Source: Rhizobium sp. Q54 (lineage in GTDB: Bacteria > Pseudomonadota > Alphaproteobacteria > UBA2966 > CAIVPW01). Taken from it: DNA of 64,000 nucleotides. The stretch covers positions 7,728 through 71,727 of the forward strand of contig CAMDCA010000005.1 in NCBI GenBank assembly GCA_945889645.1, in the 5' to 3' direction. This document shows positions 1 through 64,000 of this stretch, one piece after another (position 1 is the first letter of the stretch; the number at the start of each line of letters is the position of its first letter). The notes under the pieces were generated by a model. That model had not been told where the DNA came from. It saw nothing but the letters and a program-made list of their open reading frames with translations, and did no database searches. The position numbers and the translations under genes are program-made.

Positions 1-250
1 GCGTTCCCTGTTGATGATGCGGCCGCGTAGCATTCCGGATTCTTCGGAACGGAACACGCTGCCGCGATAGACGAAGTACGGCAGCGGCAACACGCGCCCC
101 GAATACTCGTCGGCCGCCGGATAGTCCGGCACGTAGCCGGTACCGACTACGACTCCCAGCTCCCACAGCGGCAGCGGCGCTTGCGCGGCGGCACTGCCCG
201 CGAGCAGGGTGAGTGCGCCCGAGACGACGGAGATTGCCCAAGTTCGCATT
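1..250 (-). CDS. Partial N-terminus of a putative outer-membrane protein (MipA/OmpV-like), with signal peptide MRTWAISVVSGALTLLAGSAAAQA; continues beyond the window
   Basis: Reverse-strand ATG at about 248-250, followed by a signal-peptide-like N-terminus and a GxGYVPDYPxxDEY motif reminiscent of MipA/OmpV scaffolds. Only about 83 aa lie in the window. Confidence 0.4.
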
Positions 251-434
251 TGATTGCCTGCTCCGCACGGCGGGATGTTCCGGAAGGGCGGCGAGTGTCG
301 CACGGCGGACGCGGCGGTCAAGGGCCTGCGCTTGTCTAGCCGAAGGCAGGAGTGCATGCTTTCGGTCCGCAACGGCGACGCGTGCCTCGGCCATCGTGGT
401 CCGGCCCGCCTTCGCCACCTTCGAGAGGGATGGC

Positions 435-932
435 ATGCGGAGCGATTGCCGCGCCGCGCCACCCGACGCGAGGATTCGACTGCGGGTCCTGCTCGCCGTC
501 CTTGTCCTGGCCTTTGCTCTGCCGCTGCCGGCCACCGCGCAGATGGCCGCTGCGGGCCAGTGGCTAACTCAAGACGGTGAGGCCCGCATCGACACGTTCG
601 ACTGTCAGGGCACGTTGTGCGGGCGCATCGTCTGGCTGCGTGTTCCGTTCGACGAGGCGGGGCGCGTGCGGCGCGACGCGGTGAACGAGGATCCCGCCCT
701 GCGCACCCGTACGCTGCTGGGGCTGCCGGTCGTGTCAGGCATGTTGCCGGATGGTCCGGATCGGTGGGTCGATGGCATCGTGTACTCGCCGTCCGAGGGA
801 AGGGAATTCCGTGCCAGTGCAACCCTGCGCGGTCCCAATACGCTGGTCGTGCGTCTGTATCGCTGGCAGCCATGGCTCGGCTGGCTGCCGTGGATGAGTG
901 AAACGCACGTTTGGACACGGGTGTCGGCATGA
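435..932 (+). CDS. DUF2147 domain protein, secreted
   Basis: Inside ORF 213..932. Internal Met followed by a hydrophobic leader (LLAVLVLAFALPLPATAQ). Motifs W..DGEARIDTFDCQGTLCGRIVWL are typical of DUF2147 (COG4731). Confidence 0.55.
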   Translation: MRSDCRAAPPDARIRLRVLLAVLVLAFALPLPATAQMAAAGQWLTQDGEARIDTFDCQGTLCGRIVWLRVPFDEAGRVRRDAVNEDPALRTRTLLGLPVVSGMLPDGPDRWVDGIVYSPSEGREFRASATLRGPNTLVVRLYRWQPWLGWLPWMSETHVWTRVSA

Positions 933-2206
933 CCACGATGGACCTACGCATTGTTTCAACGCGCGCGCGCATCGCCTGGGCGCTATTCGATTGGGCCAAT
1001 TCTGCCTACGCGACGCTGATCGTCACCTTCGTATTCTCGACGTACTTCGCCCTGGCCGTGGTGGGCGACCCGCTGCGCGGCCAGCAGCTGTGGGGCTGGG
1101 CGGCAAGCGCCAGCGGGTTGGCCGTCGCCATTCTGGCGCCCGTCCTGGGTGCGGTCACCGACGCCGGCGGTCGCCGCAAGCCGTGGCTGTTCGGATTCAC
1201 CGCTGTGGCCGCCGTCGGCACCGCGCTGCTGTGGTCGAGCGAGCCCAACCCCGCGTTCATTGTCTGGGTGATGGTCTGGTACGCCATCGGCAATCTCGGC
1301 ATCGAATTCGGCGTCGTGTTCGCCAACGCCATGTTGCCCGACCTGGTCCCGCCGTCGCGCATCGGACGCTGGTCGGGATGGGCGTGGGGACTGGGCTACG
1401 CCGGCGGCATCGTCTCGATGGTGGTGGCGTTGCTGGCGTTCGTGCAGGCCGACCGCCCGCTGTTCGGCCTCGACAAGCTGGCGTTCGAACACATCCGCGC
1501 CGTCGCACCGCTCGCCGCGTTGTGGCTGATCGTATTTACCGCGCCGCTGTTCCTGTTCACGCCGGACCGCCCGGCGACGGGTGGCAACCTGCTGCAGAAC
1601 TTCGGCGCCGGCCTGCGCCAGTTGCGCGGGACTCTTGCGCTGATGCGCGCCCACCGCAACACGGCGCGGTTCCTGATCGCCAACATGATCACCATGGACG
1701 GGCTGGTGACCGTATTTGTCGTCGGCGGCATTTTCGCAGCCGGCGCGTTCGGCCTGAGCCAGACCCAGGTGCTGATGTTCGGCATCGTCCTGAACCTCAC
1801 CGGCGGCCTGGGCGCGGCGGCGTTCGGCTGGGTCGATGATCGCGCCGGTCCCAAGCGCACGATTCTGATCGCGATGGTCGGACTGTTCGTTACCGCCGCC
1901 GGCGCGGTCGCCGCGCCGAGCGCGACGTGGTTCTGGATTTTCGGCTCGGCGCTGGGATTGTTCGTCGGCCCGGTGCAGGCCGCCGGGCGTTCGATGATGG
2001 CGCGACTCGCGCCGCCCGGTCACAGCACCGAGTTCTTCGGCCTGTTCGCCTTGTCGGGCAAGGCCACAGCATTCCTCGGACCAGCCGCGGTGGCGACGGT
2101 GACCGCCGCGACCGGAAGCCAGCGTTGGGGCCTGTCGGTGCTGTTGCTGTTCTTTGCGGTCGGCGGCGCCGTGCTGTGGACGGTACGCGAGCCGCCGCGC
2201 CGCTAG
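929..2206 (+). CDS. MFS transporter, UMF1/Atg22-like family
   Basis: Multi-pass hydrophobic protein with the LFDWANSAY N-terminal motif of the UMF1 family. ATG at 929 overlaps the upstream stop (ATGA coupling); an alternative TTG at 911. Confidence 0.65.
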   Translation: MTTMDLRIVSTRARIAWALFDWANSAYATLIVTFVFSTYFALAVVGDPLRGQQLWGWAASASGLAVAILAPVLGAVTDAGGRRKPWLFGFTAVAAVGTALLWSSEPNPAFIVWVMVWYAIGNLGIEFGVVFANAMLPDLVPPSRIGRWSGWAWGLGYAGGIVSMVVALLAFVQADRPLFGLDKLAFEHIRAVAPLAALWLIVFTAPLFLFTPDRPATGGNLLQNFGAGLRQLRGTLALMRAHRNTARFLIANMITMDGLVTVFVVGGIFAAGAFGLSQTQVLMFGIVLNLTGGLGAAAFGWVDDRAGPKRTILIAMVGLFVTAAGAVAAPSATWFWIFGSALGLFVGPVQAAGRSMMARLAPPGHSTEFFGLFALSGKATAFLGPAAVATVTAATGSQRWGLSVLLLFFAVGGAVLWTVREPPRR

Positions 2207-2424
2207 CGGTCCTCGAACATCTGCACGAACTTGCGCGGCGCGACTTCGCGCCAACGCCGGAGCAGCTCGTCGAGCGGCACTCCGAGGATCGCCAGCGTGT
2301 CGTCGTCCACTTTGAGGCGCGCGACAAGCTTGCCCCTCACTTTGACGGCGCGCGTGCCGTACGACGTCGCTTCTTCGATCCCCGGCAAATCGGCGACCGG
2401 CGCCAGCACGTCGTCGAAGGTCAT
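2203..2424 (-). CDS. Small conserved hypothetical protein (73 aa), tentatively MmcQ/YjbR-like
   Basis: Start ATG overlaps the stop of the upstream TPR-GT9 gene (ATGA). The PG.EE...G...KV.GK..A.L pattern resembles the YjbR N-terminal half. Weak call. Confidence 0.35.
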   Translation of the reverse strand: MTFDDVLAPVADLPGIEEATSYGTRAVKVRGKLVARLKVDDDTLAILGVPLDELLRRWREVAPRKFVQMFEDR

Positions 2425-3908
2425 CCGACAAAATCGAAGCGCTGGGCAACTGCAGCCCGCACTGCCTGCAGCGGCGAGGACCAATCGCCCATAGCCGGCT
2501 GCCTGTACAGCTGCGCCGTCGGATACCACGGGCTGTCGGAGCGGCCAAGCAACCAGCGCCACGTCGGATCGTAGCCAAGGACCAGCCATAGGGGCTTGCC
2601 GAGCGCGCCCGCGAGATGCGCCACCGACGTGTCCACCGAAACAACCAGGTCCATCTGCGCGGCAAGCGCCGCCGTATCGGCGAAATCGGCAAGCTGGCCG
2701 GTAACCACGCGCACGTCCGGACGCATGGTGAGCGCCTCTGCGTCCGCGGGGCGCACGTCCTTTTGCAGGCAGATGTAGTCGGCTCCGTCCGGCAGTGCCG
2801 TCGCGAACTTCGCGAAGGTCAACGAGCGCTGGTCATACTCCAATCCGCCGCTGCCGGACCACGCCACGCCGACGCGCGGGCGCACGCGGCGGCCGAGGGT
2901 CAGCTGCCAGCGCGCACTCGCCGCCGCCTCGGCAGCCAGGTACGGCACCGCGGCGGGAATGCTCTCTAGGGTCGTCTTGAACGCCAGCGGCAGGCTGAGA
3001 ATCGGGCAGTGCACGTCGAACGGCGGCAACGCCTCGCCGCGCGCGACGACGCGATCGACGCCTTTCAAGCAGCGTAGCAGCGGCGCCAACGACGGCTGCA
3101 CCTCGAGCACGACGCTGGCACCATGCTTCGCCACCAAGGGTGCGTAGCGGCAGAAGTGCAGAGTGTCGCCGAAGCCTTGCTCGGCGTGCAGCAGAATGGT
3201 CTTGCCCGCCAGCGGCGTGTCGCCGCGCCACAACGGTTGTGCAAACGTCCGCCACAACGGCGCGACCGCCGCCGTCTTCCACCGCCACTCGTACAGCGGC
3301 CAGGCCGTGGCAAAGTCGCCCGCCAGCAGGTTGGTGAACGCCTTGTTGAGATAGAAGTCGGCGCGATCAGGTTGCAGCGCGATGGCACGGTCGAACGCGG
3401 CAATCGCCTCATTGGTACGCAGCAAAGACGAAAGCGCGTTGCCGCGGCCGTAGTGGGCCTCGGCATGGTCGGGGCGCAGTGCCGCGACTCGCGTGTAGGC
3501 GTCCAACGCTTCCTGGGGTCGCTGCAGGTCGGCCAGCGCGACGCCGCGGTTGTAGTGCGCCTGCGCGTTGCCAGGATTGACGCGGAGCGACCCATCGTAG
3601 GCCGCCAGCGCGTCGTCGAGACGGCCCACCTCCAGTAGCGCGTTGCCGTAGTTCATCAGCGCGGTGGCATCCCCAGGCCTGGCGCGCACCGCCTTGCCAA
3701 GGATATCGGCGGCCTCCGGCGCCCGGCCGCGCTGGCCTTCGAGCACGCCGAGCAGATGCAGCGCATCGAAGTTGCGGGGATCGGCGCGCAGCACCTGACG
3801 ATAGGCGAGCGCCGCCTGGTCGAGCTGTCCGCGCTGGTGCAACGCCGACGCCTCTGCCAGCTCGCGCTGCTGCGGTTGCGCCGCGCCTGCGGGAGGCCGC
3901 GTCGTCAT
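2421..3908 (-). CDS. TPR-repeat protein fused to a GT9-like (heptosyltransferase-fold) glycosyltransferase domain
   Basis: The N-terminal roughly 200 aa show repeated TPR signatures (A..Y...L...P..A.A..NLG). The C-terminal half has the GT9 family layout: LLHAEQGFGDTLHF ... VSVDTSVAHLAGALGKPLWLVLGY. Confidence 0.7.
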   Translation of the reverse strand: MTTRPPAGAAQPQQRELAEASALHQRGQLDQAALAYRQVLRADPRNFDALHLLGVLEGQRGRAPEAADILGKAVRARPGDATALMNYGNALLEVGRLDDALAAYDGSLRVNPGNAQAHYNRGVALADLQRPQEALDAYTRVAALRPDHAEAHYGRGNALSSLLRTNEAIAAFDRAIALQPDRADFYLNKAFTNLLAGDFATAWPLYEWRWKTAAVAPLWRTFAQPLWRGDTPLAGKTILLHAEQGFGDTLHFCRYAPLVAKHGASVVLEVQPSLAPLLRCLKGVDRVVARGEALPPFDVHCPILSLPLAFKTTLESIPAAVPYLAAEAAASARWQLTLGRRVRPRVGVAWSGSGGLEYDQRSLTFAKFATALPDGADYICLQKDVRPADAEALTMRPDVRVVTGQLADFADTAALAAQMDLVVSVDTSVAHLAGALGKPLWLVLGYDPTWRWLLGRSDSPWYPTAQLYRQPAMGDWSSPLQAVRAAVAQRFDFVG

Positions 3909-3910
3909 CG

Positions 3911-5503
3911 CTAGTGGCGGAAGTGCCGGATGCCGGAGAACACCATGGCGAGGCCGCGCTCGTCGGCGGCCCGGATGACTTCGTCGTCGCGCATGGAGCC
4001 GCCCGGCTGCATGATCGCCGTCGCGCCCGCCTCAGCGGCGGCAATCAGTCCGTCGGCGAACGGGAAGAATGCATCGCTGGCGACCACCGAGCCGATCGTA
4101 TCGGATTTCGCCACGCCGGCCGCCTTCGCAGCATCATCGGCCTTGGCGCGGGCGATGCGCACGGAGTCGAGGCGGCTCATCTGTCCGGCGCCGATAGCGG
4201 TGGTGGCGCCGTTCTTGGCGAACACGATTGCGTTCGACTTGACGTGCTTGCACACGCGCATGCCGAACAGAAGATCGCGCAATTCGGCGTCGGTCGGCGC
4301 ACGCTTCGTCACGACCTTGAGCGCCGCGGCCTCAACCATCGCGGCGTCGCGTGTCTGCACCAGCAGTCCCCCCGCAAGGGAGCGCACCGTCAGCCCGAGC
4401 GTGCGCGCATCGGGCATGTGGCCGATGAGCAGCAGGCGGAGATTCTTCTTGCTCGCAAACGTCGCGAGGGCCGCCGCGTCGGCGTCGGGCGCGATCACCA
4501 CCTCGGTGAATATCTTGACGATCTCGGCTGCGGCGGCGCCGTCGAGCGGACGATTGGCGGCGACAATGCCGCCGAACGCGCTGACCGGGTCGCAGGCCAG
4601 CGCACGGCGATAGGCGTCCGTGAGGGTATCGCCGATGGCGACGCCGCACGGATTGGCGTGCTTGATGATCGCCACCGCCGGGCCGTCGAACTCGGCCGCC
4701 AGCTCGATGGCCGCGTCGGCGTCGCCGAGATTGTTGTAGGACAACTCCTTGCCCTGCACCTGGCGGGCGCTGGCGACGCCGGGGCGCGGATCGGCGCTGC
4801 GATACAGCGCGCCGATCTGGTGCGGGTTCTCGCCATAGCGCAACGACAGTGTGCGCTGGCCAACCATGACGATGCGCTCGGGCAGAGAATCGCCAGGGGT
4901 GCCGGGCGCCTGCTGCTGGGCGAACCAAGCGGCGATCGCGGCGTCGTAGGCCGCCGTGCGGGCGAACGCCTTGGCGGCCAGCCGGCGGCGCAGGTCGGGC
5001 GAAGTGGCGCCGGCGTTGGCGTCCATCTCGCGTGCGACCTCGGCCAAGTCCGCGGCATCGACAACGACCGTGACGTAGGCGTGATTCTTCGCGGACGAAC
5101 GAATCATCGCCGGGCCGCCGATGTCGATCTGCTCGATGCATTCGGCGAAGGGAGCGCCCGCTGCGACGGTCTGCTCGAACGGATAGAGGTTCACCACCAC
5201 CAGATCGATTGGCGCGATCCCGTGCTTCTGCATGGCGTGCACATGCTCGGGCTCATCGCGCAGGCCAAGGATGCCGCCGTGCACCTTCGGATGCAGCGTC
5301 TTCACGCGCCCGCCGAGCATTTCCGGGAAGCCGGTGAAGTCCGACACCTCGCGCACCGGGAGACCCGCGGCCGCGATCGCCTTGGCCGTCCCGCCGGTGG
5401 AGAGGACTTCGACCTTGTGCTTGGCAAGAACGCGCGCAAATTCGACCAGCCCGGTCTTGTCGGAAACCGAAACCAGCGCACGGCGGATGGGATGATTGTT
5501 CAT
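3911..5503 (-). CDS. purH: Bifunctional AICAR formyltransferase / IMP cyclohydrolase
   Basis: Start [18 protein letters not shown]; MGS-like and AICARFT domains conserved throughout. The longer 5611 start is rejected because it would overlap the riboswitch. Confidence 0.9.
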
Positions 5504-5519
5504 GACGGCCTTGTGGGAC

Positions 5520-5640
5520 AGCTTCCGGCGGAGAAGCGTTAGATCGGGATCGAAATCCCGATGCCCAGGCGAACGGCCGACACTGCCCGTGCTTCCCGAT
5601 GGTGTGTCCATCCGATGTCGCCAGTCACGCGAACACCGGC
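5520..5640 (-). promoter_or_regulatory. ZTP (pfl-motif) riboswitch in the purH 5' leader
   Basis: The reverse-strand RNA reads ...CGCGUGACUGGCGACAUCGGAUGGACACACCAUCGGGAAGCACGGG...GUCGGCCGUUCGCCUGGGCAUCGGGAUUUCGAUCCCGAU.... It carries the hallmark UGACUGGCG 5' element and the CCG..CGCCUGGGCA 3' pseudoknot element of ZTP riboswitches. A perfect 8-bp hairpin follows as a putative expression platform, about 40 nt upstream of the purH ATG. Confidence 0.6.
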
Positions 5641-5689
5641 TGTATAGCGGGGTTGGCGACGCGCCCGCAAGGGCGCGGCAGACCGCGGT

Positions 5690-6526
5690 CTACGGCCGCA
5701 GAACCAGGCCTTCTTTGGCCACGATCGAGCCCGGGCGCTTTTCCGTCACCGCCTTGGCGATGCCGTCCATGAAGTCGTCGTCGTGGTCGGGATCGTGGTG
5801 AAACACGACGAAGGTCTTGGCGCCCGCGGCCTCGCACAAGCGTACGCCTTCTTCCCACGTCGAATGACCCCAGTCGGCGCGCTTGGGGAACTCGGCCTCG
5901 GTGTACGTCGAGTCGTAAATCACCAGGTCCGCGCCTTTGATTAGCGCCAAGATGTTCTGGTCCGGCTTGCCGATGACGTGCTGCGTGTCGGTGAGATAGC
6001 AGATCGACTTGCCGTTGAATTCGATGCGATAGCCGGTGGCGCGATCCGGATGATTGAGTCGCGTCGTGCGCAACTTGACACCGGGGCGCGGCTCCAGAAC
6101 TTCACCGGCTTCGAAGTCGAGGTACGTAATGTTGGCGGTGAAGATTTCCGGCGGCACCGGGAACAGCGGCGAGAACATCATCTCGGAGATGACGTACTTC
6201 ACCGTCATATCGCGCGCCTTCAAATGGCCGGCCCAGATGCGGATCTGGCTGGTCTTGATGAACAGCGGCACGAAGAACGGCAGGCCGCAGACGTGATCGA
6301 AATGCGTGTGGGTGAGGAACAGGTCGGTATCGACCGGCCCACTCTTCAGCAGGTCGTTGCCGAGATAGCGCACCCCGGTGCCGGCGTCGAACAGCAACAT
6401 GTGCTTGCCGCAGCGGACCTCGAGCGACGACGTGTTGCCGCCATAGCGCGACGTGCGCGGCCCTGGGGTCGCGATGCTGCCGCGCACTCCCCAGAAGCGG
6501 ACATAGAAGTCCTCGCTCTCGGCCAC
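5690..6526 (-). CDS. MBL-fold metallo-hydrolase (RNase Z / PhnP-like beta-lactamase superfamily)
   Basis: HxHxDH motif (THTHFDHVCG) and a conserved C-terminal HHDPDHDD motif. Confidence 0.7.
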   Translation of the reverse strand: MAESEDFYVRFWGVRGSIATPGPRTSRYGGNTSSLEVRCGKHMLLFDAGTGVRYLGNDLLKSGPVDTDLFLTHTHFDHVCGLPFFVPLFIKTSQIRIWAGHLKARDMTVKYVISEMMFSPLFPVPPEIFTANITYLDFEAGEVLEPRPGVKLRTTRLNHPDRATGYRIEFNGKSICYLTDTQHVIGKPDQNILALIKGADLVIYDSTYTEAEFPKRADWGHSTWEEGVRLCEAAGAKTFVVFHHDPDHDDDFMDGIAKAVTEKRPGSIVAKEGLVLRP

Positions 6527-6654
6527 CTAAACGCGCCCCCTGCCTAGAATCCCCCGATTGAGGGCATTCTGCCGAAGTCCCTGCTAGTCCGGAAGTCGCT
6601 TTCCTGGCGGATTCCCGCCGGATCCCGTCCGATCCGCAGCCAGGCAGTGAACCC

Positions 6655-7344
6655 CTATGGGATGAGCCGGTACCCCCCCGGCTCAGTCACGAGGATAACC
6701 GCAACCGACGGATCGCGCTCCATTTTTTGACGCAGCCGGTAGACATGGGTTTCCAGGGTGTGGGTCGTGACCCCAGAGTTGTAGCCCCACACCTCCGACA
6801 GCAGCGTGTCCCGGTTCACCACTCGGGCGCCGGCCCGGTACAGGTACTTCAGGATCGCCGTCTCTTTCTCGGTCAGGCGCACTTTGCCGCCTGTTTCCGC
6901 GTCAATCAGCAGCTTGGCGGCCGGTCGGAACGAGTACCGACCGATCGCAAATATCGCATCTTCGCTCTGTTCGTGCTGGCGCATGTGCGCCCGCAGGCGT
7001 GCGACCAGTACGCCCAGACGAAATGGCTTGGTGATGTAGTCGTTGGCACCCGACTCGAGGCCGAGGATTGTGTCCGCATCGCCGTCCTGGGCCGTCAACA
7101 TGATGATCGGCGACTTGACGCCGGACCGCCGCAACAGCCGGCAGACCTCGCGGCCGTCGAGGTCCGGGAGGGCGACGTCCAGCAAGATCGCGTCGAAATG
7201 TCGCGTCTTGGCGAGTTCCAGGGCGCGCGCGCCGTTCTCCGCCTCGGTCGTCTCGAACTCCTCGTCCAAGTCGAGTTGCTCATGCAATGCGTCGCGCAAG
7301 GCATTGTCGTCGTCCACGAGCAAGACCGTCTTGGCGGTAGCCAT
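6655..7344 (-). CDS. OmpR-family response regulator (receiver plus winged-helix domain); possibly a CenR-like orphan regulator
   Basis: Receiver motifs LLVDDD, the phospho-acceptor Asp context LLDVALPDLDG and the K in GANDYITKPF. C-terminal trans_reg_C domain (YLYRAGARVVNRDTLLSEVWGY...THVYRLRQKM). No cognate kinase is adjacent. Confidence 0.8.
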   Translation of the reverse strand: MATAKTVLLVDDDNALRDALHEQLDLDEEFETTEAENGARALELAKTRHFDAILLDVALPDLDGREVCRLLRRSGVKSPIIMLTAQDGDADTILGLESGANDYITKPFRLGVLVARLRAHMRQHEQSEDAIFAIGRYSFRPAAKLLIDAETGGKVRLTEKETAILKYLYRAGARVVNRDTLLSEVWGYNSGVTTHTLETHVYRLRQKMERDPSVAVILVTEPGGYRLIP

Positions 7345-7503
7345 CGAGGGGAGGGGTCCGGCAAAGGGTTTCTGAAAGGCGGGCGAAGCATGCACAAGTC
7401 CGCCACTGCACACAACAAAGCACCGCCGGTTTTGTCAGTCACAAACCCGCGTGCGGCGCGCCCGGCAGGAAGTTCCTAGCGGCGCCAGTCCGGCGCGAAC
7501 GCA

Positions 7504-8334
7504 ATGGCGGAATTGCGGCACCGGAGGTGGCGTGCGGCTTGCTTGGGTAGGCGCATGCTCGGACCGTTGCCCGCCGCGACCGCTGCACCCGATACGACAC
7601 GCGACGCATCGCCGGCCGCCAAGGCCGCGTGGGGCGACGACGGATTCACGTTCGGCGACCTGGTCGACATCGTCAATCCGCTGCAGCACGTTCCGGTCCT
7701 CTCCTGGGCCTATCGCGCCCTGTCCGGCGACACCATCGCGCCGGCCGCGAAGATTCTCGGCGGCACCTTGTTCGGTGGCGCCGTCGGCTTTGCGCTGAGT
7801 GTTGCCGATGCCACGCTGCAAGGGATCGCTGGACGAGACGCCGGTGAGGCGGCTGTGGCCATGTTCAGCGGGCGCGAGCGAGACATTCCGGCGCAATCAC
7901 TCGGCGGCACGCTCCTTGCGCGCGCCGAGACACCGGCCGCTCCCGCCGCAGATCGAGGGCTGACCGAGCAGCAGTTTGCACGCCTTACCAACACATTGGG
8001 CGCGGTACCGGTCGCACCGCAGATGCCGGCGTGGCAACGCGCCGCGGCGAATATGCCCGAGGATCAAGTAGCAATTCTGCTGCGGTCGGTCGGTTTGCCA
8101 CCGCGCGCCGGCGCAGCGACTGGCCAGCCGATGCCAGCGACAGAGGCCCCGGTAGCGATCGCTCCGGCCGGGAGCGTTGTGACGGCGTCGTTCGCGGCGA
8201 TGCCGGCGTTGCCGGTCTCGGCCGTTGCCGTCACGGAACTTGCGCCGCCCGCCGCGGCGCGCCGCGATGAACGACTGGTTGAAGCAGCCGCCGCGGGCGA
8301 GGAACTGCGCCGCCTGTTCGCCACGCCGCGTTAG
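7504..8334 (+). CDS. Hypothetical Ala/Pro-rich protein with one hydrophobic segment
   Basis: Only sizeable ORF in an otherwise uncovered 830-bp gap. The conserved-looking block is FGDLVDIVNPLQHVPVLSWAYRALSGDTIAPAAKILGGTLFGGAVGFALSV. Start uncertain (7504 or an internal ATG near 7555). Low complexity, no recognisable domain. Confidence 0.4.
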   Translation: MAELRHRRWRAACLGRRMLGPLPAATAAPDTTRDASPAAKAAWGDDGFTFGDLVDIVNPLQHVPVLSWAYRALSGDTIAPAAKILGGTLFGGAVGFALSVADATLQGIAGRDAGEAAVAMFSGRERDIPAQSLGGTLLARAETPAAPAADRGLTEQQFARLTNTLGAVPVAPQMPAWQRAAANMPEDQVAILLRSVGLPPRAGAATGQPMPATEAPVAIAPAGSVVTASFAAMPALPVSAVAVTELAPPAAARRDERLVEAAAAGEELRRLFATPR

Positions 8335-8351
8335 ACTCGACGCGCGGCGCT

Positions 8352-9035
8352 CTAAGGCGCCGTTCGTGGGCCGAAAATTGCCGAGCCAACGCGCACGCTG
8401 GTCGCGCCGAGCGCGACCGCATCTTCGAAATCGCCGCTCATTCCCATGCTCACTTCGGCGAGGCGATGGCGTGCCGCAAGCTTGGCCAGCAGAGCAAAGT
8501 GCGGCGCCGGCGGATCGTCGTGCGGCGGAATGCACATGAGGCCGACCACCGGAAGGTCGAGTTCGCCCTGACACAGCGTAAGAAATTGCGGCAGATCCGC
8601 GGGCAAGATGCCCGCCTTCTGCGTTTCTTCGCCGACGTTGACCTCGACCAGGCACGGCACGCGGCGGCCACTCGCCGTCATTTCCGCGGCCAGTGCGTGC
8701 GCCAGCTTGGGGCGGTCGAGCGTTTCGATGATGTCGAACAATGCCAGCGCTGCACGGACTTTGTTGGTCTGGAGCGGTCCGATCAGGTGCAGCACGACGC
8801 CCGGATGGCGGGCGCGCAGATCGGGCCATTTGCCGTGCGCCTCTTGCACCCGGTTCTCGCCGAAATGACGATGGCCGGCGCGCAGGGCGGATTCGATCGC
8901 TTCGACTTCATGCGCTTTTGAAACTGCGACCAGCGTGATCGCAGCAGGCTCACGGCCTGCGTCACGCGCCGCTCGCGCGATGCGTGTCTGCACCGATTCA
9001 AGGCTTGCCGCCACGGTGGCGCCGTTGGTTGTCAT
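8352..9035 (-). CDS. yggS: YggS-family pyridoxal-phosphate homeostasis protein (PLPBP)
   Basis: LVAVSKAH..., FGENRVQE and HLIGPLQTNK motifs typical of YggS/PROSC. Confidence 0.85.
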   Translation of the reverse strand: MTTNGATVAASLESVQTRIARAARDAGREPAAITLVAVSKAHEVEAIESALRAGHRHFGENRVQEAHGKWPDLRARHPGVVLHLIGPLQTNKVRAALALFDIIETLDRPKLAHALAAEMTASGRRVPCLVEVNVGEETQKAGILPADLPQFLTLCQGELDLPVVGLMCIPPHDDPPAPHFALLAKLAARHRLAEVSMGMSGDFEDAVALGATSVRVGSAIFGPRTAP

Positions 9036-9116
9036 TCCGCGACCCTAGCAGAGGCGCCGCGCCGCGTGCCACCGCGGGTGCTTGCGCGTGTTGCCGCTGC
9101 ATGGCTTTGATGGCGG

Positions 9117-9749
9117 ATGGAGTCGCCGGTGCCTGCGAACGTAGATGCGCTCCACCGCATGGCAGCGCAGTTGCGCGCCGCGGCCGGGAGCCCGCGCGCC
9201 GCAAACGGTTCTGCGTTGCCGGCGCTTGTCTTGGTAACGGATGAGTCGCGGCTGACCGACCCGGTGGCGGCGTCGCGCCGGTTGCCGGCCGGCGCTGCGG
9301 TGCTGCTGCGTCACTACGATCATCCAGAGCGTGCGGCGATTGCGCGTGCGCTGCGTGATGTCTGCCGCGCGCGTGACCTGGTGTTGTGGGTCGGTGGCGA
9401 CGTCGCCCTAGCCCGGTCGGTCGGGGCAAGCGGCGTGCATCTGCCCGAGCGGATGCTTGCCGGCTGGCAGCGTGGGTCGTGGACCGGAACGGTTACGGCC
9501 GCCGCGCACTCTGCTGCAGCGTTGCGGGCCGCTAAGTCCGCTGGCGCCGACGCAGCGATCTTGTCGCCGGTGTTCATCACTGCGAGTCATCGGGATGCCA
9601 CGCCACTGGGTGTCCCCGGCGCCGCGCGCCTGATCGCGGCGGCGGAATTGCCGGTCTACGTGCTGGGCGGCATCAGCACCGCGAATGCAGCGACCCTGGT
9701 TGGCTGCGGCGCCGCGGGCATCGCCGCCCTCGACGGCCTCGCGGAGTAA
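9117..9749 (+). CDS. Thiamine-phosphate synthase-like (ThiE/TenI family) protein
   Basis: TIM-barrel ThiE-like pattern (LVLVTD ... VHLPE ... ILSPVFIT.S ... YVLGGI). Start uncertain. Confidence 0.55.
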   Translation: MESPVPANVDALHRMAAQLRAAAGSPRAANGSALPALVLVTDESRLTDPVAASRRLPAGAAVLLRHYDHPERAAIARALRDVCRARDLVLWVGGDVALARSVGASGVHLPERMLAGWQRGSWTGTVTAAAHSAAALRAAKSAGADAAILSPVFITASHRDATPLGVPGAARLIAAAELPVYVLGGISTANAATLVGCGAAGIAALDGLAE

Positions 9750-9799
9750 CGCGGCCGCCAACACGGTCCACAAACATATTGGCCGCGGCAACGCGGCCC

Positions 9800-9837
9800 G
9801 AAAAAACATTGAGGGCGGACCTTTCGGTCCGCCCTCA
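9800..9837 (-). terminator. Intrinsic terminator downstream of the porin gene
   Basis: 11-bp perfect stem GAGGGCGGACC/GGUCCGCCCUC with a UUUC loop, followed on the minus strand by AAUGUUUUUUC. Confidence 0.5.
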
Positions 9838-9862
9838 AGCATCCCCCTAAAGCGGGACTATT

Positions 9863-11293
9863 TTAGAACGAGAACTTAGTCTGGACGTTGATGCCGTGGG
9901 CGGTACGCGTCGCTTGCGTGTCGGTGGCGTCAAGCCCGGTGTGGTGGGTGTAGCGGTAGTTCGTGTAGCCGACGCTGAACGCGACGCCCGGGCCGACGGT
10001 CCAATCGTAGACGGCGTCGATCGAACGAACCTTGGACTGGTGGTCCGGATCAACGTTGTTGTCTTTCCAATCCTGCTGGCGGAGGCCAAGGCGAAGCGTC
10101 CTGCCGGAGCCGAGGCCGGTGTAGTTCACACCGACGTCCCAGCGCACGGCCGTATCTTCGCCGGTGCCAGCGGCATTGGCGGCAACAGCGGTGACGGCCG
10201 GAGTGCCGACGTTGCCCGGGGTTGCGGCAACCGCGGCAACCGCGGCAACCGCCGCATCACCCAGCTGTTCCGTCGTCGCCTTCTCGTAGCCCGCGCCGAA
10301 CTCCCATACGCCCATCGTATAGGTCGCGCCAATGCCCCAGACCTTCACGTCTTCGTCCTGGAGAACCGACACTGCGTTGCGGAGGGCCTTGCGGTAGTGG
10401 CCGCCGAGGGTGAGGGCACCGATCTGATAGTCCGCGCCGAGACGCCAACGCGTGTTCGCGCTCACCATGGTCGCAGTGGAATCCTTGTTCTCCGCCGCCG
10501 ACGTGCCGTACGCCAGCGAGAAGCGCAGGCGGTTGCCGCCGACCGATCCGGCCCATGCACCTTGGATGTGCATGTCGTTGTTTGCTTCGCCGACATCGTC
10601 ATTCTGCGTCGTGCCGATGGTGTTTTCCAGCGCTAGATCCGGGGCATACGCTATCATCAGGCGGAACCCGTTCATCGCGGGTGCCTCATAGATGACGCGA
10701 TTGCGGCCGGCGTTGACCGAGACCGTATTCGTGAAGCTGGCGCGGTTGCTCCCGGCGACGGCAAGGGCGTCACCGGCATCGTCGTTCAGCGAGATGCCGG
10801 AGGCGGACGTGTAGGTGCGGGGGGCGCTGATTGCGTAGCCGCCCGGCTCACCGACGCCACCCAAGGTCACCTTGCCGAGGCGGCCGTCGAGGTACATGAA
10901 GTTGTCGTCGATGTAGTCGGCGCAGCTCGCGTTCGAGCGAACCGTGGAGCTGAGCGGAGCGACGAGCGAGCAGAACTTGTTGTTCTTGGGCTCGGTGCCA
11001 CCCGCCTCAAGTTCGATTTCCCAGCCGACCTTGACGCCATTGGACAGCGTCGCGGCGCCGCGGAATTCGAGCTCGGCATCAAATCCGAACGCGAGATTGC
11101 GCGGATTGTCAGTGCCCGTTTCAGTGTTCGTGCCCGGATAGGCCGTCTGATACCACGCGTTGAACGTGGTGAAGCCGCCCAGCGACAGATTGAAATTGGT
11201 CGCCGTCATCGCCGTACGGGCCTGGCCGAGCGCCGGACCGGCAAACATGCCGGCGGCGAGCAGTGCCGTGGTCCCCAAAAGTACTTTCTTCAT
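9863..11293 (-). CDS. Outer-membrane porin (alphaproteobacterial general porin family)
   Basis: Signal peptide MKKVLLGTTALLAAGMFAGPALGQ and beta-strand-rich Gly/Tyr/Thr composition. C-terminal residue is Phe (TKFSF). Strong SD (GAGGAGAC) upstream. Contains an Ala-rich insertion encoded by a 9-bp tandem repeat. Confidence 0.75.
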   Translation of the reverse strand: MKKVLLGTTALLAAGMFAGPALGQARTAMTATNFNLSLGGFTTFNAWYQTAYPGTNTETGTDNPRNLAFGFDAELEFRGAATLSNGVKVGWEIELEAGGTEPKNNKFCSLVAPLSSTVRSNASCADYIDDNFMYLDGRLGKVTLGGVGEPGGYAISAPRTYTSASGISLNDDAGDALAVAGSNRASFTNTVSVNAGRNRVIYEAPAMNGFRLMIAYAPDLALENTIGTTQNDDVGEANNDMHIQGAWAGSVGGNRLRFSLAYGTSAAENKDSTATMVSANTRWRLGADYQIGALTLGGHYRKALRNAVSVLQDEDVKVWGIGATYTMGVWEFGAGYEKATTEQLGDAAVAAVAAVAATPGNVGTPAVTAVAANAAGTGEDTAVRWDVGVNYTGLGSGRTLRLGLRQQDWKDNNVDPDHQSKVRSIDAVYDWTVGPGVAFSVGYTNYRYTHHTGLDATDTQATRTAHGINVQTKFSF

Positions 11294-11602
11294 CCCCGCG
11301 TCTCCTCAGAGTTGTCTGTTACGAACGGAATCCGCTTAGCAGCTATCCTCTCGGCGGAGAATCCGCGAAAGAACTGCAAAATTTCTGACACCCCGGCCGC
11401 CGATGGTCAAGGTTTTGGCGGCAACGGCTGTGTCGAATTTTCCCCAGTGTGACTTGCGAGGCACATGGTTAAGACGAAGGTATGGGGCGGGATTCCGACC
11501 GCACTGGCGCGGGAACGCGCATTTGCGGTTTGGCGCCATGGGGCCGCCCGTCTATACTTCGACCCCACGTTTTTCTTTGCCCGTACCGGCGTTTTTCTTG
11601 CC

Positions 11603-12184
11603 ATGACCCAAGTATTTCAGTCGCGGCCCAGCACAACCTCGTCCAGCCGTTCGGCCCTTTGTGCCCCGAGGGAAGGGCGTTTGGAGGGACGGCGCGGGTT
11701 TCTTGTCGTCGCGACTCTGGCTCTGGCCTTGGCCGGATGCGGGGCGATCGAGCCGGCGCCGCCCGAGCCGGCGCAGCAGACACAAGGCATGTTCGGTCCG
11801 AACGGCATTCCTTTGTTCTCTACTGGGCAGCAGACGGGCCAGCGCACCGGCGGCGAGATCGGCGTCAACGCGTTCCTGTGGCGCGCGACGCTCGACACCA
11901 TCGCCTTCATGCCGCTGGCGTCCGCCGATCCGTTTGGCGGCGTCATCATCACCGACTGGTACGCGCCGCCCACCACCACGGGCGCCGAGCGCTTCAAGCT
12001 CAACGTCCTGATCAAGGACCAGCGGCTGCGCTCGGACGGCGTAAAAGTGACCGTTTTCCGCCAGGAACGAGCTGGCGCCGAGTGGCGCGATGCAGGCACC
12101 AATGCGGCCACCGGCACCGAACTCGAGAACGCCATTCTGACGCGTGCGCGGCAGATGTGGCTGGACGCCGCCGCGGCTCCCTAG
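11603..12184 (+). CDS. DUF3576 domain lipoprotein
   Basis: Lipobox LALALAGCG. Conserved DUF3576 core NAFLWRATLDTIAFMPLASADPFGGVIITDWY. Sits in the usual position upstream of leuS in alphaproteobacteria. Alternative TTG start near 11681; the 11465 ORF start is probably an artefact. Confidence 0.6.
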   Translation: MTQVFQSRPSTTSSSRSALCAPREGRLEGRRGFLVVATLALALAGCGAIEPAPPEPAQQTQGMFGPNGIPLFSTGQQTGQRTGGEIGVNAFLWRATLDTIAFMPLASADPFGGVIITDWYAPPTTTGAERFKLNVLIKDQRLRSDGVKVTVFRQERAGAEWRDAGTNAATGTELENAILTRARQMWLDAAAAP

Positions 12185-12199
12185 CCGCGGGAGCAAGCG

Positions 12200-14779
12200 A
12201 TGGGTCGCTACGAGCCGGCAGCCGCCGAACAGAAATGGCAGGCGGTGTGGACCGAGCGCGGCGCGTTTCTGTGCCGCGACGATAGTCCACGGCCCAAGTA
12301 TTACGTCCTGGAGATGTTTCCCTATCCATCGGGGCGCATCCACATGGGCCACGTCCGCAACTACACGCTGGGCGACGTGGTGGCGCGCTACAAGCGCGCC
12401 AAGGGCTTCAACGTCCTGCACCCGATGGGTTGGGACGCCTTTGGGCTGCCGGCCGAGAATGCCGCCCGCGACAAGGGTGTGCATCCCCGCGATTGGACGC
12501 TGGCCAACATCGCCACGATGCGGGGCGAACTCCAGCGCATGGGGTTGTCGATCGATTGGTCGCGCGAGATTGCGACTTGTCACCCGGGCTACTACCAGCA
12601 TCAGCAGAAGCTGTTCCTCGACTTCCTGAAGGCCGGGCTGGCCTATCGCAAAAAGGCCCGGGTGAACTGGGATCCGATCGATCAGACAGTTCTTGCCAAT
12701 GAGCAGGTGATCGAGGGCAAGGGCTGGCGGTCGGGCGCCCCGGTCGAGAAGCGCGAGCTCGAACAGTGGTTCTTTTCCATCACGCGGTTCGCCGAGGACC
12801 TGCTGCAGTCGTTGGACCGTCTGGAGAGCTGGCCCGAGCGCGTCCGCATCATGCAGCGGAATTGGATCGGCCGGTCGGAAGGGGCCCGGGTCCAATGGGA
12901 GATTGTCGGCCAGAAGGCTCCCCTGGAGGTCTACACCACGCGGCCCGACACGTTGTTTGGGGCGGCCTTCCTTGCGGTTTCCGCCGACCATCCGGTTGCC
13001 GCGGGCGTTGCCGCAAGGGACGCGAACGCTCGCGCGTTTATCGCCGAGTGCCACAGCTTGGGCACCAGCCTGGAGGCAATTGAGGCCGCGGAAAAAAAGG
13101 GCTTCGACACCAAGCTGCGCGCCAAGCACCCGCTCAAGGCTGGCGAAACGGTGCCGGTGTACATCGCCAATTTCGTGCTGATGGAGTACGGCACGGGCGC
13201 CATTTTCGGCTGCCCGGCCCACGACCAGCGCGACTTGGATTTCGCACGCAAGTACGGATTGCCGGTACGCCGCGTGGTGGCTCCTGCGGGCGGCGCCGCC
13301 GACGGCGAGATTGGCGCCGAGGCGGAGACGGGGGATGGCGTCCTGATCAACTCGGATTTCCTCAACGGCCTGACCGTCGCCGCGGCGAAGGTTGAGGTCG
13401 CGCAGCGCCTGGAGCGGGACGGCATCGGCAAGCGCGAGATCAACTACCGGCTGCGCGACTGGGGTGTGTCGCGGCAGCGCTATTGGGGCTGTCCGATTCC
13501 GGTGGTGCACTGCGCCGGCTGCGGCATCGTGCCCGTACCGGAAGCCGAATTGCCGGTGCGCCTGCCGGATGACGCGCGCTTCGACGAGTCCGGCAACCCG
13601 CTGGAGAACCATCCGACCTGGAAGCACACGACGTGCCCGCGCTGCCGCAAGGCCGCGCGCCGCGAGACCGACACCTTGGATACGTTCGTCGATTCGTCGT
13701 GGTACTTCGCCCGCTTCTGCGCACCGCGCGCCAACGTCCCGGTGGACCGCAAGGCGGTCGATACCTGGTTGCCGGTCGATCAGTACATCGGCGGCATCGA
13801 GCATGCCGTGCTGCATCTGCTGTACGCGCGCTTCTTCACCCGCGGCCTGCAGGCGACCGGGCATGTCGGATTGGATGAGCCGTTCTCGGCCCTGTTCACC
13901 CAGGGCATGGTCGGGCACCAGACCTTCAAGGACGACCAGGGCAAATGGATCTATCCGGCCGACGCCGTGGTCGCCGAGGACGGGACCGCGCGGCACAAGG
14001 ACACCGGCCGGCCGGTCACCGTCGGTCGCTCCGAGAAGATGTCGAAGTCGTTGAAGAACGTCGTTGATCCCGGCGCCATCATCGACCGATTCGGGGCCGA
14101 TACGGCGCGGTGGTTCATGCTGTCGGATTCGCCGCCGGAACGCGATCTGGAGTGGACCGACGCCGGCGCCGCCGGCGCGTTCCGGTTCATCCAGCGGCTG
14201 TGGCGCCTGTTCGATGAAAGCGCCGATCAACTGCCGACGCCGCGCACGCCCGCGCCGAAGTCGTTCGGCAGCGACGCAACCGCATTGCGCGCTGTGACGC
14301 ACCGTACGGTGGCCAAGATCAGCGCCGACGTCGAGCGCTTCCGCTTCAACGTGGCGGTGGCGCGGCTTTATGAATTCGTCAACGCGTTGGCGCCGGACAC
14401 CGGTGCCGCCAAGGGTGCGGACTGGCTGTGGGCGCGCCGCGAAGCGCTGGAGGCGCTGGCCCGTCTGATCGCGCCCATGGTGCCTCACCTGGCGGAGGAA
14501 GCTTGGCGGCGCCTGGGGCACGCGACGTTGGTGGTCGATGAGCCGTGGCCGGAGCATGACGAGGCGTTGGCGCGCGAGGACGTGGTCACTATCGGTGTGC
14601 AGGTGAACGGCAAGCTGCGCGGCACCATCGAGGTGTCGGTGGGGATGGCCGAGGCCGCCGTGCGCGCACTGGCGCTGAAGGAAGCTGAGGCGCAGGAGCG
14701 CATTCGCACGGCCCTCGAGGGCAAGCCGATCCGCAAGGTGATTGTGGTGCAGGATCGCATCGTCAACATTGTGGTGTGA
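12200..14779 (+). CDS. leuS: Leucine--tRNA ligase
   Basis: 858 aa with HMGH ([14 protein letters not shown]) and KMSKS motifs and a CP1 editing domain. Confidence 0.95.
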
Positions 14780-15297
14780 CGTTGCGTTGGGACCGGCGGG
14801 CGCTGCTGGCGGCGATCGGAAGCATCCCGATGTTTTTGACCGCGTGCGGATTTCAACCGCTGTACGGTATCGATCGCCGTGCGGCCGACATCGTCGTCGA
14901 GCTTGGCGACATTCGCATCCCGGAGCTCGAGGACCGGTTGGGGCAGATCGTGCGCAACGAGCTGCTGGACCTGGTCACCCCGTTGGGCGAGCCGAAGCCT
15001 CCGCGCTACGTGCTGCGCGTTGACCTGAAGGAACAGAAGGAAGGTCTCGCGATGGAGCGCGACGCGACGATCACGCGCTTCAATCTGACTTTGACGGCCG
15101 AGTACGAGCTGACTGACGCGGTGACCCGGGCTCGGCTTAGCAATGGGACGGTGCGGGCGACGGCCGCCTACAACGTGGTGCGGTCCGAGTTCGCGAATGT
15201 CATCGCCGGACGCGACGCCGAAGTGCGTGCGGCGCGGGTGGTGGCGGAGGAAATCAAGACGCGCCTGTCGATCTACTTCTCGCGCGCTTCGCGGTGA
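14776..15297 (+). CDS. lptE: LPS-assembly lipoprotein
   Basis: GTG start overlapping the leuS stop (GTGA). Lipobox LTACG. Conserved leuS-lptE-holA order. Confidence 0.75.
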
Positions 15298-15301
15298 CGC
15301 G

Positions 15302-16345
15302 ATGAAGGTCTCAAGCAGCGCCGCAGACGGGTTCGCGCGCCGGCCGGATCGTTCCTGTGTGCTGGTGTACGGGCCGGACCATGGCCTGGTGCGCGAGCGG
15401 GTGACGGCGCTGGCCCGGGCCGTGCTGGGGAAGGACTTCGGTGATCCGTTCCGCTCGGCCGACTTGCAGGGCACGGCCGTGGCGGCCGACTGCGCGCTTC
15501 TGGTCGACGAGGCAGCCGCGCTGGCGCTGACCGGCGGCCGTCGGGTCGTGCGGGTGAGCAATGCCACCGACGGTTCGGCGGAAGCGTTTGCGACGGTCTT
15601 AAAGGTGCGGGCCGGACGCCCCGCCGGTGAGGAGTCGTTGGTCATCGCTGAGGCCGGTGAGCTGGGGCCCCGGTCGGCACTGCGCCGATTGTTCGAGGAA
15701 TCGGCCGATGCCGCCTCGGTCGCTTGCTACGCCGTCGCCGATGAGGACTTGGTCGGCTTTGCTGAGGCAGCGTTGCGCAAAGCCGGCCATTCGATTGAGC
15801 CGGGGGCGCTGGACTTGTTCGGCAGCGCATCGATTAACGATCGGTCGGTTTTACGCTCCGAACTGGAGAAGGTGAGCTTGTTCGTTGGCCCCGGGGCGGT
15901 TGTGCGCGCCGAAGCGGTTGCCGCAAGTCTGGGCGATTCCCTGGAGAGCGACCTCGACGACGTCGCGCTGGCGGTCGCCACAGGAGATCTGGAACGGCTG
16001 GACGCTGCGATGGCGAAGGCGTTCTCCGCCGGCCAGGGCGGGATCACCGTATTACGAGCGGTCGGTCGGGAGTTAATCAAGCTGTACCCCGCGGTGGCCG
16101 CAGTCGGCGCCGGGGCGAGCGTGGAGGGTGCCGTGGGGCAAATCCGCCCGCTCGTGTTTTTCAAGCATAAGCCGCTGTATCTAAAGGCGACTCGCTCGTG
16201 GCGCACGGACGATGTCGCACGGGCGATCGAGATGATCGCCGAGGCGGAGTTGGTGTGCAAATCGGGCCTTGCGCCAGACGAGCCAATCGTGTGGCGCGCG
16301 TTGTCGCGCGTCGCCCACGCTGCCCGTCGATCGATTCCCGCCTAA
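15302..16345 (+). CDS. holA: DNA polymerase III delta subunit
   Basis: Start MKVSSS 4 nt after lptE. Delta-subunit N-terminal pattern (VLVYGPDHGLVRE). Conserved synteny. Confidence 0.75.
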   Translation: MKVSSSAADGFARRPDRSCVLVYGPDHGLVRERVTALARAVLGKDFGDPFRSADLQGTAVAADCALLVDEAAALALTGGRRVVRVSNATDGSAEAFATVLKVRAGRPAGEESLVIAEAGELGPRSALRRLFEESADAASVACYAVADEDLVGFAEAALRKAGHSIEPGALDLFGSASINDRSVLRSELEKVSLFVGPGAVVRAEAVAASLGDSLESDLDDVALAVATGDLERLDAAMAKAFSAGQGGITVLRAVGRELIKLYPAVAAVGAGASVEGAVGQIRPLVFFKHKPLYLKATRSWRTDDVARAIEMIAEAELVCKSGLAPDEPIVWRALSRVAHAARRSIPA

Positions 16346-17325
16346 AACCGATCGTTCGCTATCGCCGCGAGGGCGGCGGAGACATCTGTGTCGGACCACT
16401 CAGTCGCTTCGTCCGCGGGCCGCATGTCGCTCTCGCCGATCAGCACGCGGGCGAGCCGCTTACAGATTTCATCCAGTTGTTCGAGTGTCTTGTAGCTGAC
16501 GCGCACCTCGCCGCCTTCGTCGCCCTTATGGTGGATTGCGACCGGGAGACCCAGCGCCCGGGCGATATCGTGCTCCAGCGCGAGGGTATCGTTGTCCTTC
16601 TTTGCCGGAGCTTTACGAACAGATGTTCCGCCGGCTTCCGCAACAGCTTGCGCGAGCTTTTCGGTCTGACGAACGTTCAGTCCCTGACTGACCACGCGTT
16701 TGGCGAGGTCGATCGGATCTGACGCGGTCAACAGAGCGCGGGCATGTCCCGCCGACAGCTTGCCCTCGTCAACCATCGCCTTCACGTCATCTGGCAACCC
16801 CAGCAGCCGCAACATATTTGCCAGGTGGCTGCGGCTCTTGCCAAGCGCCTTGGCCAGATGTTCTTGAGTATGCCCGAACTCGTCCATCAGCCGTCGATAG
16901 CCTTCGGCCTCCTCCAGCGCCGTCAGGTTCTGTCGTTGCAGGTTCTCGACCAGCGCCACTTCCAGGGCGTCTGAATCGGAGAGTTCCTTGATGACAACCG
17001 GAACCTGGTGGAGCTGGGCCTGCTGCGCGGCCCGCCACCGGCGTTCGCCCGCGACGATCTCGTACGCTTCGTCGGCGCCCTCGCCGATCCGCCGAACTAG
17101 GATCGGCTGTAGAACGCCGCGTTCCCGGACCGAGGAGACAAGCTCGGCGATTTCGTCGGCGTCGAAACGACGCCGCGGCTGATACTTGCCCGGACGCAAC
17201 CGATCGATCGGAACCTCGCGTTGCGAGCGAACCTTATCGAGGGACGCGTAATCCTTTGCGTCGTCCCCAAGCAGGGACGATAAGCCACGACCCAAACCGT
17301 GACGCTTGCCGCTCTCTTCCGTCAT
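16342..17325 (-). CDS. parB: Chromosome partitioning protein ParB
   Basis: GLGRGLSSL box; ParB/Spo0J HTH and N-terminal domains. Its stop overlaps the holA stop (CTAA on opposite strands). Confidence 0.9.
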   Translation of the reverse strand: MTEESGKRHGLGRGLSSLLGDDAKDYASLDKVRSQREVPIDRLRPGKYQPRRRFDADEIAELVSSVRERGVLQPILVRRIGEGADEAYEIVAGERRWRAAQQAQLHQVPVVIKELSDSDALEVALVENLQRQNLTALEEAEGYRRLMDEFGHTQEHLAKALGKSRSHLANMLRLLGLPDDVKAMVDEGKLSAGHARALLTASDPIDLAKRVVSQGLNVRQTEKLAQAVAEAGGTSVRKAPAKKDNDTLALEHDIARALGLPVAIHHKGDEGGEVRVSYKTLEQLDEICKRLARVLIGESDMRPADEATEWSDTDVSAALAAIANDRF

Positions 17326-17388
17326 GACGCCCTCCTGCATTTGGTTGCCCAAGCCAAACGACGCAGAGCGTCGCTGACTTACCAACTA

Positions 17389-18228
17389 CTAGGCGGCCTG
17401 TAACGACCGTTCGCGCTTGAGGATCTCTCGCGCAAGGTCAATGTAGGCTTGACTACCGGAACACGTATGGTCGTACAGAAGGGCCGGCTTCCCGAAAGAC
17501 GGCGCCTCCGAAATACGAACGTTCCGCGGAATCACCGTGCTATAGACTTTGTCGCCCAAGTGTCCTCGGACGTCGTCCGCAACCTGGCCCGACAGATTGT
17601 TTCGCTTGTCGAACATCGTCAGCACAATCCCTTGAATCTCCAGTTTCGGATTCAAAGAGTTCTTGACACGATCAATCGTACGTAACAGGTGGCTCAGCCC
17701 CTCCAGCGCATAGAACTCGCACTGCAACGGAACGAGGAGCGCATCCGCCGCCACCATCCCATTTAGGGTCAACAGCCCAAGCGAAGGAGGGCAGTCGATC
17801 AAAATGTGATCGTACTGGTTGACGACCGGCGCGAGCGCCTCGCGCAGGCGAAAGGCCCGGCGGTCCATCGCCACTAGGTCGAGCTCCGCGCCAGACAGAT
17901 CGACGGTGGCTGGGACCACCCGCAGTCCCGGGATTTCCGTCTCGACGGTTGCCTGCTCGACGGTAACGGAGCCAAGGATCACTTGGTAGGTGCTGGCATC
18001 TCTCTGGCCGGCCCGGATGCCGAGACCGGTACTGGCGTTGCCCTGTGGGTCTAGGTCCACGAGCAAGACCTTCTGGCCCACGGCCACCAAGGCGGTCGCG
18101 ACGTTGATGGCGGTGGTCGTCTTTCCGACTCCGCCCTTCTGATTGGCAACACAAACGACCCGGGCAGGCCGCGCCGGCTCGAGGTTCTCAGGGTCCGGAC
18201 GTATCGGTTGCTGTTCCACGTGAAACAC
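17389..18228 (-). CDS. parA: Chromosome partitioning ATPase ParA/Soj
   Basis: Deviant Walker A KGGVGKTT. The annotated GTG start lies inside a parS palindrome, so the true start may be further downstream. Confidence 0.9.
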   Translation of the reverse strand: MFHVEQQPIRPDPENLEPARPARVVCVANQKGGVGKTTTAINVATALVAVGQKVLLVDLDPQGNASTGLGIRAGQRDASTYQVILGSVTVEQATVETEIPGLRVVPATVDLSGAELDLVAMDRRAFRLREALAPVVNQYDHILIDCPPSLGLLTLNGMVAADALLVPLQCEFYALEGLSHLLRTIDRVKNSLNPKLEIQGIVLTMFDKRNNLSGQVADDVRGHLGDKVYSTVIPRNVRISEAPSFGKPALLYDHTCSGSQAYIDLAREILKRERSLQAA

Positions 18229-18853
18229 CTTGGATCCGCAGGATCGCGGACGCGGGGTCCGTCCTGCTCGGCAGCACTTCGGAGGTCATTCTCCGCTCCT
18301 TGCCCAACGCGGTCAATCCCATCTGCGCGGATTGGCCGACGGGAAGCAGGTAGGTCGTCTCCGAATCCACCAAGTGCCCGGTCTGCCGCAGCACCTCGTC
18401 CGGCCGAGTCCAAGCTCGAGCGGTGAGGACATCGACAGACCCCCCGAGCGTTTCACGTGAAACATCCTGCACCCGTTTCGGATGAACCGTCACGCCGCCT
18501 AGACCAAGCACCCGAGCTGCCTCGTTCAAGAACGCGCCCTTTCGGACGTCGGATTCGATGAGGTGAACCCGAGGCGCACCCATGGCCGCGAGGATCAGAC
18601 CTGGAAACCCGGCACCGGAACCGACATCCACCCAAACCTTCGCGCCGATGGGTGCGAGCGGAAATAGCTGGGCGCTATCCAGGAAGTGGCGGCGCCAAAG
18701 ATTCCGAAGGGTGTTTGGACCAACAAGATTGATCGCGGCCTGCCACTTCCGCAGCAGCGCTTCGTAAGCCCTCAGACGCTCGACGACATCGGGACCAGCG
18801 CCCGTCGCCCCCGCAAATTCCACAGGAGTAAGGGGCCGAAGTTCGCCGCCCAT
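18188..18853 (-). CDS. rsmG: 16S rRNA (guanine527-N7)-methyltransferase
   Basis: SAM-binding motif VDVGSGAGFPG; GidB family; conserved position between mnmG and parA. Confidence 0.85.
   Translation of the reverse strand: MGGELRPLTPVEFAGATGAGPDVVERLRAYEALLRKWQAAINLVGPNTLRNLWRRHFLDSAQLFPLAPIGAKVWVDVGSGAGFPGLILAAMGAPRVHLIESDVRKGAFLNEAARVLGLGGVTVHPKRVQDVSRETLGGSVDVLTARAWTRPDEVLRQTGHLVDSETTYLLPVGQSAQMGLTALGKERRMTSEVLPSRTDPASAILRIQGVSRGTATDTSGP
18212..18227. promoter_or_regulatory. parS: parS site 1 (TGTTCCACGTGAAACA, 15/16 match to consensus)
   Basis: Matches TGTTTCACGTGAAACA with one mismatch. Overlaps the annotated parA start and the rsmG 3' end. Confidence 0.6.
18449..18464. promoter_or_regulatory. 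parS: parS site 2 (cGTTTCACGTGAAACA, 15/16 match to consensus)
   Basis: Palindromic near-consensus parS inside the rsmG coding region, about 235 bp from site 1. Confidence 0.6.
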
Positions 18854-20778
18854 CAGGCCGCCGTGCGCCCGCGCACGTATCCCAACAGACGCGCAAGGCC
18901 CGCCGGAGTCATCCCAGGAATGCGCGACGCCGCGCCGAGGCTCACCGGCCGGACCGCCGATAGCTTCGCCCGAACCTCGTTCGACAGGCCGGGGATCGCC
19001 TCGTACGAAAGGTCGAGCGGCAGCCGAAGGTTCTCGTCGCGCCCAAACGAGGCGATATCGCCCTCCTGGCGATCCAAGTACGACGCGTATCGGCCCTCAA
19101 TTCCGATCTGCTCCCAAACGGCCGCGGACAGCGCCCCCAACTCAGGCCAGACCGCCCGCAGCTGATCCGGACTCGCGAGACCTGTACCGAGGATCGCGAA
19201 CCCACTCCGCCGCTGGCCATCGTGGTTAACCTGGATCCCATGGGCAGCGGCCTGGTTCGGGGTCAGGGTACGCTCGACCAGCATCTGCCGGCCGGAGTCC
19301 ATCCGCGCCTGCTTCCTGCGGTGGTGCGCCAGCCGCTCTGAGCTGACGAGCCCCAACTCCGCACCGCGCTCTGTCAGCCGCTGATCGGCGTTATCCGCTC
19401 GGAGCGTCAGGCGGTATTCCGCCCGCGACGTGAACATGCGGTACGGCTCTGAGGTACCCCGCGTCACCAGGTCGTCGATCAGCACGCCGATGTAGGCTTC
19501 GGCCCGACCCACCTCGAATGCCGGCAACCCAATGGACTGCCGCCCAGCGTTCGCTCCGGCAACGATCCCTTGCGCGGCCGCCTCCTCGTACCCGGTGGTG
19601 CCGTTGATCTGCCCGGCCAGGAAAAACCCGGCAACGCGGCGCGTCTCTAGGGTCGGAGTCAGCTCGCGCGGATCGACATAGTCGTATTCGATGGCGTAGC
19701 CGGGCCGAATGACCCGGGCATGATCGAGCCCCGGGATCGAGTGAACGATCTCGTCCTGCACCTCCGCGGGCAGCGACGTCGAAATCCCGTTTGGATAGAC
19801 GGTGTCGTCGTCCAGCCCCTCGGGCTCCAGGAAGATCGTGTGGCTGGTCCGGTCGGCGAACCGAACCACCTTGTCCTCGATCGACGGGCAGTATCGCGGG
19901 CCCACACTCTCGATCTGGCCCGAATACATCGGCGACTGATGCAGATTGGCACGAATGATCGCGTGCGTGCGCTCGGTCGTCGCCGTCTGATGACAATGCA
20001 CTTGCCGCGTCGCAATCCGATCGGCCGTGAATGAAAACGGCTCCGGCGGCTCGTCGCCGGGCTGCGCCTGCAGTGCCGCGTAATCGATCGTCCGGCCGTC
20101 AAGTCTCGGCGGAGTCCCCGTCTTCAGGCGCCCAAGCGCGAATCCCAAACGACCGAGCGTACTGGATAGCCCGAGCGACGGCGCCTCCCCCACCCGACCG
20201 GCCGGCGTGGTCTGCGTGCCCAGATGGATCAGGCCGCGCAAGAACGTGCCCGTCGTCAGCACGACCGCACGCGCGGCGACCACTCCGCCGCCCTTTAGAA
20301 CGACGCCAGAGACGGTTGGCCGGCCGGCCCGAATAGCGACCGAAAGGTCGTCTACCTCGCCCTCGGCGATCGACAATCTGGGTGTTGTGGCAAGCGTCTC
20401 CTGCATCCACAACCGGTAGAGCCTCCGGTCTGCCTGGGCTCGCGGACCACGAACGGCCGGACCTTTGCTGCGGTTCAAAACGCGGAAATGAATCCCGGCG
20501 GCGTCCGCAGCCCGCGCCATGACTCCGTCCAGCGCGTCAATCTCCCGAACGAGATGACCTTTTCCCACTCCCCCGATCGCCGGGTTGCACGACATCGCAC
20601 CAATCGTGTCGAACCGATGCGTGACGAGGAGCGTTCGCGCACCAACCCGCGCCGAAGCAGCGGCGGCCTCACACCCTGCGTGGCCGCCGCCGATCACGAT
20701 AACGTCGAACGAACGGTCGACGATATCAGCGAGAGACGCCGTTCTATTTGCCAACGCAGAAGTCCCGGAATACGACAT
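18853..20778 (-). CDS. mnmG: tRNA uridine 5-carboxymethylaminomethyl modification enzyme
   Basis: FAD motif [16 protein letters not shown]; GidA signature throughout about 640 aa. Confidence 0.95.
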
Positions 20779-22066
20779 CGAGAAGGTCCTCAACGTCCAC
20801 TCGTCCTGTAATTCGCCCCAACGCGCGGGCGCCGAGGCGTAGGTCTTCGGCGCGCAATGTCACCTCCTCGGACCCCCGCAGGAACCGACGCAGCGATGCG
20901 ACGCACTCGGACAACGCCTGGCGATGTCGAACGCGCGTCAGTCCGGGTTCCTCGGCGAGACCCGCACGAACGTGCGCGGTCGCCGACAATCCCTGGACGA
21001 ACGACCGGATTCCCTCTCCAGTCCTTGCCGACACCGGCCAAACCCGGTCCGGCCCTACGCCTTCGACGCTGACAGGACGAACGTCCACCTTATTCACGAC
21101 GCGCACCGCCTCCGGACCCGCCCACGCCAGCGTTCGAGCGTCCACTGCGGGCCAAGCAACGGCGTCAAACACGCACACCACGATGTCGGCCTGGCGCGCC
21201 CGGGCATCGGCTCGGCGCACGCCTTCGGCTTCGATCTCGTCGTGAGAGTCGCGCAAGCCCGCCGTGTCGGCCAGCGTCACCGGTACGCCGTCAAGGTCGA
21301 GGCGCACCTCGACAATATCGCGGGTCGTCCCGGCCCGGGCCGACACGATCGCCGCCTCGCGCCCCGCCAAGGCATTCAACAGGCTCGACTTCCCGACATT
21401 CGGCGCCCCCACGATGGCGATCTGCAGCCCCGCGCGCAGACGCTCGCCCCGTCCGGACTCGGTCAGAGTCTCTTCCATTTCGGGTACCAGCCGATGGATA
21501 TGGACCGCGGCGGCCGCCAGGGTCTCGGCCGGCACCTCATCCTCGGCGAAGTCGATCGCCGCCTCGACATGGGCCAGCGCCCGCAGCACCTCGGTCCGCC
21601 ACCGTTCCAGCCGTTCCGCCAGCGCTCCTTCGAGCTGCCGCATGGCCTGCCGGCGCTGGCCCTCTGTTTCCGACTGCACCAGGTCGGCGAGCGCCTCCAC
21701 CTGGGTCAGGTCAAGCTTGCCGTTGTGGAATGCGCGCCGTGTGAAAGCGCCAGGTTCGGCCAGTTCCAGGCCGGGCACCGCGGCAAGCTCGTCCAGCACC
21801 GCGCGCACCACCGCCCGGCCGCCATGGACCTGGAATTCCGCCACGTCTTCTCCCGTCACGCTGGCCGGAGCGGGAAACCACAACAGCAGCGAGCGGTCGA
21901 GAAGGGTACCGTCGGCGCGCCGCAAGGCGGCAACGGTGGCCATGCGCGGCTCCGGCATCCGCCCGGCCAGGGCGCGCACGGCCCGGCCGGCCTCGGGGCC
22001 CGATACCCGCAGAACCGCGACACCGGCGGGACCCGGCGCGCTCGATAGCGCAAAGATCGTGGACAC
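20744..22066 (-). CDS. mnmE: tRNA modification GTPase
   Basis: G1 motif [10 protein letters not shown]; C-terminal CxGK motif (DFCVGK). Confidence 0.9.
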
Positions 22067-22075
22067 CGCCGGAGA

Positions 22076-22423
22076 TTAGCTCCGCGGCGGCTGCGGCGCA
22101 CCTTTGGGTGGCATCAGCAGGCGTTCGACGATCTCACCGCCTACGACGTGGCGCGCGAGGATCTCGTCCAGGTCGGCCTCGGTCCGCGCGGTGTACCAGA
22201 CCCCCTCGGGGTAGATGACCACGCTAGGCCCCAACTCGCAGCGGTCGAGGCAGCCGGCGTTGTTGATCCGCACGTCCTCCAGCCCCAGCTGCTTGGCGCC
22301 GTCCTTCATATAGCTCCGCAGCCGGACCGAGCCTTTGGCCGCGCAGCATCCGCGCGGATCGTCCGGCGGCCGTTGATTGGTGCAGACGAACACGTGCTTG
22401 CGGTAAAAGAGCGGCTCCGCCAC
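22076..22423 (-). CDS. Thioredoxin-like [2Fe-2S] ferredoxin
   Basis: Cys pattern C-x8-CC ... C-x3-C in a 115-aa protein (FVCTNQR...GCCAAKG...[10 protein letters not shown]). First gene of the mnmE-side operon. Confidence 0.65.
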
Positions 22424-22479
22424 GTCGGGCTCCCTCGGGTTCCGGCGCCATTCCTAGACTGGCCGCCTTAGTCTGGTTC

Positions 22480-24501
22480 ATGTCCAACGCGCTTGCCACG
22501 TCCACCAGCCCCTACCTGCGCCAGCACCGGGACAATCCCGTCGACTGGCAGCTGTGGGGCCCCGGCGTGTTCGCTCGCGCCGAGTCAGAGAACAAGCCGA
22601 TCCTGCTCAGCATCGGCTACGCCGCCTGTCACTGGTGTCACGTGATGGCGCACGAAAGCTTCGAAGACGACGCTACGGCGCGGCTGATGAACGAGAACTT
22701 CGTGTGCGTCAAGGTGGACCGCGAGGAGCGTCCCGATCTGGATATGGTCTACCAGTCGGCCTTGTCGGCGTTCGAGAGCCAGGGCGGCTGGCCATTGACC
22801 ATGTTCCTGGCCACCGACGGAGTGCCGTTCTGGGGCGGGACGTATTTCCCGCCGCAGCCGCGTTGGGGCAAGCCCAGCTTCGAGCAGGTTCTGCGCTCGA
22901 TCTCCCAGGCCTACCGCGACTCGCCCGCCAAAGTGCGGCAGAGCACCAAGGAGATGTCGCGCGCGCTCAAGGCCCTCGGCGAGCCCGCGACCCAAGGTGC
23001 TGGTAACCCCATCACCACGGCAAGCTTGGACGCCGCCGCCACCGCCGTGCTCGACGTCATGGACCCGATCAACGGTGGCCTGAAGGGCGCGCCGAAGTTC
23101 GCGCAACTCACCGCGCTCGAGGCACTATGGCGCGGCTACCTGCGCACCGGCGTCGGCGCCATGCGTCATGCCGTGACGCTTGGGCTCGATCGCATGTCCC
23201 AAGGCGGGCTCTACGATCACCTCGGCGGCGGCTACTCGCGCTACTGCGTTGACGAGGTCTGGCTCGTGCCGCATTTCGAAAAGATGCTGTACGACAACGC
23301 CTCATTCCTCGATCTGCTGACCACCGTGTGGCGCTCGACCAAAAGCGAGCTGTACGCCGCGCGCATACGCGAAACCGTCGCCTGGCTGCTGCGCGACATG
23401 CGCACGCCGGACAACGCGTTCGTCGCATCCTTCGACGCCGATTCCGAGGGCGAGGAGGGGGTCTACTACGTCTGGACGGAATCCGAGATCGACCAGCTCC
23501 TCGGCGCCGACGCAGCCGCGTTCAAGACCGTCTACGGCGTCACCGCCGCCGGCAATTGGGAAGGCCACGTCATCCTCAACCGCTTGGCGCGCCCGGCTTT
23601 CGGCACAGCGGAACAGGAAAAGGCGCTCGGCCGATCGCGCGCCAAGTTGTTGGCCGTGCGCGCCAAGCGCGTGCCGCCCGAACGCGACGACAAAGTGCTC
23701 GCCGACTGGAACGGACTAGCGATTGCCGCTCTGGTCAACGCCGCCGTGTCGTTTGCCGATTCCAACTGGCTCGCGGCCGCCGAGAAGGCGTTTGCCGCCG
23801 TCGCGCGCATCCACGGCGACGGCGACAAGCTGCACCACTCGTCCTTCGCCGGCACCGCCGGCGCGCAAGGGTTCCTCGACGACTACGCCAACATGACACG
23901 CGCTGCCCTCGCGCTCTACGAGGCGACCGGCACGGCGTCGTACCTCGCCAAGGCCCGCGCGTGGGCTGCGGTGATCGAGCGTGACTTCGCTTCGGCCGAC
24001 AAGGCCGGCTACTTCTACGCACCCAAGGACGCTGACAAGCAATTGCTGGTGCGCCCGCGCCACGCCCACGACGGCCCGCAGCCGTCCGGCAACGGCACGA
24101 CCGCCGCCGTCTTCGGCCGCCTAGCGGCCCACACCGGCGACACCGCCCCGCGCGAGCGCGCCGCTGCGATCATCAGCACCTTCGGCGGCCTCGCCGCAAA
24201 GCATCCGGTGTCGTTCGCCACCATCCTGAACAGCTTTGAATCGATCACCAGCGCGCAGCAAGTTGTTGTCGTCACGGGCAACGCCAACGACGCGATGATC
24301 GCCACCGCATGGGCCGCGCCACGTCCCGATCGCATCGTTCAAGTCGTCGCACCCGGTGCCAAGCTCCCGGCAAGTCACCCTGCCGCCGGGAAAGACGCAG
24401 TGAACGGCCGTCCGACCACATACGTATGCGTCGGCACGCGCTGCTCGTTACCCGTACAATCCGCCGCCGACCTCGCGGCCCTTTTGAAGGCGCCCCAATG
24501 A
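22480..24501 (+). CDS. Thioredoxin-domain protein, DUF255 / YyaL-like (N-acylglucosamine 2-epimerase-like fold)
   Basis: The N-terminus [19 protein letters not shown]...[15 protein letters not shown] is the DUF255 hallmark; a 6-hairpin glycosidase-like C-terminal region follows. Confidence 0.8.
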
Positions 24502-25019
24502 TCGCCTCGCTGATCATCGCCACGCCGCTCGGCGCCGTTCTGGTGCGCACCGAAGACGAGCAGATCTTCGGTCTCAGCTGGATCGCTGGCCGCAAACGCA
24601 TGCACGGTTCCGCCATGCGCGCCAACTCGCCCGGCCTCAAGGCGGCGCAGGGCTGGCTCGACGACTACTTCGCCGGCACATTCCGCCCCGTGGACTTCGC
24701 CGTGCGCGCCGAAGGCTCCGACTTCCAGCGCCGCGTGTGGCAGGCGATCGCCGAAATCCCGCGCGGCCAGACCGCCACCTACGGCGACATCGCCCGCGCC
24801 ATCCGCAGCGCCCCGCGCGCGGTCGGTGGCGCGTGCGGCGCCAATCCGATCGCCGTCGCCGTTCCCTGCCACCGCGTTCTGGCAGCTGGCGGGCGTATCG
24901 GCGGCTATTCCGGTGGCGCCGGGCTCGACACCAAGCGCGCCCTGTTGGGCCACGAAGGCATCACCGTTTCTCCCCGCGGCGGCCGTGCAGCCTCCTCGCA
25001 AGAAGGTTCCAACCCGTGA
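24498..25019 (+). CDS. ogt: Methylated-DNA--protein-cysteine methyltransferase
   Basis: Active site PCHRVL. ATG overlaps the upstream stop (ATGA). Confidence 0.8.
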
Positions 25020-27163
25020 GCAAAGCAGTTTCGTTCGAGACCAGCGCACAGCTCGCCGAAGCGCGCGCGCTCTACCAGGACGGCCGCCTGCAGGAGGCGG
25101 AGCAGCTTCTCACGCAGATTTCGCGCAACAACCCCAACAATCCCGAGACGCTGTACCTGCTCGGTGCCATCGCCTACCGCACGCGCATCTACGACAGTAG
25201 CGTGCGCATGATGCTGCGCGTCATCGCGCTGCAGCCGCGCCACCACGACGCCCAGCTGACCCTCGGCATGGCCTATCGCGCGCAGAAGAAGCCGCGCGAC
25301 GCCCTGGTGGCGCTGCGCAAGGCAGCGGTGATGAAGCCGAGTTCGCTCGACGGCCGCTTCCACCTGGCGCTGGCCGAAATCGAGGCGGGCGAACTGAAGG
25401 CCGCCGCCAAGAATCTCGAGCGCGCGGTGAAGATCGATCCGGAGTCCGCCCACGTGCGCAACACGTATGCCGGCGTGCTGTTCCAGCTCGGCGATCGCGA
25501 CGAGTCGCTGCGCCAGTTGCGCAAGGCCGCGGCGATCGCCTCTGATTCGGCCGACATGCAGCAGAACCTGGCGGTGGCGCTGCAGACCAACGGCCAGCAC
25601 GAGGAGGCGGTGGAACAATTCCGCCGCGTGCTCGCGCTGGTCCCCGATCACTTCGATGCCATGTACGGCATGGCGAATTCGCTCACCGCGCTGCGCCAGC
25701 TCGACGAGGCCTACACGTTCTTCGAGCGCCTTCTCAAAGAAGGCCCGAAGATGGTGCCGCCGCGCAGCAACTATGCGCTGGCGTTGCGCCACGGCAACCG
25801 TGCGGCCGACTCGGTCGCGCAGTTCCGCCAGGCGCTGGCCGATTCCCACGGCGAGCCGTTCGTCGCCGCCAACCTGGCCGAGAGTCTGGTCGCAGCAGGC
25901 GAAACGGACGAAGCCCTCAAGGTGCTACGCGCATCTGCGGAGAATCGTCCGACCGAAGGCATCATGCTGCAGCACGGTGATTTGCTCGCGCGCCTCGGCA
26001 AGTTCGGCGAAGCGACGGCGCAGTTCGAGCGCGTGCTCAAGCGCCAGCCGGACAACGCCATCGCACTGGTGAACCTCGCCGACATCGGTGGCAAGGACTT
26101 GGCCAAGGCGCACGAAGACAAGCTGGTCGCGGTCGCCGACAGCGATCGCCGCGCCGCCGGCGACATCATCCGCACCAACCTGGCGCTCGGGCGCCTGTAC
26201 GACGCGCGCGGCGATTACGCGCATGCGTTCGAACGCTTCGCCACCGGCAACAAAGTGCGTCACGCGCTGCAGCCGTTCGAAATGGCCGCCTTCCGCGGCT
26301 GGGTCTCGCGCCAGATTGCCGCGTTTTCCGCCGACCTAATGGCGACGACACGCGGCATGGGCAGCGAGTCCGACGTGCCGGTGTTCATCGTCGGCCTGCC
26401 GCGCACCGGCACCACGCTGGTCGAGCGCATCATCGACGCGCATCCGCAAGGGTTCGGCCAGGGCGAGTCTCAGGACCTGTACGTCCTGGCGCGCCGCCTG
26501 CCGGCGCTGATCGCCGCCAAGCCGCAGGAGCCGGGTTGGGGCGACGTCTATGCACTGGCGCGGCGTGACGCGCCCGCCGCCGCCGTTACGGTGGCGGAGT
26601 ATCCGGACTGCATGCGCGACCTCAGCGCCGAAGTCGCGCGCACCGTCGCCACCGACTTCGTGACACGGCGGCAGGCGCACGCGCCCAAGGCGCGCCGCAT
26701 CGCCGACAAGTCCGCCGCGCATTGGCAGTTCGTCGGTCTCGCCCGTGTTCTGTTGCCACGCGCCGGCGTCGTGCATGTCACGCGCGATCCGGCCGATACG
26801 TTGTTGTCGATCTTCAGCGCCAACACGCCGGGCGAGCATCCGTATCCGTCGGACCTCGGCGCGCTGGCGATCTACTGGCGCGAGTATCAGCGCCTGATGG
26901 CGCACTGGCCCACGCTGGCACCGATGACGGAGGTTTCCTACGAGGATCTGGTGCGCACGCCGGAGACGGCGGCGAAGTCCGTGCTGTCGGCGATCGGCCT
27001 GCCGTGGGATGCCGCCGCGCTGCGCTTTGCCGAATCGGCCCGCCCGGTAACGACCCAAAGCCGTGCGCAGATGCGTCAGCCGCTCACCGCGGCTCGCATC
27101 GGCCACGCCAAGCACTACGCCGATTTCTTGAAGCCGCTGGCGGAAGCTCTCGCCGGAAAGTAG
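25015..27163 (+). CDS. TPR-repeat protein fused to a C-terminal sulfotransferase domain
   Basis: GTG start overlapping the ogt stop (GTGA). The N-terminal 450 aa are TPR repeats. The C-terminus carries a PAPS 5'-PSB-like loop VFIVGLPRTGTTLVERI and a 3'-PB-like motif (RDPADTLLS). Confidence 0.7.
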
Positions 27164-27166
27164 GGC

Positions 27167-27337
27167 TAGCCGTTGGCGCGGCGCAGCAGGAACGCCTGGA
27201 TCGCCACGCCGGCGCAGGCGATGGTCACCACCAGCTTGAGGGCGCCGCCCTCCAGCGCGCCGGTCCCCACGACGAGCGCGATCACCGCCGCATAGGCGCA
27301 CAACGCGATGGCGTGCGCGTCGCGCTTCCGCACGGGC
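27167..27337 (-). CDS. Putative small membrane protein (about 56 aa), not in the ORF track
   Basis: Reverse-strand ORF VRKRDAHAIALCAYAAVIALVVGTGALEGGALKLVVTIACAGVAIQAFLLRRANG* with a GTG start 7 nt after a GGAGAC SD. Sits in the gap between the sulfotransferase gene and rho. Weak. Confidence 0.25.
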
Positions 27338-27368
27338 GTCTCCTGGTTTGACGCGCGCTCCGAGCGCG

Positions 27369-28622
27369 TTAGGCGTTCATCGAGTCAAAGAACTCGGCGT
27401 TGGTCTTGGTGCCCTTGAGCTTGGACAGCAGGAACTCCATGGAGTCGGTGACGCCCATCGGCATCAGGATGCGGCGCAGCACCCACATCTTCGACAGCGT
27501 GCCCTTGTCAACCAGGAGCTCTTCCTTGCGCGTGCCGGAGCGCGTGATGTCGATCGCCGGCCACGTGCGCTTGTCGGACAGCTTGCGGTCGAGAATGATT
27601 TCCGAGTTACCGGTGCCCTTGAACTCTTCGAAGATCACTTCGTCCATGCGGCTGCCGGTATCGATCAGCGCGGTGGCGATGATGGTCAGCGAGCCGCCGT
27701 TCTCGATGTTGCGCGCGGCGCCGAAGAAGCGCTTCGGCCGCTGCAATGCGTTGGCGTCAACACCGCCGGTCAGCACCTTGCCGGACGACGGCACCACGGT
27801 GTTGTAGGCGCGCGCCAAGCGGGTGATCGAGTCGAGCAGGATCACCACGTCACGGCCGTATTCGACCAGGCGCTTGGCCTTGGCGATCACCATCTCGGCG
27901 ACCTGCACATGGCGCGTCGCCGGTTCGTCGAACGTTGAGGACACGACCTCGCCGTTCACCGAGCGCTTCATGTCCGTGACTTCTTCGGGTCGCTCGTCGA
28001 TGAGCAACACGATCAGGTAGACGTCGGGGTGGTTGTGGCTGATCGAGTGCGCGATGGTCTGCAGCATCATCGTCTTGCCGGTGCGCGGCGGCGCGACAAT
28101 CAGTCCGCGCTGGCCCATGCCGAGCGGGGTGATGAGGTCGAGAACGCGCGCGCTCGGATCGCCACCCGCCTTGTCGATCTCCAGCTTGAAGCGCTTCTCG
28201 GGGTAGAGCGGCGTCAGGTTGTCGAAGTTGACCTTGTGCCGGACCGTCTCGGTGTCCTCGAAGTTGATGCTCTTGACCCGCAGCAGCGCGAAGTAGCGTT
28301 CGCCTTCCTTCGGCGCGCGAATCTCACCCTCGACCGTGTCGCCGGTGCGCAGCGCGAAGCGCCGCACCTGGCTTGGGGACACATAGATGTCGTCCGGGCC
28401 CGCCAGGTAGTTCGATTCCGGCGAGCGCAAGAACCCGAAGCCGTCCTGCAAGATCTCCAGCACACCGACGCCGGTGATCTCGACGTTGTCTTCGGCCAGC
28501 TGCTTAAGGATCGCGAACATCATGTCCTGCGTCCGCAGCGAGTTGGCGTTTTCGACCTTGTGCGCCTCGGCAAACGCGAGGAGCTCGGTCGGCGACTTGC
28601 GCTTCAATTCTTGGAGGTTCAT
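27369..28622 (-). CDS. rho: Transcription termination factor Rho
   Basis: Start [15 protein letters not shown]; Walker A/B and Q/R loops. A 275-nt leader lies upstream. Confidence 0.95.
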
Positions 28623-28897
28623 GGGCGTTCTGGGGTTCTGAGAAGCCTGGCGGCCGGGGGGTAGCGGGGGATTTGGCGGGTTCGGGCGAGGAGGCCTCGC
28701 CGCGACGGATTTCGAAACGGATGTGCCGTGGAGGCACCAGCGCAACGAAACTTGTGGGGAAGTGGGGGCGCCAAAGGTGCGCCCGAGGTGTTGACGGCTT
28801 CACCGTAATGCGAAGCCGCTGTCGAAGTCAAACCCGCGGAAGGCGCACAACGGCAGGATTGGTGCGTTGTCACAAGCGTGGCGCAGTCACACGTTCG

Positions 28898-29344
28898 TTA
28901 GAACGGCTTCACGATCACCATGCTGACGATGATGATGACCAGACCGGTCGGCACTTCGTTAATGGCGCGATAGAACTTGGCTGGCCGGGCGTTGCTGTCG
29001 GCGGCGAAGTCCTTGCGGCAACGCGACAAGAAGCCGTGCAGGCCGCTCATCGCTAGCACGCTGGCGGCTTTGACCCACGCCCAGCCTTCGCTCCAATCGA
29101 TCACGCCGGGCGTCAGCACCAACATCAGGCCGAACAGCCAGGTGGCGATCATCGCCGGGTTAATGATGCCGCGCAGCAGGCGGCGCTCCATCACCTTGAA
29201 GGTCTCGGACTGCGGCGAGCCCTCCGTCGCGTCGGCGTGATAGACGAACAGACGCGGCAGATAGAACATCCCCGCCATCCACGCGATCACCGAGATGACG
29301 TGCAGCGCGGTGATCCATTCGCGCCAGGATGCCAAAAAGCTCAT
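28898..29344 (-). CDS. hemJ: Protoporphyrinogen IX oxidase HemJ (CopD-like membrane protein)
   Basis: ALHVISVIAWMAGMFYLPRLFVYH matches the HemJ N-terminal signature. Downstream of hemH. Confidence 0.7.
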   Translation of the reverse strand: MSFLASWREWITALHVISVIAWMAGMFYLPRLFVYHADATEGSPQSETFKVMERRLLRGIINPAMIATWLFGLMLVLTPGVIDWSEGWAWVKAASVLAMSGLHGFLSRCRKDFAADSNARPAKFYRAINEVPTGLVIIIVSMVIVKPF

Positions 29345-29354
29345 CGCGCGAAAT

Positions 29355-30383
29355 TCATGCTGCCGCTCCTCCGCGTGCACAGACCGCCGACGGGCAGCGG
29401 TGGCCCGCATGGCGGGGGCAGGCGCCCAGGGTGCCGGCCAAGGCGGCCCGAACCAGGCCCGCCAGCCCGTTGATGAATTGGGGGTTGGTCGCCACCGTCG
29501 GGGCCCGCACGTAGGCGGGTACGCCGGCATGGGCCGCCGCCTCGCGCAGTTCGATGTCGAGCTCCACTAGGGTCTCCGAGTGCTCCGACACAAACGAAAT
29601 CGGTGCCACCACGACAGGCACCCGATCGGCACCGGCCTTGGCGATCTCCGCGTCGATCGACGGGCCGATCCACGCCAGGCGGCCGACCCGGCTCTGGTAG
29701 CACAGGCGCCAAGACCCAGGCGCCAGGCCAAGCTCGGCGGCAATCGCCGCCGCAGTTGCGGCGGCATGGCCAGGGTAGGGATCGCCGGAATCCGCAATGC
29801 GCAGCGGCAGGCCGTGGGCTGAGAACAGCACGCGCGGGCTACCGTACCGGTTCGCTTCGTCCAGCGCCGGCCGGATGCAGTCGGCATAGGCGCGCAGGAA
29901 CCACGGCTGGGTGCCGTAGCAGCCGACGGTGGTGACGCTGCTGCCCGTCAGCTGCTGCCATTCGGCCACGGAGGACGCGGTCGTGGTCGTCGAGTACTGC
30001 GGATACAGCGGCACCAGGACCGTACGGTCGGGTGCGAAGGCCCGCACCGCGGCTACAGTTTCGGCCGCGCGCGGGTGCCAATAGCGCATGGCGGCGAACG
30101 TGCGTACGTCGCCGGCATCGGACAGCGCCGTCGCCAGCGCGCGGGCCTGGGCGTCTGTCTGTTCGCGAATGGGGGATCGTCCGCCGATCTGGGCGTAGAT
30201 CGCACGCGCGATGGGGGCTCGCCGGCGCGCGATCCATTCGGCCAGCAAAACCCGCACCGGCGTCGGCACCCGCAGAATCGCGGGGTCGCGGAACAGGTTG
30301 CGCAGGAACGGCAGCACCGCCTCGGGGCGATCGGGACCGCCGAGGTTGAACAGCACCACGGCGATGCGGCTATGGGCGCTCAT
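29355..30383 (-). CDS. hemH: Ferrochelatase with a Cys-rich C-terminal extension
   Basis: Start MSAHSRIAVVLFNLGGPD overlaps the hemE stop (ATGA). The C-terminal tail ...GACPRHAGHRCPSAVCARGG carries 3 Cys. Confidence 0.85.
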   Translation of the reverse strand: MSAHSRIAVVLFNLGGPDRPEAVLPFLRNLFRDPAILRVPTPVRVLLAEWIARRRAPIARAIYAQIGGRSPIREQTDAQARALATALSDAGDVRTFAAMRYWHPRAAETVAAVRAFAPDRTVLVPLYPQYSTTTTASSVAEWQQLTGSSVTTVGCYGTQPWFLRAYADCIRPALDEANRYGSPRVLFSAHGLPLRIADSGDPYPGHAAATAAAIAAELGLAPGSWRLCYQSRVGRLAWIGPSIDAEIAKAGADRVPVVVAPISFVSEHSETLVELDIELREAAAHAGVPAYVRAPTVATNPQFINGLAGLVRAALAGTLGACPRHAGHRCPSAVCARGGAAA

Positions 30384-31414
30384 CGGGCTCGGGTCCGCAC
30401 GCGCTGCACCAGTTGGGCGACATGATCCGGCGGGGTGTCCTGCCGAATGCCATGGCCAAGGTTGAACACATGGGGTGCGCCCCGCATGGTTCCCAGGATG
30501 CGATCGACTTCTTCGTCCAAGGGCGGGCCGCCTTCGGCCAGCAGAATTGGATCCAGGTTGCCCTGCAGCGCCGTCTGCGCCGGTACTTGGCGGCGCACCC
30601 AGGCCAGCGGCGTGCCCTGGTCGATGCCGATCGCGCTGACGCCCGTCTCGGTGGCGAACCGGCGCAGCTGTGCGCCGCCGCCGCGCGGAAAGCCGATGAT
30701 CGGCAAGCCAGGCACCGCGGCACGAACCCGTCGCACGATTTCGGCCACCGGTTCGATGCACAAACGGTGGAACAACCCCTCGGGTGCTGCTCCGGCCCAG
30801 CTATCGAATAGCTGAACGACTTCGGCCCCGGCGCGTGCCTGCGCGATCAAGTGACGCGCGGTCACGTCTACGAGCAGGCCCATCAGTTCGCCAAAGGTCT
30901 GCGGGTCACGCCACGCCCAGCGAATCAGGTTGGCATGATCCGTCCCGCCCTTGCCTTCGACCATATAGGCCGCAACGGTCCACGGTGCCCCGGCAAATCC
31001 GATCAAGGTGCAGGTCTTGGGCAACGCTGCGGCTAGCCCTCGCACCGCGTCGTAGACCGGCGCCAAACGATCTTCCAAGCCCTCTGGACGCAGCGCTGCA
31101 ATGTCTTCGCGCGAGCGGACCGTACTCAGCACAGGGCCTTCGCCCTCGCGATACTCGAGCTGCATGCCCAAGGCATGCGGAATGACCAGGATGTCGGAAA
31201 ACAGGATCGCTGCATCGAAGCCAAACCGGCGGATCGGTTGCAACGACACTTCTACTGCAAGGTCCGGCGCATAGCACAGGTCTAGGAAACTACCTGCCTG
31301 CGTGCGTACCGCTTTGTACTCGGCCAGATAGCGGCCTGCCTGACGCATCAACCAGATCGGTGGCGTTGCCAGCGCCTCGCCTGCCAGTACGCCTAGCAGG
31401 GCCTTGCGTGTCAT
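30380..31414 (-). CDS. hemE: Uroporphyrinogen decarboxylase
   Basis: Start MTRKALLGVLAGE; PIWLMRQAGRYL signature. Confidence 0.9.
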   Translation of the reverse strand: MTRKALLGVLAGEALATPPIWLMRQAGRYLAEYKAVRTQAGSFLDLCYAPDLAVEVSLQPIRRFGFDAAILFSDILVIPHALGMQLEYREGEGPVLSTVRSREDIAALRPEGLEDRLAPVYDAVRGLAAALPKTCTLIGFAGAPWTVAAYMVEGKGGTDHANLIRWAWRDPQTFGELMGLLVDVTARHLIAQARAGAEVVQLFDSWAGAAPEGLFHRLCIEPVAEIVRRVRAAVPGLPIIGFPRGGGAQLRRFATETGVSAIGIDQGTPLAWVRRQVPAQTALQGNLDPILLAEGGPPLDEEVDRILGTMRGAPHVFNLGHGIRQDTPPDHVAQLVQRVRTRAR

Positions 31415-31737
31415 CGGGCGAGTCTCGGAATGTCCGGCACCCTCTAAGATCATAGATGGGTAAGGAATGATGGTAGTGGTGATTGGAACATAGATATGCG
31501 GGAGTTCTTGTGCTCAGGAAGAGTGTGCACAGACGAGGTCGCGCAGGGACCGGTCCGCCGCCGTCGTTTTGTCACCTTTTGGCAAACTTGTCCCCGTTTC
31601 GCCTTGCACGTGGATGAAACGATCCAGCTGTCCGCAAGCATGGGGATGAGTTGGTGGCAAAGTGCGTCCATGACCACGCATGAGGGCGGAATGGTACTTA
31701 TCCCGTGCTGGCTTGGGACAACTTTGGCCGGGACGCG
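31415..31737. other. oriC: Candidate chromosomal replication origin (oriC) in the hemE/maf intergenic region
   Basis: 323-bp non-coding gap, locally about 50% AT in a 67% GC genome. Flanked by hemE on one side and maf-aroE-coaE-dnaQ-secB on the other, which is the conserved alphaproteobacterial Cori context. Degenerate DnaA-box-like 9-mers are present (GTGGATGAA, TTATCCCGT, TGACCACGC). parAB and the parS sites lie about 13 kb away. Genes on either side are predominantly oriented away from this point. Confidence 0.5.
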
Positions 31738-32322
31738 ATGAACACGTTGATTCTGGCCAGTGGCAGCCCGACGCGAGCGAAGATGCTGACCGCGGCCGGC
31801 GTGACATTCAGCACGATTGTGCCGCAGGTCGATGAGCTGATGTTGCGCGCGCAGGCCAAGGATGGAGCGGCAGCCGCGCGTGCGATCGCCGAACAGAAGG
31901 CGCTGGCCGTTTCGAAAACGCATTTAGATGCCTGGGTCATTGGCGCCGACCAAGTTCTCGAAGTCGGCACAACGCTGCTTGGTAAGCCGGGTACATGGGC
32001 CGAGGCACGATCCCAGCTGACGCTGCTGCGCGGCCGCACGCATCGCCTGGTGACTGCTGTGGCGGTGGCGCATGCGGGCGCGATCACATGGCATCACATG
32101 GAATCCCCCAGCCTGACGGCCCGAACGTTCACCGATGAGGCGCTAGACGACTACGTTGGTCGCGCCGGCGACGCAGTTCTTGGCAGTCCCGGCGCCTATC
32201 ACTTCGAAGGCCTTGGGGCCTCCCTGTTCGACGAGGTCCAAGGAGACTATTTCTCGATCCTCGGACTTCCGCTGCTTCCGTTGCTGGCATATCTCCGCAC
32301 TCAGGCCGTGATCTCCGCATGA
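31738..32322 (+). CDS. maf: Maf-like nucleoside triphosphate pyrophosphatase
   Basis: LILASGSPTR N-terminal motif. Confidence 0.85.
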   Translation: MNTLILASGSPTRAKMLTAAGVTFSTIVPQVDELMLRAQAKDGAAAARAIAEQKALAVSKTHLDAWVIGADQVLEVGTTLLGKPGTWAEARSQLTLLRGRTHRLVTAVAVAHAGAITWHHMESPSLTARTFTDEALDDYVGRAGDAVLGSPGAYHFEGLGASLFDEVQGDYFSILGLPLLPLLAYLRTQAVISA

Positions 32323-33164
32323 CCCTCACTGGTGCTGCTCGCCTGGCTGGCGTGATGGGCTGGCCCGTCGCGCACTCGTTGTCGCCCCGTCTGCATGGGT
32401 TTTGGCTGGCGCAGTACGGCATCGACGGCGCGTATGTTCCGCTTGCCGTGCGGCCGGAGAAGTTCGCCGAGGCACTGCGCGGCTTGGCCAAGCTTGGGTT
32501 CGCCGGCGCCAACGTCACCGTTCCGCACAAAGAAGCCGCGCTCGCCGCCATCGACGACGCGACCGCCGAGGCGCGTGCGCTCGGTGCGGTCAACACCATC
32601 GTCGTCGGTGCCGACGGCCGTTTGTCCGGCAGCAACACCGACGGCGGCGGATTCCTCGCCAACGTGCGCGACTTCTTCCCCGGCTGGTCGCCGGTCGGCA
32701 AGACGGTTGCGGTGCTGGGCGCGGGCGGTGCCGCTAAGGCCATCGCCTGGACCCTGTGCGCCGGCGGCGCCACGGTGCGGATCATCAACCGTACGCCGGG
32801 TCGCGCTGAGGAACTGGCGTACGCACTTGGACCGAAGGCGCAGGCCATTGCGTGGGACAAGTGCGGCGCCGCGATCGAAGACGTCGATTTGCTCGTCAAT
32901 GCCACGACGCTCGGCATGAAGGGCCAGCCGATGCTCGAGATCGATCTAGGACCGTTGGCCGGCGATGCGATTGTCGCCGACGTCGTCTACGCACCGCTGC
33001 AAACCGACCTGCTGCAACGCGCCAAGGCGCGGGGCAATCCGACCCTGGACGGCATCGGCATGCTGCTGCACCAGGCGCGCCCTGGCTTCGCGGCGTGGTT
33101 CGGACGCGAGCCCGAGGTGACGCCGGAGTTGCGGAAGTTCGTGCTGGCAGGCCTGCAACGGTGA
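32319..33164 (+). CDS. aroE: Shikimate dehydrogenase
   Basis: GNPVAHSLSP-like motif (GWPVAHSLSPRLH) and NAD(P) site GAGGAAKA. Confidence 0.85.
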   Translation: MTLTGAARLAGVMGWPVAHSLSPRLHGFWLAQYGIDGAYVPLAVRPEKFAEALRGLAKLGFAGANVTVPHKEAALAAIDDATAEARALGAVNTIVVGADGRLSGSNTDGGGFLANVRDFFPGWSPVGKTVAVLGAGGAAKAIAWTLCAGGATVRIINRTPGRAEELAYALGPKAQAIAWDKCGAAIEDVDLLVNATTLGMKGQPMLEIDLGPLAGDAIVADVVYAPLQTDLLQRAKARGNPTLDGIGMLLHQARPGFAAWFGREPEVTPELRKFVLAGLQR

Positions 33165-33751
33165 AGGTGCTCGGCATCACCGGGTCGGTGGGCATGGGTA
33201 AAACGACCGCCGCCAAAGCTTTCGCCCGCGCCGGCTATCCGGTGTTCGACGCCGATGCGGCCGTCCACGATCTGCTGGCCAACGACAAACAGACCATCGC
33301 CGCGGTGCGCCGCACATTTCCCGGCGCGATCGAGCGTGGCGCCATCGATCGCAAGGCGCTCGGTGCGCTTGTCTTCGCCAGCCCGGCGGCACTGGCTCGC
33401 CTCGAGAAAGTCCTGCACGCACGCGTGCGGGCCCGCCAGCGCCAGTTCGTCCGCGACGCTCGGCGCGGCGGTGCAACTCTTGCGGTGGTCGACGTGCCGT
33501 TGTTGTTCGAGACCGGCGGTGACAAGGAAGTCGACGCGGTGCTTGTCGTCAGCGCACCCGCGGCCGTGCAGCGCGCGCGTGTGCTGGCGCGGCGCGGCAT
33601 GACTCCGGCGCGCTTCAAGGCGATGCGTGCGCGGCAGTGGAGCGATCGCGACAAGCGGCGGCACGCCACCTATGTTGTGGATACCGGCGCGGGACGCGCC
33701 ATGATGGTGCGGCAGATCCGCGCCATCCTCGCTATTCTCGATCCGCAGTAG
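33161..33751 (+). CDS. coaE: Dephospho-CoA kinase
   Basis: GTG start overlapping the aroE stop. P-loop GITGSVGMGKTT. Confidence 0.85.
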   Translation: MKVLGITGSVGMGKTTAAKAFARAGYPVFDADAAVHDLLANDKQTIAAVRRTFPGAIERGAIDRKALGALVFASPAALARLEKVLHARVRARQRQFVRDARRGGATLAVVDVPLLFETGGDKEVDAVLVVSAPAAVQRARVLARRGMTPARFKAMRARQWSDRDKRRHATYVVDTGAGRAMMVRQIRAILAILDPQ

Positions 33752-33765
33752 GCAGACGGAAAATC

Positions 33766-34428
33766 GTGCGCGAAGTCGTATTCGATACCGAGACCACCGG
33801 ACTCGATCCGGGCAGCGGTCACCGCGTGGTCGAAGTCGGCTGCGTCGAGCTGGTCAACACCATCCCGACCGGCCGCGAGTTCCACAAGTACATCAACCCG
33901 CAGCGCTACATGCCGTCCGAGGCCCAGGCCGTCCACGGCCTGTCGGAGGAGTTCCTCAAGAAGCACCCGGTGTTCGCCGAGATCGCCGAGGATCTGGTGA
34001 CGTTCCTCGACGGCGCGCGCCTCATCGCGCACAACGCTGATTTCGATATCGGCTTCCTCAATGCCGAGTTCGCGCGGCTCGACCGCCAGCCGATCGTCGC
34101 TGAGGTCATCGACACCGTGCGTCTGGCCCGCCGTCGGTTCCCCGGCGCACCGGCCAGCCTCGACGCGCTGCTCGATCGCTTCGGCATCGACAAGTCGGCG
34201 CGCACCAAGCACGGCGCGTTGCTCGACGCCCAACTGCTGGCCGAGGTGTACTTAGAGCTGATCGGCGGCCGTCAGCCCGAGATGGTGCTGGCCGTGGTCG
34301 CCACCGGGTCGGTCACGATCATCCGGCGCGAGCCGCGGCCGCCGCGGCCGCATGCGGCCAGCGCGCCGGAGCTGGCCGCCCACCAAATTTTCATCGCCTC
34401 GTTGAAGGAAGCGATCTGGCTGACGTGA
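33766..34428 (+). CDS. dnaQ: DNA polymerase III epsilon subunit (3'-5' exonuclease)
   Basis: Exo I motif VVFDTETTGL, with Exo II and III present. GTG start. Confidence 0.85.
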   Translation: MREVVFDTETTGLDPGSGHRVVEVGCVELVNTIPTGREFHKYINPQRYMPSEAQAVHGLSEEFLKKHPVFAEIAEDLVTFLDGARLIAHNADFDIGFLNAEFARLDRQPIVAEVIDTVRLARRRFPGAPASLDALLDRFGIDKSARTKHGALLDAQLLAEVYLELIGGRQPEMVLAVVATGSVTIIRREPRPPRPHAASAPELAAHQIFIASLKEAIWLT

Positions 34429-34437
34429 GCTAGGCGG

Positions 34438-34977
34438 TTAGCGTCCGCGCTTCGGCGGCGCGGCGCGGCCTGCGGGTGCGGCACCAGCCGGTGAAGCCTG
34501 ACTCGCCGGAGCCGGAGGTTGGGCGCCGACGCCGCGGTGCTGGCGCAACAGCCGGCCAAAATCGATCGGATCGAGCAGCAGTGGCGGGAAGCCACCGTCG
34601 CGCGTGGTGTCGGCAATGATGCGGCGCGCGAACGGGAACAACAGGCGCGGGCACTCGATCAGGCAGACGTTTTCCAGCCGGTCGCGCGGGATGTTCTCCA
34701 GCGCAAACAGTGCGGCATAGACCAGCTCGATGACGAAGACGTTGGCCTCGTTCTTCGCCGCCGTCGCATTCACATGCAGCGCAACCTCGTAGTGGTTGCC
34801 GCCCATGGGCCGCGCCTCGACGTCCACGTTGACCTGAATCTGCGGCGGTCCAGCGCTATCGGAGAGCGCGCGCGGCGCGCCCGGGTTTTCGAACGACAGG
34901 TCCTTGATGTACTGGACCCGCACCGTAACCCGTGGGTCCGTGCCCCCGGCCTCCGGCTTGGCTTCCGTTTCCGCCAT
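34438..34977 (-). CDS. secB: Protein-export chaperone SecB
   Basis: Start MAETEAK; the core region matches SecB. Confidence 0.85.
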   Translation of the reverse strand: MAETEAKPEAGGTDPRVTVRVQYIKDLSFENPGAPRALSDSAGPPQIQVNVDVEARPMGGNHYEVALHVNATAAKNEANVFVIELVYAALFALENIPRDRLENVCLIECPRLLFPFARRIIADTTRDGGFPPLLLDPIDFGRLLRQHRGVGAQPPAPASQASPAGAAPAGRAAPPKRGR

Positions 34978-35205
34978 GATCGAATCGCCCCCTGAAACGC
35001 TTGGCCGCCGAATTGTGCGAGCGTTCGCAATGACCTGCCGCACCATCGGGCGCGGCTTTCGGGCTGTCAAGCGCGCGACCGGTTCGGAAACGGCGGGCTA
35101 CGGCCCTGGATCGCTGGACCCGGGGGGGTCCCGCCGCTAGTCTGTTAAAAAAGGCCTGCTGGGTCCGCGCGCCGCCTTGGCCGCGACCGTCCGTGGAACA
35201 TAGCC

Positions 35206-35874
35206 GTGCAGTTTCTCGACATCATTCTTCTGGCCCTGCTTGCGGCCTTCGTTCTCTATCGCCTGGGCCGCGTGCTGGGGCGCCGGCCGGACGATTCGGG
35301 CACGCCGGTGTTCCGCCCGCCCGCGCCCGACGACAACGTCGTGTCGCTGCCGGGCCGCCTGCTGCAAGGCAAGCCGCCGCGCCGTCCAGCCGCACGCAAG
35401 ACCGATGCCTCGGATGACGACGCATTGGTGGCTGCAGGTATCGCCGAGATTCGCATGCAGGACGCGTCGTTCGATGCGCAGGATTTCGCCGCTGGCGCCA
35501 AGGCTGCCTACGAGGACATCGTCACGGCATTCGCCCGCGGCGATCGCGACACACTGCGCCGCCTGTTGACCCGCGACGTGCTGGAAAACTTCTCACGCGC
35601 CATCGCCGAGCGCGAGCAGCGCGGCGAGACATTGGAGACCACGATCGTCGGTGTGCGTTCGGCCGACGTCACGGATGCGCGCATGTCGGGCCGCACCGCC
35701 GAAGTGACGGTGAAGTTCGTTAGCGACATTATCAATGTGGTGAAGAAGGTCCCGGCCACCGAGGAACTCGGGGCGCCGCCGGTCAAGGAAGTGATCGACG
35801 TCTGGACCTTCGTCCGCGACGCGCGCTCGAGCGACCCTAACTGGGCGCTCGCCGAGACCCATAGCCCTACCTAG
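35206..35874 (+). CDS. Tim44-like domain protein
   Basis: N-terminal TM helix (ILLALLAAFVLYRL) plus a C-terminal Tim44/NTF2-like domain. Conserved neighbour of secB in alphaproteobacteria. Confidence 0.75.
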   Translation: MQFLDIILLALLAAFVLYRLGRVLGRRPDDSGTPVFRPPAPDDNVVSLPGRLLQGKPPRRPAARKTDASDDDALVAAGIAEIRMQDASFDAQDFAAGAKAAYEDIVTAFARGDRDTLRRLLTRDVLENFSRAIAEREQRGETLETTIVGVRSADVTDARMSGRTAEVTVKFVSDIINVVKKVPATEELGAPPVKEVIDVWTFVRDARSSDPNWALAETHSPT

Positions 35875-35889
35875 CCACTGCCCCCGATC

Positions 35890-36417
35890 GTGCGCCGCCG
35901 GCGCCTGCTGACGCCGGAGGAGCTTCGCTTGTGGCGTCGGGCCATGGGCAAAGAGCCGCCCGATCCTCCGGCGCCGGTCCGTCTCGCGGCGCGCGCCCCG
36001 GGACCGGCCAAGTGGTCCGCGTCGCGCACGCCGAAACCGACTCTTCCCGGCGACATCGATCCTCATGACGCCAAGGCCATCCGCCGCGGCCGCATCGCGG
36101 TTGAGGCACGCGTCGACCTGCACGGCATGACCCAGACCAACGCGCACGCGGCACTGGTGCGCTTCCTGCGCCGCAGCGCGGCGGCCGGACTGCGCTGTGT
36201 GCTGGTGATCACTGGCAAAGGCAATGCCGGGCGGCGTGACGAGGACGAGAGCCCGTTCGCCGGTTTCGGCGCCGGCGTGCTGCGCTTGTCGCTGCCGCGC
36301 TGGCTCGAAGCGCCCGAGCTGGCGCCGCTGGTGATTGCGTCCGCGCCAGCCGCGCCGCGCCATGGCGGTACCGGCGCGCGCTACGTGCTGCTGCGTCGTC
36401 CGCGCAAAAGTAATTAG
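35890..36417 (+). CDS. Smr domain protein (MutS2-like small endonuclease)
   Basis: Smr motif DLHGMTQTNAHAALVRFL...VLVITGKG. Confidence 0.7.
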   Translation: MRRRRLLTPEELRLWRRAMGKEPPDPPAPVRLAARAPGPAKWSASRTPKPTLPGDIDPHDAKAIRRGRIAVEARVDLHGMTQTNAHAALVRFLRRSAAAGLRCVLVITGKGNAGRRDEDESPFAGFGAGVLRLSLPRWLEAPELAPLVIASAPAAPRHGGTGARYVLLRRPRKSN

Positions 36418-36601
36418 AAGGGGGCGCGCAGCGTTCTTCCGTCACGTCCTAACAGGCTGTTGAAAAAGTCAGCGGCGGAATGTTTGCGCGCAACAATAGA
36501 ATCAGGACGGCCCCAGTCTTGAATCGATCTTGCGTGAATGGTGCATCTCGCGAATCAAAGTTGCGCACGACCATGGTCCAAAAACCTAGTTCAACAGCCT
36601 G

Positions 36602-37924
36602 CTAAAGGACGAACCGGCTGAGATCGGCGTTTTTCGCCAGTGCGCCGACCTGGGCGCGCACGTACGCCGCGTCGATGGTTGCGGTCTCGCCCGCACGGTC
36701 GCTGGCCGTGAAGCTGATCTCGTCCAGCAGCCGCTCCAGCACCGTGTGCAGCCGCCGCGCGCCGATGTTCTCGACGCCCGCGTTCACCTCGGCGGCCAAA
36801 GTAGCGATCTCGTCGATGGCGTCGTCGGTGAACTTCAGCGTCACCTGCTCGGTCGCCAGCAGCGCGATGTACTGCCGGATCAGACTGTTCTCCGGCTCGG
36901 TCAGGATGCGGCGGAAATCCTCGCGCGTCAGCGCCTGCAGCTCGACGCGGATCGGCAAGCGGCCCTGCAACTCCGGCAATAGGTCGCTCGGCTTCGACAA
37001 GTGGAACGCGCCCGAGGCGATGAACAAGATGTGGTCGGTCTTCACCGGCCCGTACTTGGTCGCCACCGTCGTGCCTTCGATCAGCGGCAGCAGGTCGCGC
37101 TGCACGCCTTCGCGCGACACACCTGCGCCGGAATATCCATGCTCGGAATCGCGCCCGACGATCTTGTCGATCTCGTCGATGAACACGATGCCGTTCTCCT
37201 GCACCGCGTCGATGGCGGCGCGGGTCGTCTTCTCCTGATCGACCAGCTTGTCGCCTTCCTCGGTCACCACCGCGCGCCACGCTTCGTCCACCGTGGTGCG
37301 GTGCTTGCGCGTGCGCTTGCCGAACGCTTTGCCCAGGATGTCGTTCAGGTTGATCATGCCGACCTGGCCGCCCGGCATGCCGGGAATGTCCATCGTCGGC
37401 ATGCCTGCGCCGCCACCGGTGTCGGTCATGTCGATCTCGATCGGCTTGTCGGCCAGCTCGCCCTCGCGCAGGCGCTTGCGGAACGTCTGTCGCGTGCCCT
37501 CGGCCGCGTGTTGTCCGATCAGCGCGTCGAGGATGCGATCTTCGGCGGCTGCTTCGGCGCGCGCCGAGACCGCCGCGCGGCCCCTGTCGCGCTCCATGCC
37601 GATTGCCGTTTCGACCAGGTCGCGGATGATCTGCTCGACGTCGCGGCCGACGTAGCCGATCTCGGTGAACTTGGTCGCCTCGACCTTGATGAACGGTGCG
37701 TTGGCCAATCGCGCGAGACGGCGCGAGATCTCCGTCTTGCCGACGCCGGTCGGGCCGATCATCAGGATGTTTTTGGGGAGCACCTCGTCGCGCAGGTCAG
37801 CCGGCACGCGCTGGCGGCGCCAGCGGTTGCGCAGGGCAATCGCCACCGCGCGCTTGGCATCGCGCTGGCCGACGATGTAACGATCAAGCTCGGAGACGAT
37901 TTCGCGCGGAGAAAAGTCCGCCAT
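36602..37924 (-). CDS. hslU: ATP-dependent protease ATPase subunit HslU
   Basis: Walker [11 protein letters not shown]; full-length ClpY. Confidence 0.95.
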
Positions 37925-37927
37925 TGC

Positions 37928-38476
37928 CTACAGCGATTCCACGGTGACGTTGTTGTTGGTGTAGATGCAGATGTCGGCGGCGATCTTCAGGGCGCGGCGC
38001 GCGATCGCTTCTGCGTCCATGTCGGGCCGGTCGATCAGCGCACGCGCGGCGGCCAGCGCATAGTTGCCGCCGGAGCCAATGCCGATCAGCTGGTCATCCG
38101 GCTCCAGCACGTCGCCGGTGCCCGACAGCACCAGGCTGACGGTCTTGTCAGCCACCGCCATGATGGCTTCCAGGCGCCGCAGGTAGCGGTCGGTGCGCCA
38201 ATCCTTGGCCAGTTCGACGCACGCCCGGGTCAGTTGCCCCGGATGCTTCTCCAGGCGCGCCTCCAGGCGCTCGAACAGCGTGAAGGCGTCAGCGGTGGCG
38301 CCGGCGAACCCGGCGATCACCGAGCCGTCTTTCAGACGCCGCACCTTGGTAGCGGTCGCCTTGACGATGGTGTCCTTCATGGTGACCTGGCCGTCACCGG
38401 CGATCACCACCTTACCGCCCTTGCGGACGGAAAGGATCGTCGTGCCCTGCCACAGGTTGCTGGTGGGATCGGCCAT
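37928..38476 (-). CDS. hslV: ATP-dependent protease subunit HslV
   Basis: N-terminal [10 protein letters not shown] (Thr nucleophile after processing); ClpQ family. Confidence 0.9.
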
Positions 38477-38525
38477 GCCGCCTCGGTTGGAGAAGTCCGG
38501 CGCAGCGCCGGAGGGTGGGTCCAAC

Positions 38526-38553
38526 ATGTGGGGAGGCATCCGCACCCGTCAAG
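38526..38553 (-). promoter_or_regulatory. Sigma32 (RpoH)-type heat-shock promoter of hslVU
   Basis: Reverse strand reads CTTGACG-N13-CCCCACAT, against the consensus CTTGAAA-N13-15-CCCCATNT. Lies about 45 nt upstream of the hslV ATG. Confidence 0.5.
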
Positions 38554-38701
38554 GCGACGGGGTTCCCGCGCGGGAAGCCGGGGTGGCGCCCTTCCGGCCT
38601 TCCTGCTATAGGGGCCGGAATCACCGGCCCCAGGGGCTGCCCGCGCCTGCGGCAACCCCTTAGCCCGCCTGGAACTTCCGGCCCTCCAAAGGTCCCCGCC
38701 C

Positions 38702-39334
38702 ATGCGCAAGGCCAGCGTCGAACGCAACACCAACGAGACCCGCATCAAGGTCGAGGTCAATCTCGACGGGTCCGGGGTCTACAAGGTCGCCACCGGCATC
38801 GGCTTCCTCGACCACATGCTGGAGCAGTTGTCGCGCCACTCGCTCATCGACATCACGCTGGAAGCCAAGGGCGACCTGCACATCGACGCCCACCACACCA
38901 CCGAGGACAGCGGCATCGCCATCGGCCAGGCAGTGTACCAGGCGCTCGGCGATCGCCGCGGCATCCGCCGCTTCGCCTCCATCCACATGCCGATGGACGA
39001 GACGCTGACGCGCGTCTCGCTCGACGCAAGCGATCGTCCGTACCTGATCTGGAACGTCAAAGTTCCGACCCAGCGCCTCGGCGACCTCGACACCCAGCTG
39101 TTCAAGGAATTCTTCCAGGCGTTCGCGCAACACGCCGGCCTGACGCTGCACATCGAGAATCTGTACGGCGAGAACAGCCACCACATTGTCGAGTCGTGCT
39201 TCAAGGGCACGGCGCGCGCGTTGCGCGAAGCGTTCGAGATCGACGCGCGCAAGGCCGACGCTATTCCCAGCACCAAGGGTGTGCTTGCCGGCGCGTCCGC
39301 GCTCGCAGCGCGCGGCACCAAGGACGTCAAGTGA
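38702..39334 (+). CDS. hisB: Imidazoleglycerol-phosphate dehydratase
   Basis: TNETRI ... GFLDHML ... HHTTED motifs. Confidence 0.9.
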
Positions 39335-39735
39335 CGCGCCTCTACGCCGTCTTCGAGCGCCGCACCACCAAGAAGCGCCCGTCGCGCAATCCCGACGACG
39401 CGTTCGAGCTGGTCAAGGAAGGCTTCTGCTGGCCGGCCCTGTTCTTCGGGCCCTTGTGGGCACTCGCCTCGCGCATGTGGGTGGTGTTCGCGCTGCTCGC
39501 CGCCGCCGTCATCGGCCTCGCCTTCTTGCCTGACTTTGTTGACGGCAGCGAAGATTTGGCGACAACGCTCTCTTGCCTACTGGCGCTGGTGCTCGGCTTC
39601 CTCGGTAACGACCTGCGGCAATGGTCACTAGCGCGCGGCGGCTATGAATTCACCGCCGTGGTCAGCGGCAGCGACCGCATCGACGCCGAGCGGCGCTTCT
39701 TTGCGGCGATGAACAACCCGATGTTCCGCTCCTAA
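39331..39735 (+). CDS. DUF2628 small membrane protein embedded in the his operon
   Basis: GTG overlaps the hisB stop. Conserved [15 protein letters not shown] motif and two TM helices. Confidence 0.6.
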
Positions 39736-39745
39736 GGCGCACTGC

Positions 39746-40396
39746 GTGGCGAAGAGTCTCGGACTGGCAATCGTCGACTACGGCTCCGGCAACCTGCGCT
39801 CCGCCAGCAAGGCGTTCGAGCGCGTGGCGCGCGAGCGTGGCTTCAGCGGCGAAATCCGCGTCACCGCCGATGCAGACCAGGTCGCCCACGCCGAGCGTGT
39901 CGTGCTACCCGGCGTCGGCGCGTTCGGCGACTGCCGCCGCGGCCTCGACGCGGTGCCCGGCATGGTCGCGGCACTCGACGAGGTAGTGCACCGCCGCGGC
40001 GTCCCGTTTCTCGGCATCTGTGTCGGCATGCAGTTGTTGGCCGAGCGCGGCTTCGAGCACGGCGAGCACGCCGGCCTCGGCTGGATCCCGGGCGACGTTG
40101 ACGCCATCGAAGGTGACGGCCTCAAGGTTCCGCACATGGGCTGGAACGACCTGACGCTGGTCGCCACGCGCCATCCGGTGCTAGCCGGCATCCCGTCGGG
40201 CTCGCACGCCTACTTCGTGCACAGCTTTGCCGTGCAGGCGCGCGACAGCGGCGATGTGCTGGCGACAGTGAATTACGGAACCGATCTTGCCGCGGTGGTC
40301 GGCCGCGACAATATCGTCGGCACGCAGTTCCACCCCGAAAAGAGCCAGGCCGTCGGCCTCGGCCTGATCGGCAATTTCCTGGAGTGGCGACCGTGA
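39746..40396 (+). CDS. hisH: Imidazole glycerol phosphate synthase, glutamine amidotransferase subunit
   Basis: Catalytic GICVGMQ and HSF motifs. Confidence 0.9.
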
Positions 40397-41022
40397 CGAC
40401 CGCTGCCCATCCGCACCCTCAAAATTCGAGCGCCGTGACCACCCGCGTCGAGTGGCTGACCCACTTCGCCGGCACCGACCTGCAGGACCTGTGTGCCGCG
40501 ACCGAGCAGGCGATTCTGGACGGCAACGGCTTCGGCTGGCTGAAGGCACCGCCGCGCGACAAGCTGGAGTCGTATTGGCGCGGTGTCCTCTTGGTGCCCG
40601 AGCGCGACCTTGTGGTGGCACGCTATGACGGCACCATCGTCGGCTCCGCCCAGCTGGTGCGGCCGCCCGCCAACAACGAGGCCCAGGCCTTCGCGGCGCA
40701 GGTGACGACGTTCTTCGTCGCCCCGTTCGCGCGCGGCCATGGCTTGGCCCACGGCCTGCTCGACGCCATCGACGTGCGCGCCGCCGAGCGCGGCTTCGAG
40801 GCCATTGAGCTCAACGTGCGCGACACGCAAAAGGCCGCCATCGCGTTGTACGAGAAGTGCGGCTACGTGCGCTGGGCCACTAAGAAGAAGTACGCCAAGG
40901 TCAACGCCGCCTTCGTCGTCGGCCACTACTACGCCAAAGAAGTCGTCCCGTCGCAATCGACCGCGACCGGCGCTGCAACGGATTCCGACTCAAAGGTCGC
41001 TCGTATGGCGCGCCGGCGGTGA
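40384..41022 (+). CDS. GNAT-family N-acetyltransferase inserted between hisH and hisA
   Basis: Acetyl-CoA motif A region ([15 protein letters not shown]) and C-terminal region. Start overlaps the hisH stop. Confidence 0.7.
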
Positions 41023-41756
41023 TTCTCTATCCGGCCATCGACCTGAAGGATGGCCATTGCGTCCGCCTGGTGCGCGGCGACATGGAGCAGGCGACCGTGT
41101 TCAACACGGACCCCGGCGCCCAGGCCCAGATCTTTGCCAGCCAGGGCTTCGCGTGGATTCATGTCGTTGACCTGAACGGCGCGTTCTCCGGCAAGCCGGT
41201 GAACGCTGCTGCCGTGGACTCCGTACTCGAGGCGACGCACCTAAAGATTCAGCTGGGCGGCGGCATCCGCACCCTCGCCGCGATCGAAGGCTGGCTCGAC
41301 AAGGGCGTCGCCCGTGTCGTGCTCGGCACTGTGGCTCTGCGCGACCCGGCCCTGGTGCGCGACGCATGCACGCGCTGGCCCGGCAAGGTCGCGGTCGGTG
41401 TAGACGCGCGCGCCGGCCACGTCGCGGTCGAAGGCTGGGCGGAAAGCTCCGACATCACCGTGCTCGCGCTGGCGCGGCAATTCGACGACGCCGGCGTCGC
41501 CGCCATCATTCACACCGACATCGATCGTGACGGCGCCATGCGCGGCCTCAACGTCGAAGCGACGGTCGAACTCGCGCGCTCCATCTCCACGCCGGTGATC
41601 GCCAGCGGCGGCGTCTCCAGCATCGACGACCTGCGCCGCCTGAAATGGGCCCGCGCGCAGGGGCGCGCGCCCGGCATCGCCGGCGTCATCGCCGGCCGCG
41701 CGCTGTACGACGGCCGGGTCGATGCAACCGCGGCACTGGCGCTGCTGGCGGACTGA
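41019..41756 (+). CDS. hisA: ProFAR isomerase
   Basis: [12 protein letters not shown]-terminal motif. GTG start overlaps the GNAT stop. Confidence 0.9.
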
Positions 41757-41757
41757 C

Positions 41758-42516
41758 GTGCTCAAGCCGCGCATCATCCCGTGCCTCGACGTACATAACG
41801 GGCGCGTCGTGAAGGGCATCAACTTCGTCAACCTGCGCGATGCCGGCGATCCGGTCGAACAGGCGCGCGTCTACGACGCCCAAGGCGCCGACGAACTCTG
41901 CTTCCTCGACATCAGCGCCAGCCATGAACAGCGCGACACGCTGCTCGACGTCGTCTCGCGCACTGCCGAGGTGTGCTTCATGCCGCTCACCGTAGGGGGC
42001 GGCGTGCGCACCTCTGCTGACGTACGCACGCTGTTGCTGGCCGGCGCCGACAAGGTGTCGTTCAACACCGCCGCCGTCGCCAAGCCCGAAGTCGTCTCTG
42101 ATGCGGCCGAGAAATTCGGCAGCCAATGCATCGTCGTCGCCATCGACGCGCGGCGCACCGGCGGCGACAAGTGGGAGGTCTTCACCCACGGCGGCCGCAA
42201 GGGCACCGGTCTCGACGCCATCGAGTGGGCCCAGCGCGTCGTCAGCCTTGGCGCCGGGGAGATTCTCCTCACCTCGATGGACCGCGACGGAACCCGCTCC
42301 GGCTACGACCTGGAGCTCACCCGCACCATCGCCGACAGCGTGCGCGTACCGGTGATCGCTTCCGGCGGCGTCGGCGGCGTCGCCCACCTGCTCGAAGGCA
42401 TCCGCGACGGCCACGCCTCCGCCGTCCTGGCCGCCTCGATCTTCCACTTCGGCGAAATCGCCATCCCCGCCGCCAAGCAATACCTGGCGGCCCACGGCGT
42501 TCCGGTGCGCGTCTAA
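41758..42516 (+). CDS. hisF: Imidazole glycerol phosphate synthase, cyclase subunit
   Basis: RIIPCLDV N-terminal motif. GTG start 2 nt after the hisA stop. The longer 41722 start is rejected. Confidence 0.9.
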
Positions 42517-42540
42517 CCCACGAACCACCACAATAAGAAG

Positions 42541-42600
42541 CCCTCCCCCGTCGCGCCGAAGGCGCGCTCCCCGCGTGACGCGGGGGAGGGTTGGGGTGGG
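42541..42600. repeat. REP-like nested palindromic element in the hisF-hisE spacer
   Basis: CCCTCCCCCG ... CGGGGGAGGG is a perfect 10-bp inverted repeat. It encloses two smaller palindromes (CGCGCC-GAAG-GCGCGC and CCCCGCG-TGA-CGCGGGG). Confidence 0.4.
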
Positions 42601-42688
42601 GGGTCGCCCCGCACGGCGGGGGCTGAACACCTCCCGATCTCTATGCCCGGCCATCCACGCGCTGCCGAAATCATGCGAAACTGACCGC

Positions 42689-43009
42689 ATGTCCTCGTCC
42701 ATCCTCGACCGCATCTTCGCCACCATCCTGTCGCGCAAGACCGCGGACCCGGCGAAAAGCCACACCGCCGCGCTGTTCGCCAAAGGCCACGGCGCCGTCG
42801 CGCGCAAGGTCGGCGAAGAAGCCACCGAGACTGTGGTGGCGGCGATGGAAGGCAATCGTGCGGCGACCGTCAGCGAAAGCGCCGACCTGCTGTTTCACCT
42901 GATGGTGCTGTGGGCCGACCACGGCATCACGCCCGCCGACGTGTTCGCCGAGCTGGAACGCCGCGAAGGCACGTCCGGCGTCGCCGAAAAAGCATCCCGT
43001 CCCCGCTAG
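42689..43009 (+). CDS. hisE: Phosphoribosyl-ATP pyrophosphatase
   Basis: ILDRIFATI...KSHTAALFAKG...EEATE motifs (MazG-like HisE). Confidence 0.85.
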   Translation: MSSSILDRIFATILSRKTADPAKSHTAALFAKGHGAVARKVGEEATETVVAAMEGNRAATVSESADLLFHLMVLWADHGITPADVFAELERREGTSGVAEKASRPR

Positions 43010-43021
43010 CCGAGAGTTCGC

Positions 43022-43384
43022 ATGGCCTACGACGACAACAACGTGTTCGCCAAAATCCTGCGCGGCGAAATCCCCAGCAAGAAGGTCTACGAGGACACCC
43101 ACGCCCTCGCCTTCTACGACATCCACCCGGCGCGCCCGGTGCATGTGCTGGTGATCCCCAAGGGCAAGTACGCCGACTTCACCGACTTCACGGCGCGCGC
43201 CTCGGCCGCCGAACAGACCGGTTTCAACAAGGCGGTCGTCGCCGCCGCGAAAGCGGCCGGCGTGATCGAGCCCGGCTACCGCCTAGTCGCCAACACCGGC
43301 GTCAACGGCGGCCAGGAGGTCCCGCACTTCCACGTGCACATCCTCGGCGGCGCCCACGTCGGCCCGATGGTGGCGCGCAGCTAG
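43022..43384 (+). CDS. HIT-family (histidine triad) hydrolase
   Basis: HVHVHILGG triad. Conserved downstream of hisE. Confidence 0.85.
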   Translation: MAYDDNNVFAKILRGEIPSKKVYEDTHALAFYDIHPARPVHVLVIPKGKYADFTDFTARASAAEQTGFNKAVVAAAKAAGVIEPGYRLVANTGVNGGQEVPHFHVHILGGAHVGPMVARS

Positions 43385-43544
43385 GCGCCCTTGACACGGG
43401 ACGTATCGCGCTTAGATACCTAACGTGTCAGCAGCGAACCCCGCTCACCAGATTGTCATCTGCGTATTTCCCGCGTATTTAGGCGGGGGGACGCAACACC
43501 TGGCCGGCCATTCACCACAGAGTGTAGCGCGTTGCCGTCGGCGG

Positions 43545-44543
43545 CTAGGCCACCCCAAGGTGTCGCTGCATAAGCTCCGGCAACGGCCGCTCGGGGCGGG
43601 CGCCGAAGTGGCTGATGACTTCGGCCGCGGCGATGGCGCCCATGCGGCCGGCCGTCTCCAGGCTGCGTCCGCGCAGATAGCCGAACAGGAATCCGGCGGC
43701 GTACAGGTCGCCGGCCCCGGTGGTGTCCACCACCGGGGCGATGCGCTCGGCGGCGACCTTCGCCGTCTCCTGGCCCCGTACGATGACGGCGCCGTTCTCC
43801 GAGCGGGTCAAGGCGGCGACCTCGACGTGGGCGCGCACCATCGTCACCGCTTCCTCGAACTGCTTCACCTCGTACAGCGCGGTGATCTCTGCCTCGTTGG
43901 CGAACAGGATATCAACGCGCTGCTCGATCAGCTCGCGGAACTCGGCGCGCCAGCGGCTGACGCAGAACGAATCGGACAGCGAGAACGCGACCTTGGCGCC
44001 GTTGGCGCGCGCGATGTCGGACGCCTTGCGCAACGCCTCCTTGGCGTTGGGCCGGTCCCACAGATAACCTTCCAGGTACAGGACGCGGGTGTTGCTCAAC
44101 AGCTTGGCGTCCACGTCGTTGGGGCCAAGCTCGATCGACGCGCCCAGGTACGTATTCATGGTGCGCTGCGCGTCCGGCGTCACCAGGATGTAGCAACGTC
44201 CCGTGCCGGGTCCGCTCTTGGCCATTGCCGTGGTGAACGCTACGCCACCGGATTTCAGGTCGTGGGCGTATACCGCGCCAAGCTGGTCGTCCTTCACCTT
44301 GCCGATGAAGCCGCACTTGGCGCCGAGCGACGCGAGCCCCGCAATCGTATTCGCCGCCGAACCGCCCGAGACTTCCACCGCCGGACCCATGTCGGCGTAC
44401 AACGCCTCGGCCTGGGCGGTGTCGATCAGCGTCATCGCCCCCTTGGTCAGCTTGTGGCGCTGGATGAAGGCCTCGTCTGCATGGCACAGCACGTCGACGA
44501 TGGCATTGCCGATGGCGACGACCTCGAACTGCTTCTCTGGCAT
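43545..44543 (-). CDS. PfkB-family carbohydrate/nucleoside kinase (adenosine kinase-like)
   Basis: GG...N motifs: N-terminal VVAIGNAIVDV and C-terminal DTTGAGDLYAAGFLFG. Confidence 0.8.
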   Translation of the reverse strand: MPEKQFEVVAIGNAIVDVLCHADEAFIQRHKLTKGAMTLIDTAQAEALYADMGPAVEVSGGSAANTIAGLASLGAKCGFIGKVKDDQLGAVYAHDLKSGGVAFTTAMAKSGPGTGRCYILVTPDAQRTMNTYLGASIELGPNDVDAKLLSNTRVLYLEGYLWDRPNAKEALRKASDIARANGAKVAFSLSDSFCVSRWRAEFRELIEQRVDILFANEAEITALYEVKQFEEAVTMVRAHVEVAALTRSENGAVIVRGQETAKVAAERIAPVVDTTGAGDLYAAGFLFGYLRGRSLETAGRMGAIAAAEVISHFGARPERPLPELMQRHLGVA

Positions 44544-44632
44544 GGAGCCCCCTGCCGGGCGCGCACGACGGTTCGTGGCGGCAACGGCGGGCGCAGTATA
44601 GAAAGCGTGTTCCGCGACACAAGGATGGCCGC

Positions 44633-45304
44633 ATGACCCTGCTCGCCGCCTTCCGCCTTGCCCTTCAAGACCTGCGCGCGCCCGAGGCGCGGCGCGTGCT
44701 GTGGCGCTCGGTCGGCCTCAGCGTCGCGGTGTTCGGTGTCCTTGCCGTCGGCGTGCAGGCCGGCATCGGGGCCTTGACCGGCGATCAGGCTGGCTGGATT
44801 CGGACCCTGCTCGACATCCTCGGTGGCCTGGCCACGCTGGCGGTCGTGTGGATTGTGTTCCCCAGCGTCGCGACATTCTTCGCCGGCGCGATGCTCGACG
44901 GCCTGGTCGGCGGCGTCGAGCAGCGGCACTACCCGCGCCAGGACGCGACCGGATCGTCGTGGAGCGAAAGTCTCGCCGCCAGTGCGCGCTTCGCCTTGGT
45001 GGCTATCGCGCTCAACCTTGTTCTGTTGCCGATGTACATCGGCCTGCTGTTCGTGCCGCCGCTGGCGCCGGTGGCCTTCTTCTCGGTCAATGGCTATCTT
45101 CTCTGCCGCGAGTACTTCGAGCTCGTGGCCCTGCGCCACCTCGACCCGCGCGCCCTGGCCGCACTCCGCAAGCAACACGGTGGACGATTGTTTCTCGCTG
45201 GTGTGATCCTCGCGCTTCTGTTCGCCGTGCCGGTCGTCAACCTGTTCGCACCGGTGCTCGGCGCTGCCGCGATGGTGCACGTCTTTCACGGGCTCAAGCG
45301 ATGA
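44633..45304 (+). CDS. EI24/CysZ-like integral membrane protein
   Basis: 4-5 predicted TM helices. Pattern similar to the etoposide-induced 2.4 / CysZ family. Tentative. Confidence 0.55.
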   Translation: MTLLAAFRLALQDLRAPEARRVLWRSVGLSVAVFGVLAVGVQAGIGALTGDQAGWIRTLLDILGGLATLAVVWIVFPSVATFFAGAMLDGLVGGVEQRHYPRQDATGSSWSESLAASARFALVAIALNLVLLPMYIGLLFVPPLAPVAFFSVNGYLLCREYFELVALRHLDPRALAALRKQHGGRLFLAGVILALLFAVPVVNLFAPVLGAAAMVHVFHGLKR

Positions 45305-45804
45305 TCGCGCGCGCGGGCGCACTGGGCGCACTGGGCGCGCTGCTGCTGCTGGGCGCGTGCGTCGTCGAGCCGTTGCCGGCGCCGGCGCCGCCGGTCGCCA
45401 CGCTGCGGCCCGCCGCCCCGGTGCAGACCGCGCCGCAGGCTCCGGTCATCCCGGCGCCCGAACCCGCACCGGCTCCGCAGCAGGTCGCGGTCGCGCTTCC
45501 GCCGCCACCACCGGCCGTCGCTGTGCCCAAGCCGCCGCAGACTCTCAATCCACCGGACCTCATCGGCCGCGCCCGCACCGACGTCGTCGCGTTGCTCGGT
45601 GCGCCCGACACGGCGCGCACCGAGGCGCGCGCCGAAGTCCTGCTCTACCAGGGCACCAGCTGCACGTTGTTTGTGTTTGTCTATGAACCCGTCGGCGGTG
45701 GCGCCGCGCGTGCCGAGCACGTCGAGGTCGGACCGCGCACGCGCGATGTCAGCCGCGACCCCGCTTGCCTGACCGGACTTTTGCAGCGCGTCGCTGCGAA
45801 CTAG
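45301..45804 (+). CDS. Pro-rich lipoprotein (possibly BamE/SmpA-like)
   Basis: ATG overlaps the upstream stop. Lipobox LLLGAC, followed by an AP-rich linker and a small folded C-terminal domain. Confidence 0.5.
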   Translation: MIARAGALGALGALLLLGACVVEPLPAPAPPVATLRPAAPVQTAPQAPVIPAPEPAPAPQQVAVALPPPPPAVAVPKPPQTLNPPDLIGRARTDVVALLGAPDTARTEARAEVLLYQGTSCTLFVFVYEPVGGGAARAEHVEVGPRTRDVSRDPACLTGLLQRVAAN

Positions 45805-46504
45805 GCGTCTGCTTGTCGCGCTGGCGGGACTTCACCGCCGGTTTGGCGCGCGGAGTCACGCTGGCCGGTGTCGGCGGGGTCTTGTCCTTGAACGCACAGA
45901 GCTCCGCCACGGGGCAGATCGGACACTTCGGCAGGCGCGCGACGCAGGTGTAGCGGCCGTGCAGAATGAGCCAGTGGTGCGCGCCCATCTTCCACTTGTC
46001 GGGCACGACCTCGTCCAGCGCCGCCTCGACCGCCATGACGTCCTTGCCGGGCGCCAGGCCGGTGCGGTTGGAGACGCGGAACACGTGCGTGTCCACCGCG
46101 ATGGTCGGGTGGCCGAACAGCGTGTTCAGCACGACGTTGGCGGTCTTGCGTCCGGCGCCGGGCAGCTCCTGCAGCGCATCGCGATCCGCCGGCACCTCGC
46201 CGCCGTGGCGATCGACCAGCATCTGGCTCAGCGCCGCCAGGTTCTTGGCCTTGGTGCGGTACAAGCCGATGGTCTTGATGTACGGCAGGATTCCGGCGGG
46301 GCCGAGGTCCGCCATCTTGGCCGGCGTGTTGGCCGCCTTGAACAGGGCCGGCGTCGCCTTGTTGACCGAGGTGTCGGTGGCCTGGGCCGACAGCATCACG
46401 GCCGCCAACAGGGTGAACGGGCTGCTGTACCGTAGCTCCGTCTTGGGGTCGGGGTTGCGCGCCGCCAGGCGGGCGAAAAACTCATCGATTTGGGCAACGT
46501 TCAT
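45749..46504 (-). CDS. nth: Endonuclease III
   Basis: HhH-GPD motif (LPGAGRKTANVVL); 4Fe-4S cluster CVARLPKCPICPVAELC. Basic C-terminal tail overlaps the convergent lipoprotein gene. Confidence 0.9.
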   Translation of the reverse strand: MNVAQIDEFFARLAARNPDPKTELRYSSPFTLLAAVMLSAQATDTSVNKATPALFKAANTPAKMADLGPAGILPYIKTIGLYRTKAKNLAALSQMLVDRHGGEVPADRDALQELPGAGRKTANVVLNTLFGHPTIAVDTHVFRVSNRTGLAPGKDVMAVEAALDEVVPDKWKMGAHHWLILHGRYTCVARLPKCPICPVAELCAFKDKTPPTPASVTPRAKPAVKSRQRDKQTPSSQRRAAKVRSGKRGRG

Positions 46505-46571
46505 GCCCGGGTTTGTACTCCCTTTGTGATGCCGGAGCCCATTGCCGCCGCGCGTGGCGCGCGGCTAGCAT

Positions 46572-47069
46572 TTGCCCATGGCGAAGCCCACCCTCAGCGA
46601 CGAGCTTCTGTTCGATGCGGTTCTGCGGCCGCATCGCTCGCTCAGCAAGCCCGGATTCCTGATCCTGATGGGCTTCATCGCCGTGGTCAGCTTCGCCTCC
46701 GGCATGCTGTTCCTGCTGCAAGGCGCCTGGCCGGTGATGGGCTTCTTTGGCCTCGAGGTCGGGCTGGTCTACGTCGCCTTCAAGATGAACTACCGTGCCA
46801 GCAAGCTGTTCGAGACGGTGCAGCTCGACACTTCGCAACTGCTGGTGCGCCGCATCGACCCCAAGGGCCGCGCCGCCTCGTGGAGCTTCCAGCCGAACTG
46901 GCTGCGGGTGGCGATGGACGACCCGCCCGAGCACGAAAGCCAGTTGACCCTGACGACCCACGGCCGCTCGCTGACCATCGGCGCGTTCCTCACACCAGAG
47001 GAGCGCCTGCAGATCGCGCAGGAGTTGCGCGCCGCTCTGGCGCACTGGCGCCAGCAGCCCGTTACCTAG
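46572..47069 (+). CDS. DUF2244 integral membrane protein
   Basis: Two TM helices followed by the conserved W.F.PNWLRV motif. Confidence 0.55.
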   Translation: MPMAKPTLSDELLFDAVLRPHRSLSKPGFLILMGFIAVVSFASGMLFLLQGAWPVMGFFGLEVGLVYVAFKMNYRASKLFETVQLDTSQLLVRRIDPKGRAASWSFQPNWLRVAMDDPPEHESQLTLTTHGRSLTIGAFLTPEERLQIAQELRAALAHWRQQPVT

Positions 47070-47131
47070 GCCCGTTACCTAGGAATGATTGCGCCGACGC
47101 TATCGCCGGCGGTGCCTAGCGCGCCGAGGAC

Positions 47132-47944
47132 CTAATCCTTGAGGCCGAGCACGTCGGCCATGCCGTACATGCCGGGCGCCTTGCCCTTGACCCAGCGCGC
47201 GGCGGCGATGGCGCCTTCGGCGAAGATGTCGCGCGAGGTGGCGCGGTGGGTCAACTCGATGCGTTCGCGGTCGGACGTGAAGATGACGCTGTGGTCGCCG
47301 ACCACCATGCCGCCGCGCAGCACCGCGTAGCCAATGTCGCCGCGCTTGCGGGCGCCCTCGCGCGAATTCATGACCGCGACGCGATCGTGCGTCTGGCCGC
47401 GGCCCTCGGCGATGGCGTTGCCGAGCGCCTTGGCGGTGCCGGACGGCGCGTCGATCTTGCGGCGGTGGTGCATCTCCAGCACTTCGGCATCGAACGACAG
47501 GTCGAGTGCGGCCGCGGCCTTGCGGGTCAGCGCCAACAACAGGTTCACGCCGACGCTCATGTTGGCGGAGCGCACGATGGCGGTGCGCTTGGCGGCGGTC
47601 AGCACGGCGCGATCTTCTTCGGCGCTGGCGCCCGTCGTGCCGACGACATAGGCGATGCGGGAGTCGGCTGCGAGCTTGGCGTGCTGCACCAGCGCCGCCG
47701 GCGTGGTGAAATCCAGCACGACCTCGCTGGCCGCAAACAGCGCCGCGGCATCGGCGACAATCGCCACGCCAAGCGCGCCGACACCGGACGGCTCACCGAC
47801 ATCGCGCCCGACCCATTCGCTCCCGGATCGCTCGGTGCCGCCGGCAACCTGGGTGCCTGGCGTCGCGGCAATAGCCCGCACCAGCGCCTGGCCCATGCGG
47901 CCGGCGCAGCCCAGCACACCAATCTTGAGGGGGGTTGCGGTCAT
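47132..47944 (-). CDS. dapB: 4-hydroxy-tetrahydrodipicolinate reductase
   Basis: [14 protein letters not shown] motif; the [15 protein letters not shown] catalytic region. Confidence 0.9.
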
Positions 47945-49077
47945 CCCTTCAGGTCGTCCCAGAATTCCTTGAGCTTGTCCAGGAAGCCCTGGGACTCCGG
48001 ACTGGTGGTGCGCGCCTCGCCCGCCTCGGCGAACTGGCGCAGCAGCTCTTCCTGCTTCTTGTTGAGGTTCATCGGCGTCTCGACCATGGCGTGGACCATC
48101 AGGTCGCCGGCGCCGTCATTCTGCCGCATCGACGGCATGCCCTTGCCCTTCAGGCGGAACTGCTTGCCTGACTGCGTGCCGGCCGTCACCGCGACCTTGG
48201 CACGGCCGCCATCGAGAGCCGGTACTTCGATGCTGCCGCCGAGCGCTGCGGTGGTCATCGGAATGGGCGCGCGCACGTGGAGGTTCTTGCCGTCGCGCTG
48301 GAACAGGCGATGCGCCGACACCGTCAGGAAGATGTACAGGTCGCCGGGTGGTCCGCCGCGGATGCCGGTCTCGCCCTCGCCGGCGAGGCGGATGCGCGTG
48401 CCGTCCTCGACACCCGACGGAATCTGCACGGAGAGATTCTTCTCTTTGCGCACGCGTCCGGTGCCGCCGCACGCGCGGCACGGGCTCTTGATGACCTGCC
48501 CGGCGCCGTTGCAGCCGGGGCAGGTGCGCTCGATGGTGAAGAAACCCTGTTGCGCGCGCACGCGGCCGACGCCGTTGCAGGTGGGGCACGCCGATGGGCG
48601 CGAGTCGCCTTCGGCGCCGGTGCCGCTGCACTTCTCGCACGACGCCGCGGTGGGCACGCGAATCTGGGTGGCGCGGCCGTGGAATGCGTCCTCGAGGGTG
48701 ATTTCCAGATTGAAGCGCATGTCGGCGCCGCGCGTGCGGGCATTGCCAGCGCGCTGGCGGCCGCGAAACTCGCCGAACAAATCGTCGAACACATCGGCGA
48801 ACGAGGTGCCGAAGCCCGCCGCGAATCCGGCGAACGGCCCACCCTGGCCGCCGCTGTTGATGCCGGCGTGACCGAAGCGGTCATAGGCGGCGCGCTTCTC
48901 CTCGTCGGAGAGGACGTCGTACGCCTCGTTGACCTCTTTGAATTTCTGCTCCGCATCCTTGTCCGGGTTGCGGTCCGGATGCAGCTCCTTCGCCAGGCGG
49001 CGATAGGCCTTTTTGAGGTCGTCGCTCGACGCACCGCGCTCGACGCCCAAGAGTTCGTAGAAGTCTTTCGCGGCCAT
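47941..49077 (-). CDS. dnaJ: Chaperone DnaJ
   Basis: J domain (DFYELLGV...HPD), G/F-rich linker, and four CxxCxGxG zinc-finger repeats. Stop overlaps the dapB start. Confidence 0.95.
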
Positions 49078-49200
49078 GTCGGTCAAATCATTACCACAGG
49101 GCGGGGTGGCGTTCTCCACCCGGCCGGAACGTAGCTCCGCCCTGGCCGGCGGTCAGCCGGAACCAGGGCGGAGTGGCCAGGGTGGAGTGGACAGTCGCGT

Positions 49201-51141
<1,941 letters not shown>

Positions 51142-51184
51142 TGCGTCCTCTTCTAGGTGGCAGGCCCGCGCGACCCGAATGGCG

Positions 51185-51228
51185 CCGTGGGGACCCCCGA
51201 TGTGTGCTTAGGGCGATATATAGGAAGG
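51185..51228 (-). promoter_or_regulatory. Putative sigma32-type promoter of dnaK
   Basis: Reverse strand reads ...GTTGCGG-N16-CCTATATAT, about 75 nt upstream of the dnaK ATG. The A/T-rich -10 is conspicuous in a 67% GC context. The -35 match is weak. Confidence 0.35.
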
Positions 51229-51525
51229 GTGGTGCCGCGCCGCAACGGCCGTTGCACCGGGGAAAGACCCCAAAGGGGCGTCCGCGAGGCCGGTCCCAGG
51301 CTGTTGCGGCCCCCTCCGGCCGGGCCTCCTCAGTGCCGAATCTTGCGCAGTTTTCTGCCCGTCTCGGGGTCACGAGAGGCACACGAAAGTTTTACACCCG
51401 TACTTGCTGGAACCATGGTCCCGTCTGCGCGGCTTGCGGCGCCGTTGCCTCCAGGGGCGCCGCAAACCGCAATACGAGGCGCGCCGGGATGGAAATCAGC
51501 GCGCCCTAGCCGAAAGGGACTCGAA

Positions 51526-51913
51526 CATGAAGAAGCTCACTATGGCGTTGGCAGGGGCGATTTTCGCACTGAGCGCGGGCGTCGCATCGGCCGCGCCGAT
51601 GGTTCAGTACGTGATGACCGCAGCCGGCAACGTGATGGCCGACACCAAGGGCATGGTTCTCTACACCTACGACCGTGACATGCCGGCCGTGTCCACCTGC
51701 ACCGGCGGCTGCTTGACCAACTGGCCGCTCTTCAAGGCGGCAGCGACCGACACCGCCGGCGGCGATTGGACGATCGTCACCCGCGCCGACAACGAGAAGG
51801 TGTGGGCCTACAAGGGCAAGCCCCTGTACTACTACGTGATGGACACCGCGCCGCGCGAGTCGAAGGGCGACCAGCCCACCGGCGTGTGGCACGCGATCCG
51901 TCAGGGTCAGTAG
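51526..51913 (+). CDS. Secreted protein of the PF03640-like 'secreted repeat of unknown function' family (COG4315)
   Basis: Signal peptide MKKLTMALAGAIFALSAGVASA. Conserved YTYDRD and the C.GGC..NWP motif. SD AAGGGAC upstream. Confidence 0.6.
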
Positions 51914-51938
51914 ACCCCGACACCGCTGCGATACAGCA

Positions 51939-51975
51939 CCGGCCGGGCCCGCAAGGGTCCGGCCGTTTGCTTTTG
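51939..51975 (+). terminator. Intrinsic terminator after the secreted-protein gene (abuts the grpE stop)
   Basis: GC-rich stem CGGCCGGGCCC/GGGUCCGGCCG (one mismatch) followed by UUUGCUUUUG. Confidence 0.5.
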
Positions 51976-51977
51976 TA

Positions 51978-52541
51978 TTAGTCGGGGGCCGGCGGCGGCG
52001 GGTTCGCCGGCGCCGCGCCGGCCTTGGCGATGCCGACCATGGCCGGACGCAGCAGGCGGCCGGCGATGACGAAGCCGGGCTGAATGACCTGCACCACAGT
52101 GCCGGCGTCCTTGCCGGTGTCCGGCACCTCGAACATCGCCTGGTGCAGGTTGGCGTCGAACTTCTGTCCCAGCGGCTCAACGATCTTCACGTTGAACTTC
52201 TCCAGCGTGCTGAGCAGCGAACGCTCGGTAAGCTCCACGCCTGCGACCAGCGCCTTGAGCTGCGCCGCGTCCGACTCGGCCGGTGCCTTGGCGCTATCCA
52301 GCGTGCGGCGCAGGTTGTCGGCGACCGCGACCACGTCGCGGGCGAAGTTGGTCACGGCGAATTTGGACGCTTCGTCGCGCTCGCGCTCGGCGCGGCGGCG
52401 CATGTTCTCCGCCTCGGCCAGTGCGCGCAGCAGCTTGTCCTTGAGCTCGGCAACCTGTTGCTCGGCGCTCGGGCCCGCTGGTTGCGCCGTCTCAGGCGCG
52501 GCGTCGCTTTCGTCGGGCGCCTGTGGTTCGCGCTCGTTCAT
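51978..52541 (-). CDS. grpE: Nucleotide exchange factor GrpE
   Basis: Coiled-coil N-terminus plus the GrpE C-terminal signature (VVQVIQPGF..GRLLRPAMV). Confidence 0.9.
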   Translation of the reverse strand: MNEREPQAPDESDAAPETAQPAGPSAEQQVAELKDKLLRALAEAENMRRRAERERDEASKFAVTNFARDVVAVADNLRRTLDSAKAPAESDAAQLKALVAGVELTERSLLSTLEKFNVKIVEPLGQKFDANLHQAMFEVPDTGKDAGTVVQVIQPGFVIAGRLLRPAMVGIAKAGAAPANPPPPAPD

Positions 52542-52564
52542 AGACCTCGTTCCTTCTCGCTAGT

Positions 52565-53602
52565 TTAGCCGATGAGGCGGCCGACGACCTTTGCCGTGTA
52601 GTCCACCATCGGGATGATGCGGGCGTAGTTCAATCGTGCCGGGCCGATTACCCCGATCGCGCCGACGATGTGGTCGGGCGAGTCGCCGTACGGCGCGACG
52701 ACCAGCGAGCATCCCGCCATGTCGAACAGCTTGTTCTCGGCGCCAATGTAGATGCGCACACCTTCGGCGCCATCGGCCAGTTCCAGCAGGCGCAGCACGT
52801 CCTCTTCCGAATCGAGCGTTTCGAACAGGCGCCGGACGCGCTCTAGATCGGCGATGGCGGTCACGTCATCGAGCAGGTGCCCCTGGCCGCGCACGATCAG
52901 CGCCCGTGGGCCGGTGCCGCCGCCCCAGGTCGCAAGCCCCGCCTCGACCACGCGCGCGGTGAGGTCGTCGAGCTCGGCGCGGCGCTCGTCGATCTCCTTG
53001 CGGATCTGGTCGCGGGCCTCGCCGAACGTGCGGCCGCTCAGGCGCGACTCGAGATAGTTGGACGCCTCGACCAGCGTCGATGGCCGCATGTCGCGCGGAA
53101 TCTCGGCGATGCGGTTTTCCACCAGGCCGCCCTCGGTGACGAGGACGATCAGGGCACGACCGGGCGCCAGGCTAACGAACTCAATATGCTTGATGCGCGA
53201 GTCGCGCTTGTTCGGCGCCACCACGACGCCGGCGCAGCGCGACAGGCCCGACAGCATCTCCGATGCGTCGCGCAAGACGTCGCCCATGCTGCGGCCATCG
53301 GCGTTGCAGCGCGCCTCGATGGCAGCGCGCTCGTCGCTGCTGAGGGAGCCAAGCTCAAGCAACCCATCGACGAAAAAGCGCAACCCGGCTTCGGTCGGCA
53401 GGCGGCCGGCCGAGGTATGCGGGGCGTACAGAAGTCCTGCGCCTTCCAGCTCCGCCATGACGCTGCGGATCGAGGCAGGCGACAGGCGGATGTTCAATCG
53501 GCGCGCCAACGTATGGGAGCCGATCGGCTCGCCGGTCTCGACGTAGGCGTCGACGATGCGCCGGAAAATCTCGCGGCTGCGCTCGCTTAGCTCATGAATC
53601 AT
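52565..53602 (-). CDS. hrcA: Heat-inducible transcription repressor HrcA
   Basis: N-terminal wHTH (RSREIFRRIVDAYVETGEPIGS). Conserved hrcA-grpE order. Confidence 0.9.
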   Translation of the reverse strand: MIHELSERSREIFRRIVDAYVETGEPIGSHTLARRLNIRLSPASIRSVMAELEGAGLLYAPHTSAGRLPTEAGLRFFVDGLLELGSLSSDERAAIEARCNADGRSMGDVLRDASEMLSGLSRCAGVVVAPNKRDSRIKHIEFVSLAPGRALIVLVTEGGLVENRIAEIPRDMRPSTLVEASNYLESRLSGRTFGEARDQIRKEIDERRAELDDLTARVVEAGLATWGGGTGPRALIVRGQGHLLDDVTAIADLERVRRLFETLDSEEDVLRLLELADGAEGVRIYIGAENKLFDMAGCSLVVAPYGDSPDHIVGAIGVIGPARLNYARIIPMVDYTAKVVGRLIG

Positions 53603-53769
53603 GAGGCAAAAATGTAGGTAGGCCGCCGCCCCACGTCAACGCGACCGCGGCCGTCGAGGCCGTGTAAGGGCTTTGTGGCTGGACGGTTCGGCGCCTCGGC
53701 GTGCTAAGACAGCCCGCGTTCCTGCCGTTTGTTCGCCTTCCCGCGCTGCCGAAAATAAAAGGAGTCCTG

Positions 53770-54486
53770 ATGCGCCCGTCCGGCCGCCTGCCGAACCAAA
53801 TGCGAGCGGTTTCTCTTGAACCGGGCGTTTCCAAGTACGCGGAGGGCTCGTGCATGGCCCGTTTCGGCGACACGCACGTGCTGTGCACGGCCACCGTTGA
53901 GGAAAAAGTGCCGCCGTTCCTGCGCAACACCGGGCGCGGGTGGATCACCGCCGAATACGGCATGCTGCCGCGCTCGACCGGCGAGCGCACCGAGCGCGAG
54001 GCCAGCAAGGGCAAGCAGAGCGGACGCACCCAGGAAATCCAGCGTCTGATTGGCCGATCCCTGCGCGCCGTGACCGACCTCGCCGCGCTGGGCGAGCGCC
54101 AGGTGCGCATCGACTGCGACGTCATCCAGGCCGACGGCGGCACGCGGACCGCCGCGATCACCGGCGCATTCGTGGCGCTGTCCGTGGCGTTCAAGGGTCT
54201 AGTGAAAGCGCATTCGATCCGCGCCATCCCGCTCGCCAGCAGCGTCGCGGCCATCTCCTGCGGCATCACGGCCGAGGGCCCGGTGCTCGATCTCGACTAT
54301 GCCGAAGACGTGAAGGCCCATGCCGACGCCAATTTCGTCATGACGGCCGACGGCAAGCTCGTCGAAGTCCAGGGCACCGCCGAGGCGGCGCCGTTCTCGC
54401 GCGACGAGTTCACCCGCCTGCTCGACCTTGCGCAGGAAGGGATCGCCGAGTTGGTGCTGCTGCAGAACCGTGCGCTCGCCCTCTAA
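53770..54486 (+). CDS. rph: Ribonuclease PH
   Basis: Start MRPSGR after a strong SD (AAAAGGAG). RNase PH signatures ([13 protein letters not shown]). Confidence 0.9.
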
Positions 54487-54511
54487 GCATCGCCGCCTGA
54501 CCGGGACCGAA

Positions 54512-55093
54512 TTGGTCCTGGCCACCCACAACGCCGGCAAGGTGCGCGAGATCCGGGAGCTTCTGGCGCCGTACCACCTGACCGTGACTGCGGCCGGCGA
54601 TCTTGGCCTGCCGGAGCCGGACGAGACCGGCACGACGTTTATTGCCAATGCCGAATTGAAGGCACGCGCGGCGGCAACCGCCAGCGGCCTGCCGGCCCTC
54701 GCCGACGACTCCGGTCTGGTCGTGGATGCCTTGGGCGGTGCGCCGGGCATCTATTCGGCGCGCTGGGCCGGTCCCGCCAAGGACTTTGACGCCGCCATGG
54801 CGCGCGTGCAGCGCGAACTAGCAGCCGGAGGGATCGGGGCGCGGACCGCGCACTTCACCGCCGCCCTTGCCTTGGCGTGGCCCGACGGCCATGTCGAGAC
54901 GTTCGAAGGCTACGTGCGCGGTACCGTGGTTTGGCCGCCGCGCGGGACCCGCGGCTTCGGCTACGATCCGATGTTCGTGCCAAAGGGCCAGGCCCAGTCG
55001 TTCGGTGAGCTCGATCCCGCGTTCAAGCATGCCATCAGTCACCGCGCCGATGCCTTTCGCCAGCTCGTCGCAGCCTGTCTTGCGCGCGAGTGA
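54512..55093 (+). CDS. rdgB: dITP/XTP pyrophosphatase (Ham1/RdgB)
   Basis: [15 protein letters not shown]-terminal motif and FGYDPMF signature. The start codon is uncertain: the only candidate near the N-terminus is a TTG at about 54512. Confidence 0.8.
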
Positions 55094-55118
55094 CGCGCGC
55101 GCTGGGCACGCCTCCGGC

Positions 55119-56294
55119 GTGACGCCTCGGCCTGCTCCGAGTCGCGATCCTGGATTCGGGATCTACGTGCACTGGCCGTTCTGTCTGTCGAAGTGCCCAT
55201 ACTGCGACTTCAACAGTCACGTGCGCGGCAGCATCGACCACGATCGGTGGCGCGCCGCGTACAAGCGCGAGATCGCGTCGGCGGCAGCGCGCACCGGCAA
55301 ACCGACGGTCACCAGCATTTTCTTCGGCGGCGGCACGCCATCCCTGATGGAATCCGCGACGGTGGCGACGGTGCTCGATGGCATCGCGGCGTCGTTCACG
55401 CTGGCGCCCGATGTCGAGATTACGCTCGAAGCCAATCCGACTTCGGCAGAGTCGGTGCGCTTCCGCGACTATCGCGCCGCCGGCGTGAACCGCTTGTCGC
55501 TCGGTATGCAGGCGCTCGACGACGCCTCGCTGAAGTTCCTGGGCCGCGAGCACTCGACAGCGCAGGCGCGCGCGGCACTCGCTGCCGGGTCCGCCGTGTT
55601 TGATCGCACGTCGTTCGACTTGATCTACGCGCGGCCGGGACAAAGCGTCGCCGATTGGCGCCGCGAACTCACCGAAGCGCTCGGATTCGGCACCGATCAC
55701 TTGTCGGTCTACCAATTGACCATCGAGGAAGGCACGCGCTTCTACGACAAGGCGTTGGCGGGCGATCTGGTCGTGCCCGACGAAGATGTACAGGCAGACC
55801 TTTACGACATTACGCAGGAGCTGTGTGACGCGGCGGGGCTACCGGCCTACGAGATTTCCAACCACGCGCGCGCCGGCAGCGAGTGCCGCCACAACCTGAC
55901 GTACTGGCGATCCGGCGATTGGGTCGGCATCGGACCCGGTGCGCACGGGCGCCTGACGCAAGCCGGCGGCCGTGTCGCGACCCGCGCCATTCGCAGTCCA
56001 GAGGGCTGGCTCTCTGCTGTAGAGACGGCGGGCTCGGGTGCCGAACCGGACGAGGCGCTCGATTCGGATGCCGCGCTGCGCGAGCGCGTGCTGATGGGCC
56101 TGCGCCTGAGCGAAGGACTGGATGCGACGGCGTTTCAATGCGCCGTCGGATTTCCGGTGCAGCAGGTGTTCGGGCCCGCGCTCGATGGCTTGGTCGCGGA
56201 TGGGTTTGTCATCTGGGACGGAGATACAGTGCGCGCCACCGAGCGCGGCCGTCTGGTCCTCAACCGGGTGATCGCGACGCTGCTCGGCGACTAG
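55119..56294 (+). CDS. hemW: Radical SAM heme chaperone HemW (HemN-like)
   Basis: CxxxCxxC radical SAM motif (CLSKCPYCDFNS). GTG start at about 55119. Conserved rdgB-hemW adjacency. Confidence 0.85.
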   Translation: MTPRPAPSRDPGFGIYVHWPFCLSKCPYCDFNSHVRGSIDHDRWRAAYKREIASAAARTGKPTVTSIFFGGGTPSLMESATVATVLDGIAASFTLAPDVEITLEANPTSAESVRFRDYRAAGVNRLSLGMQALDDASLKFLGREHSTAQARAALAAGSAVFDRTSFDLIYARPGQSVADWRRELTEALGFGTDHLSVYQLTIEEGTRFYDKALAGDLVVPDEDVQADLYDITQELCDAAGLPAYEISNHARAGSECRHNLTYWRSGDWVGIGPGAHGRLTQAGGRVATRAIRSPEGWLSAVETAGSGAEPDEALDSDAALRERVLMGLRLSEGLDATAFQCAVGFPVQQVFGPALDGLVADGFVIWDGDTVRATERGRLVLNRVIATLLGD

Positions 56295-57691
56295 TTGGTG
56301 ACCGGCAGGAATGTTTGCGCGGCGGCGTCGATGACGCGCGGTCCGCGCGCCGTCACCTCCAGCACCGCCAGTCCGCGCTCTGCAACCCCGCTCGGCAGGA
56401 AGCGGAAGATGCCGTCGGTGCCGGCGAACCCGCTCGGCGACATCAGCGCGTTGCGGCTGAAGTCGGCGGCCCCTTCATTGCGCGCCAGCGCCGACGCCAG
56501 CGCGACGGCGTCGTACGCTTGGGTGGCGATGCGCGCGGCACGGTAGCCGTACAGCGCGGTGAAGCGTTCCATGAACGCGGCGGTGTTATCCGGAGGAGCC
56601 GCTGCGTACCAGCCGCCGACCAGGGATGGTTCTTGGCCCGACGTCGGGTCGTCCCACAGGCCGGTGCCAAGGAAGCGCACTTGGCGCGGATCAATGTCGA
56701 AGAACGGCAGCAGCGGCGCGATCTGGCGCAGCGCGGCGCCACCTTCGGCAATCAACAGGGCGTCGTAACCGGGCCCGCCCAGGGTATCGAGGCCGGCAAG
56801 CTGATTGAGCTGCCCACGCGCCTCGGCGTCGCCCTGGGCCTCCAGCACGCGGCGGCGTGCAAGCAGACGGTCGCGGCGCGCCTGATAGCGCGCCAGGCCG
56901 CGCACTTGCTCCATCACGTCTTGCGCCGTCGGCGGATAGAACGCGACGTCGGTCAGTTCGCCGCCGAGCTGGGCGGCGGCAAAGCGCAACTCTTGCACCA
57001 CGGCCGTGCCGTACGGAGTCTCGGGCGCCAGGGCGGCGAAGCGCTTCAGGCCGCGCGATGCGGCGAACGCGGCGATGCGGTCCACTTGCTGTTGCGGCAC
57101 GAAGCCCAACAGGAAGACTCCGTCGCCCGCCACCTGGATGTCGGTCGAAAACGCGACGATGGTGACGTTGCGGGCCCGAGCCAGCGGCGCGACGACTGCG
57201 ACCTCGGCGCTGAACAGGGGCCCCAGGATCAACTCGGCGCCTTCCTGCAGCACGCCCGCCGCTGCGACGCGCGCGCCCTCTGGGGTGCCCTGGGTATCGC
57301 GCGGCATCAGCGTGACGCGGGCGTTGCCCGCCTCGTGCAGCGCCATCAGGGCGGCGTCGAGCATTGCCTGGCCGGTTGCCTGCTCGGGGCCGCTGAGCGG
57401 TAATAGAAGTGCGACGCGAATACTCGCGGTGGCCGGGCGAACCAGTTGGGGCGGCGGGGGAGTCAGGCGCGGGGCCTCGACCACGGCCGGTGGGGTGGGT
57501 ACGACCGGCACAGTCTGACCCGGCGTCTGCCGTTGCGGCGCGGCCGGCCGCGGCGGCGTGATCTCGACCAGCGGCGCTGGTGCGGTCGTGGCGATCCCGC
57601 CTAGTCTAGGAACCGAACAGGCGGCTAGGCCGCACAGGACGAGCGCCGCGGCCAAGCCCGCGACCATTCGTACGGCCGAGCGGCGACTCAT
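56291..57691 (-). CDS. LpoA/LppC-like periplasmic lipoprotein (penicillin-binding-protein activator family, type-I periplasmic-binding fold)
   Basis: Signal peptide plus lipobox (LAACS), a Pro-rich linker, then a Leu/Ile/Val-binding-protein-like fold. Divergent from rsmI, as E. coli lpoA is from rsmI. Confidence 0.65.
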   Translation of the reverse strand: MSRRSAVRMVAGLAAALVLCGLAACSVPRLGGIATTAPAPLVEITPPRPAAPQRQTPGQTVPVVPTPPAVVEAPRLTPPPPQLVRPATASIRVALLLPLSGPEQATGQAMLDAALMALHEAGNARVTLMPRDTQGTPEGARVAAAGVLQEGAELILGPLFSAEVAVVAPLARARNVTIVAFSTDIQVAGDGVFLLGFVPQQQVDRIAAFAASRGLKRFAALAPETPYGTAVVQELRFAAAQLGGELTDVAFYPPTAQDVMEQVRGLARYQARRDRLLARRRVLEAQGDAEARGQLNQLAGLDTLGGPGYDALLIAEGGAALRQIAPLLPFFDIDPRQVRFLGTGLWDDPTSGQEPSLVGGWYAAAPPDNTAAFMERFTALYGYRAARIATQAYDAVALASALARNEGAADFSRNALMSPSGFAGTDGIFRFLPSGVAERGLAVLEVTARGPRVIDAAAQTFLPVTN

Positions 57692-57705
57692 TCCCATCGG
57701 CCCCA

Positions 57706-58611
57706 ATGACATCCTCTGTTGATCCCGAAGACGAAGCTAGCGATGCGCCGGTGCCGCCGCAACCGGACGACGGCGAGGCGCTCGCCCCGGCTCTTTATAT
57801 CGTCGCCACGCCGATCGGTAATCTGCAGGACATCACGCTGCGCGCGCTCGACATGCTTCGGCGCGTTGACCTGATCGCCTGTGAGGACACCCGCGTCACG
57901 GCCAAGCTGCTCACGCGCCACGGCATTCATGCGCCGACGACGCCGTACCACGACGCCAATGCCGAGCGCGCCCGGCCGGCGCTGCTACGGCGCCTGCAAG
58001 GCGGGGCTGCCATCGCCCTGGTGTCCGACGCCGGAACGCCGCTGGTCTCCGATCCGGGCTTCAAGCTGGTGCGCGAGGCGATTGCCGCCGGGATTCGGGT
58101 CGTGCCCATTCCGGGAGCTTCCGCGGTTCTGACCGCCTTAATGGTTGCCGGGTTGCCGACCGACCGGTTCCTGTTTGTCGGCTTCCTTCCCTCCAGGCAG
58201 GGGCAACGCCTGCGTGCGCTGGAGGAGATGCGCGACGTTCGCGCCACCCTGGTGGTGCTCGAGGCACAGCAGCGCCTGGCCGAGAGTCTCGCCGACATGC
58301 AAACGGTCTTCGGGCCGCGCGAGGCGGTGATCGCCCGCGAACTGACGAAGCATTTCGAGGAGACGGTGCGCGGCAAGTTGGGCGAACTTGCGGCGCGCTA
58401 TGAATCGGCGCCGCCCAAGGGCGAGATCGTCATCGTCATCGCGCCGCCCGCCGAGGCCGACCGGATCGCCGACGACGCCGAGGTCGATGTGCTTCTGAAG
58501 GATGCCCTGCAAGCCCACTCGCCATCGGACGCGGCGGCAGATGTCGCCCGCCGCACCGGGCGGACGCGCCGCGAGGTCTACGCGCGGGCGCTCGCTCTGC
58601 GCCAGAAGTGA
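57706..58611 (+). CDS. rsmI: 16S rRNA 2'-O-methyltransferase RsmI
   Basis: LYIVATPIGNLQDITLRAL...DLIACEDTR tetrapyrrole-methylase-fold signature. Confidence 0.85.
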   Translation: MTSSVDPEDEASDAPVPPQPDDGEALAPALYIVATPIGNLQDITLRALDMLRRVDLIACEDTRVTAKLLTRHGIHAPTTPYHDANAERARPALLRRLQGGAAIALVSDAGTPLVSDPGFKLVREAIAAGIRVVPIPGASAVLTALMVAGLPTDRFLFVGFLPSRQGQRLRALEEMRDVRATLVVLEAQQRLAESLADMQTVFGPREAVIARELTKHFEETVRGKLGELAARYESAPPKGEIVIVIAPPAEADRIADDAEVDVLLKDALQAHSPSDAAADVARRTGRTRREVYARALALRQK

Positions 58612-58976
58612 GCCGGCTGGGCCGTCGCGCGGCCGAGCGCGGCGGGCGCATCGCCGAGACCAAGTGCGCCGTGTGGCTGATGCTGCATGGCTGGCGCATT
58701 GTCGCGCGCCGCTCGAAGCATCCGGTCGGCGAGGTCGACCTGGTGGCACGCCGCGGCCGCGTACTCGCCTTCATCGAGGTCAAGGCGCGGGGCAGCGTAA
58801 GCGCCGCGGCAGAGTCGATCTTGCCGCGCCAGCAGGAGCGCATCGCGCGTGCCGCCGCGGCGTTCCTGCAGACTCGCCCGCACCTGGCCGCCCTCGACCC
58901 GCGCTTCGATGTTATGCTCGTCGCACCGCGGCGCCTGCCGGTTCATATTCCGAACGCCTGGCATATACTGCGTTGA
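58608..58976 (+). CDS. yraN: YraN/UPF0102-family endonuclease-like protein
   Basis: GTG overlaps the rsmI stop. Conserved GE.DLV motif (HPVGEVDLVARRG...FIEVKAR). Confidence 0.75.
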   Translation: MSRLGRRAAERGGRIAETKCAVWLMLHGWRIVARRSKHPVGEVDLVARRGRVLAFIEVKARGSVSAAAESILPRQQERIARAAAAFLQTRPHLAALDPRFDVMLVAPRRLPVHIPNAWHILR

Positions 58977-59022
58977 GGTTGCGCGGTTTCCGCGCCCGTT
59001 CGCAACGAGGCGGTCCCATCGC

Positions 59023-59622
59023 ATGATTCAAACCCTAACCATCCGCGGCCTCGCCGCGATCACTTTGTGCGGCCTGCTGGTATCGACGGGCTGCGCGCCC
59101 CTCATCATCGGCGGCGCCGCGACGGCCGGTTTGGCCGTGGCGCAAGAGCGCACGATTGGCGATGCGATCGACGACACCGTCATCCAGGCGCGCGTCAAGG
59201 ACAAGCTCCTACAGGCATCGAGCAATTTGTTCCTGCGGGTCAGCACCGAGGTCCTCGAAGGCCGCGTGCTGCTCACCGGCAGCGTCCCCACCGCGCAGGA
59301 TCGCGTCGAGGCAGTGCGCCTGACGTGGACGGTTTCCGGCGTACGCGAAGTCCTGAACGAACTGCAGGTGACGGAGCGTGGCGGCCTCGCCGACACACTG
59401 GCCGACGCGCGCATCACCACCACGCTACGTTTCCAAATCATGGGCGATCGCAGCGTGAGCGACATCAACTACTCGATCGATACGGTCAACGGCATTGTCT
59501 ACCTGATCGGCATCGCCCAGACCCAGGCGGAACTTGACCGGGTGCTGGGCTACGCACGCAACATCAGTGGCGTGAAACAGGTCGTCAGCCACGTCGTGCT
59601 GCGCAACGATCCGCGCCGCTAG
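59023..59622 (+). CDS. BON-domain lipoprotein (OsmY/DolP-like)
   Basis: Lipobox LVSTGCAP followed by two BON domains. Occupies the position of yraP/dolP after yraN. Confidence 0.7.
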   Translation: MIQTLTIRGLAAITLCGLLVSTGCAPLIIGGAATAGLAVAQERTIGDAIDDTVIQARVKDKLLQASSNLFLRVSTEVLEGRVLLTGSVPTAQDRVEAVRLTWTVSGVREVLNELQVTERGGLADTLADARITTTLRFQIMGDRSVSDINYSIDTVNGIVYLIGIAQTQAELDRVLGYARNISGVKQVVSHVVLRNDPRR

Positions 59623-59631
59623 GCGTTTCCC

Positions 59632-60588
59632 ATGCCACTGCGTGTCGCCATCCAAATGGACCCGATTGAGTCCATCGACATCGGGGCCGACTCGACGTTC
59701 GTGCTCGGTCTGGAGGCGCAGGCGCGCGGCCACAGCCTGCTGCACTACCACCCGCGCAGCCTCGTGCTGTCCGAACGCAAGGTATCGGCGCGCGCGCGTC
59801 CGCTGGCCTTGCGCAACGAGCGCGGCAACCACTTCACCCTCGGTGCGCCGTCGATCGTGGACTTGAGCCACATGGACGTCGTGCTGATGCGGCAGGATCC
59901 GCCGTTCGACATGGCGTACATCACGGCGACGCACATTCTCGAGCACCTGCCGAAGAAGACGCTGGTGGTGAACGATCCGGTCAGCGTGCGCAACGCACCC
60001 GAGAAATTGTTTGTCACCCACTTCGATGGCGTCATGCCGCCGACGTTGATCACCTCCGACCGTGAACAGATCGCCGCGTTCCGTGCCACGCACCGTGACA
60101 TCATCGTCAAGCCGCTGTACGGCAACGGCGGCGCCGGCGTGTTCCACGTCACGCCGGACGACGAGAACCTCGGCGCGCTGATGGAGATGTTCACCAGCCT
60201 CTATCGCGAGCCGATCATGGTGCAGCGCTACATCCCCGAGGTGCGGGTCGGCGACAAGCGCATCATCCTGATCGACGGCGAACCGGCGGGCGCCATCCTG
60301 CGCGTCCCGAGGTCTGCCGAGGCGCGCTCCAATCTGCACGCCGGCGGCACCGCGCGCGCGACGACCCTCGACAAGCGCGAGCGCGAACTGTGCGCCATCA
60401 TCGGCCCGCGCCTGCGAGAGCTAGGTCTGGTGTTCGCCGGCATCGATGTGATCGGCGGGTTCCTGACCGAGATCAACGTCACCTCGCCCACCGGGCTGCA
60501 GGAAGTGAACCGCTTCGACGGCGTCCGCCTCGAAGCCCGCGTTTGGGATGCCATCGACCGCCGCCTGGCGGAGCGCCGCGCCGCCTAG
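59632..60588 (+). CDS. gshB: Glutathione synthetase
   Basis: ATP-grasp fold; N-terminal IAIQMDPIESI signature of GshB. Confidence 0.9.
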   Translation: MPLRVAIQMDPIESIDIGADSTFVLGLEAQARGHSLLHYHPRSLVLSERKVSARARPLALRNERGNHFTLGAPSIVDLSHMDVVLMRQDPPFDMAYITATHILEHLPKKTLVVNDPVSVRNAPEKLFVTHFDGVMPPTLITSDREQIAAFRATHRDIIVKPLYGNGGAGVFHVTPDDENLGALMEMFTSLYREPIMVQRYIPEVRVGDKRIILIDGEPAGAILRVPRSAEARSNLHAGGTARATTLDKRERELCAIIGPRLRELGLVFAGIDVIGGFLTEINVTSPTGLQEVNRFDGVRLEARVWDAIDRRLAERRAA

Positions 60589-60669
60589 GGGCGGGAAACG
60601 CCCGGCGCCACCGCTACCTGGGCGAGCAAATCGCGCGGGACAATCTCGCGTCTAGGTAGTATATTGGCC

Positions 60670-60801
60670 GTGCAGTGACCCTGCACGGACCGACCCCCAG
60701 CCCTCTGCCAGACTGGCGGTCCGTAGACCCCCAGTGCCGTGCTTCGGTGCGGCCTGAAACGCCCGCGTCCCGCTCGTCCGGCGGGGCGCGGGCATCCTTT
60801 T
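60670..60801 (+). ncRNA. Candidate small RNA with an intrinsic terminator (unclassified)
   Basis: A -10-like TAGTATATT lies at about 60657-60665. Downstream are three or four stem-loops, including a UUCG-type hairpin (GCCGUGC-UUCG-GUGCGGC), and two copies of a C-rich motif GACCCCCAG. A strong terminator (GCCCGCG...CGCGGGC + AUCCUUUU) sits at about 60761-60801. No ORF. Lies between the convergent gshB and histidine-kinase genes. Confidence 0.4.
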
Positions 60802-60970
60802 GAGGGTCCGGCGTCGGCCCTCAGTCGCGGGCGCGGTTCACCATCGGCAAATTGAACATCGGCGTGCCGAGCTTGCCCATCAACTGCGCCCACAGCAGTA
60901 GCCACGCTGCTTCGTTCGCCGGCGAGCCTCGCCAACGGCCGGCGCCCGCCAGAAGCGGGTCAAGGGACGT

Positions 60971-62344
60971 TCAGACCGCGCCGGGCAGAACGATGCGCGT
61001 GGTCAACCCGCCGCCGTCGCGGTCCTCGAACGTGATGTCGCCGCCGTGCCCGCGCGCCACTGAGCGCGCCACGGCGAGGCCCAGGCCCATGCCGCCGGTC
61101 TCGCGGCTGCGCGAACTTTCGATGCGATAGAACGGGGCGAACACGCGTTCGCGCAGTTCAGCCGGAATGCCGGGGCCGCGATCTTGAATCAGCACCAGGT
61201 GACCGTCGCCTTCGGGCGTCAGCGTCACCAGTGCCTCGCTACCGTAGCGCACCGAATTGTCGATCAGGTTGGCGAATGCGCGCCGCAGAGCCACCGGGCG
61301 GCCGTGCAGCACGGCGCGATCCGGGCCCTGGTAGCGCACGTTCTGTCCGGCATCGGCGTGATCGGCGCACAGACTCTGCAGCAGCGCGGCCAAGTCGAGA
61401 CGCGCGCGCGGCTCCTGCACGGCCTCGTCGCGCGCGAACGCCAAAGTCGACTCCAGCATCTGCTGCATTTCGTCCAGGTCGTTGACGGCCTTGGCGCGCT
61501 GCTCGTTGTCGTCGATGAACTCGGCGCGCAGCTTGAGACGGGTCAGCGCCGTGCGCAGGTCGTGCGAAATAGCCGCCATCATCATGGTGCGATCGTCGAC
61601 GTAACGGCGCAGGCGCTCCTGCATGCGATTAAAGGCGCGAATGGCCCGCCGGACCTCCGGGGAGCCATTCTCCGGCAGTGGCGGCGCATTGACGTCGGTG
61701 CCGAAGCGATCGGCCGCAAGCGCGAACTGGCCGACTGGCGCCGCAGTTCGGCGTACCAGCAGGAACGCGACCGACAGCACCAGGAACGCCAGCGCGCCCC
61801 ACAGCCAGCCGCGCACCCACGGATCGCCCTCGGCGGGCTCCGGCCGCGCGTCGAACAACAGCCAGCCGCCGGTGACGGCGACCGCGACCAAGATGCCATC
61901 GCCGTCCGGTCCGCGCGTCGGCCAGATGCGGAACGGCCGATCGGCGAGGGGCGCCAGGCGCGGAACGACCTCCGCCGTCAGTCCTTCCGGCGGCGGCGGT
62001 TGCAGCGGCGGCGGCTGCGGTCGCAGGCTGACGGTAAAGTAGCGCGTGCTGACAAGGCGCGGAACGTCGCGCCGGCGCGGAACAGGCGCCGACTCGTACG
62101 TCTCAACGACGCTGATGACGCGCTGCGAAATCGTTTCGGCCTGCAGGGCGATCCGGCCGAGCGTCCGGTCGTAAATGTAGGTGACGAGCGGAATCGAACC
62201 GAACACGGCCAGTCCGACCAGCACGATGAGCATGACGCGGCCGGCGAGGCTTTGCACCCACTCGCGCCAGCCGCCCGCGTCACGCGACGGCGCCGCCGGA
62301 GCGACCGGCTCGTGCCGCGCCGGCAACTGCGGCAGGTCGGTCAC
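60971..62344 (-). CDS. Sensor histidine kinase (two TM helices, HAMP, HisKA, HATPase_c)
   Basis: H-box AAISHDLRTAL, N-box LIDNSVRYG, and G-boxes DRGPGI / GGMGLGLAV. Confidence 0.85.
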   Translation of the reverse strand: MTDLPQLPARHEPVAPAAPSRDAGGWREWVQSLAGRVMLIVLVGLAVFGSIPLVTYIYDRTLGRIALQAETISQRVISVVETYESAPVPRRRDVPRLVSTRYFTVSLRPQPPPLQPPPPEGLTAEVVPRLAPLADRPFRIWPTRGPDGDGILVAVAVTGGWLLFDARPEPAEGDPWVRGWLWGALAFLVLSVAFLLVRRTAAPVGQFALAADRFGTDVNAPPLPENGSPEVRRAIRAFNRMQERLRRYVDDRTMMMAAISHDLRTALTRLKLRAEFIDDNEQRAKAVNDLDEMQQMLESTLAFARDEAVQEPRARLDLAALLQSLCADHADAGQNVRYQGPDRAVLHGRPVALRRAFANLIDNSVRYGSEALVTLTPEGDGHLVLIQDRGPGIPAELRERVFAPFYRIESSRSRETGGMGLGLAVARSVARGHGGDITFEDRDGGGLTTRIVLPGAV

Positions 62345-63096
62345 GGCCTAGAGACTTCGGAGGCGAACATGTAGCCGCCGCCGCGAACCGTCTTGATGCG
62401 CACCGGTTCGCGCGGATCGTCCTCGATCTTGCGGCGCAGGCGGCTGATCTGGACGTCGATGCTGCGGTCGAATGGAACGGTGTCGCGCCCGCGGGTCAGG
62501 TCCAGCAGCTGATCGCGCGTCAACACACGCTGGGCGCGTTCGACCAACGCGAGCAACAGGTCGTATTCGCCGGACGTCAGCGGGACGAGTTCGCCGTCCG
62601 GGCGGAACAGTTCGCGCCGGTCGGTGTCTAGCTTCCAGCCTTCGAACACCAGCACGCCCTTGCGGCCTTCGGCGCTTGGCGTCGACTCGGCGCGGCGCAT
62701 GACGGCGCGAATGCGCGCCAGCAACTCGCGCGGATTGAATGGTTTGGCGACGTAGTCGTCCGCACCCATCTCCAGGCCGATGATGCGATCGGTGTCCTCG
62801 CCGACCGCGGTCAGCATGATGACGGGCATCTGCGACGTCGACCGCACCCAGCGGCACAGCGCCAGGCCGTCCTCGCCCGGTAGCATGAGGTCGAGGACGA
62901 TGAGCTCGAAGCGTCCCGCCTCCATCGCCTTGCGCATTTCACGGCCGTCGGCCGCCGCCGTCGCCCGGAAGCCGTGCTTGCGCAGGAATCGGGACAGGAG
63001 GTCACGGATTTCGCGGTCGTCATCGACGATCAGGATGTGCGGGCTAGTTTCCACCGCCTGAAATATAGCGGGAGGCGCGGGTTTTTCGGCCCCCAA
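62341..63096 (-). CDS. OmpR-family response regulator, cognate to the adjacent kinase
   Basis: Receiver motifs ILIVDDD and LDLMLPGEDG plus a winged-helix output domain. Stop overlaps the kinase start. Confidence 0.85.
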   Translation of the reverse strand: MGAEKPAPPAIFQAVETSPHILIVDDDREIRDLLSRFLRKHGFRATAAADGREMRKAMEAGRFELIVLDLMLPGEDGLALCRWVRSTSQMPVIMLTAVGEDTDRIIGLEMGADDYVAKPFNPRELLARIRAVMRRAESTPSAEGRKGVLVFEGWKLDTDRRELFRPDGELVPLTSGEYDLLLALVERAQRVLTRDQLLDLTRGRDTVPFDRSIDVQISRLRRKIEDDPREPVRIKTVRGGGYMFASEVSRP

Positions 63097-63266
63097 TGGT
63101 GACGAACGGTGTCAGGGGCGCTGTGCGGCAACGCCCTGTTACCAAAAGGGCCTCGCCGGAAACATACGGAAAGATGCGCGAAACGCGCGCGCAACAGGGG
63201 CGGCCTACAACCCGAGGGTGCGCGGCAACGTCGCCGTGACGGCTACGAATTCGAAGGAGAAACCCC

Positions 63267-63563
63267 ATGAACCTCAAGACCCTCGCCCTTTCCGCCGCCC
63301 TGGTTACCGGCCTTGTTGCGCCCATGGCGCAGGCCATCATCGTGGTTCCGGCCGCCTATGCCACCGGGGTCGTGACCGCAGTCGACGCAGCCCGCGGCAC
63401 CGTCACCGTGGACGGCATCGCCTACACGGCGACCCCCACCCGGCTGAACGACGTCACCACCGGCAGCCAGATCGGCGTCGCCTACCTCACGGTCGGCGGC
63501 AAGCTGACGGCCATCGCGATTGAGCCGGCGGCGACCGAGGCCGGCGACGAGATGGCCGAGTAG
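63267..63563 (+). CDS. Small secreted protein (98 aa, Ala/Thr/Val-rich) divergent from the two-component operon
   Basis: Strong SD (GAAGGAGAAACCCC-ATG). Signal peptide MNLKTLALSAALVTGLVAPMAQA. A hairpin terminator follows. Confidence 0.55.
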   Translation: MNLKTLALSAALVTGLVAPMAQAIIVVPAAYATGVVTAVDAARGTVTVDGIAYTATPTRLNDVTTGSQIGVAYLTVGGKLTAIAIEPAATEAGDEMAE

Positions 63564-63814
63564 GTAGTACCGCATAGTCCTGTTTTGCTCCGAAGCGGGG
63601 CGCGCGATGAGCGCGCTCCGTTTCGTTGTGAAGGGTGCCATCCCGCCGTTGACGCCAGCGCGTCCGGAGAATTGTTACGGATCATTGCGGCCGCTGTTCC
63701 TGCAATGGACGGTAACCAAACGCTCCTTGCCGCGAAATCGCGCCGCAATACGCTCTCTCTACAAATTCAATCGCGCGGCCGGAGCCGTGTGATTGAGGAC
63801 GCAAGGAGAGGCAA

Positions 63815-64000
63815 ATGAATCGCAAGTACGTTTATGCCGGAGCAGCCGCCGCGGCATTCGCCCTGCCGCTGGTGCTGATGTCCCTGCCGACCGTGGCGCA
63901 GGAAACGGCGCCGCTGGTGCGGCAGGTCCCGATGGCCGACCACATGCAGGAGATGCTGCGCAACGGCGACATGCGCGGCATGATGGAGATGCTGCAGGCC
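63815..64000 (+). CDS. Partial periplasmic protein (possibly CpxP/Spy-like); runs off the window end
   Basis: SD AAGGAGAGG. Signal peptide MNRKYVYAGAAAAAFALPLVLMSLPTVAQE. A Met-rich helical start (HMQEMLRNGDMRGMMEMLQ). Confidence 0.4.
   Translation, partial: MNRKYVYAGAAAAAFALPLVLMSLPTVAQETAPLVRQVPMADHMQEMLRNGDMRGMMEMLQA

Follow-up and report, generated by a model that had tools for sequence, protein, structure and literature searches.

The purH leader in the 64,000-nt stretch of DNA analyzed here (the window) almost certainly holds a ZMP/ZTP aptamer, and the leader as a whole reads, with moderate confidence, as a translational ON switch in which the aptamer and the purH start region compete for the same RNA strands. 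The reading draws on family membership, gene context, conservation of a platform helix, and covariation of an accessory hairpin. The ZMP/ZTP riboswitch is the pfl motif, RF01750 (Weinberg et al. 2010, PMC2864571), and the class was validated by Kim et al. 2015, as reviewed in PMC7266159. Class and purH link having been established in 2010-2015, the window copy adds one ordinary member, which shows every sequence and structure feature of RF01750 that computation can test. The features referred to below are as follows.

5665..5670, minus strand: promoter-like -35 hexamer TTGCGG, at a conserved position in 7 orthologous leaders
5642..5647, minus strand: promoter-like -10 hexamer CTATAC, after a 17-nt spacer and just 5' of the P1 base
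5563..5636, minus strand: ZMP/ZTP aptamer, from RF01750 (Rfam envelope 5638..5556) and pairing across 15 relatives
5636-5627 with 5592-5583, minus strand: aptamer helix P1
5624-5623 with 5596-5595, minus strand: aptamer helix P1b
5611-5608 with 5602-5599, minus strand: aptamer helix P2
5622-5619 with 5571-5568, minus strand: pseudoknot, GGCG with CGCC, 4/4 Watson-Crick
5577-5575 with 5565-5563, minus strand: aptamer helix P3, GCC with GGC
5543..5562, minus strand: hairpin H1, AUCGGGAU-UUCG-AUCCCGAU, directly after P3, read from the sequence
5521..5537, minus strand: hairpin H2, GCUUCU-CCGCC-GGAAGC, from the minimum-energy fold and relatives
5514..5519, minus strand: 3' strand of helix S0, GUCCCA, complementary to the P3 3' strand UGGGC (5567..5563), from minimum-energy folds
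5506..5512, minus strand: Shine-Dalgarno AAGG (5512..5509) overlapping GGCCG (5510..5506), from the minimum-energy fold of 5585..5495
3911..5503, minus strand: purH coding sequence, 530 aa, start ATG 5503..5501, from PF01808, PF02142, and public gene calls
2421..3908, minus strand: TPR and glycosyltransferase-9 gene, 495 aa, from ORF coordinates and Pfam

RF01750 was the sole Rfam family matched above its gathering score in the window. The match, at 5638..5556 on the minus strand, covers model positions 1-86 of 86 and scores 52.5 bits against a gathering score of 39 (E = 1.1e-5 for both strands of the 64-kb window and 4227 families). A first-pass annotation had assigned the leader to the ZTP class on this strand and had proposed a covariance-model search with RF01750; the search was run, and class and strand were both borne out. 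The two aptamer motifs it quoted, UGACUGGCG at 5627..5619 and CCGUUCGCCUGGGCA at 5576..5562 of the minus strand, are present where it placed them. All strongly conserved consensus positions of the model are matched in the window copy, the minus-strand leader reading ...CTATACAGCCGGTGTTCGCGTGACTGGCGACATCGGATGGACACACCATCGGGAAGCACGGGCAGTGTCGGCCGTTCGCCTGGGCATCGGGATTTCGATCCCGATCTAACGCTTCTCCGCCGGAAGCTGTCCCACAAGGCCGTCATG.

The 5' subdomain is made up of P1 and P2 with the conserved GACUGGCG junction (GUGACUGGCG at 5628..5619). Eight of the 10 P1 pairs and all four P2 pairs are standard, and P2 deviates from the consensus by a compensatory pair, A-U for G-C. In the 3' subdomain, the P3 hairpin carries CCGNNCGCCUGGGC (CCGUUCGCCUGGGC at 5576..5563) and has three standard pairs, the two outer pairs of the model being mismatched. 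The pseudoknot joins GGCG of the 5' subdomain to CGCC of the P3 loop and is 100% paired and invariant in 15 relatives. In a MAFFT alignment of 15 sequences that was fitted to no structure (A1), 92% of the aptamer pairs were paired across the relatives, as opposed to 31-47% when the partners were slid. The outer pairs of P1 covary in A1; P2, P3, and the pseudoknot are invariant in it and are thus uninformative for covariation. The leader shows 0 mismatches in 212 nt between two independent metagenome assemblies, which rules out an assembly artefact, and contigs of two ENA metagenome samples encode the same PurH, with 1 and 6 differences over 7.6 kb.

A chance or relic resemblance that binds neither ZMP nor ZTP is scarcely credible. 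The E value applies to the whole window, orthologous leaders score 56-62 bits, the aptamer stands in the correct position and orientation before the signature gene purH (in its sense-strand 5' UTR, 59 nt upstream), and P1 has a conserved promoter-like pair at its base. The pair, of the form TTGNNN-N16/17-[CG]TATA, occurs at the same place in 7/7 orthologous leaders, ending just 5' of P1, and has a chance rate of about 0.003 per 76-nt stretch of the window. A strict sigma-70 consensus scan reported no promoter. A transcription start is predicted near 5636 and, given the conserved pair at the P1 base, the riboswitch probably opens its own transcript at the 5' end. Within 5690..5661 of the minus strand, between the stop codon of an MBL-fold gene (TAG, 5692..5690) and the purH promoter, there are two inverted repeats rich in GC, GACC-GC-GGUC and CGCGCCC-UUGC-GGGCGCG. 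The latter repeat overlaps the -35 hexamer, and a U-run follows neither.

The gene named earlier as the regulated one is indeed purH: the ORF at 5503..3911 encodes PurH by Pfam (PF01808 AICARFT_IMPCHas, E = 3e-121, plus an MGS domain, PF02142). Independent gene calls on public contigs also start at ATG 5503, and the PurH N-terminus from this ATG aligns with the N-termini of relatives. The gene lies 42 nt downstream of the 8-bp hairpin H1. A 566-aa ORF from ATG 5611 was rejected as an artefact: its start codon falls within the aptamer, in the AUGG of helix P2, and relatives and public calls start at the position of ATG 5503.

The TPR gene begins 2 nt after the purH stop codon and carries its glycosyltransferase-9 (heptosyltransferase-like) match at the C terminus. 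It lies directly 3' of purH in three relatives as well (L085, L086, L087), and it is probably co-transcribed with purH and would hence be under the same riboswitch. Such a gene is unusual cargo for a ZTP regulon. Another ORF of 569 aa, at 983..2692 of the minus strand, has no Pfam match at E <= 0.001; it is probably spurious, since on identical public contigs the genes called in this stretch are a 73-aa ORF and an opposite-strand MFS transporter.

The nearest named relatives of this PurH are those of Rhodospirillales-like alphaproteobacteria, at 68-69% identity. Six distinct closer relatives (L083/L084 and L085-L089) have PurH proteins 74-84% identical to it and a common synteny of response regulator, MBL-fold gene, and purH; the nearest relatives, P0001 (97%) and P0005, were left out of the comparison. 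All 6 of the 6 carry the aptamer, at 56-62 bits in RF01750, with the promoter-like pair at the P1 base and with H1, H2, and GCCC following in that order ahead of the start codon. Both the synteny and the aptamer are missing from L090, a further relative (70% identity). As a control outside the covariation analysis, we searched upstream of 80 alphaproteobacterial reference purH loci, all distant relatives of at most 69% identity, with a strict motif pattern. At least 4 bear the aptamer (two from Bradyrhizobium, one from Caulobacter, and one from Devosia), a count that is a lower bound. The distribution of the aptamer among alphaproteobacterial purH loci is clearly patchy.

A pattern scan of metagenome contigs for aptamers like those of the clade yielded 120 loci, most of which are Bradyrhizobium-like purH leaders with a short platform. 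The other loci precede glyA-like, folB-like, DJ-1/PfpI-like, and LysE-like genes, the last three assigned from N-terminal sequence only. A DJ-1/PfpI-like gene (MPEPLHIAFLLFPD...) follows the aptamer in L091, L122, L125, L127, L136, L160, and L210, a LysE/RhtB-type exporter-like gene in L092, L151, and L181, and a folB-like, dihydroneopterin-aldolase-like gene (MLTSIKITGLQTYGYHG...) in L108, L128, L129, L189, and L198.

Between the aptamer and purH, the first element is H1. The first-pass annotation had described it as a perfect 8-bp UUCG hairpin with no U-run behind it, and both statements are accurate: AUCGGGAU-UUCG-AUCCCGAU occupies 5562..5543, and the next letters are CUAACGCUUCUCC (CUAACGC). 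Its further suggestion, that the hairpin may act as the expression platform, stands in part. H1 belongs to the platform but is not the switching element, as it has no overlap with the aptamer strands and shows compensatory changes in relatives. H1 shares no nucleotide with P3 or the pseudoknot, and therefore ligand binding cannot prevent it from forming.

This bears on whether the switch could instead act on transcription, with H1 as an intrinsic terminator or with Rho terminating a leader left untranslated by a closed ribosome-binding site. We consider such control very unlikely, even though H1 is a strong, GC-rich, 8-bp hairpin with a UUCG loop placed directly after the aptamer, and many of the ZTP riboswitches studied are transcriptional (PMC2864571; 10.1101/521930; PMC7337938). 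A terminator-type platform was found neither in the window nor in the relatives, where H1 likewise lacks both P3 overlap and a U-tract; a terminator scan of 5300-5900 returned no terminator-like site, and the predicted competitor of P3 sits at the ribosome-binding site and start codon. With no U-run, no overlap with the aptamer strands, and an empty scan, H1 as an intrinsic terminator was rejected. Rho-dependent polarity often goes with translational repression, which counts for the Rho version. A contribution of Rho, however, would add to the translational mechanism and not replace it.

All 7 of the 7 orthologous purH leaders have a perfect H1 stem of 6-8 bp, which begins 0-1 nt after GGGC and differs in sequence among leaders: AUCGGGAU/AUCCCGAU, GCCGGA/UCCGGU, AUCGGGGG/CUCCUGGU, CAGGGA/UCCCUG, CAGGGGC/GCUCCUG, and ACUAAGGG/CCCUUAGU. 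In A1, 6 of 7 H1 pairs vary on both sides. Shuffling each orthologue separately gave only moderate significance for perfect H1 stems (p = 0.02-0.27), in a test that captures the long, imperfect H1 stems of glyA-type leaders poorly. By these comparisons, H1 is a covarying structural hairpin in a conserved, putatively translational platform.

Two copies of the 8-mer CAUCGGGA are present on the minus strand. The copy at 5601..5594 comprises the P2 3' strand and the junction, and that at 5563..5556 comprises the last base of P3 and the 5' arm of H1; AUCGG is also found at 5616..5612 of the same strand. As a result of this duplication, the 3' arm of H1 could pair with the aptamer over 7 bp. Among 21 H1-type leaders, the complementarity of the H1 3' arm to CCAUCGGGRA averaged 5.4 bp, as opposed to 3.75 bp for shuffled arms, with L087, L089, and L144 as exceptions and L088 barely above its own shuffles. 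The local 8-bp UUCG hairpin should out-compete such pairing, and we found no functional logic for a decoy.

Downstream of H1, the relatives have a conserved CGCUUCU-like stretch; its pairing with AGGAGC or GGAAGC, the Shine-Dalgarno sequence, makes up H2. The 3' arm of H2 is thus the Shine-Dalgarno sequence itself, 6-8 nt before the start codon, and is followed by GCCC abutting the start codon. H2 appears to be the ancestral hairpin of an anti-ribosome-binding site with the ribosome-binding site. The remaining helix, which we call S0, joins UGGGC(R), the 3' strand of P3, to a (Y)GCCC that immediately precedes the start codon. Of 92 distinct ZTP leaders whose platforms were folded on their own, most form S0. 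The Shine-Dalgarno hairpin lies inside this helix, together with H1 in the leaders of the window's clade and in glyA-like and folB-like leaders.

S0, H1, and H2 together are 80% paired in A1, compared with 38-58% when the partners are slid, and their covariation score was reached in 1 of 500 shuffles. Taken separately, S0 is 93% paired and varies on one side only, which amounts to conservation without compensatory change because its 5' strand is fixed by the aptamer; H2 is 72% paired. In 13 of the 15 leaders, the U of UGGGC has as its partner the first base of the start codon (A of AUG or G of GUG). A1 sets H1 and H2 in two or three registers, so no covariance model was derived from it, and the pairs were counted conservatively in the majority register. 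Platform folds, start-region helices, and H1 stems served as register-free tests beside these counts. A contiguous helix of 5 bp or more linking CUGGGCN to positions -12..+3 was found in 72 of 91 ZTP leaders and in 13 of 41 riboswitch-free purH starts (Fisher p = 3.5e-7, a value that is overstated since the sequences are related). When the bound state was mimicked by withholding the aptamer nucleotides from pairing, the modelled unpaired probability of positions -13..+3 rose in 15 of 18 leaders. The full-length, ligand-free minimum-energy folds differ among relatives, with GCUGUCC acquiring other partners, e.g., the P1 3' strand GGGCAGU. For the window, the z-score was only -2.0 for the local platform fold and -0.9 for the whole leader.

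The window copy itself is the most divergent of its clade. Its RF01750 score of 52.5 bits is the lowest among 16 leaders from the clade and outgroup, the others scoring 56-63.5 bits. Its P1 is weak, with one G·G mismatch and one C·A, the latter found in the window copy only and replaced by C-G at the same position in the other 14 sequences of A1. Between S0 and the ATG lie about 12-13 extra nucleotides that are absent from all relatives compared and that bring a new Shine-Dalgarno sequence, AAGG (5512..5509). The ancestral Shine-Dalgarno sequence in H2 is now 17 nt (5520..5504) from the ATG, and the S0 3' strand ends 10 nt before it. The best helix to -12..+3 is only 3 bp, and few of the leaders compared have as low an S0 score against the start region. 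In the fold of the window copy, the putatively competing helix S0 is present and displaced from the ATG.

Each of these four departures, namely, the lowest score, the C·A pair, the inserted AAGG, and the low S0 score, would also be expected of a decaying or inactive riboswitch whose purH is translated largely constitutively from an inserted ribosome-binding site outside the regulatory helix. The patchy distribution counts toward decay too, the motif being absent from most of the 80 reference loci, as do two close relatives that have lost the aptamer, L211 and L212 (PurH 77-78% identical). The former has only a 49-nt spacer from the MBL-fold gene to purH. The latter, compared with L088, lacks about 60 nt of the aptamer core, with the promoter, the first bases of P1, H1, and the platform all retained; it is a short Logan contig, and its deletion may be an assembly artefact.

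We nevertheless regard decay as unlikely. In the window copy, the highly conserved aptamer nucleotides, pseudoknot, P2, and P3 are all intact, and two samples carry the same leader without a single difference. When the local platform is folded to minimum energy, GGCCG (5510..5506), which came with the insertion, is paired to CGGCC (5579..5575) of the P3 5' strand, so that both P3 strands are captured and the new Shine-Dalgarno sequence is partly buried; this pairing is known from the window sequence only. The modelled mean unpaired probability of -13..+3 still shifts from 0.35 when folded freely to 0.65 with the aptamer locked, the largest absolute value among the leaders modelled. Insertions of a ribosome-binding site and spacer also recur in the otherwise intact leaders L156, L208, and L209.

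In these three Bradyrhizobium-like purH leaders, the ribosome-binding site and spacer are repeated after S0, e.g., CCAAGGACCUGCC followed by CAAGGACUCCGCC-AUG. The extra segments apparently arose by tandem duplication, and with them a further ribosome-binding site comes to lie beyond the regulatory helix, as it does in the window. The aptamers of L156 and L208, the two that were scanned, pass RF01750.

The translational ON switch that we favor would work as follows, where ligand binding, the direction of regulation, and the exact ligand-free fold are what we infer. Transcription would start from the dedicated promoter just upstream of P1. When ligand is absent, UGGGC (5567..5563) would pair with GUCCCA (5519..5514), and CGGCC (5579..5575) with GGCCG (5510..5506). 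These pairings would close a three-way junction around H1 and H2 and bury the GG of the Shine-Dalgarno sequence together with the spacer before the ATG. In this scheme, the competitor of the aptamer would be GUCCCA and, probably, GGCCG, their partners being the two strands of P3. A shortage of 10-formyl-THF would let ZMP/ZTP accumulate and bind the aptamer. Binding would lock the pseudoknot and P3, so that S0 and the CGGCC:GGCCG helix could not form and the start region would be freed. Ribosomes would then start on purH, and PurH would consume ZMP. The pfl/ZTP RNAs precede purH, glyA, folD, and fhs, and ligand binding is expected to raise expression (PMC2864571; PMC7266159); the ON reading agrees with this expectation that purine and formyl-THF genes are raised upon ligand accumulation. 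The earlier proposal that the organism senses folate stress would follow from the published biology of the class (PMC2864571, PMC7266159).

On this basis, purH and probably also the TPR/glycosyltransferase gene can be provisionally annotated as under ZMP/ZTP folate-stress regulation in an uncultured alphaproteobacterium. Of modest interest to riboswitch specialists is a conserved platform of the translational kind, where pairing of the P3 3' strand runs through the last bases ahead of the start codon to its first base. The comparison also supplied a covarying extra hairpin and natural variants in which the ribosome-binding site is duplicated or the aptamer deleted. Work on ZTP riboswitches appears to have dealt much less with translational platforms than with the clostridial terminator type, and the variants can therefore serve as ready-made mutants for comparison.

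A broader reading would combine a distinct alphaproteobacterial ZTP platform module, a decoy role for H1, and a staged loss of the riboswitch; taken as a whole, it strikes us as speculative and improbable, a judgement that applies to the three parts jointly. The module would be the three-way junction of P3, H1, H2, and GCCC common to purH, glyA-like, and folB-like leaders. H1, whose 3' arm is complementary to CCAUCGGGRA and whose 5' arm mimics it (identical over 8 nt in the window), would be more than a spacer, its two arms serving as decoy and anti-aptamer to adjust folding or sensitivity. The intact aptamer, displaced ribosome-binding site, deleted core, and absent aptamer would represent successive stages of loss. 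A literature search of incomplete coverage returned only class-level papers and nothing on alphaproteobacterial translational ZTP platforms or on the H1 three-way junction; this silence is weak evidence that the H1 platform is novel.

Compared with the RF01750 class at large, the window has the same P1 and P2 with GACUGGCG, linker, P3 with CCGNNCGCCUGGGC, and GGCG:CGCC pseudoknot, and the same location, on the sense strand within the 5' UTR of the gene most typically regulated by the class, purH, with ON logic expected. Its aptamer differs only in the weak P1 (C·A and G·G) and the 3-bp P3, and its platform is read as translational, not as a terminator. The transcriptional models are the pfl riboswitch of Clostridium beijerinckii (10.1101/521930, PMC10085676) and the ZTP riboswitch of Thermosinus carboxydivorans (PMC7337938). 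In these models, the platform competes for the P3 3' strand and the pseudoknot, and ligand protects that strand, as is predicted for the window. In the models, however, the competing sequence belongs to an intrinsic terminator with a U-tract, of which it makes up the 3' half, and the outcome is settled kinetically while transcription is under way, whereas the window has no terminator, a GCCC-type sequence at the start codon acts as the putative competitor, and the output would be ribosome access. The add adenine riboswitch of Vibrio vulnificus is a translational ON switch, in which ligand draws a strand complementary to the ribosome-binding region into the aptamer. Its logic is the same as that proposed here, but its aptamer class and ligand are unrelated, and it has no three-way-junction platform. 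The Bradyrhizobium-type purH leaders (L001, L005, and about 55 metagenome loci) have the aptamer, the gene, and S0 in common with the window. S0 there joins UGGGCA to UGCCCA, which overlaps the A of AUG, and a small inner hairpin holds the Shine-Dalgarno sequence. These leaders lack H1 and have a platform of 25-33 nt, whereas in the window's clade the covarying H1, common also to glyA-like and folB-like leaders, stands between P3 and the Shine-Dalgarno hairpin.

Follow-up and report, generated by a model that had tools for sequence, protein, structure and literature searches.

Probable chromosomal parS sites embedded in rsmG, one of them overlapping the parA start codon, in an uncultured alphaproteobacterial lineage

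The window analysed here, a stretch of 64,000 nucleotides from a high-GC alphaproteobacterial genome, carries on its minus strand the gene order mnmE-mnmG-rsmG-parA-parB, as follows.

20744..22066, minus strand: mnmE (trmE), NF003661, 566 bits, first gene of a tightly packed block
18853..20793, minus strand: mnmG (gidA), TIGR00136, 819.9 bits, with a stop codon overlapping the start of rsmG
18188..18853, minus strand: rsmG (gidB), 221 aa, TIGR00138, 105.9 bits against a cut-off of 99.5
17389..18219, minus strand: parA, Soj/ParA of the chromosomal type, Walker A KGGVGKTT, 276 aa from the preferred GTG
16342..17325, minus strand: parB, TIGR00180, 199 bits, 327 aa if the start is M21 of a 347-aa open reading frame reaching 17385

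The 3′ end of rsmG overlaps parA by 32-41 nt, in a different frame. Two sites related to parS, the sequence to which ParB binds, are found in rsmG.

18212..18227, no strand assigned: parS1, TGTTCCACGTGAAACA on the plus strand and TGTTTCACGTGGAACA on the minus (gene) strand
18449..18464, no strand assigned: parS2, CGTTTCACGTGAAACA on the plus strand and TGTTTCACGTGAAACG on the minus (gene) strand

Each of them agrees at 15 of 16 positions with the perfect palindrome TGTTTCACGTGAAACA, and when set against the degenerate consensus TGTTNCACGTGAAACA parS1 matches at all 16 positions and parS2 at 15. The sequence-only reading that had first singled out these sites had their coordinates and sequences exactly right, and its count of 15 matches out of 16 is borne out for both; it was equally justified in placing parS1 within the 3′ end of rsmG, where the site turns out to lie 22-39 nt before the stop codon, and in recognizing the peptide MFHVEQ as the translated site. 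These are the only matches with at most three mismatches on either strand of the 64-kb window, which holds no further or degenerate parS at that threshold, and dinucleotide-preserving shuffles yield 0.02-0.10 such matches per window by chance. The half-site 7-mers GTTTCAC (n = 7) and GTTCCAC (n = 8) occur in the 64 kb at about the expected number, with no enrichment. Each site departs from the palindrome once; the variants concerned (position 1 C or position 16 G; C/G at 5/12) recur in numerous other genomes, at parS sites whose position is conserved.

About 13 kb from the parS sites lie rho, hemH and hemE with the hemE-maf spacer, which together form the usual neighbourhood of the replication origin in Alphaproteobacteria. 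The hemE-maf spacer showed no cluster of DnaA boxes, and as to origin signals the 64-kb window has a single DnaA-box-like 9-mer (at 33676) but lacks any CtrA box and any spacer strongly rich in AT; the GC skew in the window tracks gene orientation. The parS consensus was first defined in B. subtilis, and in Caulobacter crescentus the parS cluster adjoins parAB. For the canonical consensus and the clustering of its sites near the origin we follow the summaries in PMC2346475 and PMC7022226. The present sites share with canonical chromosomal parS the 16-bp palindrome, the position beside parAB and the proximity of a likely origin neighbourhood; they differ in that the 64 kb hold two of them, both in one gene, and one together with the start codon of parA.

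Read in the frame of rsmG, parS1 is G-V-S-R-G-T, residues 209-214 of 221, and parS2 is D-V-S-R-E-T, from residue 130, in a variable loop that follows the conserved R-x-(E/Q) motif of RsmG. As both sites read VSR(E/G)T in this frame, and as VSRET is recurrent in RsmG of many Alphaproteobacteria, the matches might be regarded as by-products of a conserved protein motif and not as ParB sites. This is scarcely credible. Thousands of codings would be possible for the peptide, yet it is spelled with the codons that make parS, which are rare in this 67% GC genome (GTT is 16% of Val, TCA 4.4% of Ser, CGT 11% of Arg, GGT 13% and GGA 10% of Gly, ACA 6.5% of Thr). Given the peptide, such a codon choice has a joint probability of about 1e-4 for parS2 and about 6e-7 for parS1. 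The peptide is met, furthermore, at no fewer than five non-homologous places of RsmG across lineages, and some of these occurrences use the other frame, reading FHVK(R), so that the recurring unit is a DNA word, not a position in the protein. Relatives devoid of the C-terminal site keep G-V-S, but they write it with the common codons GTC/GTG and TCC. Finally, parS1 is identical at 16 of 16 positions between the window and three loci with 87% ParA identity (L097-L099), against 91 of 134 positions (68%; 49/72 and 42/62) in its flanks; at this pooled flank identity, 0.68^16 is about 0.002. Rare-codon spelling, an intact site between diverged flanks and the common codons of the site-less sister lineages together indicate that the parS sequence is maintained by selection on DNA beyond coding constraints. 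Since parS can be read as V-S-R-E-T or F-H-V-K, its presence inside rsmG would follow from the tolerance of RsmG segments to the peptides read through it.

The adjacent ParB fits this picture. It aligns to the Caulobacter protein (6t1f, E=4.8e-67), which was crystallised on parS and shows the same DNA-contact residues: all eight are kept (Q162, G170, K171, S172, R173, N178, G201 and R204 in Caulobacter numbering). At positions 179 and 184 the ParB of the window has M and G, with no Noc-type Lys, and the protein carries the GERRWRA CTP/arginine motif. As judged from this alignment, it has the parS-contact and specificity residues of a cognate protein. Its gene lies 0.9 kb downstream of parS, and ParB of relatives has 327 aa. 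ParA shows the deviant Walker A KGGVGKTT, matches Pfam ParA/CbiA/AAA_31 and has hundreds of chromosomal homologues, the closest in the genome collection being only 71% identical. With only about 27 residues before Walker A it is of the short chromosomal type; the N-terminal DNA-binding repressor domain of type Ia (for this distinction see PMC7022226) is absent from the ParA of the window. We therefore read parS1 and parS2 as the centromere-like parS of the chromosome, ParB loading sites embedded in the rsmG coding sequence, with a probability of about 0.85. Dimers of the adjacent ParB would bind them, close as CTP-dependent clamps and slide onto the neighbouring DNA, and the partition complex formed by loaded ParB would then be moved by ParA. 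Rather than a new kind of element, we see here an ordinary centromere whose location is slightly unusual.

How unusual this position is can be appreciated from a set of 80 alphaproteobacterial loci (77 for the region upstream of mnmG), close relatives having been found by a ParA protein search; a metagenome scan with RsmG gave only relatives of at most 51% identity, unhelpful for the rsmG/parA junction. A parS sits at the RsmG N-terminus in 61 of the 80 loci, and upstream of mnmG or at its 5′ end in 60 of the 77: parS in or beside rsmG is the norm in the alphaproteobacterial loci analysed. The window resembles the typical locus in its mnmG-rsmG-parA-parB order and in a parS read as V-S-R-E-T within rsmG, and differs from it in having neither an RsmG N-terminal nor an mnmG-upstream site, mid-gene and C-terminal ones being present instead. 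No residual parS similarity is left in the codons where a remnant of the N-terminal site was sought (GCT GGT CCC GAT GTC GTC GAG). In L100 (97% ParA identity) both sites stand at the same codons as in the window, and the RsmG column of parS2 also carries parS in L100, L101 and L102. Overlap of parS with the parA start is confined to the window and its nearest relatives: it is seen, among the 80 loci, only in the window and L100, and separately in L097-L099; L106 shows the right half-site of a junction parS at its contig edge. No locus of the genome collection has parS on a parA start candidate, and the sister lineages have none at the rsmG/parA junction. The clade keeps two parS in rsmG.

This distribution suggests a scenario of site turnover. 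The ancestral sequence at the end of rsmG and the start of parA, GGnGTnTCCCGTGG..., would have been about four substitutions away from parS; the sublineage of the window would have fixed those changes and lost the usual RsmG N-terminal site, still retaining two sites in rsmG. The DNA of the overlap reads GVSRGT for RsmG and also carries the ribosome-binding site and start codon of parA. The direction proposed, gain here as against decay in the sisters, draws on a handful of metagenomic relatives. The coincidence of parS1 with the start of parA is better explained as a by-product of such turnover under coding constraints than as a regulatory device.

Where, then, does parA begin? The stretch from the upstream in-frame stop to the Walker A box holds just two canonical start codons (of ATG, GTG and TTG), the GTGs at 18228-18226 and 18219-18217. 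Both overlap parS1, the second belonging to the central CACGTG of the palindrome, in frame and three codons (9 nt) downstream of the first, which the ORF caller had chosen. Of the earlier view that parS1 contains the called GTG, only part survives: two of the three bases of that codon are inside the site, whereas the central GTG is wholly inside. A start at the former gives 279 aa, at the latter 276 aa (M-EQQP...). A further feature is placed as follows.

18226..18231, minus strand: AAGGTG, resembling a Shine-Dalgarno sequence, placed 6 nt upstream of the central GTG and sharing its final two bases with parS1, of which they are the first two

The predicted duplex with the 16S 3′ tail amounts to -8.0 kcal/mol for the central GTG and -4.4 kcal/mol for the upstream one in the window, and to -11.0 and -4.9 kcal/mol, respectively, in L097; in L102 the stronger Shine-Dalgarno belongs to the upstream GTG. 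In L103 and L105, where no upstream GTG exists, translation starts at the homologue of the central GTG, which is also the called start in L102; the gene call of P0005, an 87% relative, begins at MEQQPI despite the presence of an upstream GTG. P0006 was set aside as support, its contig beginning one base before that GTG, an edge artefact. Because it serves as start in relatives without parS at this place, and because of its better Shine-Dalgarno pairing, the central GTG of the palindrome appears likelier than the upstream one, a choice that draws on gene-caller output, homology and predicted pairing.

A true start further downstream, which would make the annotated one wrong and abolish the overlap, had also been envisaged, and the NCBI annotation of the 97% relative (P0004/L100) does place the start at a CTG 10 codons further on. 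In the window CCG stands in its place, and from 18217 to the Walker A box there is neither ATG, GTG, TTG nor CTG; the sole near-cognate codon there is ATA, which is ATC in L097, and the lysine of the deviant Walker A must be translated. With only two canonical starts, both touching parS1, initiation downstream of it is ruled out, and the idea retains a negligible likelihood. A shift of the parA start by 9 nt, to the central GTG, may be in order, but would leave it inside parS1.

Such a location invites regulatory interpretations, and the sequence-only reading had proposed that ParB autoregulates parA at its translation start. As stated, this mixes levels: the ligand of ParB is double-stranded DNA and not mRNA, so that whatever effect the protein had would be exerted on transcription. 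A transcriptional version can be phrased as follows: parS1, with or without parS2, would also be an operator, at which ParB slows or blocks RNA polymerase on its way into parA, creating negative feedback on ParA and ParB. Either rsmG read-through or an internal promoter (about 18316-18288), for which there is one candidate, would supply the polymerase.

18288..18316, minus strand: candidate internal promoter TTGACC-17-GAGAAT, the only promoter-like match in 6.1 kb

Its start lies 133 nt downstream of parS2, and 60 nt separate its end from parS1 further downstream. If this promoter is real, parS1 would lie some 55-70 nt downstream of the predicted transcription start; parS1 covers the ribosome-binding site and start of parA, and the sublineage keeps it without a change. 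There are precedents: control of gidB and parA was proposed for M. bovis BCG, by a parS over a -10 box and a second one within parA (PMC2346475), and in P. aeruginosa ParB represses promoters beside the intergenic parS3 and parS4 (PMC7022226). These points have to be weighed against the sigma-70-like consensus scan, which predicts no -35/-10 element overlapping parS1 or parS2 and whose sole match is not above chance (shuffles give 0.6 matches, so it is not significant alone). Chromosomal parAB1 of V. cholerae is not autorepressed, the same being stated for B. subtilis, and the spreading of ParB1 silences only 2 of 20 covered genes in V. cholerae (PMC4010829); loss of Spo0J leaves the expression of parS-adjacent genes unchanged (PMC7022226), and intragenic parS has little effect on expression (PMC4010829, PMC7022226). 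Sister lineages, moreover, manage without a parS at the junction, and a centromere role fully accounts for the conservation of parS1. All in all, autoregulation of parAB by ParB seems unlikely, and an operator function of parS1 improbable.

A more elaborate variant would make parS1 a dual-use element, combining a ParB roadblock on DNA with an RNA hairpin that holds the Shine-Dalgarno and GUG and couples the translation of parA to rsmG, tuning the dosage of ParA and ParB. The palindrome may indeed form a hairpin in RNA, of about -4 to -7 kcal/mol. The 101-nt RNA region around it shows no stability beyond that of shuffles (z = -0.16), and there is no evidence of a dedicated RNA element. Were this variant true, ParA/ParB dosage would be tuned to the assembly of the partition complex in this lineage; we hold it to be quite doubtful, regulatory coupling of parS1 being not indicated.

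In the literature on parS with rsmG, or on a chromosomal parA start, the only close precedent found is the mycobacterial gidB/parA work (PMC2346475). The jag-gidB-parA-parB loci of M. tuberculosis, M. bovis BCG as well as M. smegmatis resemble the window in having two parS only and a gidB/parA overlap; their sites are at the gidB 5′ end/promoter and within the annotated parA coding region, promoter activity exists in the 3′ end of gidB, and an effect of ParB on parA expression was already suggested by the authors (PMC2346475). One of the mycobacterial parS overlaps a -10 box that lies upstream of gidB. The window, from another phylum, has instead both sites in the 3′ half of rsmG, the downstream one on the start codon. 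With parS3/parS4 of P. aeruginosa, and with silencing by plasmid ParB/KorB, parS1 shares a ParB site very near the beginning of a gene (PMC7022226); parS3 and parS4 are intergenic and promoter-adjacent, whereas parS1 is intragenic, in a block that is probably co-transcribed, and no predicted promoter overlaps it.

The finding opens no new question about ParABS. It locates the centromere in an alphaproteobacterial lineage that is uncultured and high in GC, and the main value of the finding is one of annotation: the likely start of ParA is corrected to M-EQQP..., 276 aa, and the "MFHVEQ" and CTG-start annotations in relatives turn out to be unreliable. Beyond this, we may take it as a small, clean example of the turnover of parS inside a coding gene, in which the number of sites and the host gene stay constant while the positions move wherever the protein tolerates VSRET or FHVK.

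Two near-consensus parS sites had been proposed at 18205-18470 by a sequence-only reading of the window, and both 16-mers are found at exactly the coordinates given, each with a single mismatch, in the following setting:

31739 onward, plus strand: maf-like ORF
31454-31738: lower-GC spacer of 285 bp (about 55% GC) between hemE and the maf-like ORF
30380-31453, minus strand: hemE, upstream of the mnmE-parB block
29355-30761, minus strand: hemH, upstream of the block
27369-28745, minus strand: rho, upstream of the block
20744-22066, minus strand: mnmE
18853-20793, minus strand: mnmG
18188-18853, minus strand: rsmG (gidB)
18449-18464: parS2, plus strand reading CGTTTCACGTGAAACA, one difference from the perfect palindrome TGTTTCACGTGAAACA
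18212-18227: parS1, plus strand reading TGTTCCACGTGAAACA, one difference from the same palindrome
17389-18228 as listed, minus strand: parA
16342-17385 as listed, minus strand: parB
leuS, lptE and a likely holA: convergent on the mnmE-parB block from the opposite side

The hemE-adjacent region is a classic origin neighbourhood in Alphaproteobacteria, many of which have oriC there. The hemE-maf spacer of the window, some 13 kb away from parS1 and parS2, lies at this position; neither a DnaA-box cluster nor a CtrA box was found in it. The tight packing and overlap of mnmE, mnmG, rsmG and parA suggest that they are co-transcribed, a situation documented for gidAB-parAB in V. cholerae and P. aeruginosa (PMC4010829, PMC13438810) and for gidB-parA-parB in mycobacteria (PMC2346475). 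As listed, parB opens with a TTG and encodes 347 aa, 20 codons more than in close relatives, whose ParB has 327-329 aa; given this shorter length, parB probably begins at M21, the ATG at 17325 (MTEESGKRHGLGRGLSSLL), a start that would leave a parA-parB spacer of 63 nt.

The identification of the 16-mers as parS is right, and it draws on several lines of evidence, the first of which is match and rarity. parS1 matches the degenerate consensus TGTTNCACGTGAAACA completely, and the two sites are the sole matches in the 64-kb window at three mismatches or fewer on both strands; dinucleotide-preserving shuffles give a chance expectation of 0.02 matches for the degenerate pattern (at most two mismatches) and 0.10 for the perfect palindrome (at most three). 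The adjacent ParB, aligned to Caulobacter ParB (PDB 6t1f, E=4.8e-67) and read against published contact and specificity residues (bioRxiv 10.1101/724823), retains 6/6 conserved DNA contacts (Q162, G170, K171, S172, N178, R204), both parS-specificity residues, R173 and G201, and the GERRWRA motif; where Noc has lysines, at positions 179 and 184, it has M and G. parS1 and parS2 would then be ParB loading sites nucleating a partition complex beside parAB, and this ordinary loading and partition role is the best-supported explanation.

It might be argued that these words reflect a conserved protein motif of RsmG rather than ParB sites. A parS can be translated in two frames only, as V-S-R-E-T or F-H-V-K, the third carrying TGA, and both sites are read in one shared rsmG frame: on the gene strand parS2 is GAT GTT TCA CGT GAA ACG (D-V-S-R-E-T, from residue 130) and parS1 is GGT GTT TCA CGT GGA ACA (G-V-S-R-G-T, from residue 209 of 221). 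Against the protein-motif reading, besides the residues of the neighbouring ParB, stands the use of codons that are rare among 4,881 codons of confident genes in this 67% GC window: GTT makes up 16% of Val codons, TCA 4.4% of Ser, CGT 11% of Arg, GGT and GGA 13% and 10% of Gly, and ACA 6.5% of Thr, so that the probability of the spelling given the peptide is about 1e-4 for parS2 and 6e-7 for parS1. Conservation tells the same way. L100, a locus with 97% ParA identity, has both sites at codons identical in position. In L097-L099, contigs of three different ENA metagenome assemblies with the same ParA (P0005, 87% identical to that of the window), parS1 is 16/16 identical despite flanks with just 49/72 and 42/62 identities; simple arithmetic gives a probability of about 0.002 for this at 68% per-base identity. 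L106 begins mid-palindrome and keeps the right half. L101-L105 (79-86% ParA identity), devoid of parS at this junction, retain the G-V-S residues, spelled with the common codons GTC/GTG/GTA and TCC.

Some features of these assemblies deserve mention. The contigs of L097, L098, L099 and L106 (86-87% ParA relatives) all break off at parS1 or no more than about 150 nt upstream. The first bases of L098 are the remains of a Nextera adapter (AGATGTGTATAAGAGACAG), and the locus looks prone to fragile or artefactual assembly. GCA_009694055.1 (SHVX01) holds two distinct mnmG-rsmG-parA-parB loci, L100 (97%) and L103 (79% ParA identity to the window), and since these differ within one MAG assembly, the bin appears to mix two related organisms.

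We gathered 80 alphaproteobacterial rsmG-parA loci via ParA, together with six closer metagenomic relatives, and counted placements over 80 loci with enough upstream sequence, the window and L100-L105 included. A parS lies at the RsmG N-terminus, usually as x-V-S-R-E-T-L, in 61/80, upstream of mnmG or in its 5' end in 60/77, mid-gene in rsmG in 13/80, and within the last ~50 rsmG codons in 7/80. The mid-gene sites fall at four positions that are not homologous to one another: FLR-EVSRET, which differs by a single residue from FLREVARET, a sequence common in RsmG; V-F-H-V-K-R, read in the alternative frame; R-V-Q-D-VSRET, the site of the window; and a separate site encoding DSRET in L038. Of the loci with a site towards the 3' end, five are sphingomonads (L040, L063, L067, L074, L079), whose rsmG 3' region carries a GC-rich TGTTCCACGTGGAACA or close variant that reads (M/V)FHVEQS in the RsmG frame. 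It precedes the parA ATG by 54-66 nt in four of these loci and by 108 nt in L067, a second, independent case of parS near the parA start. A parS placed on that start itself is seen, among the 80 loci, in the window and L100 only, and beyond them in L097-L099, with the right half-site at the L106 contig edge.

Within the window's family-level clade each member has two rsmG parS (the second match of L104, weaker, falls just upstream of the gene) and lacks a site upstream of mnmG. In L101-L105 one site is N-terminal and, L104 excepted, another is mid-gene, while the window and L100 have mid-gene and C-terminal sites, with no remnant of parS seen in their N-terminal rsmG codons. The sister junction sequences TGTCTCCTGTGGACCA, TGTCTCCCGTGGATGA and CGTGTCCCGTGAACCA are four mismatches from parS. 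On the simplest reading, a pre-adapted sequence at the junction turned into a parS and the N-terminal site disappeared; the opposite direction, decay of the junction site in sister lineages, is an admissible alternative.

The claim that parS1 overlaps the parA start codon holds whichever start is used. From the upstream in-frame stop to the Walker A lysine there are just two ATG, GTG or TTG codons, GTG1 (18228-18226, the gene caller's start) and GTG2 (18219-18217, the central CACGTG of the palindrome), and no CTG is present; a start downstream of parS1, also envisaged, is thus excluded, the sole near-cognate codon being an ATA that is not conserved (ATC in L097). NCBI places the start of P0004, the ParA of L100, at a CTG that lies 10 codons inside the ORF (L100 3501); for the window this was rejected, and as the codon there is CCG, the annotation is probably an artefact. 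Comparing ParA N-termini across relatives, as had been proposed, points to GTG2: L103 and L105, with GCG and GGG at the GTG1 position, start at the homologous codon, which gene calling also picks in L102 and which L101 has in frame. We favour GTG2 because of these homologous starts, the P0005 gene call (MEQQPI, despite GTG1 in L097-L099), an AAGGTG at 18231-18226, 6 nt upstream, and a stronger predicted duplex with the 3' tail of 16S rRNA (-8.0 versus -4.4 kcal/mol for GTG1; -11.0 versus -4.9 in L097); L102, with a stronger SD at GTG1, is a counterexample. The 'VEQQ' start of P0006, a contig-edge artefact, was set aside as support. parS1 sits in a different-frame overlap, VSRG for rsmG and F-H-V-E for parA, which explains the 'MFHVEQ' N-terminus, correctly recognized as translated parS.

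The further proposal of ParB autoregulation at the parA translation start is off target: because ParB binds DNA, the coincidence has no direct mechanistic meaning. ParB on parS could conceivably act as a transcriptional roadblock, as already proposed for mycobacterial gidB and parA (PMC2346475). In V. cholerae and B. subtilis, however, chromosomal parAB are reported to lack autoregulation (PMC4010829), few genes are silenced by ParB spreading (PMC4010829, PMC7022226), and repression has been demonstrated chiefly at intergenic, promoter-adjacent sites (PMC7022226). A promoter-like TTGACC-17-GAGAAT lies between the two sites (18316-18288), a single match not above chance; in mycobacteria the gidB 3' end is known to have promoter activity (PMC2346475). 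In the mRNA, the parS1 palindrome is predicted to form a 6-bp hairpin (-4 to -7 kcal/mol) covering the start and part of the SD, and the 101 nt around it have no extra structure beyond shuffles (z = -0.16). Regulatory coupling at parS1 is, all considered, improbable.

The placement on the parA start is a small oddity of position that coding constraints and site turnover account for. Judged from their sequence, the two 16-mers are the canonical chromosomal centromere of a new, uncultured lineage, and rsmG, by the loci compared here, repeatedly serves as host to parS across the Alphaproteobacteria.

Follow-up and report, generated by a model that had tools for sequence, protein, structure and literature searches.

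Three plus-strand genes lie in tandem in the 64,000-nucleotide stretch of DNA that was analysed (the window): gene 1, encoding a DUF255/YyaL protein (22480-24501, 673 aa), gene 2, ogt (24498-25019, 173 aa), and gene 3, encoding a fusion of tetratricopeptide repeats (TPR) to a Sulfotransfer_3 domain (25016-27163, 715 aa, GTG start). All three are open reading frames at these positions, joined by the ATGA and GTGA overlaps that an earlier note on this DNA had described. At the DUF255/ogt junction (24498-24501, plus strand; ...CCCAATGATCGCC) the ogt ATG occupies 24498-24500 and the DUF255 TGA 24499-24501, and at the ogt/gene 3 junction (25016-25019, plus strand; ...AACCCGTGAGCAAA) the gene 3 GTG occupies 25016-25018 and the ogt TGA 25017-25019. 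In addition, a GAAGG Shine-Dalgarno-like element was found 7-9 nt 5' of both the ogt and the gene 3 starts. Ten homologues (55-97% identity) start at or near the GTG of gene 3, with conservation from residue 6, which supports this start codon.

A divergent intergenic region of 56 nt (22424-22479) separates the DUF255 unit from a minus-strand ferredoxin-mnmE-mnmG unit. This region is presumed to hold the promoter of the DUF255 unit; a scan of 22424-22479 for the sigma-70 consensus gave zero matches. The divergent unit is headed by a thioredoxin-like [2Fe-2S] ferredoxin gene (22076-22423, minus strand; NCBIfam NF041612, 7.5e-23, under the curated cut-off), which adjoins DUF255 in relatives too. 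Downstream, rho (27369-28745, minus strand) is convergent with gene 3 and forms the 3' boundary of a variable slot; Rho is 96% identical in loci of the trio-bearing clade described below and 75-89% in more distant loci, and the relatives carry the Pfam Rho families.

Both gene 1 and gene 2 encode typical members of known families, with nothing notable differing. Gene 1 belongs to the YyaL/SSP411/SPATA20 family (PF03190; PDB 7TKV, 3IRA) and is of the YyaL/SSP411 type, matching PF03190 (Thioredox_DsbH/DUF255) at 1e-70, also PF13899, and PDB 7TKV over its full length (E 1e-156). The thioredoxin-like domain is N-terminal, and its CHWC motif occupies aa 50-53 (nt 22627-22638). No Pfam family was matched at E<=0.01 over the C-terminal two-thirds, and by eye no signal peptide was evident. 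More than 8000 homologues were found, many of them over 50% identical, and no functional paper on the bacterial YyaL family was found. Gene 2 encodes a methylated-DNA-protein-cysteine methyltransferase, a DNA-alkylation repair protein of the Ogt family (TIGR00589; e.g. M. tuberculosis OGT, PDB 4BHB), with matches to PF01035 at 3e-32, to TIGR00589 at 94 bits (cut-off 46), and to 4BHB at 1e-25 with PCHRV aligned. With its PCHR active site, which begins at aa 123 (nt 24864), intact, it would act as a suicide O6-alkylguanine alkyltransferase.

Architecture and family of gene 3

Pfam analysis of gene 3 identified many TPR families at about aa 10-400 and PF13469 (Sulfotransfer_3; 7e-35, 122 bits) at aa 455-665. 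The full-length AlphaFold2 model had a pLDDT of 93.4 and a pTM of 0.87, the latter suggesting a fixed arrangement of the TPR and sulfotransferase parts. No signal peptide was evident by eye, and the product is for that reason presumed to be cytoplasmic. The TPR solenoid (aa 7-418; 25034-26269, plus strand) comprises 24 helices by DSSP of the model, which read as 11 regular repeats of about 34 residues plus a capping pair. Its best Foldseek match was the TPR superhelix of O-GlcNAc transferase (OGT), 1W3B (E 3.5e-14, target TM 0.81, 23% identity), followed by SPINDLY (SPY) and full-length OGT. Moreover, the ladder-position asparagines N149, N184 and N252 are invariant in the clade, and the N286 position is Asn in 6 of the 11 homologues. 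A loop of low confidence (aa 505-522; 26528-26581, plus strand; pLDDT <50) sits within an insertion that the alignment shows in the window protein and homologues P0001-P0005 and not in P0006-P0010.

The earlier note had regarded this fusion as unusual, a description that does not hold. The TPR and Sulfotransfer_3 domains were combined in all 120 full-length homologues among the matches listed, NCBI already uses the product name 'tetratricopeptide repeat-containing sulfotransferase family protein', and the architecture was tabulated in 2005, including Mesorhizobium loti Mlr4028 and Xanthomonas XAC3051 (PMC554113). With the sulfotransferase domain as query, E<=1e-10 gave 14,653 cluster representatives and E<=1e-3 gave 22,795; the best 150 matches were mostly long proteins (450-1300 aa) in which the domain is C-terminal. 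Gene 3 resembles this bacterial family in its N-terminal TPR array, its C-terminal Sulfotransfer_3/_1 domain and the family-wide motifs GxPRSGTT, G-x-G-E, DK, RRDPxDxxxS, YE.LV and TAS..QVRQP. It differs from the rest of the family in falling in a small divergent branch with a clade-specific disordered insertion. This branch comprises about ten 90%-identity clusters at 53-97% identity and one full-length 50%-identity representative; the next matches lie at 31%. Gene 3 is an ordinary though divergent member of a very large, catalogued bacterial family. No published experiment or function for any member was found in the literature searched.

Sulfotransferase domain and candidate substrates

By fold, the C-terminal domain of gene 3 (aa 455-715; 26378-27160, plus strand) is a PAPS-type sulfotransferase, and the assignment in the earlier note is borne out by both Pfam and structure comparison. 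Modelled alone, the domain had a pLDDT of 91.7. The top 13 Foldseek matches in the PDB were all tyrosylprotein sulfotransferases (TPSTs; E from 8e-9, TM 0.60-0.68), and TPSTs were matched at E 2e-21 to 6e-16 in a profile search of the PDB. The closest solved structures, by profile and by fold, are animal TPST1/TPST2 and tick TPST (PDB 5WRI/5WRJ, 3AP1-3, 8W5Z), although the structures align with only 17-21% identity. TPSTs lack TPRs and are type II membrane proteins of the Golgi lumen, whereas gene 3 carries about 420 aa of TPR and no evident signal or membrane segment.

Both cofactor-binding motifs that had been claimed for gene 3 were located. The 5'-phosphosulfate-binding loop GLPRTGTTL (aa 460-468; 26393-26419, plus strand) contains PRTGTT where TPSTs have PRSGTT, and R463 aligns with the Arg of that loop. 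R463 and G465 are invariant in 11 clade homologues; in the wider family R463 is invariant and G465 nearly so. The 3'-phosphate-binding motif HVTRDPADTLLS (aa 587-598; 26774-26809, plus strand), common to TPSTs and gene 3, includes R590, D594 and S598, with R590...S598 aligning with RD......S in TPSTs. Across the family R590 does not vary, and D594 and S598 show conservation of 90% or more. Between the two motifs, E484 in GQGESQDL (26456-26479, plus strand) aligns in the HMM alignment with the second Glu of TPST CGEET, the catalytic base. This position is Glu or Asp in 11 of 11 clade homologues and nearly invariant family-wide. In IADKS (26699-26713, plus strand), D564 and K565 are invariant, and K565, which is invariant family-wide, aligns with the Lys of TPST NKDP. 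In TPST2 the counterparts of R463, E484 and K565 are R78, E99 and K158; the alignment did not extend to TPST2 Ser285.

Several orthologues have relaxed phosphosulfate-binding loops (GLPRSGAS, GLPRAGLS, GLHRSGAV). Among the orthologues, the conserved Thr-Thr gives way to AS, GA, LS or AV, and the Pro to His; the S598 position is Ala or Gly in P0008-P0010. Together with the divergence of the clade, whose sulfotransferase domain shares only 32-42% identity with other family members, these changes could be read as the loss of catalysis in this lineage, the protein surviving as a TPR scaffold. We regard such a loss as highly improbable: the window protein retains the canonical GLPRTGTT loop, R590 and S598; R463, K565, R590 and D594 are all invariant within the clade, where position 484 is always acidic; the domain is predicted to fold with high confidence; and among homologues less than 90% identical its conservation equals that of the TPR part (55-68% identity vs 55-69% over the full length). 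Gene 3 probably encodes a cytoplasmic PAPS-dependent sulfotransferase.

The combination of a TPST-like domain with an OGT/SPY-like superhelix makes a protein or peptide substrate a reasonable inference by analogy. OGT and SPY have the same design, in which an N-terminal TPR superhelix precedes a C-terminal transferase that modifies protein hydroxyls; gene 3 differs in having a sulfotransferase fold rather than GT41, and its donor would be PAPS instead of a nucleotide sugar. Tyrosine is the leading guess for the hydroxyl sulfated. The earlier note had drawn a similar conclusion from the TPR module and likened gene 3 to RaxST; the first idea gains support from the two structural likenesses, and the second does not. 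RaxST is a single-domain enzyme encoded beside the precursor peptide gene raxX and the secretion/processing genes raxA/raxB. Gene 3 carries a TPR array, and its likeness to RaxST lies in the proposed activity, peptide tyrosine sulfation. RaxST of the bacterium Xanthomonas oryzae is described as working in the cytoplasm, where it uses PAPS to sulfate a tyrosine of the RaxX peptide (PMC4892823, PMC4216712). A RaxST-like system is not supported: no precursor-peptide gene, C39 peptidase or transporter was found at the trio locus.

An acceptor other than a protein, for instance a glycan, a glycolipid, or a polyketide-like or small-molecule hydroxyl, with the TPRs serving for oligomerisation or scaffolding, appears rather unlikely. 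Glycolipids or oligosaccharides are the acceptors known for most characterised bacterial sulfotransferases (NodH, mycobacterial Stf enzymes), and one member of the TPR-sulfotransferase family (L121) adjoins glycosyltransferase and methyltransferase genes. Furthermore, the next-best matches in sequence and structure are the sulfotransferase domains of CurM and olefin synthase (PDB 4GBM, 4GOX; profile E 9e-11 to 2e-10, Foldseek E 2e-5), which belong to the same Sulfotransfer_3-like branch. These lie within polyketide synthases and sulfate a beta-hydroxyacyl-ACP for decarboxylative elimination, not tyrosine, whereas gene 3 has no polyketide synthase context. The catalytic residues in common may not tell these kinds of substrate apart. 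However, TPSTs rank first both by profile (E 2e-21 vs 9e-11) and by structure (TM 0.60-0.68 vs 0.51-0.56), and the solenoid, with its conserved ladder asparagines, is most like the superhelices with which OGT and SPY bind peptides.

Distribution and probable assembly of the trio

The trio of DUF255, ogt and TPR-sulfotransferase genes was kept only in one narrow lineage, known from lake metagenomes (5 distinct loci). Within this clade the whole block is syntenic: parB-parA-gidB-mnmG-mnmE-fdx, then the trio, then rho-hemJ-hemH-hemE. In the sister loci L038 and L039 (DUF255 60% and 56% identical), DUF255 and ogt lie between fdx and rho with a 4-nt overlap and no sulfotransferase, and other alphaproteobacteria have DUF255 alone between mnmE and rho. 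No sulfotransferase domain was found in the 82 DUF255 loci outside the clade, and among the 17 loci that have both mnmE/rho context and sufficient downstream sequence, 6 carry ogt directly 3' of DUF255. Elsewhere, the third position is taken by a Zn-ADH/quinone-oxidoreductase-like gene (L040, L041, L049, L056) or a dienelactone hydrolase gene (L040, L052). In a simple neighbour-joining tree of DUF255, which carries no support values, the sulfotransferase-bearing loci are monophyletic and sister to the ogt-only loci L038 and L039, and most mnmE/rho loci lacking ogt fall on other branches. This nested distribution points to stepwise accretion rather than a pathway. The pathway of three activities implied by the earlier note is not supported, since co-conservation of the trio fails outside one narrow lineage and the sister lineages keep DUF255 and ogt without the sulfotransferase.

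The proposal of one operon with coupled translation fared better. Such 4-nt overlaps are unremarkable in themselves: by a rough gene list, they join 7 of the 26 same-strand neighbour pairs in the window (e.g. leuS/lptE, dnaJ/dapB, rsmI/yraN). The stop/start overlaps were nevertheless kept in 5 of 5 distinct orthologous trio loci, and no terminator-like sites were predicted between the trio genes, which fits one coupled transcription unit; on this basis we infer co-transcription. The ogt/gene 3 junction is GTGA in all 6 clade loci examined, and between DUF255 and ogt the clade loci and L038/L039 have ATGA, GTGA or TGATG, with a gap of 4-97 nt in more distant ogt-bearing loci. Selection for co-expression could explain why GTGA was retained while the clade proteins diverged to 54-69% identity.

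On balance, we think it probable that the trio is one co-transcribed, translationally coupled unit that was assembled stepwise, and not a three-enzyme pathway. The slot bounded by the divergent ferredoxin-mnmE-mnmG unit on one side and by convergent rho on the other would be permissive and would have been filled gene by gene. DUF255/YyaL, a widely conserved thioredoxin-like protein of solved structure (PDB 7TKV), would be the old resident; ogt would have come in immediately 3' of it within one subgroup of alphaproteobacteria, and the TPR-sulfotransferase behind ogt in the lake-metagenome lineage, the third position elsewhere having received a quinone-oxidoreductase-like gene, a dienelactone-hydrolase gene or nothing. 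The three proteins would most likely act each alone, with the 11-repeat OGT-like superhelix bringing in a protein or peptide and the TPST-like domain sulfating a hydroxyl group of the recruited substrate.

A true functional module, for instance a response to stress or electrophile damage with the sulfotransferase modifying, or co-regulated with, Ogt and/or DUF255 and with coupling setting the stoichiometry, seems distinctly unlikely. It would accommodate the persistence of the overlaps in 6 of 6 clade loci despite such divergence, as well as the older DUF255-ogt coupling, also kept in L038/L039, and the detoxification-type enzymes among the other slot occupants. The nested distribution argues against it, as do the 4-nt overlaps between unrelated genes elsewhere in the window and the unrelated gene contexts in which distant TPR-sulfotransferase family members were found. 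Moreover, synteny of the entire block accounts for co-occurrence in the clade by descent alone, and because the whole neighbourhood is syntenic there, inheritance and function of the trio are inseparable in these data. Stepwise filling also leaves room for a loose functional theme, as the slot occupants (quinone oxidoreductase, dienelactone hydrolase, Ogt and the thioredoxin-like protein) share a detoxification or stress flavour.

Organization and coding content of the three overlapping genes

Three open reading frames were found on the forward strand at the places proposed in the earlier note: a DUF255/YyaL gene (gene 1, 22480-24501), ogt (gene 2, 24498-25019) and a gene with a GTG start encoding a 715-aa fusion of tetratricopeptide repeats (TPRs) to a sulfotransferase (ST) domain (gene 3, 25016-27163). 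The junction sequences, CCCAATGATCGCC for DUF255/ogt and AACCCGTGAGCAAA for ogt/gene 3, showed that the upstream stop and the downstream start have 4 nt in common at both junctions. In addition, a GAAGG element is located 7-9 nt 5' of both the ogt start and the gene 3 start. The GTG start of gene 3 is supported by ten homologues (55-97% identical) whose starts coincide with it or lie close by, with conservation beginning at residue 6. The trio, its ATGA and GTGA overlaps and the motifs quoted in the earlier note were thus confirmed by the reading frames, the junctions, the Pfam and NCBIfam matches and the motif positions.

Such a stop/start overlap argues for co-transcription and probably for coupled translation, but not for a common function, since unrelated pairs in the window overlap likewise. 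On a rough gene list of the window, a 4-nt overlap joins 7 of the 26 pairs of adjacent genes on one strand, including the functionally unrelated leuS/lptE, dnaJ/dapB and rsmI/yraN. A consensus scan detected no terminator-like site between the three genes, the promoter and terminator scans being at background level and uninformative. A single operon of DUF255, ogt and the TPR-sulfotransferase, as had been proposed, is therefore plausible from the overlaps and the lack of a terminator-like site between the genes, although the overlaps are not special to this trio.

The gene 1 product matches Pfam PF03190 (Thioredox_DsbH/DUF255) at 1e-70 and has the YyaL/DUF255 architecture of a thioredoxin-like N-domain with a CxxC motif (CHWC, aa 50-53) and a conserved C-terminal domain. 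Residues 2-668 match the crystal structure PDB 7TKV (E 1e-156), deposited as 'Thioredox_DsbH domain-containing protein', for which no functional information was found in the literature. More than 8000 homologues were retrieved, many of them more than 50% identical. The literature on DUF255/YyaL yielded only papers on mammalian SSP411/SPATA20 and one co-evolution table, and no bacterial function. A table of negative phyletic couplings (PMC6822775) pairs PF03190 with PF02696 (YdiU/SelO), which hints that DUF255 and YdiU/SelO are perhaps functional alternatives. The gene 2 product matches PF01035 at 3e-32 and TIGR00589 over its cut-off. It has a PCHR motif and a DNA-binding domain, and its PCHRV aligns to M. 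tuberculosis OGT, the closest solved relative. Judged by its sequence, gene 2 is a standard Ogt (methylated-DNA-protein-cysteine methyltransferase).

A TPST-like sulfotransferase domain behind an OGT-like TPR superhelix

The C-terminal part of gene 3 (aa 455-665) matches PF13469 (Sulfotransfer_3) with 121.7 bits against a cut-off of 27 (7e-35), and a Sulfotransfer_1 match reaches 40.3 bits against a cut-off of 22. The 5'-phosphosulfate-binding (PSB) P-loop, P-K/R-x-G-T-T, is present in GLPRTGTTL (aa 460-468), aligned with PRSGTT of the tyrosylprotein sulfotransferases (TPSTs). The 3'-phosphate-binding (3'-PB) pattern, R-x7-S after a beta strand, is present as R590...S598 in HVTRDPADTLLS (aa 587-598), aligned with RDGRAxxHS of TPSTs. 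The AF2 model of the domain (pLDDT 91.7) has the alpha/beta fold of this class, as all 46 PDB matches found by Foldseek at E<=0.001 are sulfotransferase-fold proteins. Ranks 1-13 are all TPSTs, from tick (8W5Z) or human (TPST1, TPST2), with E from 8e-9 and TM 0.60-0.68, followed by CurM and olefin-synthase ST domains and then by cytosolic SULTs. Moreover, a profile of 19 family ST domains matched seven TPST sequences in PDB at 2e-21 to 6e-16, with the next family at 9e-11. TPSTs (EC 2.8.2.20) are the closest relatives of the domain both in sequence and in fold. The HMM match, the predicted structure and the motifs agree with the earlier assignment of the domain as a PAPS-dependent sulfotransferase.

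In the profile alignment, R463 corresponds to the Arg of PRSGTT, E484 to the second Glu of CGEET, K565 to the Lys of NKDP and R590...S598 to the RD......S 3'-phosphate motif of TPSTs. We take their counterparts in TPST2 to be R78, E99 (the catalytic base), K158 and R183/S191, respectively. S682 in TTQSRAQMRQP is presumably a plausible equivalent of TPST2 S285 by motif resemblance, the PDB alignment of the family-consensus C-terminal peptide having stopped before that position. Across the family, R463, D564, K565 and R590 do not vary, and E484 hardly does. In an alignment of the window protein with ten homologues (A1), which covers the narrow lineage carrying the trio (hereafter the clade), R463 and R590 are invariant, and position 484 is always Glu or Asp. 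The PSB loop, normally a near-invariant GxPRSGTT, varies in the clade at window aa 460-467 (GLPRSGAS, GLPRAGLS, GLHRSGAV), its core variants being PRSGAT, PRSGAS, PRSGGA, PRAGLS, HRSGAV and HRSGTT. The position of S598 is Ala or Gly in the homologues P0008-P0010. The window protein itself is canonical at the loop and at S598.

Many TPR Pfam families match roughly aa 10-400 of gene 3. In the full-length model (pLDDT 93.4, pTM 0.87), 24 helices at aa 7-418 can be assigned to 11 regular TPRs and a capping pair; two linker helices and the ST domain come after them. Disorder is confined to an insertion specific to the clade, at aa 505-522. The best structural match is the TPR superhelix of human O-GlcNAc transferase (OGT; 1W3B, E 3.5e-14, target TM 0.81), followed by SPINDLY (SPY) and full-length OGT. 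At a ladder position recurring every 34 residues, the clade keeps N149, N184 and N252 without exception, whereas 6 of the 11 sequences have Asn at the position of N286. In the wider family, Asn is also the commonest residue at this position (for example, 63/82 at position 184). The likeness to OGT and SPY, which extends to an N-terminal superhelix with an Asn ladder and a C-terminal transferase, is a functional analogy only. Their catalytic domain is a GT41 glycosyltransferase, whereas that of gene 3 is a sulfotransferase. Inspection by eye revealed no evident signal peptide or membrane segment in gene 3; the N-terminus has no hydrophobic segment and TPR helices run from the start. In contrast, TPST is a type II membrane protein of the secretory compartment.

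The TPST-like ST domain, the OGT-like TPR part and the lack of an evident signal or membrane segment make a cytoplasmic, PAPS-dependent, TPR-recruiting sulfotransferase the most likely mechanism. The OGT-like groove would recruit a protein or peptide, and the ST domain would then sulfate a hydroxyl group, for which tyrosine is the foremost candidate. CurM-type enzymes have the catalytic residues in common with gene 3 but act on acyl-ACP, so these residues may not identify the acceptor. The earlier note had suggested a protein or peptide substrate by analogy with RaxST. Its protein-substrate part, read as TPST-like, gains real but indirect support from the sequence comparison and the models, but a RaxST-like system is not supported at this locus. 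The precursor peptide and C39-peptidase/ABC exporter genes linked to RaxST-type RiPP systems are absent beside gene 3, whose neighbours in the window and at all clade loci are ogt upstream and convergent rho downstream.

A C39 peptidase gene downstream was observed only in a distant family member, the Methylohalobius crimeensis locus L120 (ATXB01000001, 3471-8176). Its 848-aa TPR-sulfotransferase gene has a 4-nt overlap with the downstream Peptidase_C39-domain gene, and three small secreted Ala/Ser/Thr/Gly-rich ORFs lie upstream. L120 may represent a cluster for peptide modification, with an arrangement that recalls RaxST/RaxB logic. The RiPP/RaxST-like reading that L120 prompted for the gene 3 locus was rejected because no such genes are present there.

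The TPR-sulfotransferase family

The fusion had been described as unusual, a view that could not be maintained. TPR families and Sulfotransfer_3 are combined in 120/120 of the full-length homologues listed, representatives number in the thousands, and a table of 2005 (PMC554113) already lists the TPR~Sulfotransfer_1 architecture, with Mesorhizobium loti Mlr4028 and Xanthomonas XAC3051 as its bearers. The NCBI product name for such proteins is 'tetratricopeptide repeat-containing sulfotransferase family protein'. The gene 3 locus is a member of a known, catalogued kind. With only the ST domain as query, an exhaustive search by HMMER returned 22,795 representatives of 50%-identity clusters at E<=1e-3, 14,653 at <=1e-10 and 4,245 at <=1e-30. 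Among the best 150 of the 22,795 matches, most proteins are 450-1300 aa long and carry the domain C-terminally, and many have two to four ST copies. The literature search on TPR-sulfotransferases found the 2005 domain-architecture catalogue only, and no functional or biochemical study.

Giant members were also observed, such as P0241 (2492 aa), P0242 (2819 aa) and many of 1150-1300 aa, with two to four or more ST copies and up to 8 matched stretches of the domain. Multi-sulfotransferase polyproteins thus appear common in the family. Distant members are found in unrelated contexts: one is encoded ahead of a C39 peptidase gene, another in a neighbourhood of oxygenase, methyltransferase and glycosyltransferase genes, and a third among housekeeping genes. 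This gene context gives no consistent substrate hint.

The part worth attention is the family, which comprises thousands of bacterial proteins with an OGT-like TPR superhelix and a TPST-like sulfotransferase. By analogy, we speculate, tentatively and with the odds against it, that the gene 3 product and its very large family may act as a bacterial 'OGT for sulfate', in which the Asn-ladder TPR would capture a protein and the TPST-like domain would transfer sulfate to tyrosine or to a different hydroxyl in the cytoplasm. If true, bacteria would have a post-translational modification inside the cell that has hardly been studied and is new to bacterial physiology, and in the clade the place behind DUF255 and ogt would tie gene 3 expression to a redox/alkylation stress unit. 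The gene 3 product, modelled with very high confidence (pLDDT 93, pTM 0.87), would be a reasonable representative for biochemistry, with no special handle on the substrate.

Distribution of the trio and history of the slot

The close homologues of gene 3 fall into about ten clusters (90% identity) that are 53-97% identical to it; beyond these, identity falls to 31%. A contig search with the orthologue alignment, using patterns from the TPR region, yielded 4 orthologous loci and mostly TPR-only matches. The order parB-parA-gidB-mnmG-mnmE-ferredoxin, DUF255-ogt-TPR-sulfotransferase, rho-hemJ-hemH-hemE is the same at every recovered clade locus (L001/L007, L004, L005, L006 and L008). L007, L005, L006 and L008 are from lake-water MAGs, and two of these four carry the label 'Rhizobium sp. 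Q54'. The ogt/ST junction is GTGA in 6/6 clade loci examined. Because the whole neighbourhood is syntenic, conservation of the trio in the clade is explained by descent.

Two sister loci, L038 and L039 (DUF255 60% and 56% identical, respectively), have DUF255-ogt with an ATGA overlap between the same ferredoxin and rho; rho directly follows ogt and a sulfotransferase gene is absent. A metagenome scan with a DUF255 profile provided 80 further loci, whose gene content was profiled by tblastn. In many contigs of alphaproteobacteria, DUF255 is flanked by mnmE and rho-hemJ. Among the loci with mnmE/rho context and enough downstream sequence, ogt stands behind DUF255 in only 6/17, and tblastn detected the ST domain in 0/82 of the other DUF255 loci. 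The three genes are therefore not co-conserved outside one lineage, and their co-occurrence is confined to one fully syntenic clade. In a neighbour-joining tree of DUF255, the ST-bearing loci form one clade, sister to the ogt-only L038/L039 and near other ogt-bearing loci, and most mnmE/rho loci without ogt are on other branches. The simplest history of the slot, from the mnmE-side ferredoxin to rho, would begin with DUF255, to which ogt and then the sulfotransferase were added. A pathway combining the three activities, as contemplated in the earlier note, is not supported by this nested tree and by a trio restricted to a single clade. A recent horizontal island was also considered and rejected, as GC is uniform (67-68%) across the region and the insertion is common to a clade with proteins 54-69% identical.

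Other genes occupy the slot elsewhere. A Zn-ADH/quinone-oxidoreductase-like gene is located behind DUF255 or ogt in L040, L041, L049 and L056, where the order DUF255-ogt-Zn-ADH/quinone-oxidoreductase-like recurs, and a dienelactone hydrolase gene takes the same place in L040 and L052. The slot seems to collect detoxification-type enzymes, which is the best remaining case for a loose stress theme. At the clade locus L005, two genes (9130-11025, reverse strand) separate the TPR-sulfotransferase from rho. One encodes an AAA_21/AAA_15 ATPase of 452 aa ('putative AbiEii toxin' / OLD-like type), and its partner encodes 178 aa without a Pfam match. This pair resembles a small insertion of the defence or toxin type, and shows that the slot still takes in genes. 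As a locus, the trio is of little importance; it illustrates that a stop/start overlap shows co-expression and not common function, and how a housekeeping unit closed off by a convergent essential gene gathers genes at its 3' end.

Several further features were observed in the window. A second TPR-transferase fusion of 495 aa is encoded at 2421-3908 on the reverse strand. Its TPRs cover about aa 15-200, and aa 408-440 match Glyco_transf_9 weakly. Upstream, at a distance of 2 nt, is a 566-aa gene identified by eye as purH. As with gene 3, a TPR-enzyme fusion here closes a housekeeping unit on its 3' side. A 55-aa ORF with a GTG start and two hydrophobic segments (MRKRDAHAIALCAYAAVIALVVGTGALEGGALKLVVTIACAGVAIQAFLLRRANG) follows rho on the reverse strand, starting after 35 nt (27166-27333). 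Pfam gave no match for it, and the gene-3/rho gaps of the clade loci L001 and L004 (24 and 79 nt, respectively) are too short for it. This ORF may encode a small membrane protein peculiar to the lineage, or it may be spurious. 

In relatives, parB-parA-gidB-mnmG-mnmE ... rho-hemJ-hemH-hemE is followed by divergent maf-aroE-coaE-dnaQ. This whole order is the origin-proximal one typical of alphaproteobacteria. Since the window (18853-22066, reverse strand, and about 28.9-33.2 kb) shows the mnmG-mnmE ... rho-hemJ-hemH part of it, a replication origin near 31-32 kb is possible. The 50-nt overlap between mnmG and mnmE in the present gene calls probably reflects an over-long start call.

Follow-up and report, generated by a model that had tools for sequence, protein, structure and literature searches.

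The hemE-maf intergenic region as a probable chromosomal replication origin in an uncultured alphaproteobacterium

Genes at the locus

The window, by which we mean the whole 64-kb stretch of DNA that was analysed, comes from a metagenome assembly (ENA ERZ27280297, with near-identical contigs in ERZ1305449), has a G+C content of 67.2% and contains a 323-bp intergenic region at positions 31415..31737 that is the candidate oriC of this study. On the left this gap is limited by the start codon of hemE (uroporphyrinogen decarboxylase; 30380..31414, minus strand; TIGR01464, 379.7 bits against a cut-off of 302.95), which ends at 31414, and on the right by the ATG of maf (31738..32322, plus strand; TIGR00172, 124.8 bits against a cut-off of 117.15), and both genes read away from the gap. 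The maf profile match begins at residue 13 of a longer open reading frame, and the ATG was therefore set at 31738. The minus strand to the left carries hemE, hemH, hemJ and rho, and the plus strand to the right carries maf, aroE, coaE and dnaQ, followed by secB on the minus strand and a Tim44-like gene on the plus strand, all identified above curated NCBIfam cut-offs. The original prediction had named this neighbourhood, from hemE-hemH-hemJ-rho to maf-aroE-coaE-dnaQ-secB, together with a gap of 323 bp from which the flanking genes point away on both sides, and the curated models and the exact coordinates bear it out on each of these points. Farther to the left lie leuS, holA, parB, parA, rsmG, mnmG and mnmE, and farther to the right hslUV, hisBHAF, dapB, dnaJK, grpE-hrcA and rph. 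Replication forks leaving the gap would be co-oriented with 33 of the 52 genes in the window. Neither dnaA nor any tRNA or rRNA gene was found within the 64-kb window, and there is no DUF299 homologue in it either, just as had been predicted for the DUF299/RP001 gene; because that gene is absent, maf is the boundary gene of the gap.

Among the matches listed, the nearest hemE homologues in species-representative genomes have 56-58% identity and are Rhodospirillales-like, and a search of metagenomes with Maf gave relatives of at most 51% identity only.

A parA-parB partition operon (16342..18228, minus strand) is located 13 kb from the gap. ParB was identified, and ParA matched the models of ParA/MinD-type partition ATPases only below their cut-off. 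Two parS sites, one at 18212..18227 (TGTTCCACGTGAAACA) and one at 18449..18464 (CGTTTCACGTGAAACA), each differ from TGTTTCACGTGAAACA by one mismatch, and two such sites are to be compared with the 0.1 expected by chance. They lie 13.0-13.2 kb from the gap, so the partition locus with two parS sites that had been placed about 13 kb away is indeed there.

Base composition and other motifs

The gap has an AT content of 43.5%, compared to 32.8% for the window. Within it the 54-bp tract at 31444-31497 reaches 63% AT and is the top-ranking stretch of the whole 64 kb at scales of 40, 54 and 80 bp. At the 323-bp scale the gap comes second, with 45.2% against 46.1% for a stretch inside parA. The earlier description of the gap as the most AT-rich stretch is thus correct for the tract at 40-80 bp but not for the gap at its full length. 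The GC skew is -0.007 in the left arm and -0.017 in the right arm, with only 32 kb per arm, and does not switch at the gap, and the third-position skew of co-oriented versus head-on genes gave P = 0.75. A scan of all split points was likewise uninformative at this scale. With so little sequence on each side, the skew speaks neither for nor against an origin.

The CtrA motif TTAA-N7-TTAA, whose lack had been predicted, has no match anywhere in the window, not even when one mismatch is allowed, and two response regulators in the window, at 6655-7413 and 62341-63096, scored below the cut-off of the CtrA model. CtrA sites mark the Caulobacter type of cell-cycle gating and not origin function as such, and the lack of these motifs suggests that an origin at this position, unlike Cori of Caulobacter, is not directly gated by CtrA. 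The IHF motif WATCAANNNNTTR with at most one mismatch has six matches in the window, against 6.6 expected, one of which (31740-31752, minus strand) lies just inside maf. There is one GANTC site in the gap, which is no enrichment.

The corresponding gap in other lineages

For comparison, 95 loci with both hemE and maf were taken from genome and metagenome collections, and loci L079, L018 and L033, in which hemE lies outside the origin context, were left out. The two genes are divergent in all 95 loci, and between them there is either a DUF299-sized open reading frame or nothing. Most of the 95 loci have such a frame, of about 275 amino acids; for locus L001 only, it was confirmed as PF03618 (Kinase/pyrophosphorylase, DUF299 family). 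It is absent from the whole clade of the window and from seven other lineages (L002, L042, L054, L092, L094, L097 and L109). The gaps upstream of hemE typically measure 320-520 bp, with an AT content 8-15 points above that of the surrounding locus.

An unbiased k-mer enrichment was made on 83 diverse alphaproteobacterial hemE-upstream gaps against Markov shuffles. The top words were DnaA boxes, namely ATCCACAGG (18 loci observed, 0.2 expected), TTATCCCCG (19 versus 0.3) and TTATCCACA (15 versus 0.2), together with CTACTAC repeats, which were present in 14 loci, with 0.9 expected. Further box words enriched in the 83 gaps were TCATCCACA, TTATCCCCA, TTTTCCACA and GGGATAAGT, and CACAGG was enriched as well. 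On the hemE strand, about half of the distant loci show (T)AATCCCCR, a spacer of 12-15 nt, CAACTACTACCACTA-type repeats and T- and AT-rich DNA, in this order, with the repeats ending 55-90 nt ahead of the hemE start. The spacer often holds a second box, e.g. GATTCACAGG or TTATCCACAGG. Of the 32 distant loci that were scored, 23 have TAATCCCCR at -18 to -24 relative to the first repeat position.

Closer relatives were found by a protein search, which gave hemE sequences at 97, 80, 76, 73, 73, 72, 71, 62 and 60% identity. DNA from the lineages of eight of these was compared, leaving out the relative at 97%, and with the window this makes an alignment of nine lineages, to which all column identities below refer; hemE identity across the related lineages compared is 60-81%. 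In all eight relatives hemE and maf are adjacent and divergent, the gaps are 298-344 bp long and the flanking operons are alike.

DnaA boxes

A position matrix for the DnaA box was derived from 288 sites in 79 distant alphaproteobacterial hemE-upstream gaps, the clade of the window being excluded. The resulting family consensus is TTATCC[A/C]C[A/G], in which position 7 is C at 0.51 versus A at 0.49. The W-boxes of the Caulobacter origin Cori are C-rich at box position 7. With the family model the gap contains five sites of at least 7 bits where 0.25 are expected (Poisson P = 6.7e-6). Nine sites in the 64 kb score at least 10 bits, and three of these lie in the gap, which is the unique maximum of a sliding box count over the 64 kb at every threshold. 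Scans with the Escherichia coli consensus TTATCCACA showed no enrichment, since the window has 51 matches with at most two mismatches where 49 are expected, the gap holds two of the 51, and no box in the gap has at most one mismatch; these scans are superseded by the family model. The original description of the boxes as weak is correct when they are measured against the E. coli consensus, which shows no excess; with the alphaproteobacterial model the gap holds a real cluster.

Box A (31588..31596, plus strand; 10.3 bits, column identity 0.89) reads TTGTCCCCG, and in the relatives TTGTCCCCG or TTATCCCCG. Box B, TCATCCACG (31609..31617, minus strand), scores 11.1 bits with a column identity of 0.84, and box C, TCATCCCCA (31641..31649, minus strand), 11.8 bits with 0.69. 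The two remaining boxes score lower: box D (31698..31706, plus strand) is TTATCCCGT, with 7.5 bits and a column identity of 0.83, and its GGGAWAA on the hemE strand is invariant across the nine lineages, and box E (31713..31721, minus strand) is TTGTCCCAA, with 7.4 bits and a column identity of 0.68, and is replaced by TTTTCCCCA or TTATCCAAG in the relatives. Along the hemE strand the order and direction of the boxes are E>, <D, C>, B>, <A, so that E, C and B, as well as the decayed box F described below, are oriented towards hemE. A 12-nt inverted repeat, CAAACTTGTCCC / GGGACAACTTTG, has boxes A and E as its cores. Every box in the window resembles one of the words enriched in alphaproteobacterial hemE-upstream gaps.

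Two other conserved elements lie in the gap. A CACAG element at 31625..31633 on the minus strand, GGACAGCTG in the window and CACAGG or CACAAG in the relatives, gives a peak of 0.77 in sliding identity and is possibly the 3' half of a decayed DnaA box. The block CTGTGCAC at 31525..31532, also on the minus strand, has a column identity of 0.76 and may be a promoter element or a protein site.

A module of box, spacer, repeats and AT-rich DNA next to hemE

The arrangement seen in the distant loci is also present in the window, where the hemE strand reads GAACTCCCG, 12 nt, CCAATCACCACTACCATC and then ATTCCTTACCCATCTATGATCTTAG. The first of these, a degenerate repeat-proximal box that we call box F (31499..31507, minus strand; column identity 0.83), is 12 nt from the repeat block, and the relatives have CAATCCCCG, CTATCCCCG, CCATCCACG or TAATCCCCR at its position. 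The second is a G-free block with trinucleotide periodicity (31469..31486, minus strand; column identity 0.86), in which 56 nt separate the scored repeat core from the ATG of hemE. By position it is the degenerate local counterpart of the DnaA-trio-like CTACTACTAC repeats of other alphaproteobacteria. The third is the AT-rich tract proper (31444..31468, minus strand; column identity 0.69), which is part of the module match described next and stops 30 nt short of the hemE start codon.

The module was modelled by two ungapped matrices, one for the box and one for the repeats and the AT tract, joined by a variable spacer and trained on the 32 distant loci only. The best match in the window is at 31446-31507 on the minus strand with 21.0 bits, and the best unrelated site has 0.6; none of 300 shuffled windows reached 21.0 bits (mean -2.7, maximum 18.8). 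The repeat and AT part contributes 19.9 of the 21.0 bits and box F 1.1 bits. A gapped profile HMM of the module, made from the distant loci with MAFFT and hmmbuild and searched with nhmmer, had no match in the window at E <= 10. The AT tract that had been called DUE-like is both a conserved footprint and part of the single best module match in 64 kb, and it is more than AT-rich DNA, namely the local version of a module that is found next to hemE throughout the class.

In the nine-lineage alignment the mean column identity is 0.78 for the elements and 0.53 for the columns outside them. An unbiased sliding scan of nine columns gave its five highest peaks in the repeat block (31473-31481, 0.93), in box A (31587-31595, 0.90) and in boxes D (0.86), F (0.85) and B (0.84). 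All five boxes, the degenerate box F and the AT tract stand out as phylogenetic footprints, and no part of the gap is better conserved than the repeat block, at 0.86-0.93.

Interpretation of the gap

The gap between hemE and maf is in our opinion very probably the chromosomal replication origin of this uncultured alphaproteobacterium, a reading that is drawn from sequence comparison. It is supported by synteny and by three independent comparative results, none of which was trained on this lineage, namely the k-mer enrichment in 83 gaps, the cluster of five box sites and the sole strong module match at 31446-31507. The internal architecture, which had been described as unclear, is now mapped into five boxes, box F, repeats and an AT tract, and the module occupies the position that the orthologous module has elsewhere in the class. 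As such the gap is an expected feature at its textbook position, and it is mildly unusual in its deviant but conserved repeats and proximal box and in having no CtrA motifs.

From these elements we infer where DnaA would bind, where the strands would be opened and that the origin fires. DnaA would assemble on the array of five moderate-to-weak TTATCC[A/C]C[A/G] boxes, and a DnaA oligomer would extend from box F across the 12-nt spacer onto the strand-asymmetric repeat block at 31469-31486 and melt the adjoining AT-rich tract at 31444-31468, which is the probable site of first strand opening. Helicase would then be loaded at the melted tract, and forks would move out both ways, co-oriented with the hemE-rho and the maf-dnaQ operons, while ParB bound to parS 13 kb away would segregate the duplicated origin region.

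The main alternative, although an improbable one, is that the gap is a divergent promoter and regulatory region only, with the boxes as DnaA-dependent operators, the conserved block as promoter or leader of hemE, and the origin elsewhere on the chromosome, perhaps beside dnaA. Promoters for both operons, that of hemE and that of maf, are needed within the 323 bp, a conserved AT-rich block lies 30-72 nt ahead of the hemE start, GC skew does not switch locally and dnaA lies outside the 64-kb window, and each of these observations would agree with such a region. On the other hand, a search of 31300-31850 for sigma-70 consensus promoters gave none (a terminator scan of the gap was also empty), CTA/CCA repeats at a fixed distance of 12-15 nt from a box are a signature of origin unwinding and not of promoters, and five boxes in 134 bp are far above the number that known autoregulatory operators require. 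In Caulobacter, moreover, the orthologous gap has been mapped as the origin, and in Hyphomonas the marker frequency peaks near hemE (PMC6393856, PMC6650430). The two roles are also compatible with each other, since the hemE promoter of Caulobacter is inside Cori and is required for replication (PMC6393856).

A quite different explanation, and a very improbable one, is that the site is a decaying or auxiliary origin, where the ancestral hemE site has been kept while box F and the repeats have eroded, and where initiation has moved or needs an extra factor. Box F is GAACTCCCG here and CAATCCCCG, CTATCCCCG or CCATCCACG in sister lineages, and the repeats of the window are CCA/TCA in place of CTA, while the sister lineages keep better repeats, CTACTACCACTACTACC, along with those better boxes. 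However, the altered forms are themselves conserved: the variant AACTCCCG of box F is common to the window and lineages L163 and L174, and the repeat block is the part of the gap with the highest identity. As the variants of the window are shared with these two lineages and are situated in the best-conserved columns, they look selected and not decayed, which is what purifying selection would give.

That the gap encodes a structured RNA (a leader, riboswitch or small RNA) or a small protein, such as the 81-aa open reading frame at 31496-31741, can practically be dismissed, for although frames of 81-157 aa overlap the gap and a small RNA is transcribed within Caulobacter Cori (PMC6393856), there is no Rfam match at gathering score (the sole match at E <= 1 has 19.6 bits against a cut-off of 47.9), the folding energies are ordinary (z +0.3 to -1.1) and conservation takes the form of short blocks amid diverged sequence with no paired covarying arms, which together speak against a structured RNA, and the blocks are separated by indels whose lengths are not divisible by three, so that none of these frames is a gene.

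Returning to the gap as a replication origin, we find it possible, but rather doubtful, that the lineage initiates from a compact site no longer than 323 bp that works without CtrA gating or a high-affinity box, and with a proximal box rewritten to AACTCCCG and conserved deviant repeats, in which G replaces the central A, supposedly essential to a DnaA-trio, in four of five units. If such a deviant origin does fire efficiently, it would be a natural test case for the DnaA-trio rules, and the recognition of DnaA-trios would have to be looser in Alphaproteobacteria, or to be co-evolving with DnaA. The module, which many alphaproteobacterial hemE-linked gaps share, is a sharper criterion for origins in this class than a count of TTATCCACA matches, and it also predicts the unwinding site. 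Knowing where the origin lies gives the replicon map of this uncultured lineage a fixed point, and is of use for the orientation of contigs and for growth-rate estimates that are based on coverage, i.e. peak-to-trough ratios.

Comparison with known origins

Origins have been mapped or predicted beside hemE in Caulobacter, Hyphomonas, Brucella, Azospirillum and Rickettsiales (PMC6393856, PMC6650430, PMC4104442, bioRxiv 10.64898/2026.09.14.751567, PMC1914354), and the gap in the window would be orthologous to these hemE-linked origins, including Cori. The origin of Caulobacter crescentus, between hemE and duf299, is similar in that it adjoins hemE in the same conserved cluster, has parABS nearby and combines an array of moderate and weak boxes with an AT-rich region; in Cori there are two moderate G-boxes and five weak W-boxes, none of them perfect (PMC6393856, PMC4468827). 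The composition is also alike, as Cori has 404 bp with 43.56% AT in a genome of 32.80% AT (PMC1914354, Table 1) and the gap 43.5% AT in a window of 32.8%. Unlike Cori, the gap has no CtrA sites, where Cori has five, and one GANTC site compared to five; it also has no DUF299 gene, with maf as the boundary instead, and is about 80 bp shorter.

In Hyphomonas the marker-frequency peak is close to hemE and parAB is about 7 kb away (PMC6650430), and in Brucella oriI is close to hemE (PMC4104442). The oriC of Azospirillum baldaniorum is located between yqfL/DUF299 and hemE and has six DnaA boxes of mixed orientation, with parAB about 12.4 kb from the origin and two 16-nt palindromic parS (bioRxiv 10.64898/2026.09.14.751567). 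The window is similar, being hemE-adjacent with 5-6 boxes and two parS at 13 kb, and differs in having no yqfL/DUF299 and boxes that are farther from the consensus. In the Rickettsiales (Wolbachia, Ehrlichia and Rickettsia) the origin has stayed with hemE though the other boundary gene was replaced by COG1253 or a phage gene, and the gaps are about 380-620 bp, AT-enriched and with about three DnaA boxes (PMC1914354). These origins have retained CtrA and IHF motifs, and their AT content is far above that of the gap studied here, but they share with it the linkage to hemE in spite of a changed gene on the opposite side.

For the basal unwinding system of Bacillus subtilis and others, the published search criteria ask for a box with at most two mismatches that is separated by 0-16 bp from a run of three or more NAN trios, with the consensus 3'-GAT-5', on the strand opposite the box (PMC8287927). 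The repeat units of the window read 3'-AGT GGT GAT GGT AGT-5', and the published definition as written does not cover them, because box F has six mismatches to TTATCCACA and one of the five units is a canonical 3'-GAT-5', the other four having a central G for A. Order and polarity are nevertheless those of the basal unwinding system, with a box in the TTATCCACA orientation, a 12-nt spacer inside the 16-nt limit, a trinucleotide block on the strand of the box and AT-rich DNA, and the distant alphaproteobacterial relatives carry near-canonical CTACTACTAC repeats that are equivalent to the 3'-GAT-5' trios.

Repeat-flanking elements and extent of the candidate origin gap

The trinucleotide repeat block of the candidate replication origin (31469-31486, minus strand), a degenerate version of the DnaA-trio-like repeats of other alphaproteobacteria, is flanked on both sides by a direct repeat, GATCATAGAT / GAACATAGAT, at 31448-31457 and 31486-31495. 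The degenerate DnaA box next to the repeats (31499-31507, minus strand) differs within the clade to which the window belongs. When the hemE-maf loci L163, L166, L172 and L174 were compared with L169, L173, L175 and L176 (alignment A2, columns 285-297), the box was found to change from CAATCCCCG, CTATCCCCG or CCATCCACG to AACTCCCG or AATTCCCG, and its spacing to the repeats is constant. In the alignment, this looks like a lineage-specific rewriting of one origin element.

The apparent size of the gap depends on where maf is taken to begin. The public annotation of the source contig starts the gene 45 nt too late, giving a protein of 179 aa instead of 194 aa that lacks the conserved Maf N-terminus, and the gap therefore reads 368 bp there; the missed stretch is 31738-31782 of the window, or 2633-2677 of the source-contig locus L081. 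The hemE homologues of three other loci in the collection, L018, L033 and L079, are not in an origin context, and the DNA upstream of them resembles a tRNA region or a hemC coding sequence, or is unrelated. Judged from these neighbourhoods, hemE has in some alphaproteobacteria been moved away from the origin or is present as a second copy.

GANTC sites, AT-rich stretches and other intergenic regions

GANTC is rarer than chance in the window as a whole (172 sites against 253.5 +/- 16 expected, with all shuffles higher), a scarcity that is compatible with a CcrM-type methyltransferase in the organism, although just one such site falls in the candidate origin gap. The genes smr and hslU converge on an AT-rich gap (36418-36601; about 50% AT over 200 bp) that has three GAATC sites within 58 bp, at 36499, 36521 and 36552. 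Two inverted repeats, one nested inside the other, are also found there (36450-36464 / 36590-36604 and 36480-36494 / 36560-36574), and the gap may represent a repeat element, a small RNA gene or a site sensitive to methylation. Of all 100-bp stretches in the window, the one with the highest AT content (17592-17691, 56% AT) lies within the coding sequence of the partition ATPase gene parA, and it includes a GAATC and a GATTC, at 17634 and 17649. The seeming gap of 890 bp that separates the porin gene from leuS (11306-12199) holds an ORF of 239 aa on the plus strand (11465-12184), and the real intergenic part, from 11306 to about 11460, contains TTTTCCCCA at 11438 as well as two GAATC sites.

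A ZMP/ZTP riboswitch (RF01750) was matched at 5556-5638 on the minus strand, with 52.5 bits against a gathering score of 39. Since the match overlaps the 5' end of purH in the present ORF call (3911-5611, minus strand), the true start of purH is probably further downstream. The gene is among the classic targets of this riboswitch.

Follow-up and report, generated by a model that had tools for sequence, protein, structure and literature searches.

In enterobacteria, the type I 3′-end small RNAs (sRNAs), such as DapZ and MicL, are transcribed from a promoter of their own that lies close to a gene's end, and the terminator of the upstream mRNA serves them as well. The classification of the 3′-end sRNAs into types is reportedly that of Miyakoshi, Chao and Vogel. 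In Rhodobacter sphaeroides, SorX is an sRNA that originates in the 3′ UTR of the gene of an OmpR-type regulator. The cuckoo/CcsR sRNAs are defined by the anti-Shine-Dalgarno motif CCUCCUCCC residing in two hairpin loops, and the CIN1 group of these sRNAs adjoins a DUF1127 gene (PMC8034643).

We analysed an element in the gap between gshB and an EnvZ-like histidine kinase gene in a 64-kb window, which is the whole stretch of DNA under analysis. The stop codon of gshB is at 60588 (+), the kinase gene ends at 60971 (−) and the gap between them is 382 bp. The original prediction for this gap was a terminator-ended sRNA. This core reading is now backed by the conservation of the element, conserved promoter positions, compensatory base changes, a preference for the + strand, its non-coding nature, the absence of an Rfam match and the loss of flanking genes around it. 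The predicted sRNA is ∼130 nt long and spans 60670–60801 (+), with its 5′ end placed at 60670–60673 from the position of the promoter and its 3′ end in the U tail. The sequences compared point most probably to a new sRNA family that is specific to one uncultured alphaproteobacterial clade and is of a known kind.

In its layout, the element appears to most resemble the type I 3′-end sRNAs, with their own promoter and a terminator shared with the upstream gene. A promoter-like site closely follows the stop codon of the upstream gene, whose first downstream terminator is that of the sRNA. However, its promoter is intergenic and not inside a coding region, and the sequences are unrelated. Like SorX, the element is alphaproteobacterial, lies near an ompR-like gene and is possibly derived from a 3′ UTR. 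But the ompR/envZ-like operon here lies at a distance of one to two genes and is read from the other strand, and we observed no sequence or Rfam similarity between the two.

A likeness to the CcsR/cuckoo-type sRNAs (Rfam ar14; CcsR1–4 of Rhodobacter, NfeR1 of Sinorhizobium) had also been proposed. The element shares with them its alphaproteobacterial origin, the ∼100-nt size class, a terminator at its end, C-rich single-stranded stretches potentially able to base-pair with purine-rich ribosome-binding sites, and a location at the 3′ end of the gene upstream. However, every defining feature of this class that we tested was absent. The motif CCUCCUCCC has no exact copy in the window and no copy with one mismatch in the element, and the sole match in the element at ≤2 mismatches, CCGCGTCCC (60763–60771), is inside the paired stem of the terminator. 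The CcsR/cuckoo motif sits in two hairpin loops, whereas the conserved C-run of the element is a linker, and its loops are UGACC, the interior of the second stem-loop and UUCG. The CcsR/cuckoo RNAs often form a tandem cluster, whereas the element is single-copy. Finally, its neighbours are gshB and the pyrE-like, npdG-like and envZ/ompR-like genes, and there is no DUF1127 gene as in the CIN1 group. By analogy, the element may work like these RNAs, its C-rich parts pairing with ribosome-binding sites, but it is not a member of the group.

The original prediction could assign no named RNA family, and the cmscan against Rfam 15 agrees with it. We found nothing in the gap at the gathering score, only spurious matches at E ≤ 10 (Mnt IRES, 14 bits; the terminator part of P17, 10 bits), and no match to the element in the six homologous loci that were searched. 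The sole Rfam match in the window is a ZMP/ZTP riboswitch aptamer (RF01750) at 5556–5638 (−), with 52.5 bits (gathering score, 39). A literature search for an sRNA near gshB, or on the MAG (metagenome-assembled genome) accession, returned nothing.

Conservation of the element and its gene context

We scanned GTDB genomes and JGI metagenomes for GshB and obtained 160 loci, in all of which the protein was ≤73% identical to that of the window (Ferrovibrio, Stella, Dongia, Azospirillum and others). The downstream DNA of these 160 loci was not similar to the gap in blastn and nhmmer searches. Contigs bearing the element were reached through closer GshB proteins (76–84% identical) from a large protein database. 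By using blastn together with an exact core motif, we found the element in eight loci: the window, L162, L163, L164, L167, L170, L171 and L173. The seven loci other than the window are all metagenomic and represent six lineages besides that of the window; the alignment has eight sequences from about seven lineages. L162 is a MAG of the same species, labelled ‘Alphaproteobacteria bacterium’ (GCA_009694055.1) and having 94% identity over the gap. The DNA of the window itself recurs, at 100% identity, on a metagenome contig of ENA (L081).

A covariance model, R1, scored the predicted sRNA itself at 129 bits and gave no credible match in 167 other loci. Its best matches there, in L027 and L108, were rejected, as they are inside long open frames and do not have the invariant motifs. 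Viral contigs scanned for the invariant core gave no match either.

Conservation of this gap in relatives had been named as a check on the sRNA, and we observed a conserved block across the eight loci. The block is sharp and corresponds to 60608–60802 of the window. In a whole-gap alignment of four distinct lineages, the mean pairwise identity was 65% in the promoter block, 80% in the RNA body and 40% in the U tail, compared with 19% in the upstream flank and 21% in the downstream flank. With gaps counted as mismatches, the RNA body was more conserved than the four-fold degenerate sites of gshB in 20 of the 21 pairs (90% versus 66% for the window and L163; 98% versus 73% for L164 and L171). 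Conservation above these four-fold sites indicates purifying selection on this non-coding stretch. The distance from the upstream stop codon to the block ranges from ∼20 to 85 nt among the loci, and the sequence in between is not conserved.

The fullest gene order, found in L170, L171 and L173, is gshB (+), pyrE-like (+), the element (+), npdG-like (−), envZ-like (−) and ompR-like (−). The pyrE-like gene, for an orotate phosphoribosyltransferase, is directly 3′ of gshB in most of the relatives (3957–4571 in L164, 3152–3763 in L170 and the equivalent positions in others). It is missing after 60588 in the window as well as in L162 and L163, and there is no other copy within the 64-kb window. Accordingly, the gene upstream of the element is gshB in these three loci and the pyrE-like gene in the others. 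An intact npdG-like gene, of the F420-dependent NADP reductase family, is found in L163, L170, L171 and L173, whereas L167 has a truncated copy and L164 has lost it. In the window, only the gene's last ∼35–45 codons are retained, as a C-terminal relic at 60821–60952 (−). The relic matches the 3′ ends of the npdG-like genes of L163, L165 and L170 in blastn and the L163 protein in BLASTP (E = 2e-10), and in tblastn the segment 60839–60907 maps to residues 193–215 of the 220 residues of the npdG-like protein. The convergent gap, put at 380 bp, had been described as non-coding; this does not hold for its right part, which the relic occupies. It appears that the npdG-like gene is repeatedly decaying in the clade of the window.

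Two other features were observed in the window. A 5-bp hairpin, GGGCG-GGAAA-CGCCC (60589–60603, +), comes directly after the gshB stop codon; it has no U tail and is common only to the window and L162. An ORF of 98 aa (63267–63563, +) is oriented divergently from the ompR-like gene; public contigs have it annotated as a gene, and it has no Pfam or NCBIfam family.

In the eight loci that have it, the element is kept whether the npdG-like gene is intact, truncated, reduced to a relic or absent. Several independent deletions on both sides have left the element in place, which argues that it is functional itself and is not tied to one neighbour. The loci L165, L166 and L168 do not have the element, and their pyrE-like and npdG-like genes abut with a 10-nt gap or overlap by 4 nt. 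A neighbour-joining tree of GshB, which is a rough tree, places these three loci within the clade that has the element, and this suggests that the absence is a secondary loss. As it is missing from these loci inside the clade, the element is dispensable there.

Structure, strand and coding potential

The consensus structure was obtained by RNAalifold from an RNA-only alignment of the eight sequences and consists of five helices with 38 pairs. A fold of ∼130 nt into several stem-loops had been predicted, and 60670–60801 indeed folds into four hairpins with z = −4.2; the 186-nt stretch of the original prediction (60640–60825) gave z = −4.6. The element, counted from its promoter, spans 60637–60801. 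A second hairpin at 60803–60823 (+), GAGGGTCCGGCGTCGGCCCTC, lies within the coordinates of the original prediction but is no part of the element. It is seen in the fold but is not conserved, and aligns only with the same-species L162.

The first stem-loop, SL1 (60670–60686, +), has the stem GUGCAG/CUGCAC and the loop UGACC, in which ACC is invariant. Its pair U71–A85 covaries with C–G (CG in four sequences, UA in three and UG in one). SL2 (60687–60722, +) has the outer stem GGACCG/CGGUCC, in which two to three pairs changed on both sides, and a C/U-rich interior, CCCCCAGCCCUCUGCCAGACUGG, in which the first copy of the C-rich motif GACCCCCAG lies. Its inner helix is unsupported, with no covariation and two disruptions. 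In L162, an 8-nt tandem duplication in SL2 has produced a third GACCCCC copy (L162 ∼4063–4075, equivalent to 60692–60699 of the window), and this C-rich stretch seems prone to slippage. A single-stranded linker, GUAGACCCC (60723–60731, +), follows SL2. Both the consensus fold and five of the six individual folds leave it unpaired; the exception is L167, whose minimum-energy fold differs.

SL3 (60732–60756, +), CAG-U-GCCGUGC [UUCG] GUGCGGC-CUG, has nine pairs with 100% of the cells paired and one pair changed on both sides. The UUCG cap that had been predicted is present at 60743–60746. However, it is specific to the species of the window, and the relatives carry CACAA or ACUCUCUC in its place.

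The element ends in an intrinsic terminator at 60761–60801 (+), with a stem at 60761–60793, a 5-nt loop and the tail AUCCUUUU; the terminator scan reported this stem followed by ATCCTTTT. An intrinsic terminator was thus predicted correctly, but its GC-rich stem has 14 bp rather than the 7 bp claimed. Three of its pairs changed on both sides, and U-rich tails are present in all the relatives. The terminator scan found the same hairpin in L163, and shorter stems of 5–6 pairs at the same place in L170 and L167. In L167, the terminator hairpin's 3′ half and T tail also occur a second time, in tandem (4167–4192), ∼45 nt after the first. The terminator is the first one after gshB in the window and after pyrE in the relatives, and therefore it probably also ends the upstream mRNA.

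On the consensus structure, 98.7% of the cells form standard pairs, compared with 33–44% when the partners were slid by 1–3 columns. Seven pairs changed on both sides, whereas the slid controls gave 0–1, and seven were reached by only 1–3 of 500 shuffles. Covariation had been named as a further check, and among the eight sequences such compensatory changes, at least one pair per helix, were found in four of the five helices (1, 2, 4 and 5), namely SL1, the outer stem of SL2, SL3 and the terminator. The alignment is small, with eight sequences from about seven lineages, and several of these changes may be single inherited events. We consider the support from covariation for a conserved structure to be good but not overwhelming.

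The same pairs also indicate the strand. The counts are 26 for G·U cells and one for C·A cells, and therefore the structure works on the + strand and not on the complement. The T tail and the promoter likewise lie on the + strand. An RNA from the minus strand was rejected on this count and on the lack of a U tail on that strand (GUUUCAGG). The indels between the loci are 8 nt in the same-species L162 and otherwise 1, 2 or 4 nt. They are not multiples of three and break every listed short ORF, so that the element is non-coding. We also rejected a riboswitch or 5′ leader, as in every locus the genes that come next past the terminator are read from the other strand, and a repeat or mobile element, as the element is single-copy and neither R1 nor blastn of the gap finds a second copy in the window.

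Promoter block and alternative origins of the RNA

A consensus scan of the region 60300–61300 found one promoter-like and one terminator-like site, both on the + strand and correctly ordered. The promoter-like site consists of the −35-like hexamer GGGACA (60637–60642, +) and the −10-like hexamer TATATT (60660–60665, +), both of which were located by the promoter scan and by conservation. The latter bears out the −10-like sequence of the original prediction; it lies 17 nt after GGGACA, and 0.0 such sites are expected in shuffles. In the eight sequences, the −35 element occurs as GGGACA, AAGACA or CTGACA (the last in most of the relatives) with GACA invariant in all eight loci, the spacer is fixed at 17 nt with zero indels, and the −10 element occurs as TATATT, TAGTGT, TAGCTT, TAAATT or TAGGTT with T1, A2 and T6 invariant and positions 3–5 free. 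The sequence turns variable right after the −10. An invariant GACA, a fixed spacer and a TAnnnT pattern are the trace left by sigma-70 promoters, and variability after the −10 is expected for the discriminator and start region. The consensus sequences of EcfG (GGAAC..CGTT), RpoH and RpoN, compared by eye, did not fit the promoter block.

The threshold of the promoter scan was reached only in the window and, at the equivalent position, in L167. No promoter was called in L163 and L170, where the −10 matches three of six positions. Upstream of the −35, the motif GCTACyTnnGCGAGCA (60613–60628, +) is nearly invariant in the eight loci, and it represents either a site bound by a regulator or, in an alternative RNA hairpin, the 5′ arm. 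Together with the weakness of the −10 in most of the relatives, this conserved motif suggests that the promoter needs a regulator, that is, it would be activator-dependent. The promoter block is conserved beyond the needs of sigma-70, and its spacer is unusually conserved. It also contains an imperfect inverted repeat, GCTACCTGGGCG/CGCGTCTAGGTAGTA, within 60611–60661 (+), which is present in all the relatives and could represent regulator sites or an RNA hairpin.

This promoter block is also where another reading departs from that of a stand-alone sRNA gene. The RNA could be longer (∼190 nt, ∼60611–60801) and cut from the mRNA of gshB, or of pyrE in the relatives, as a type II 3′-UTR-derived sRNA, in which case the ‘promoter’ block would be a 5′ hairpin having arms at 60611–60623 and 60647–60661 and a 24-nt loop. 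RNAalifold on the extended alignment does predict this 12-bp helix; 94.8% of its cells pair, against 24–48% with slid partners, and ∼20 of these are G·U cells, which fit a + strand RNA and would be mismatches in DNA. The unusual conservation of the supposed spacer speaks for the same reading, and so does the situation in the window, L163, L167 and L170, where the upstream stop codon is not followed by a terminator before the element begins. However, the helix has no covariation signal, with shuffles matching the observed values in 356–411 of 500 trials. A hairpin also leaves unexplained why GACA is invariant 17 nt before TAnnnT, and why T6, which is outside the helix, is invariant. Moreover, the upstream gene differs by lineage, and the stretch between its stop codon and the block is variable in both length and sequence. 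We regard processing of a longer RNA as rather unlikely. Nevertheless, because of the missing terminator ahead of the element, the description of the element as a gshB 3′ UTR may also be true, and both routes, the own promoter and the processing of the upstream mRNA, could operate.

The element could instead be nothing more than a structured 3′ UTR and terminator of convergent genes, which stabilises or ends the gshB/pyrE transcript, and perhaps also serves the npdG-envZ-ompR transcript on the other strand, without any function in trans. Its place between convergent genes, its terminator being the sole one found after gshB and the nearly palindromic stem, which matches R1 on the − strand too (21 bits), are in accordance with this. 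But termination does not need ∼90 nt of additional sequence having invariant single-stranded stretches and the covarying SL1–SL3, the − strand does not have a U tail, and the G·U cells favour the + strand by 26 to 1. The element also survives where the downstream gene is gone (L164 and the window). Being absent from L165, L166 and L168, where both the genes are intact, and kept in L164 and the window, it is not required for termination. A role confined to termination therefore appears improbable to us. A non-functional element, be it the decaying remnants of the pyrE or npdG-like genes, a gene for a small protein, a repeat or a mobile element, is hardly credible. Genes have been lost nearby, a part of the gap is a gene relic, and short ORFs of 42–47 aa overlap the element. 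However, in the relatives keeping both genes, the element is between them and outside both coding regions, and it is conserved above synonymous sites. The frame-breaking indels between close relatives contradict a small protein, and the single copy, with no other found by R1 in the window or in the 167 other loci, contradicts a repeat. With moderate confidence, we favour the reading as a stand-alone sRNA gene with its own promoter and terminator, whose product would act in trans by base-pairing, as judged from its sequence features.

Putative mode of action and significance

According to this reading as a stand-alone sRNA gene, the sigma-70-type promoter (60637–60642 and 60660–60665), presumably dependent on a regulator, would start transcription at about 60670–60673, and the 14-bp intrinsic terminator would end it at about 60797–60801. 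The product would be a non-coding RNA of ∼130 nt made of SL1–SL3 and the terminator hairpin. Conservation coincides with predicted single-strandedness in the SL1 loop (nnACC), the C/U-rich interior of SL2 (CCCUCUGCC) and the linker GACCCC(C) before SL3.

Two copies of the C-rich motif GACCCCCAG had been proposed to act as seed regions. The 64-kb window does contain exactly two copies of the motif, at 60692 and 60726; chance would give about 0.5 copies in 64 kb, and 10% of shuffles had two or more. However, only the second copy is conserved. In the relatives, the first copy reads CCCCAG, CCCAG, AUCCAG, CUCAG or UCCGG, whereas CCCCCAGUGCCG is invariant in all eight loci. As only one of the copies is conserved, the claim of two seed regions is unsupported as stated. 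In the second copy, CAG pairs with the CUG that closes SL3, and the free part is GACCCC (60726–60731) in the linker. The structure model makes this GACCCC the likeliest seed. It is envisaged that GACCCC and the SL2 interior would meet G-rich ribosome-binding-site sequences, and pairing near these sites would change the translation or the stability of the mRNAs. The complements of the two candidate seeds were not enriched in the 64-kb window and none was at a plausible start codon, but this stretch is too little to judge.

We consider it somewhat better than an even chance that the element represents an undescribed, clade-confined sRNA family, which has a regulator-dependent promoter, possibly under the neighbouring EnvZ/OmpR-like system, acts with a C-rich seed on G-rich ribosome-binding sites and was kept through independent deletions on its flanks. 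This would provide a well-delimited candidate sRNA family, with an alignment, a structure and a covariance model, for a lineage having neither a cultured member nor described riboregulators. It also illustrates that comparative genomics on metagenome contigs alone can tell a non-coding gene from the debris of gene decay within one gap. The understanding of sRNAs is unchanged by this element; its value is in the annotation and as a start for target prediction in the MAGs of this clade.
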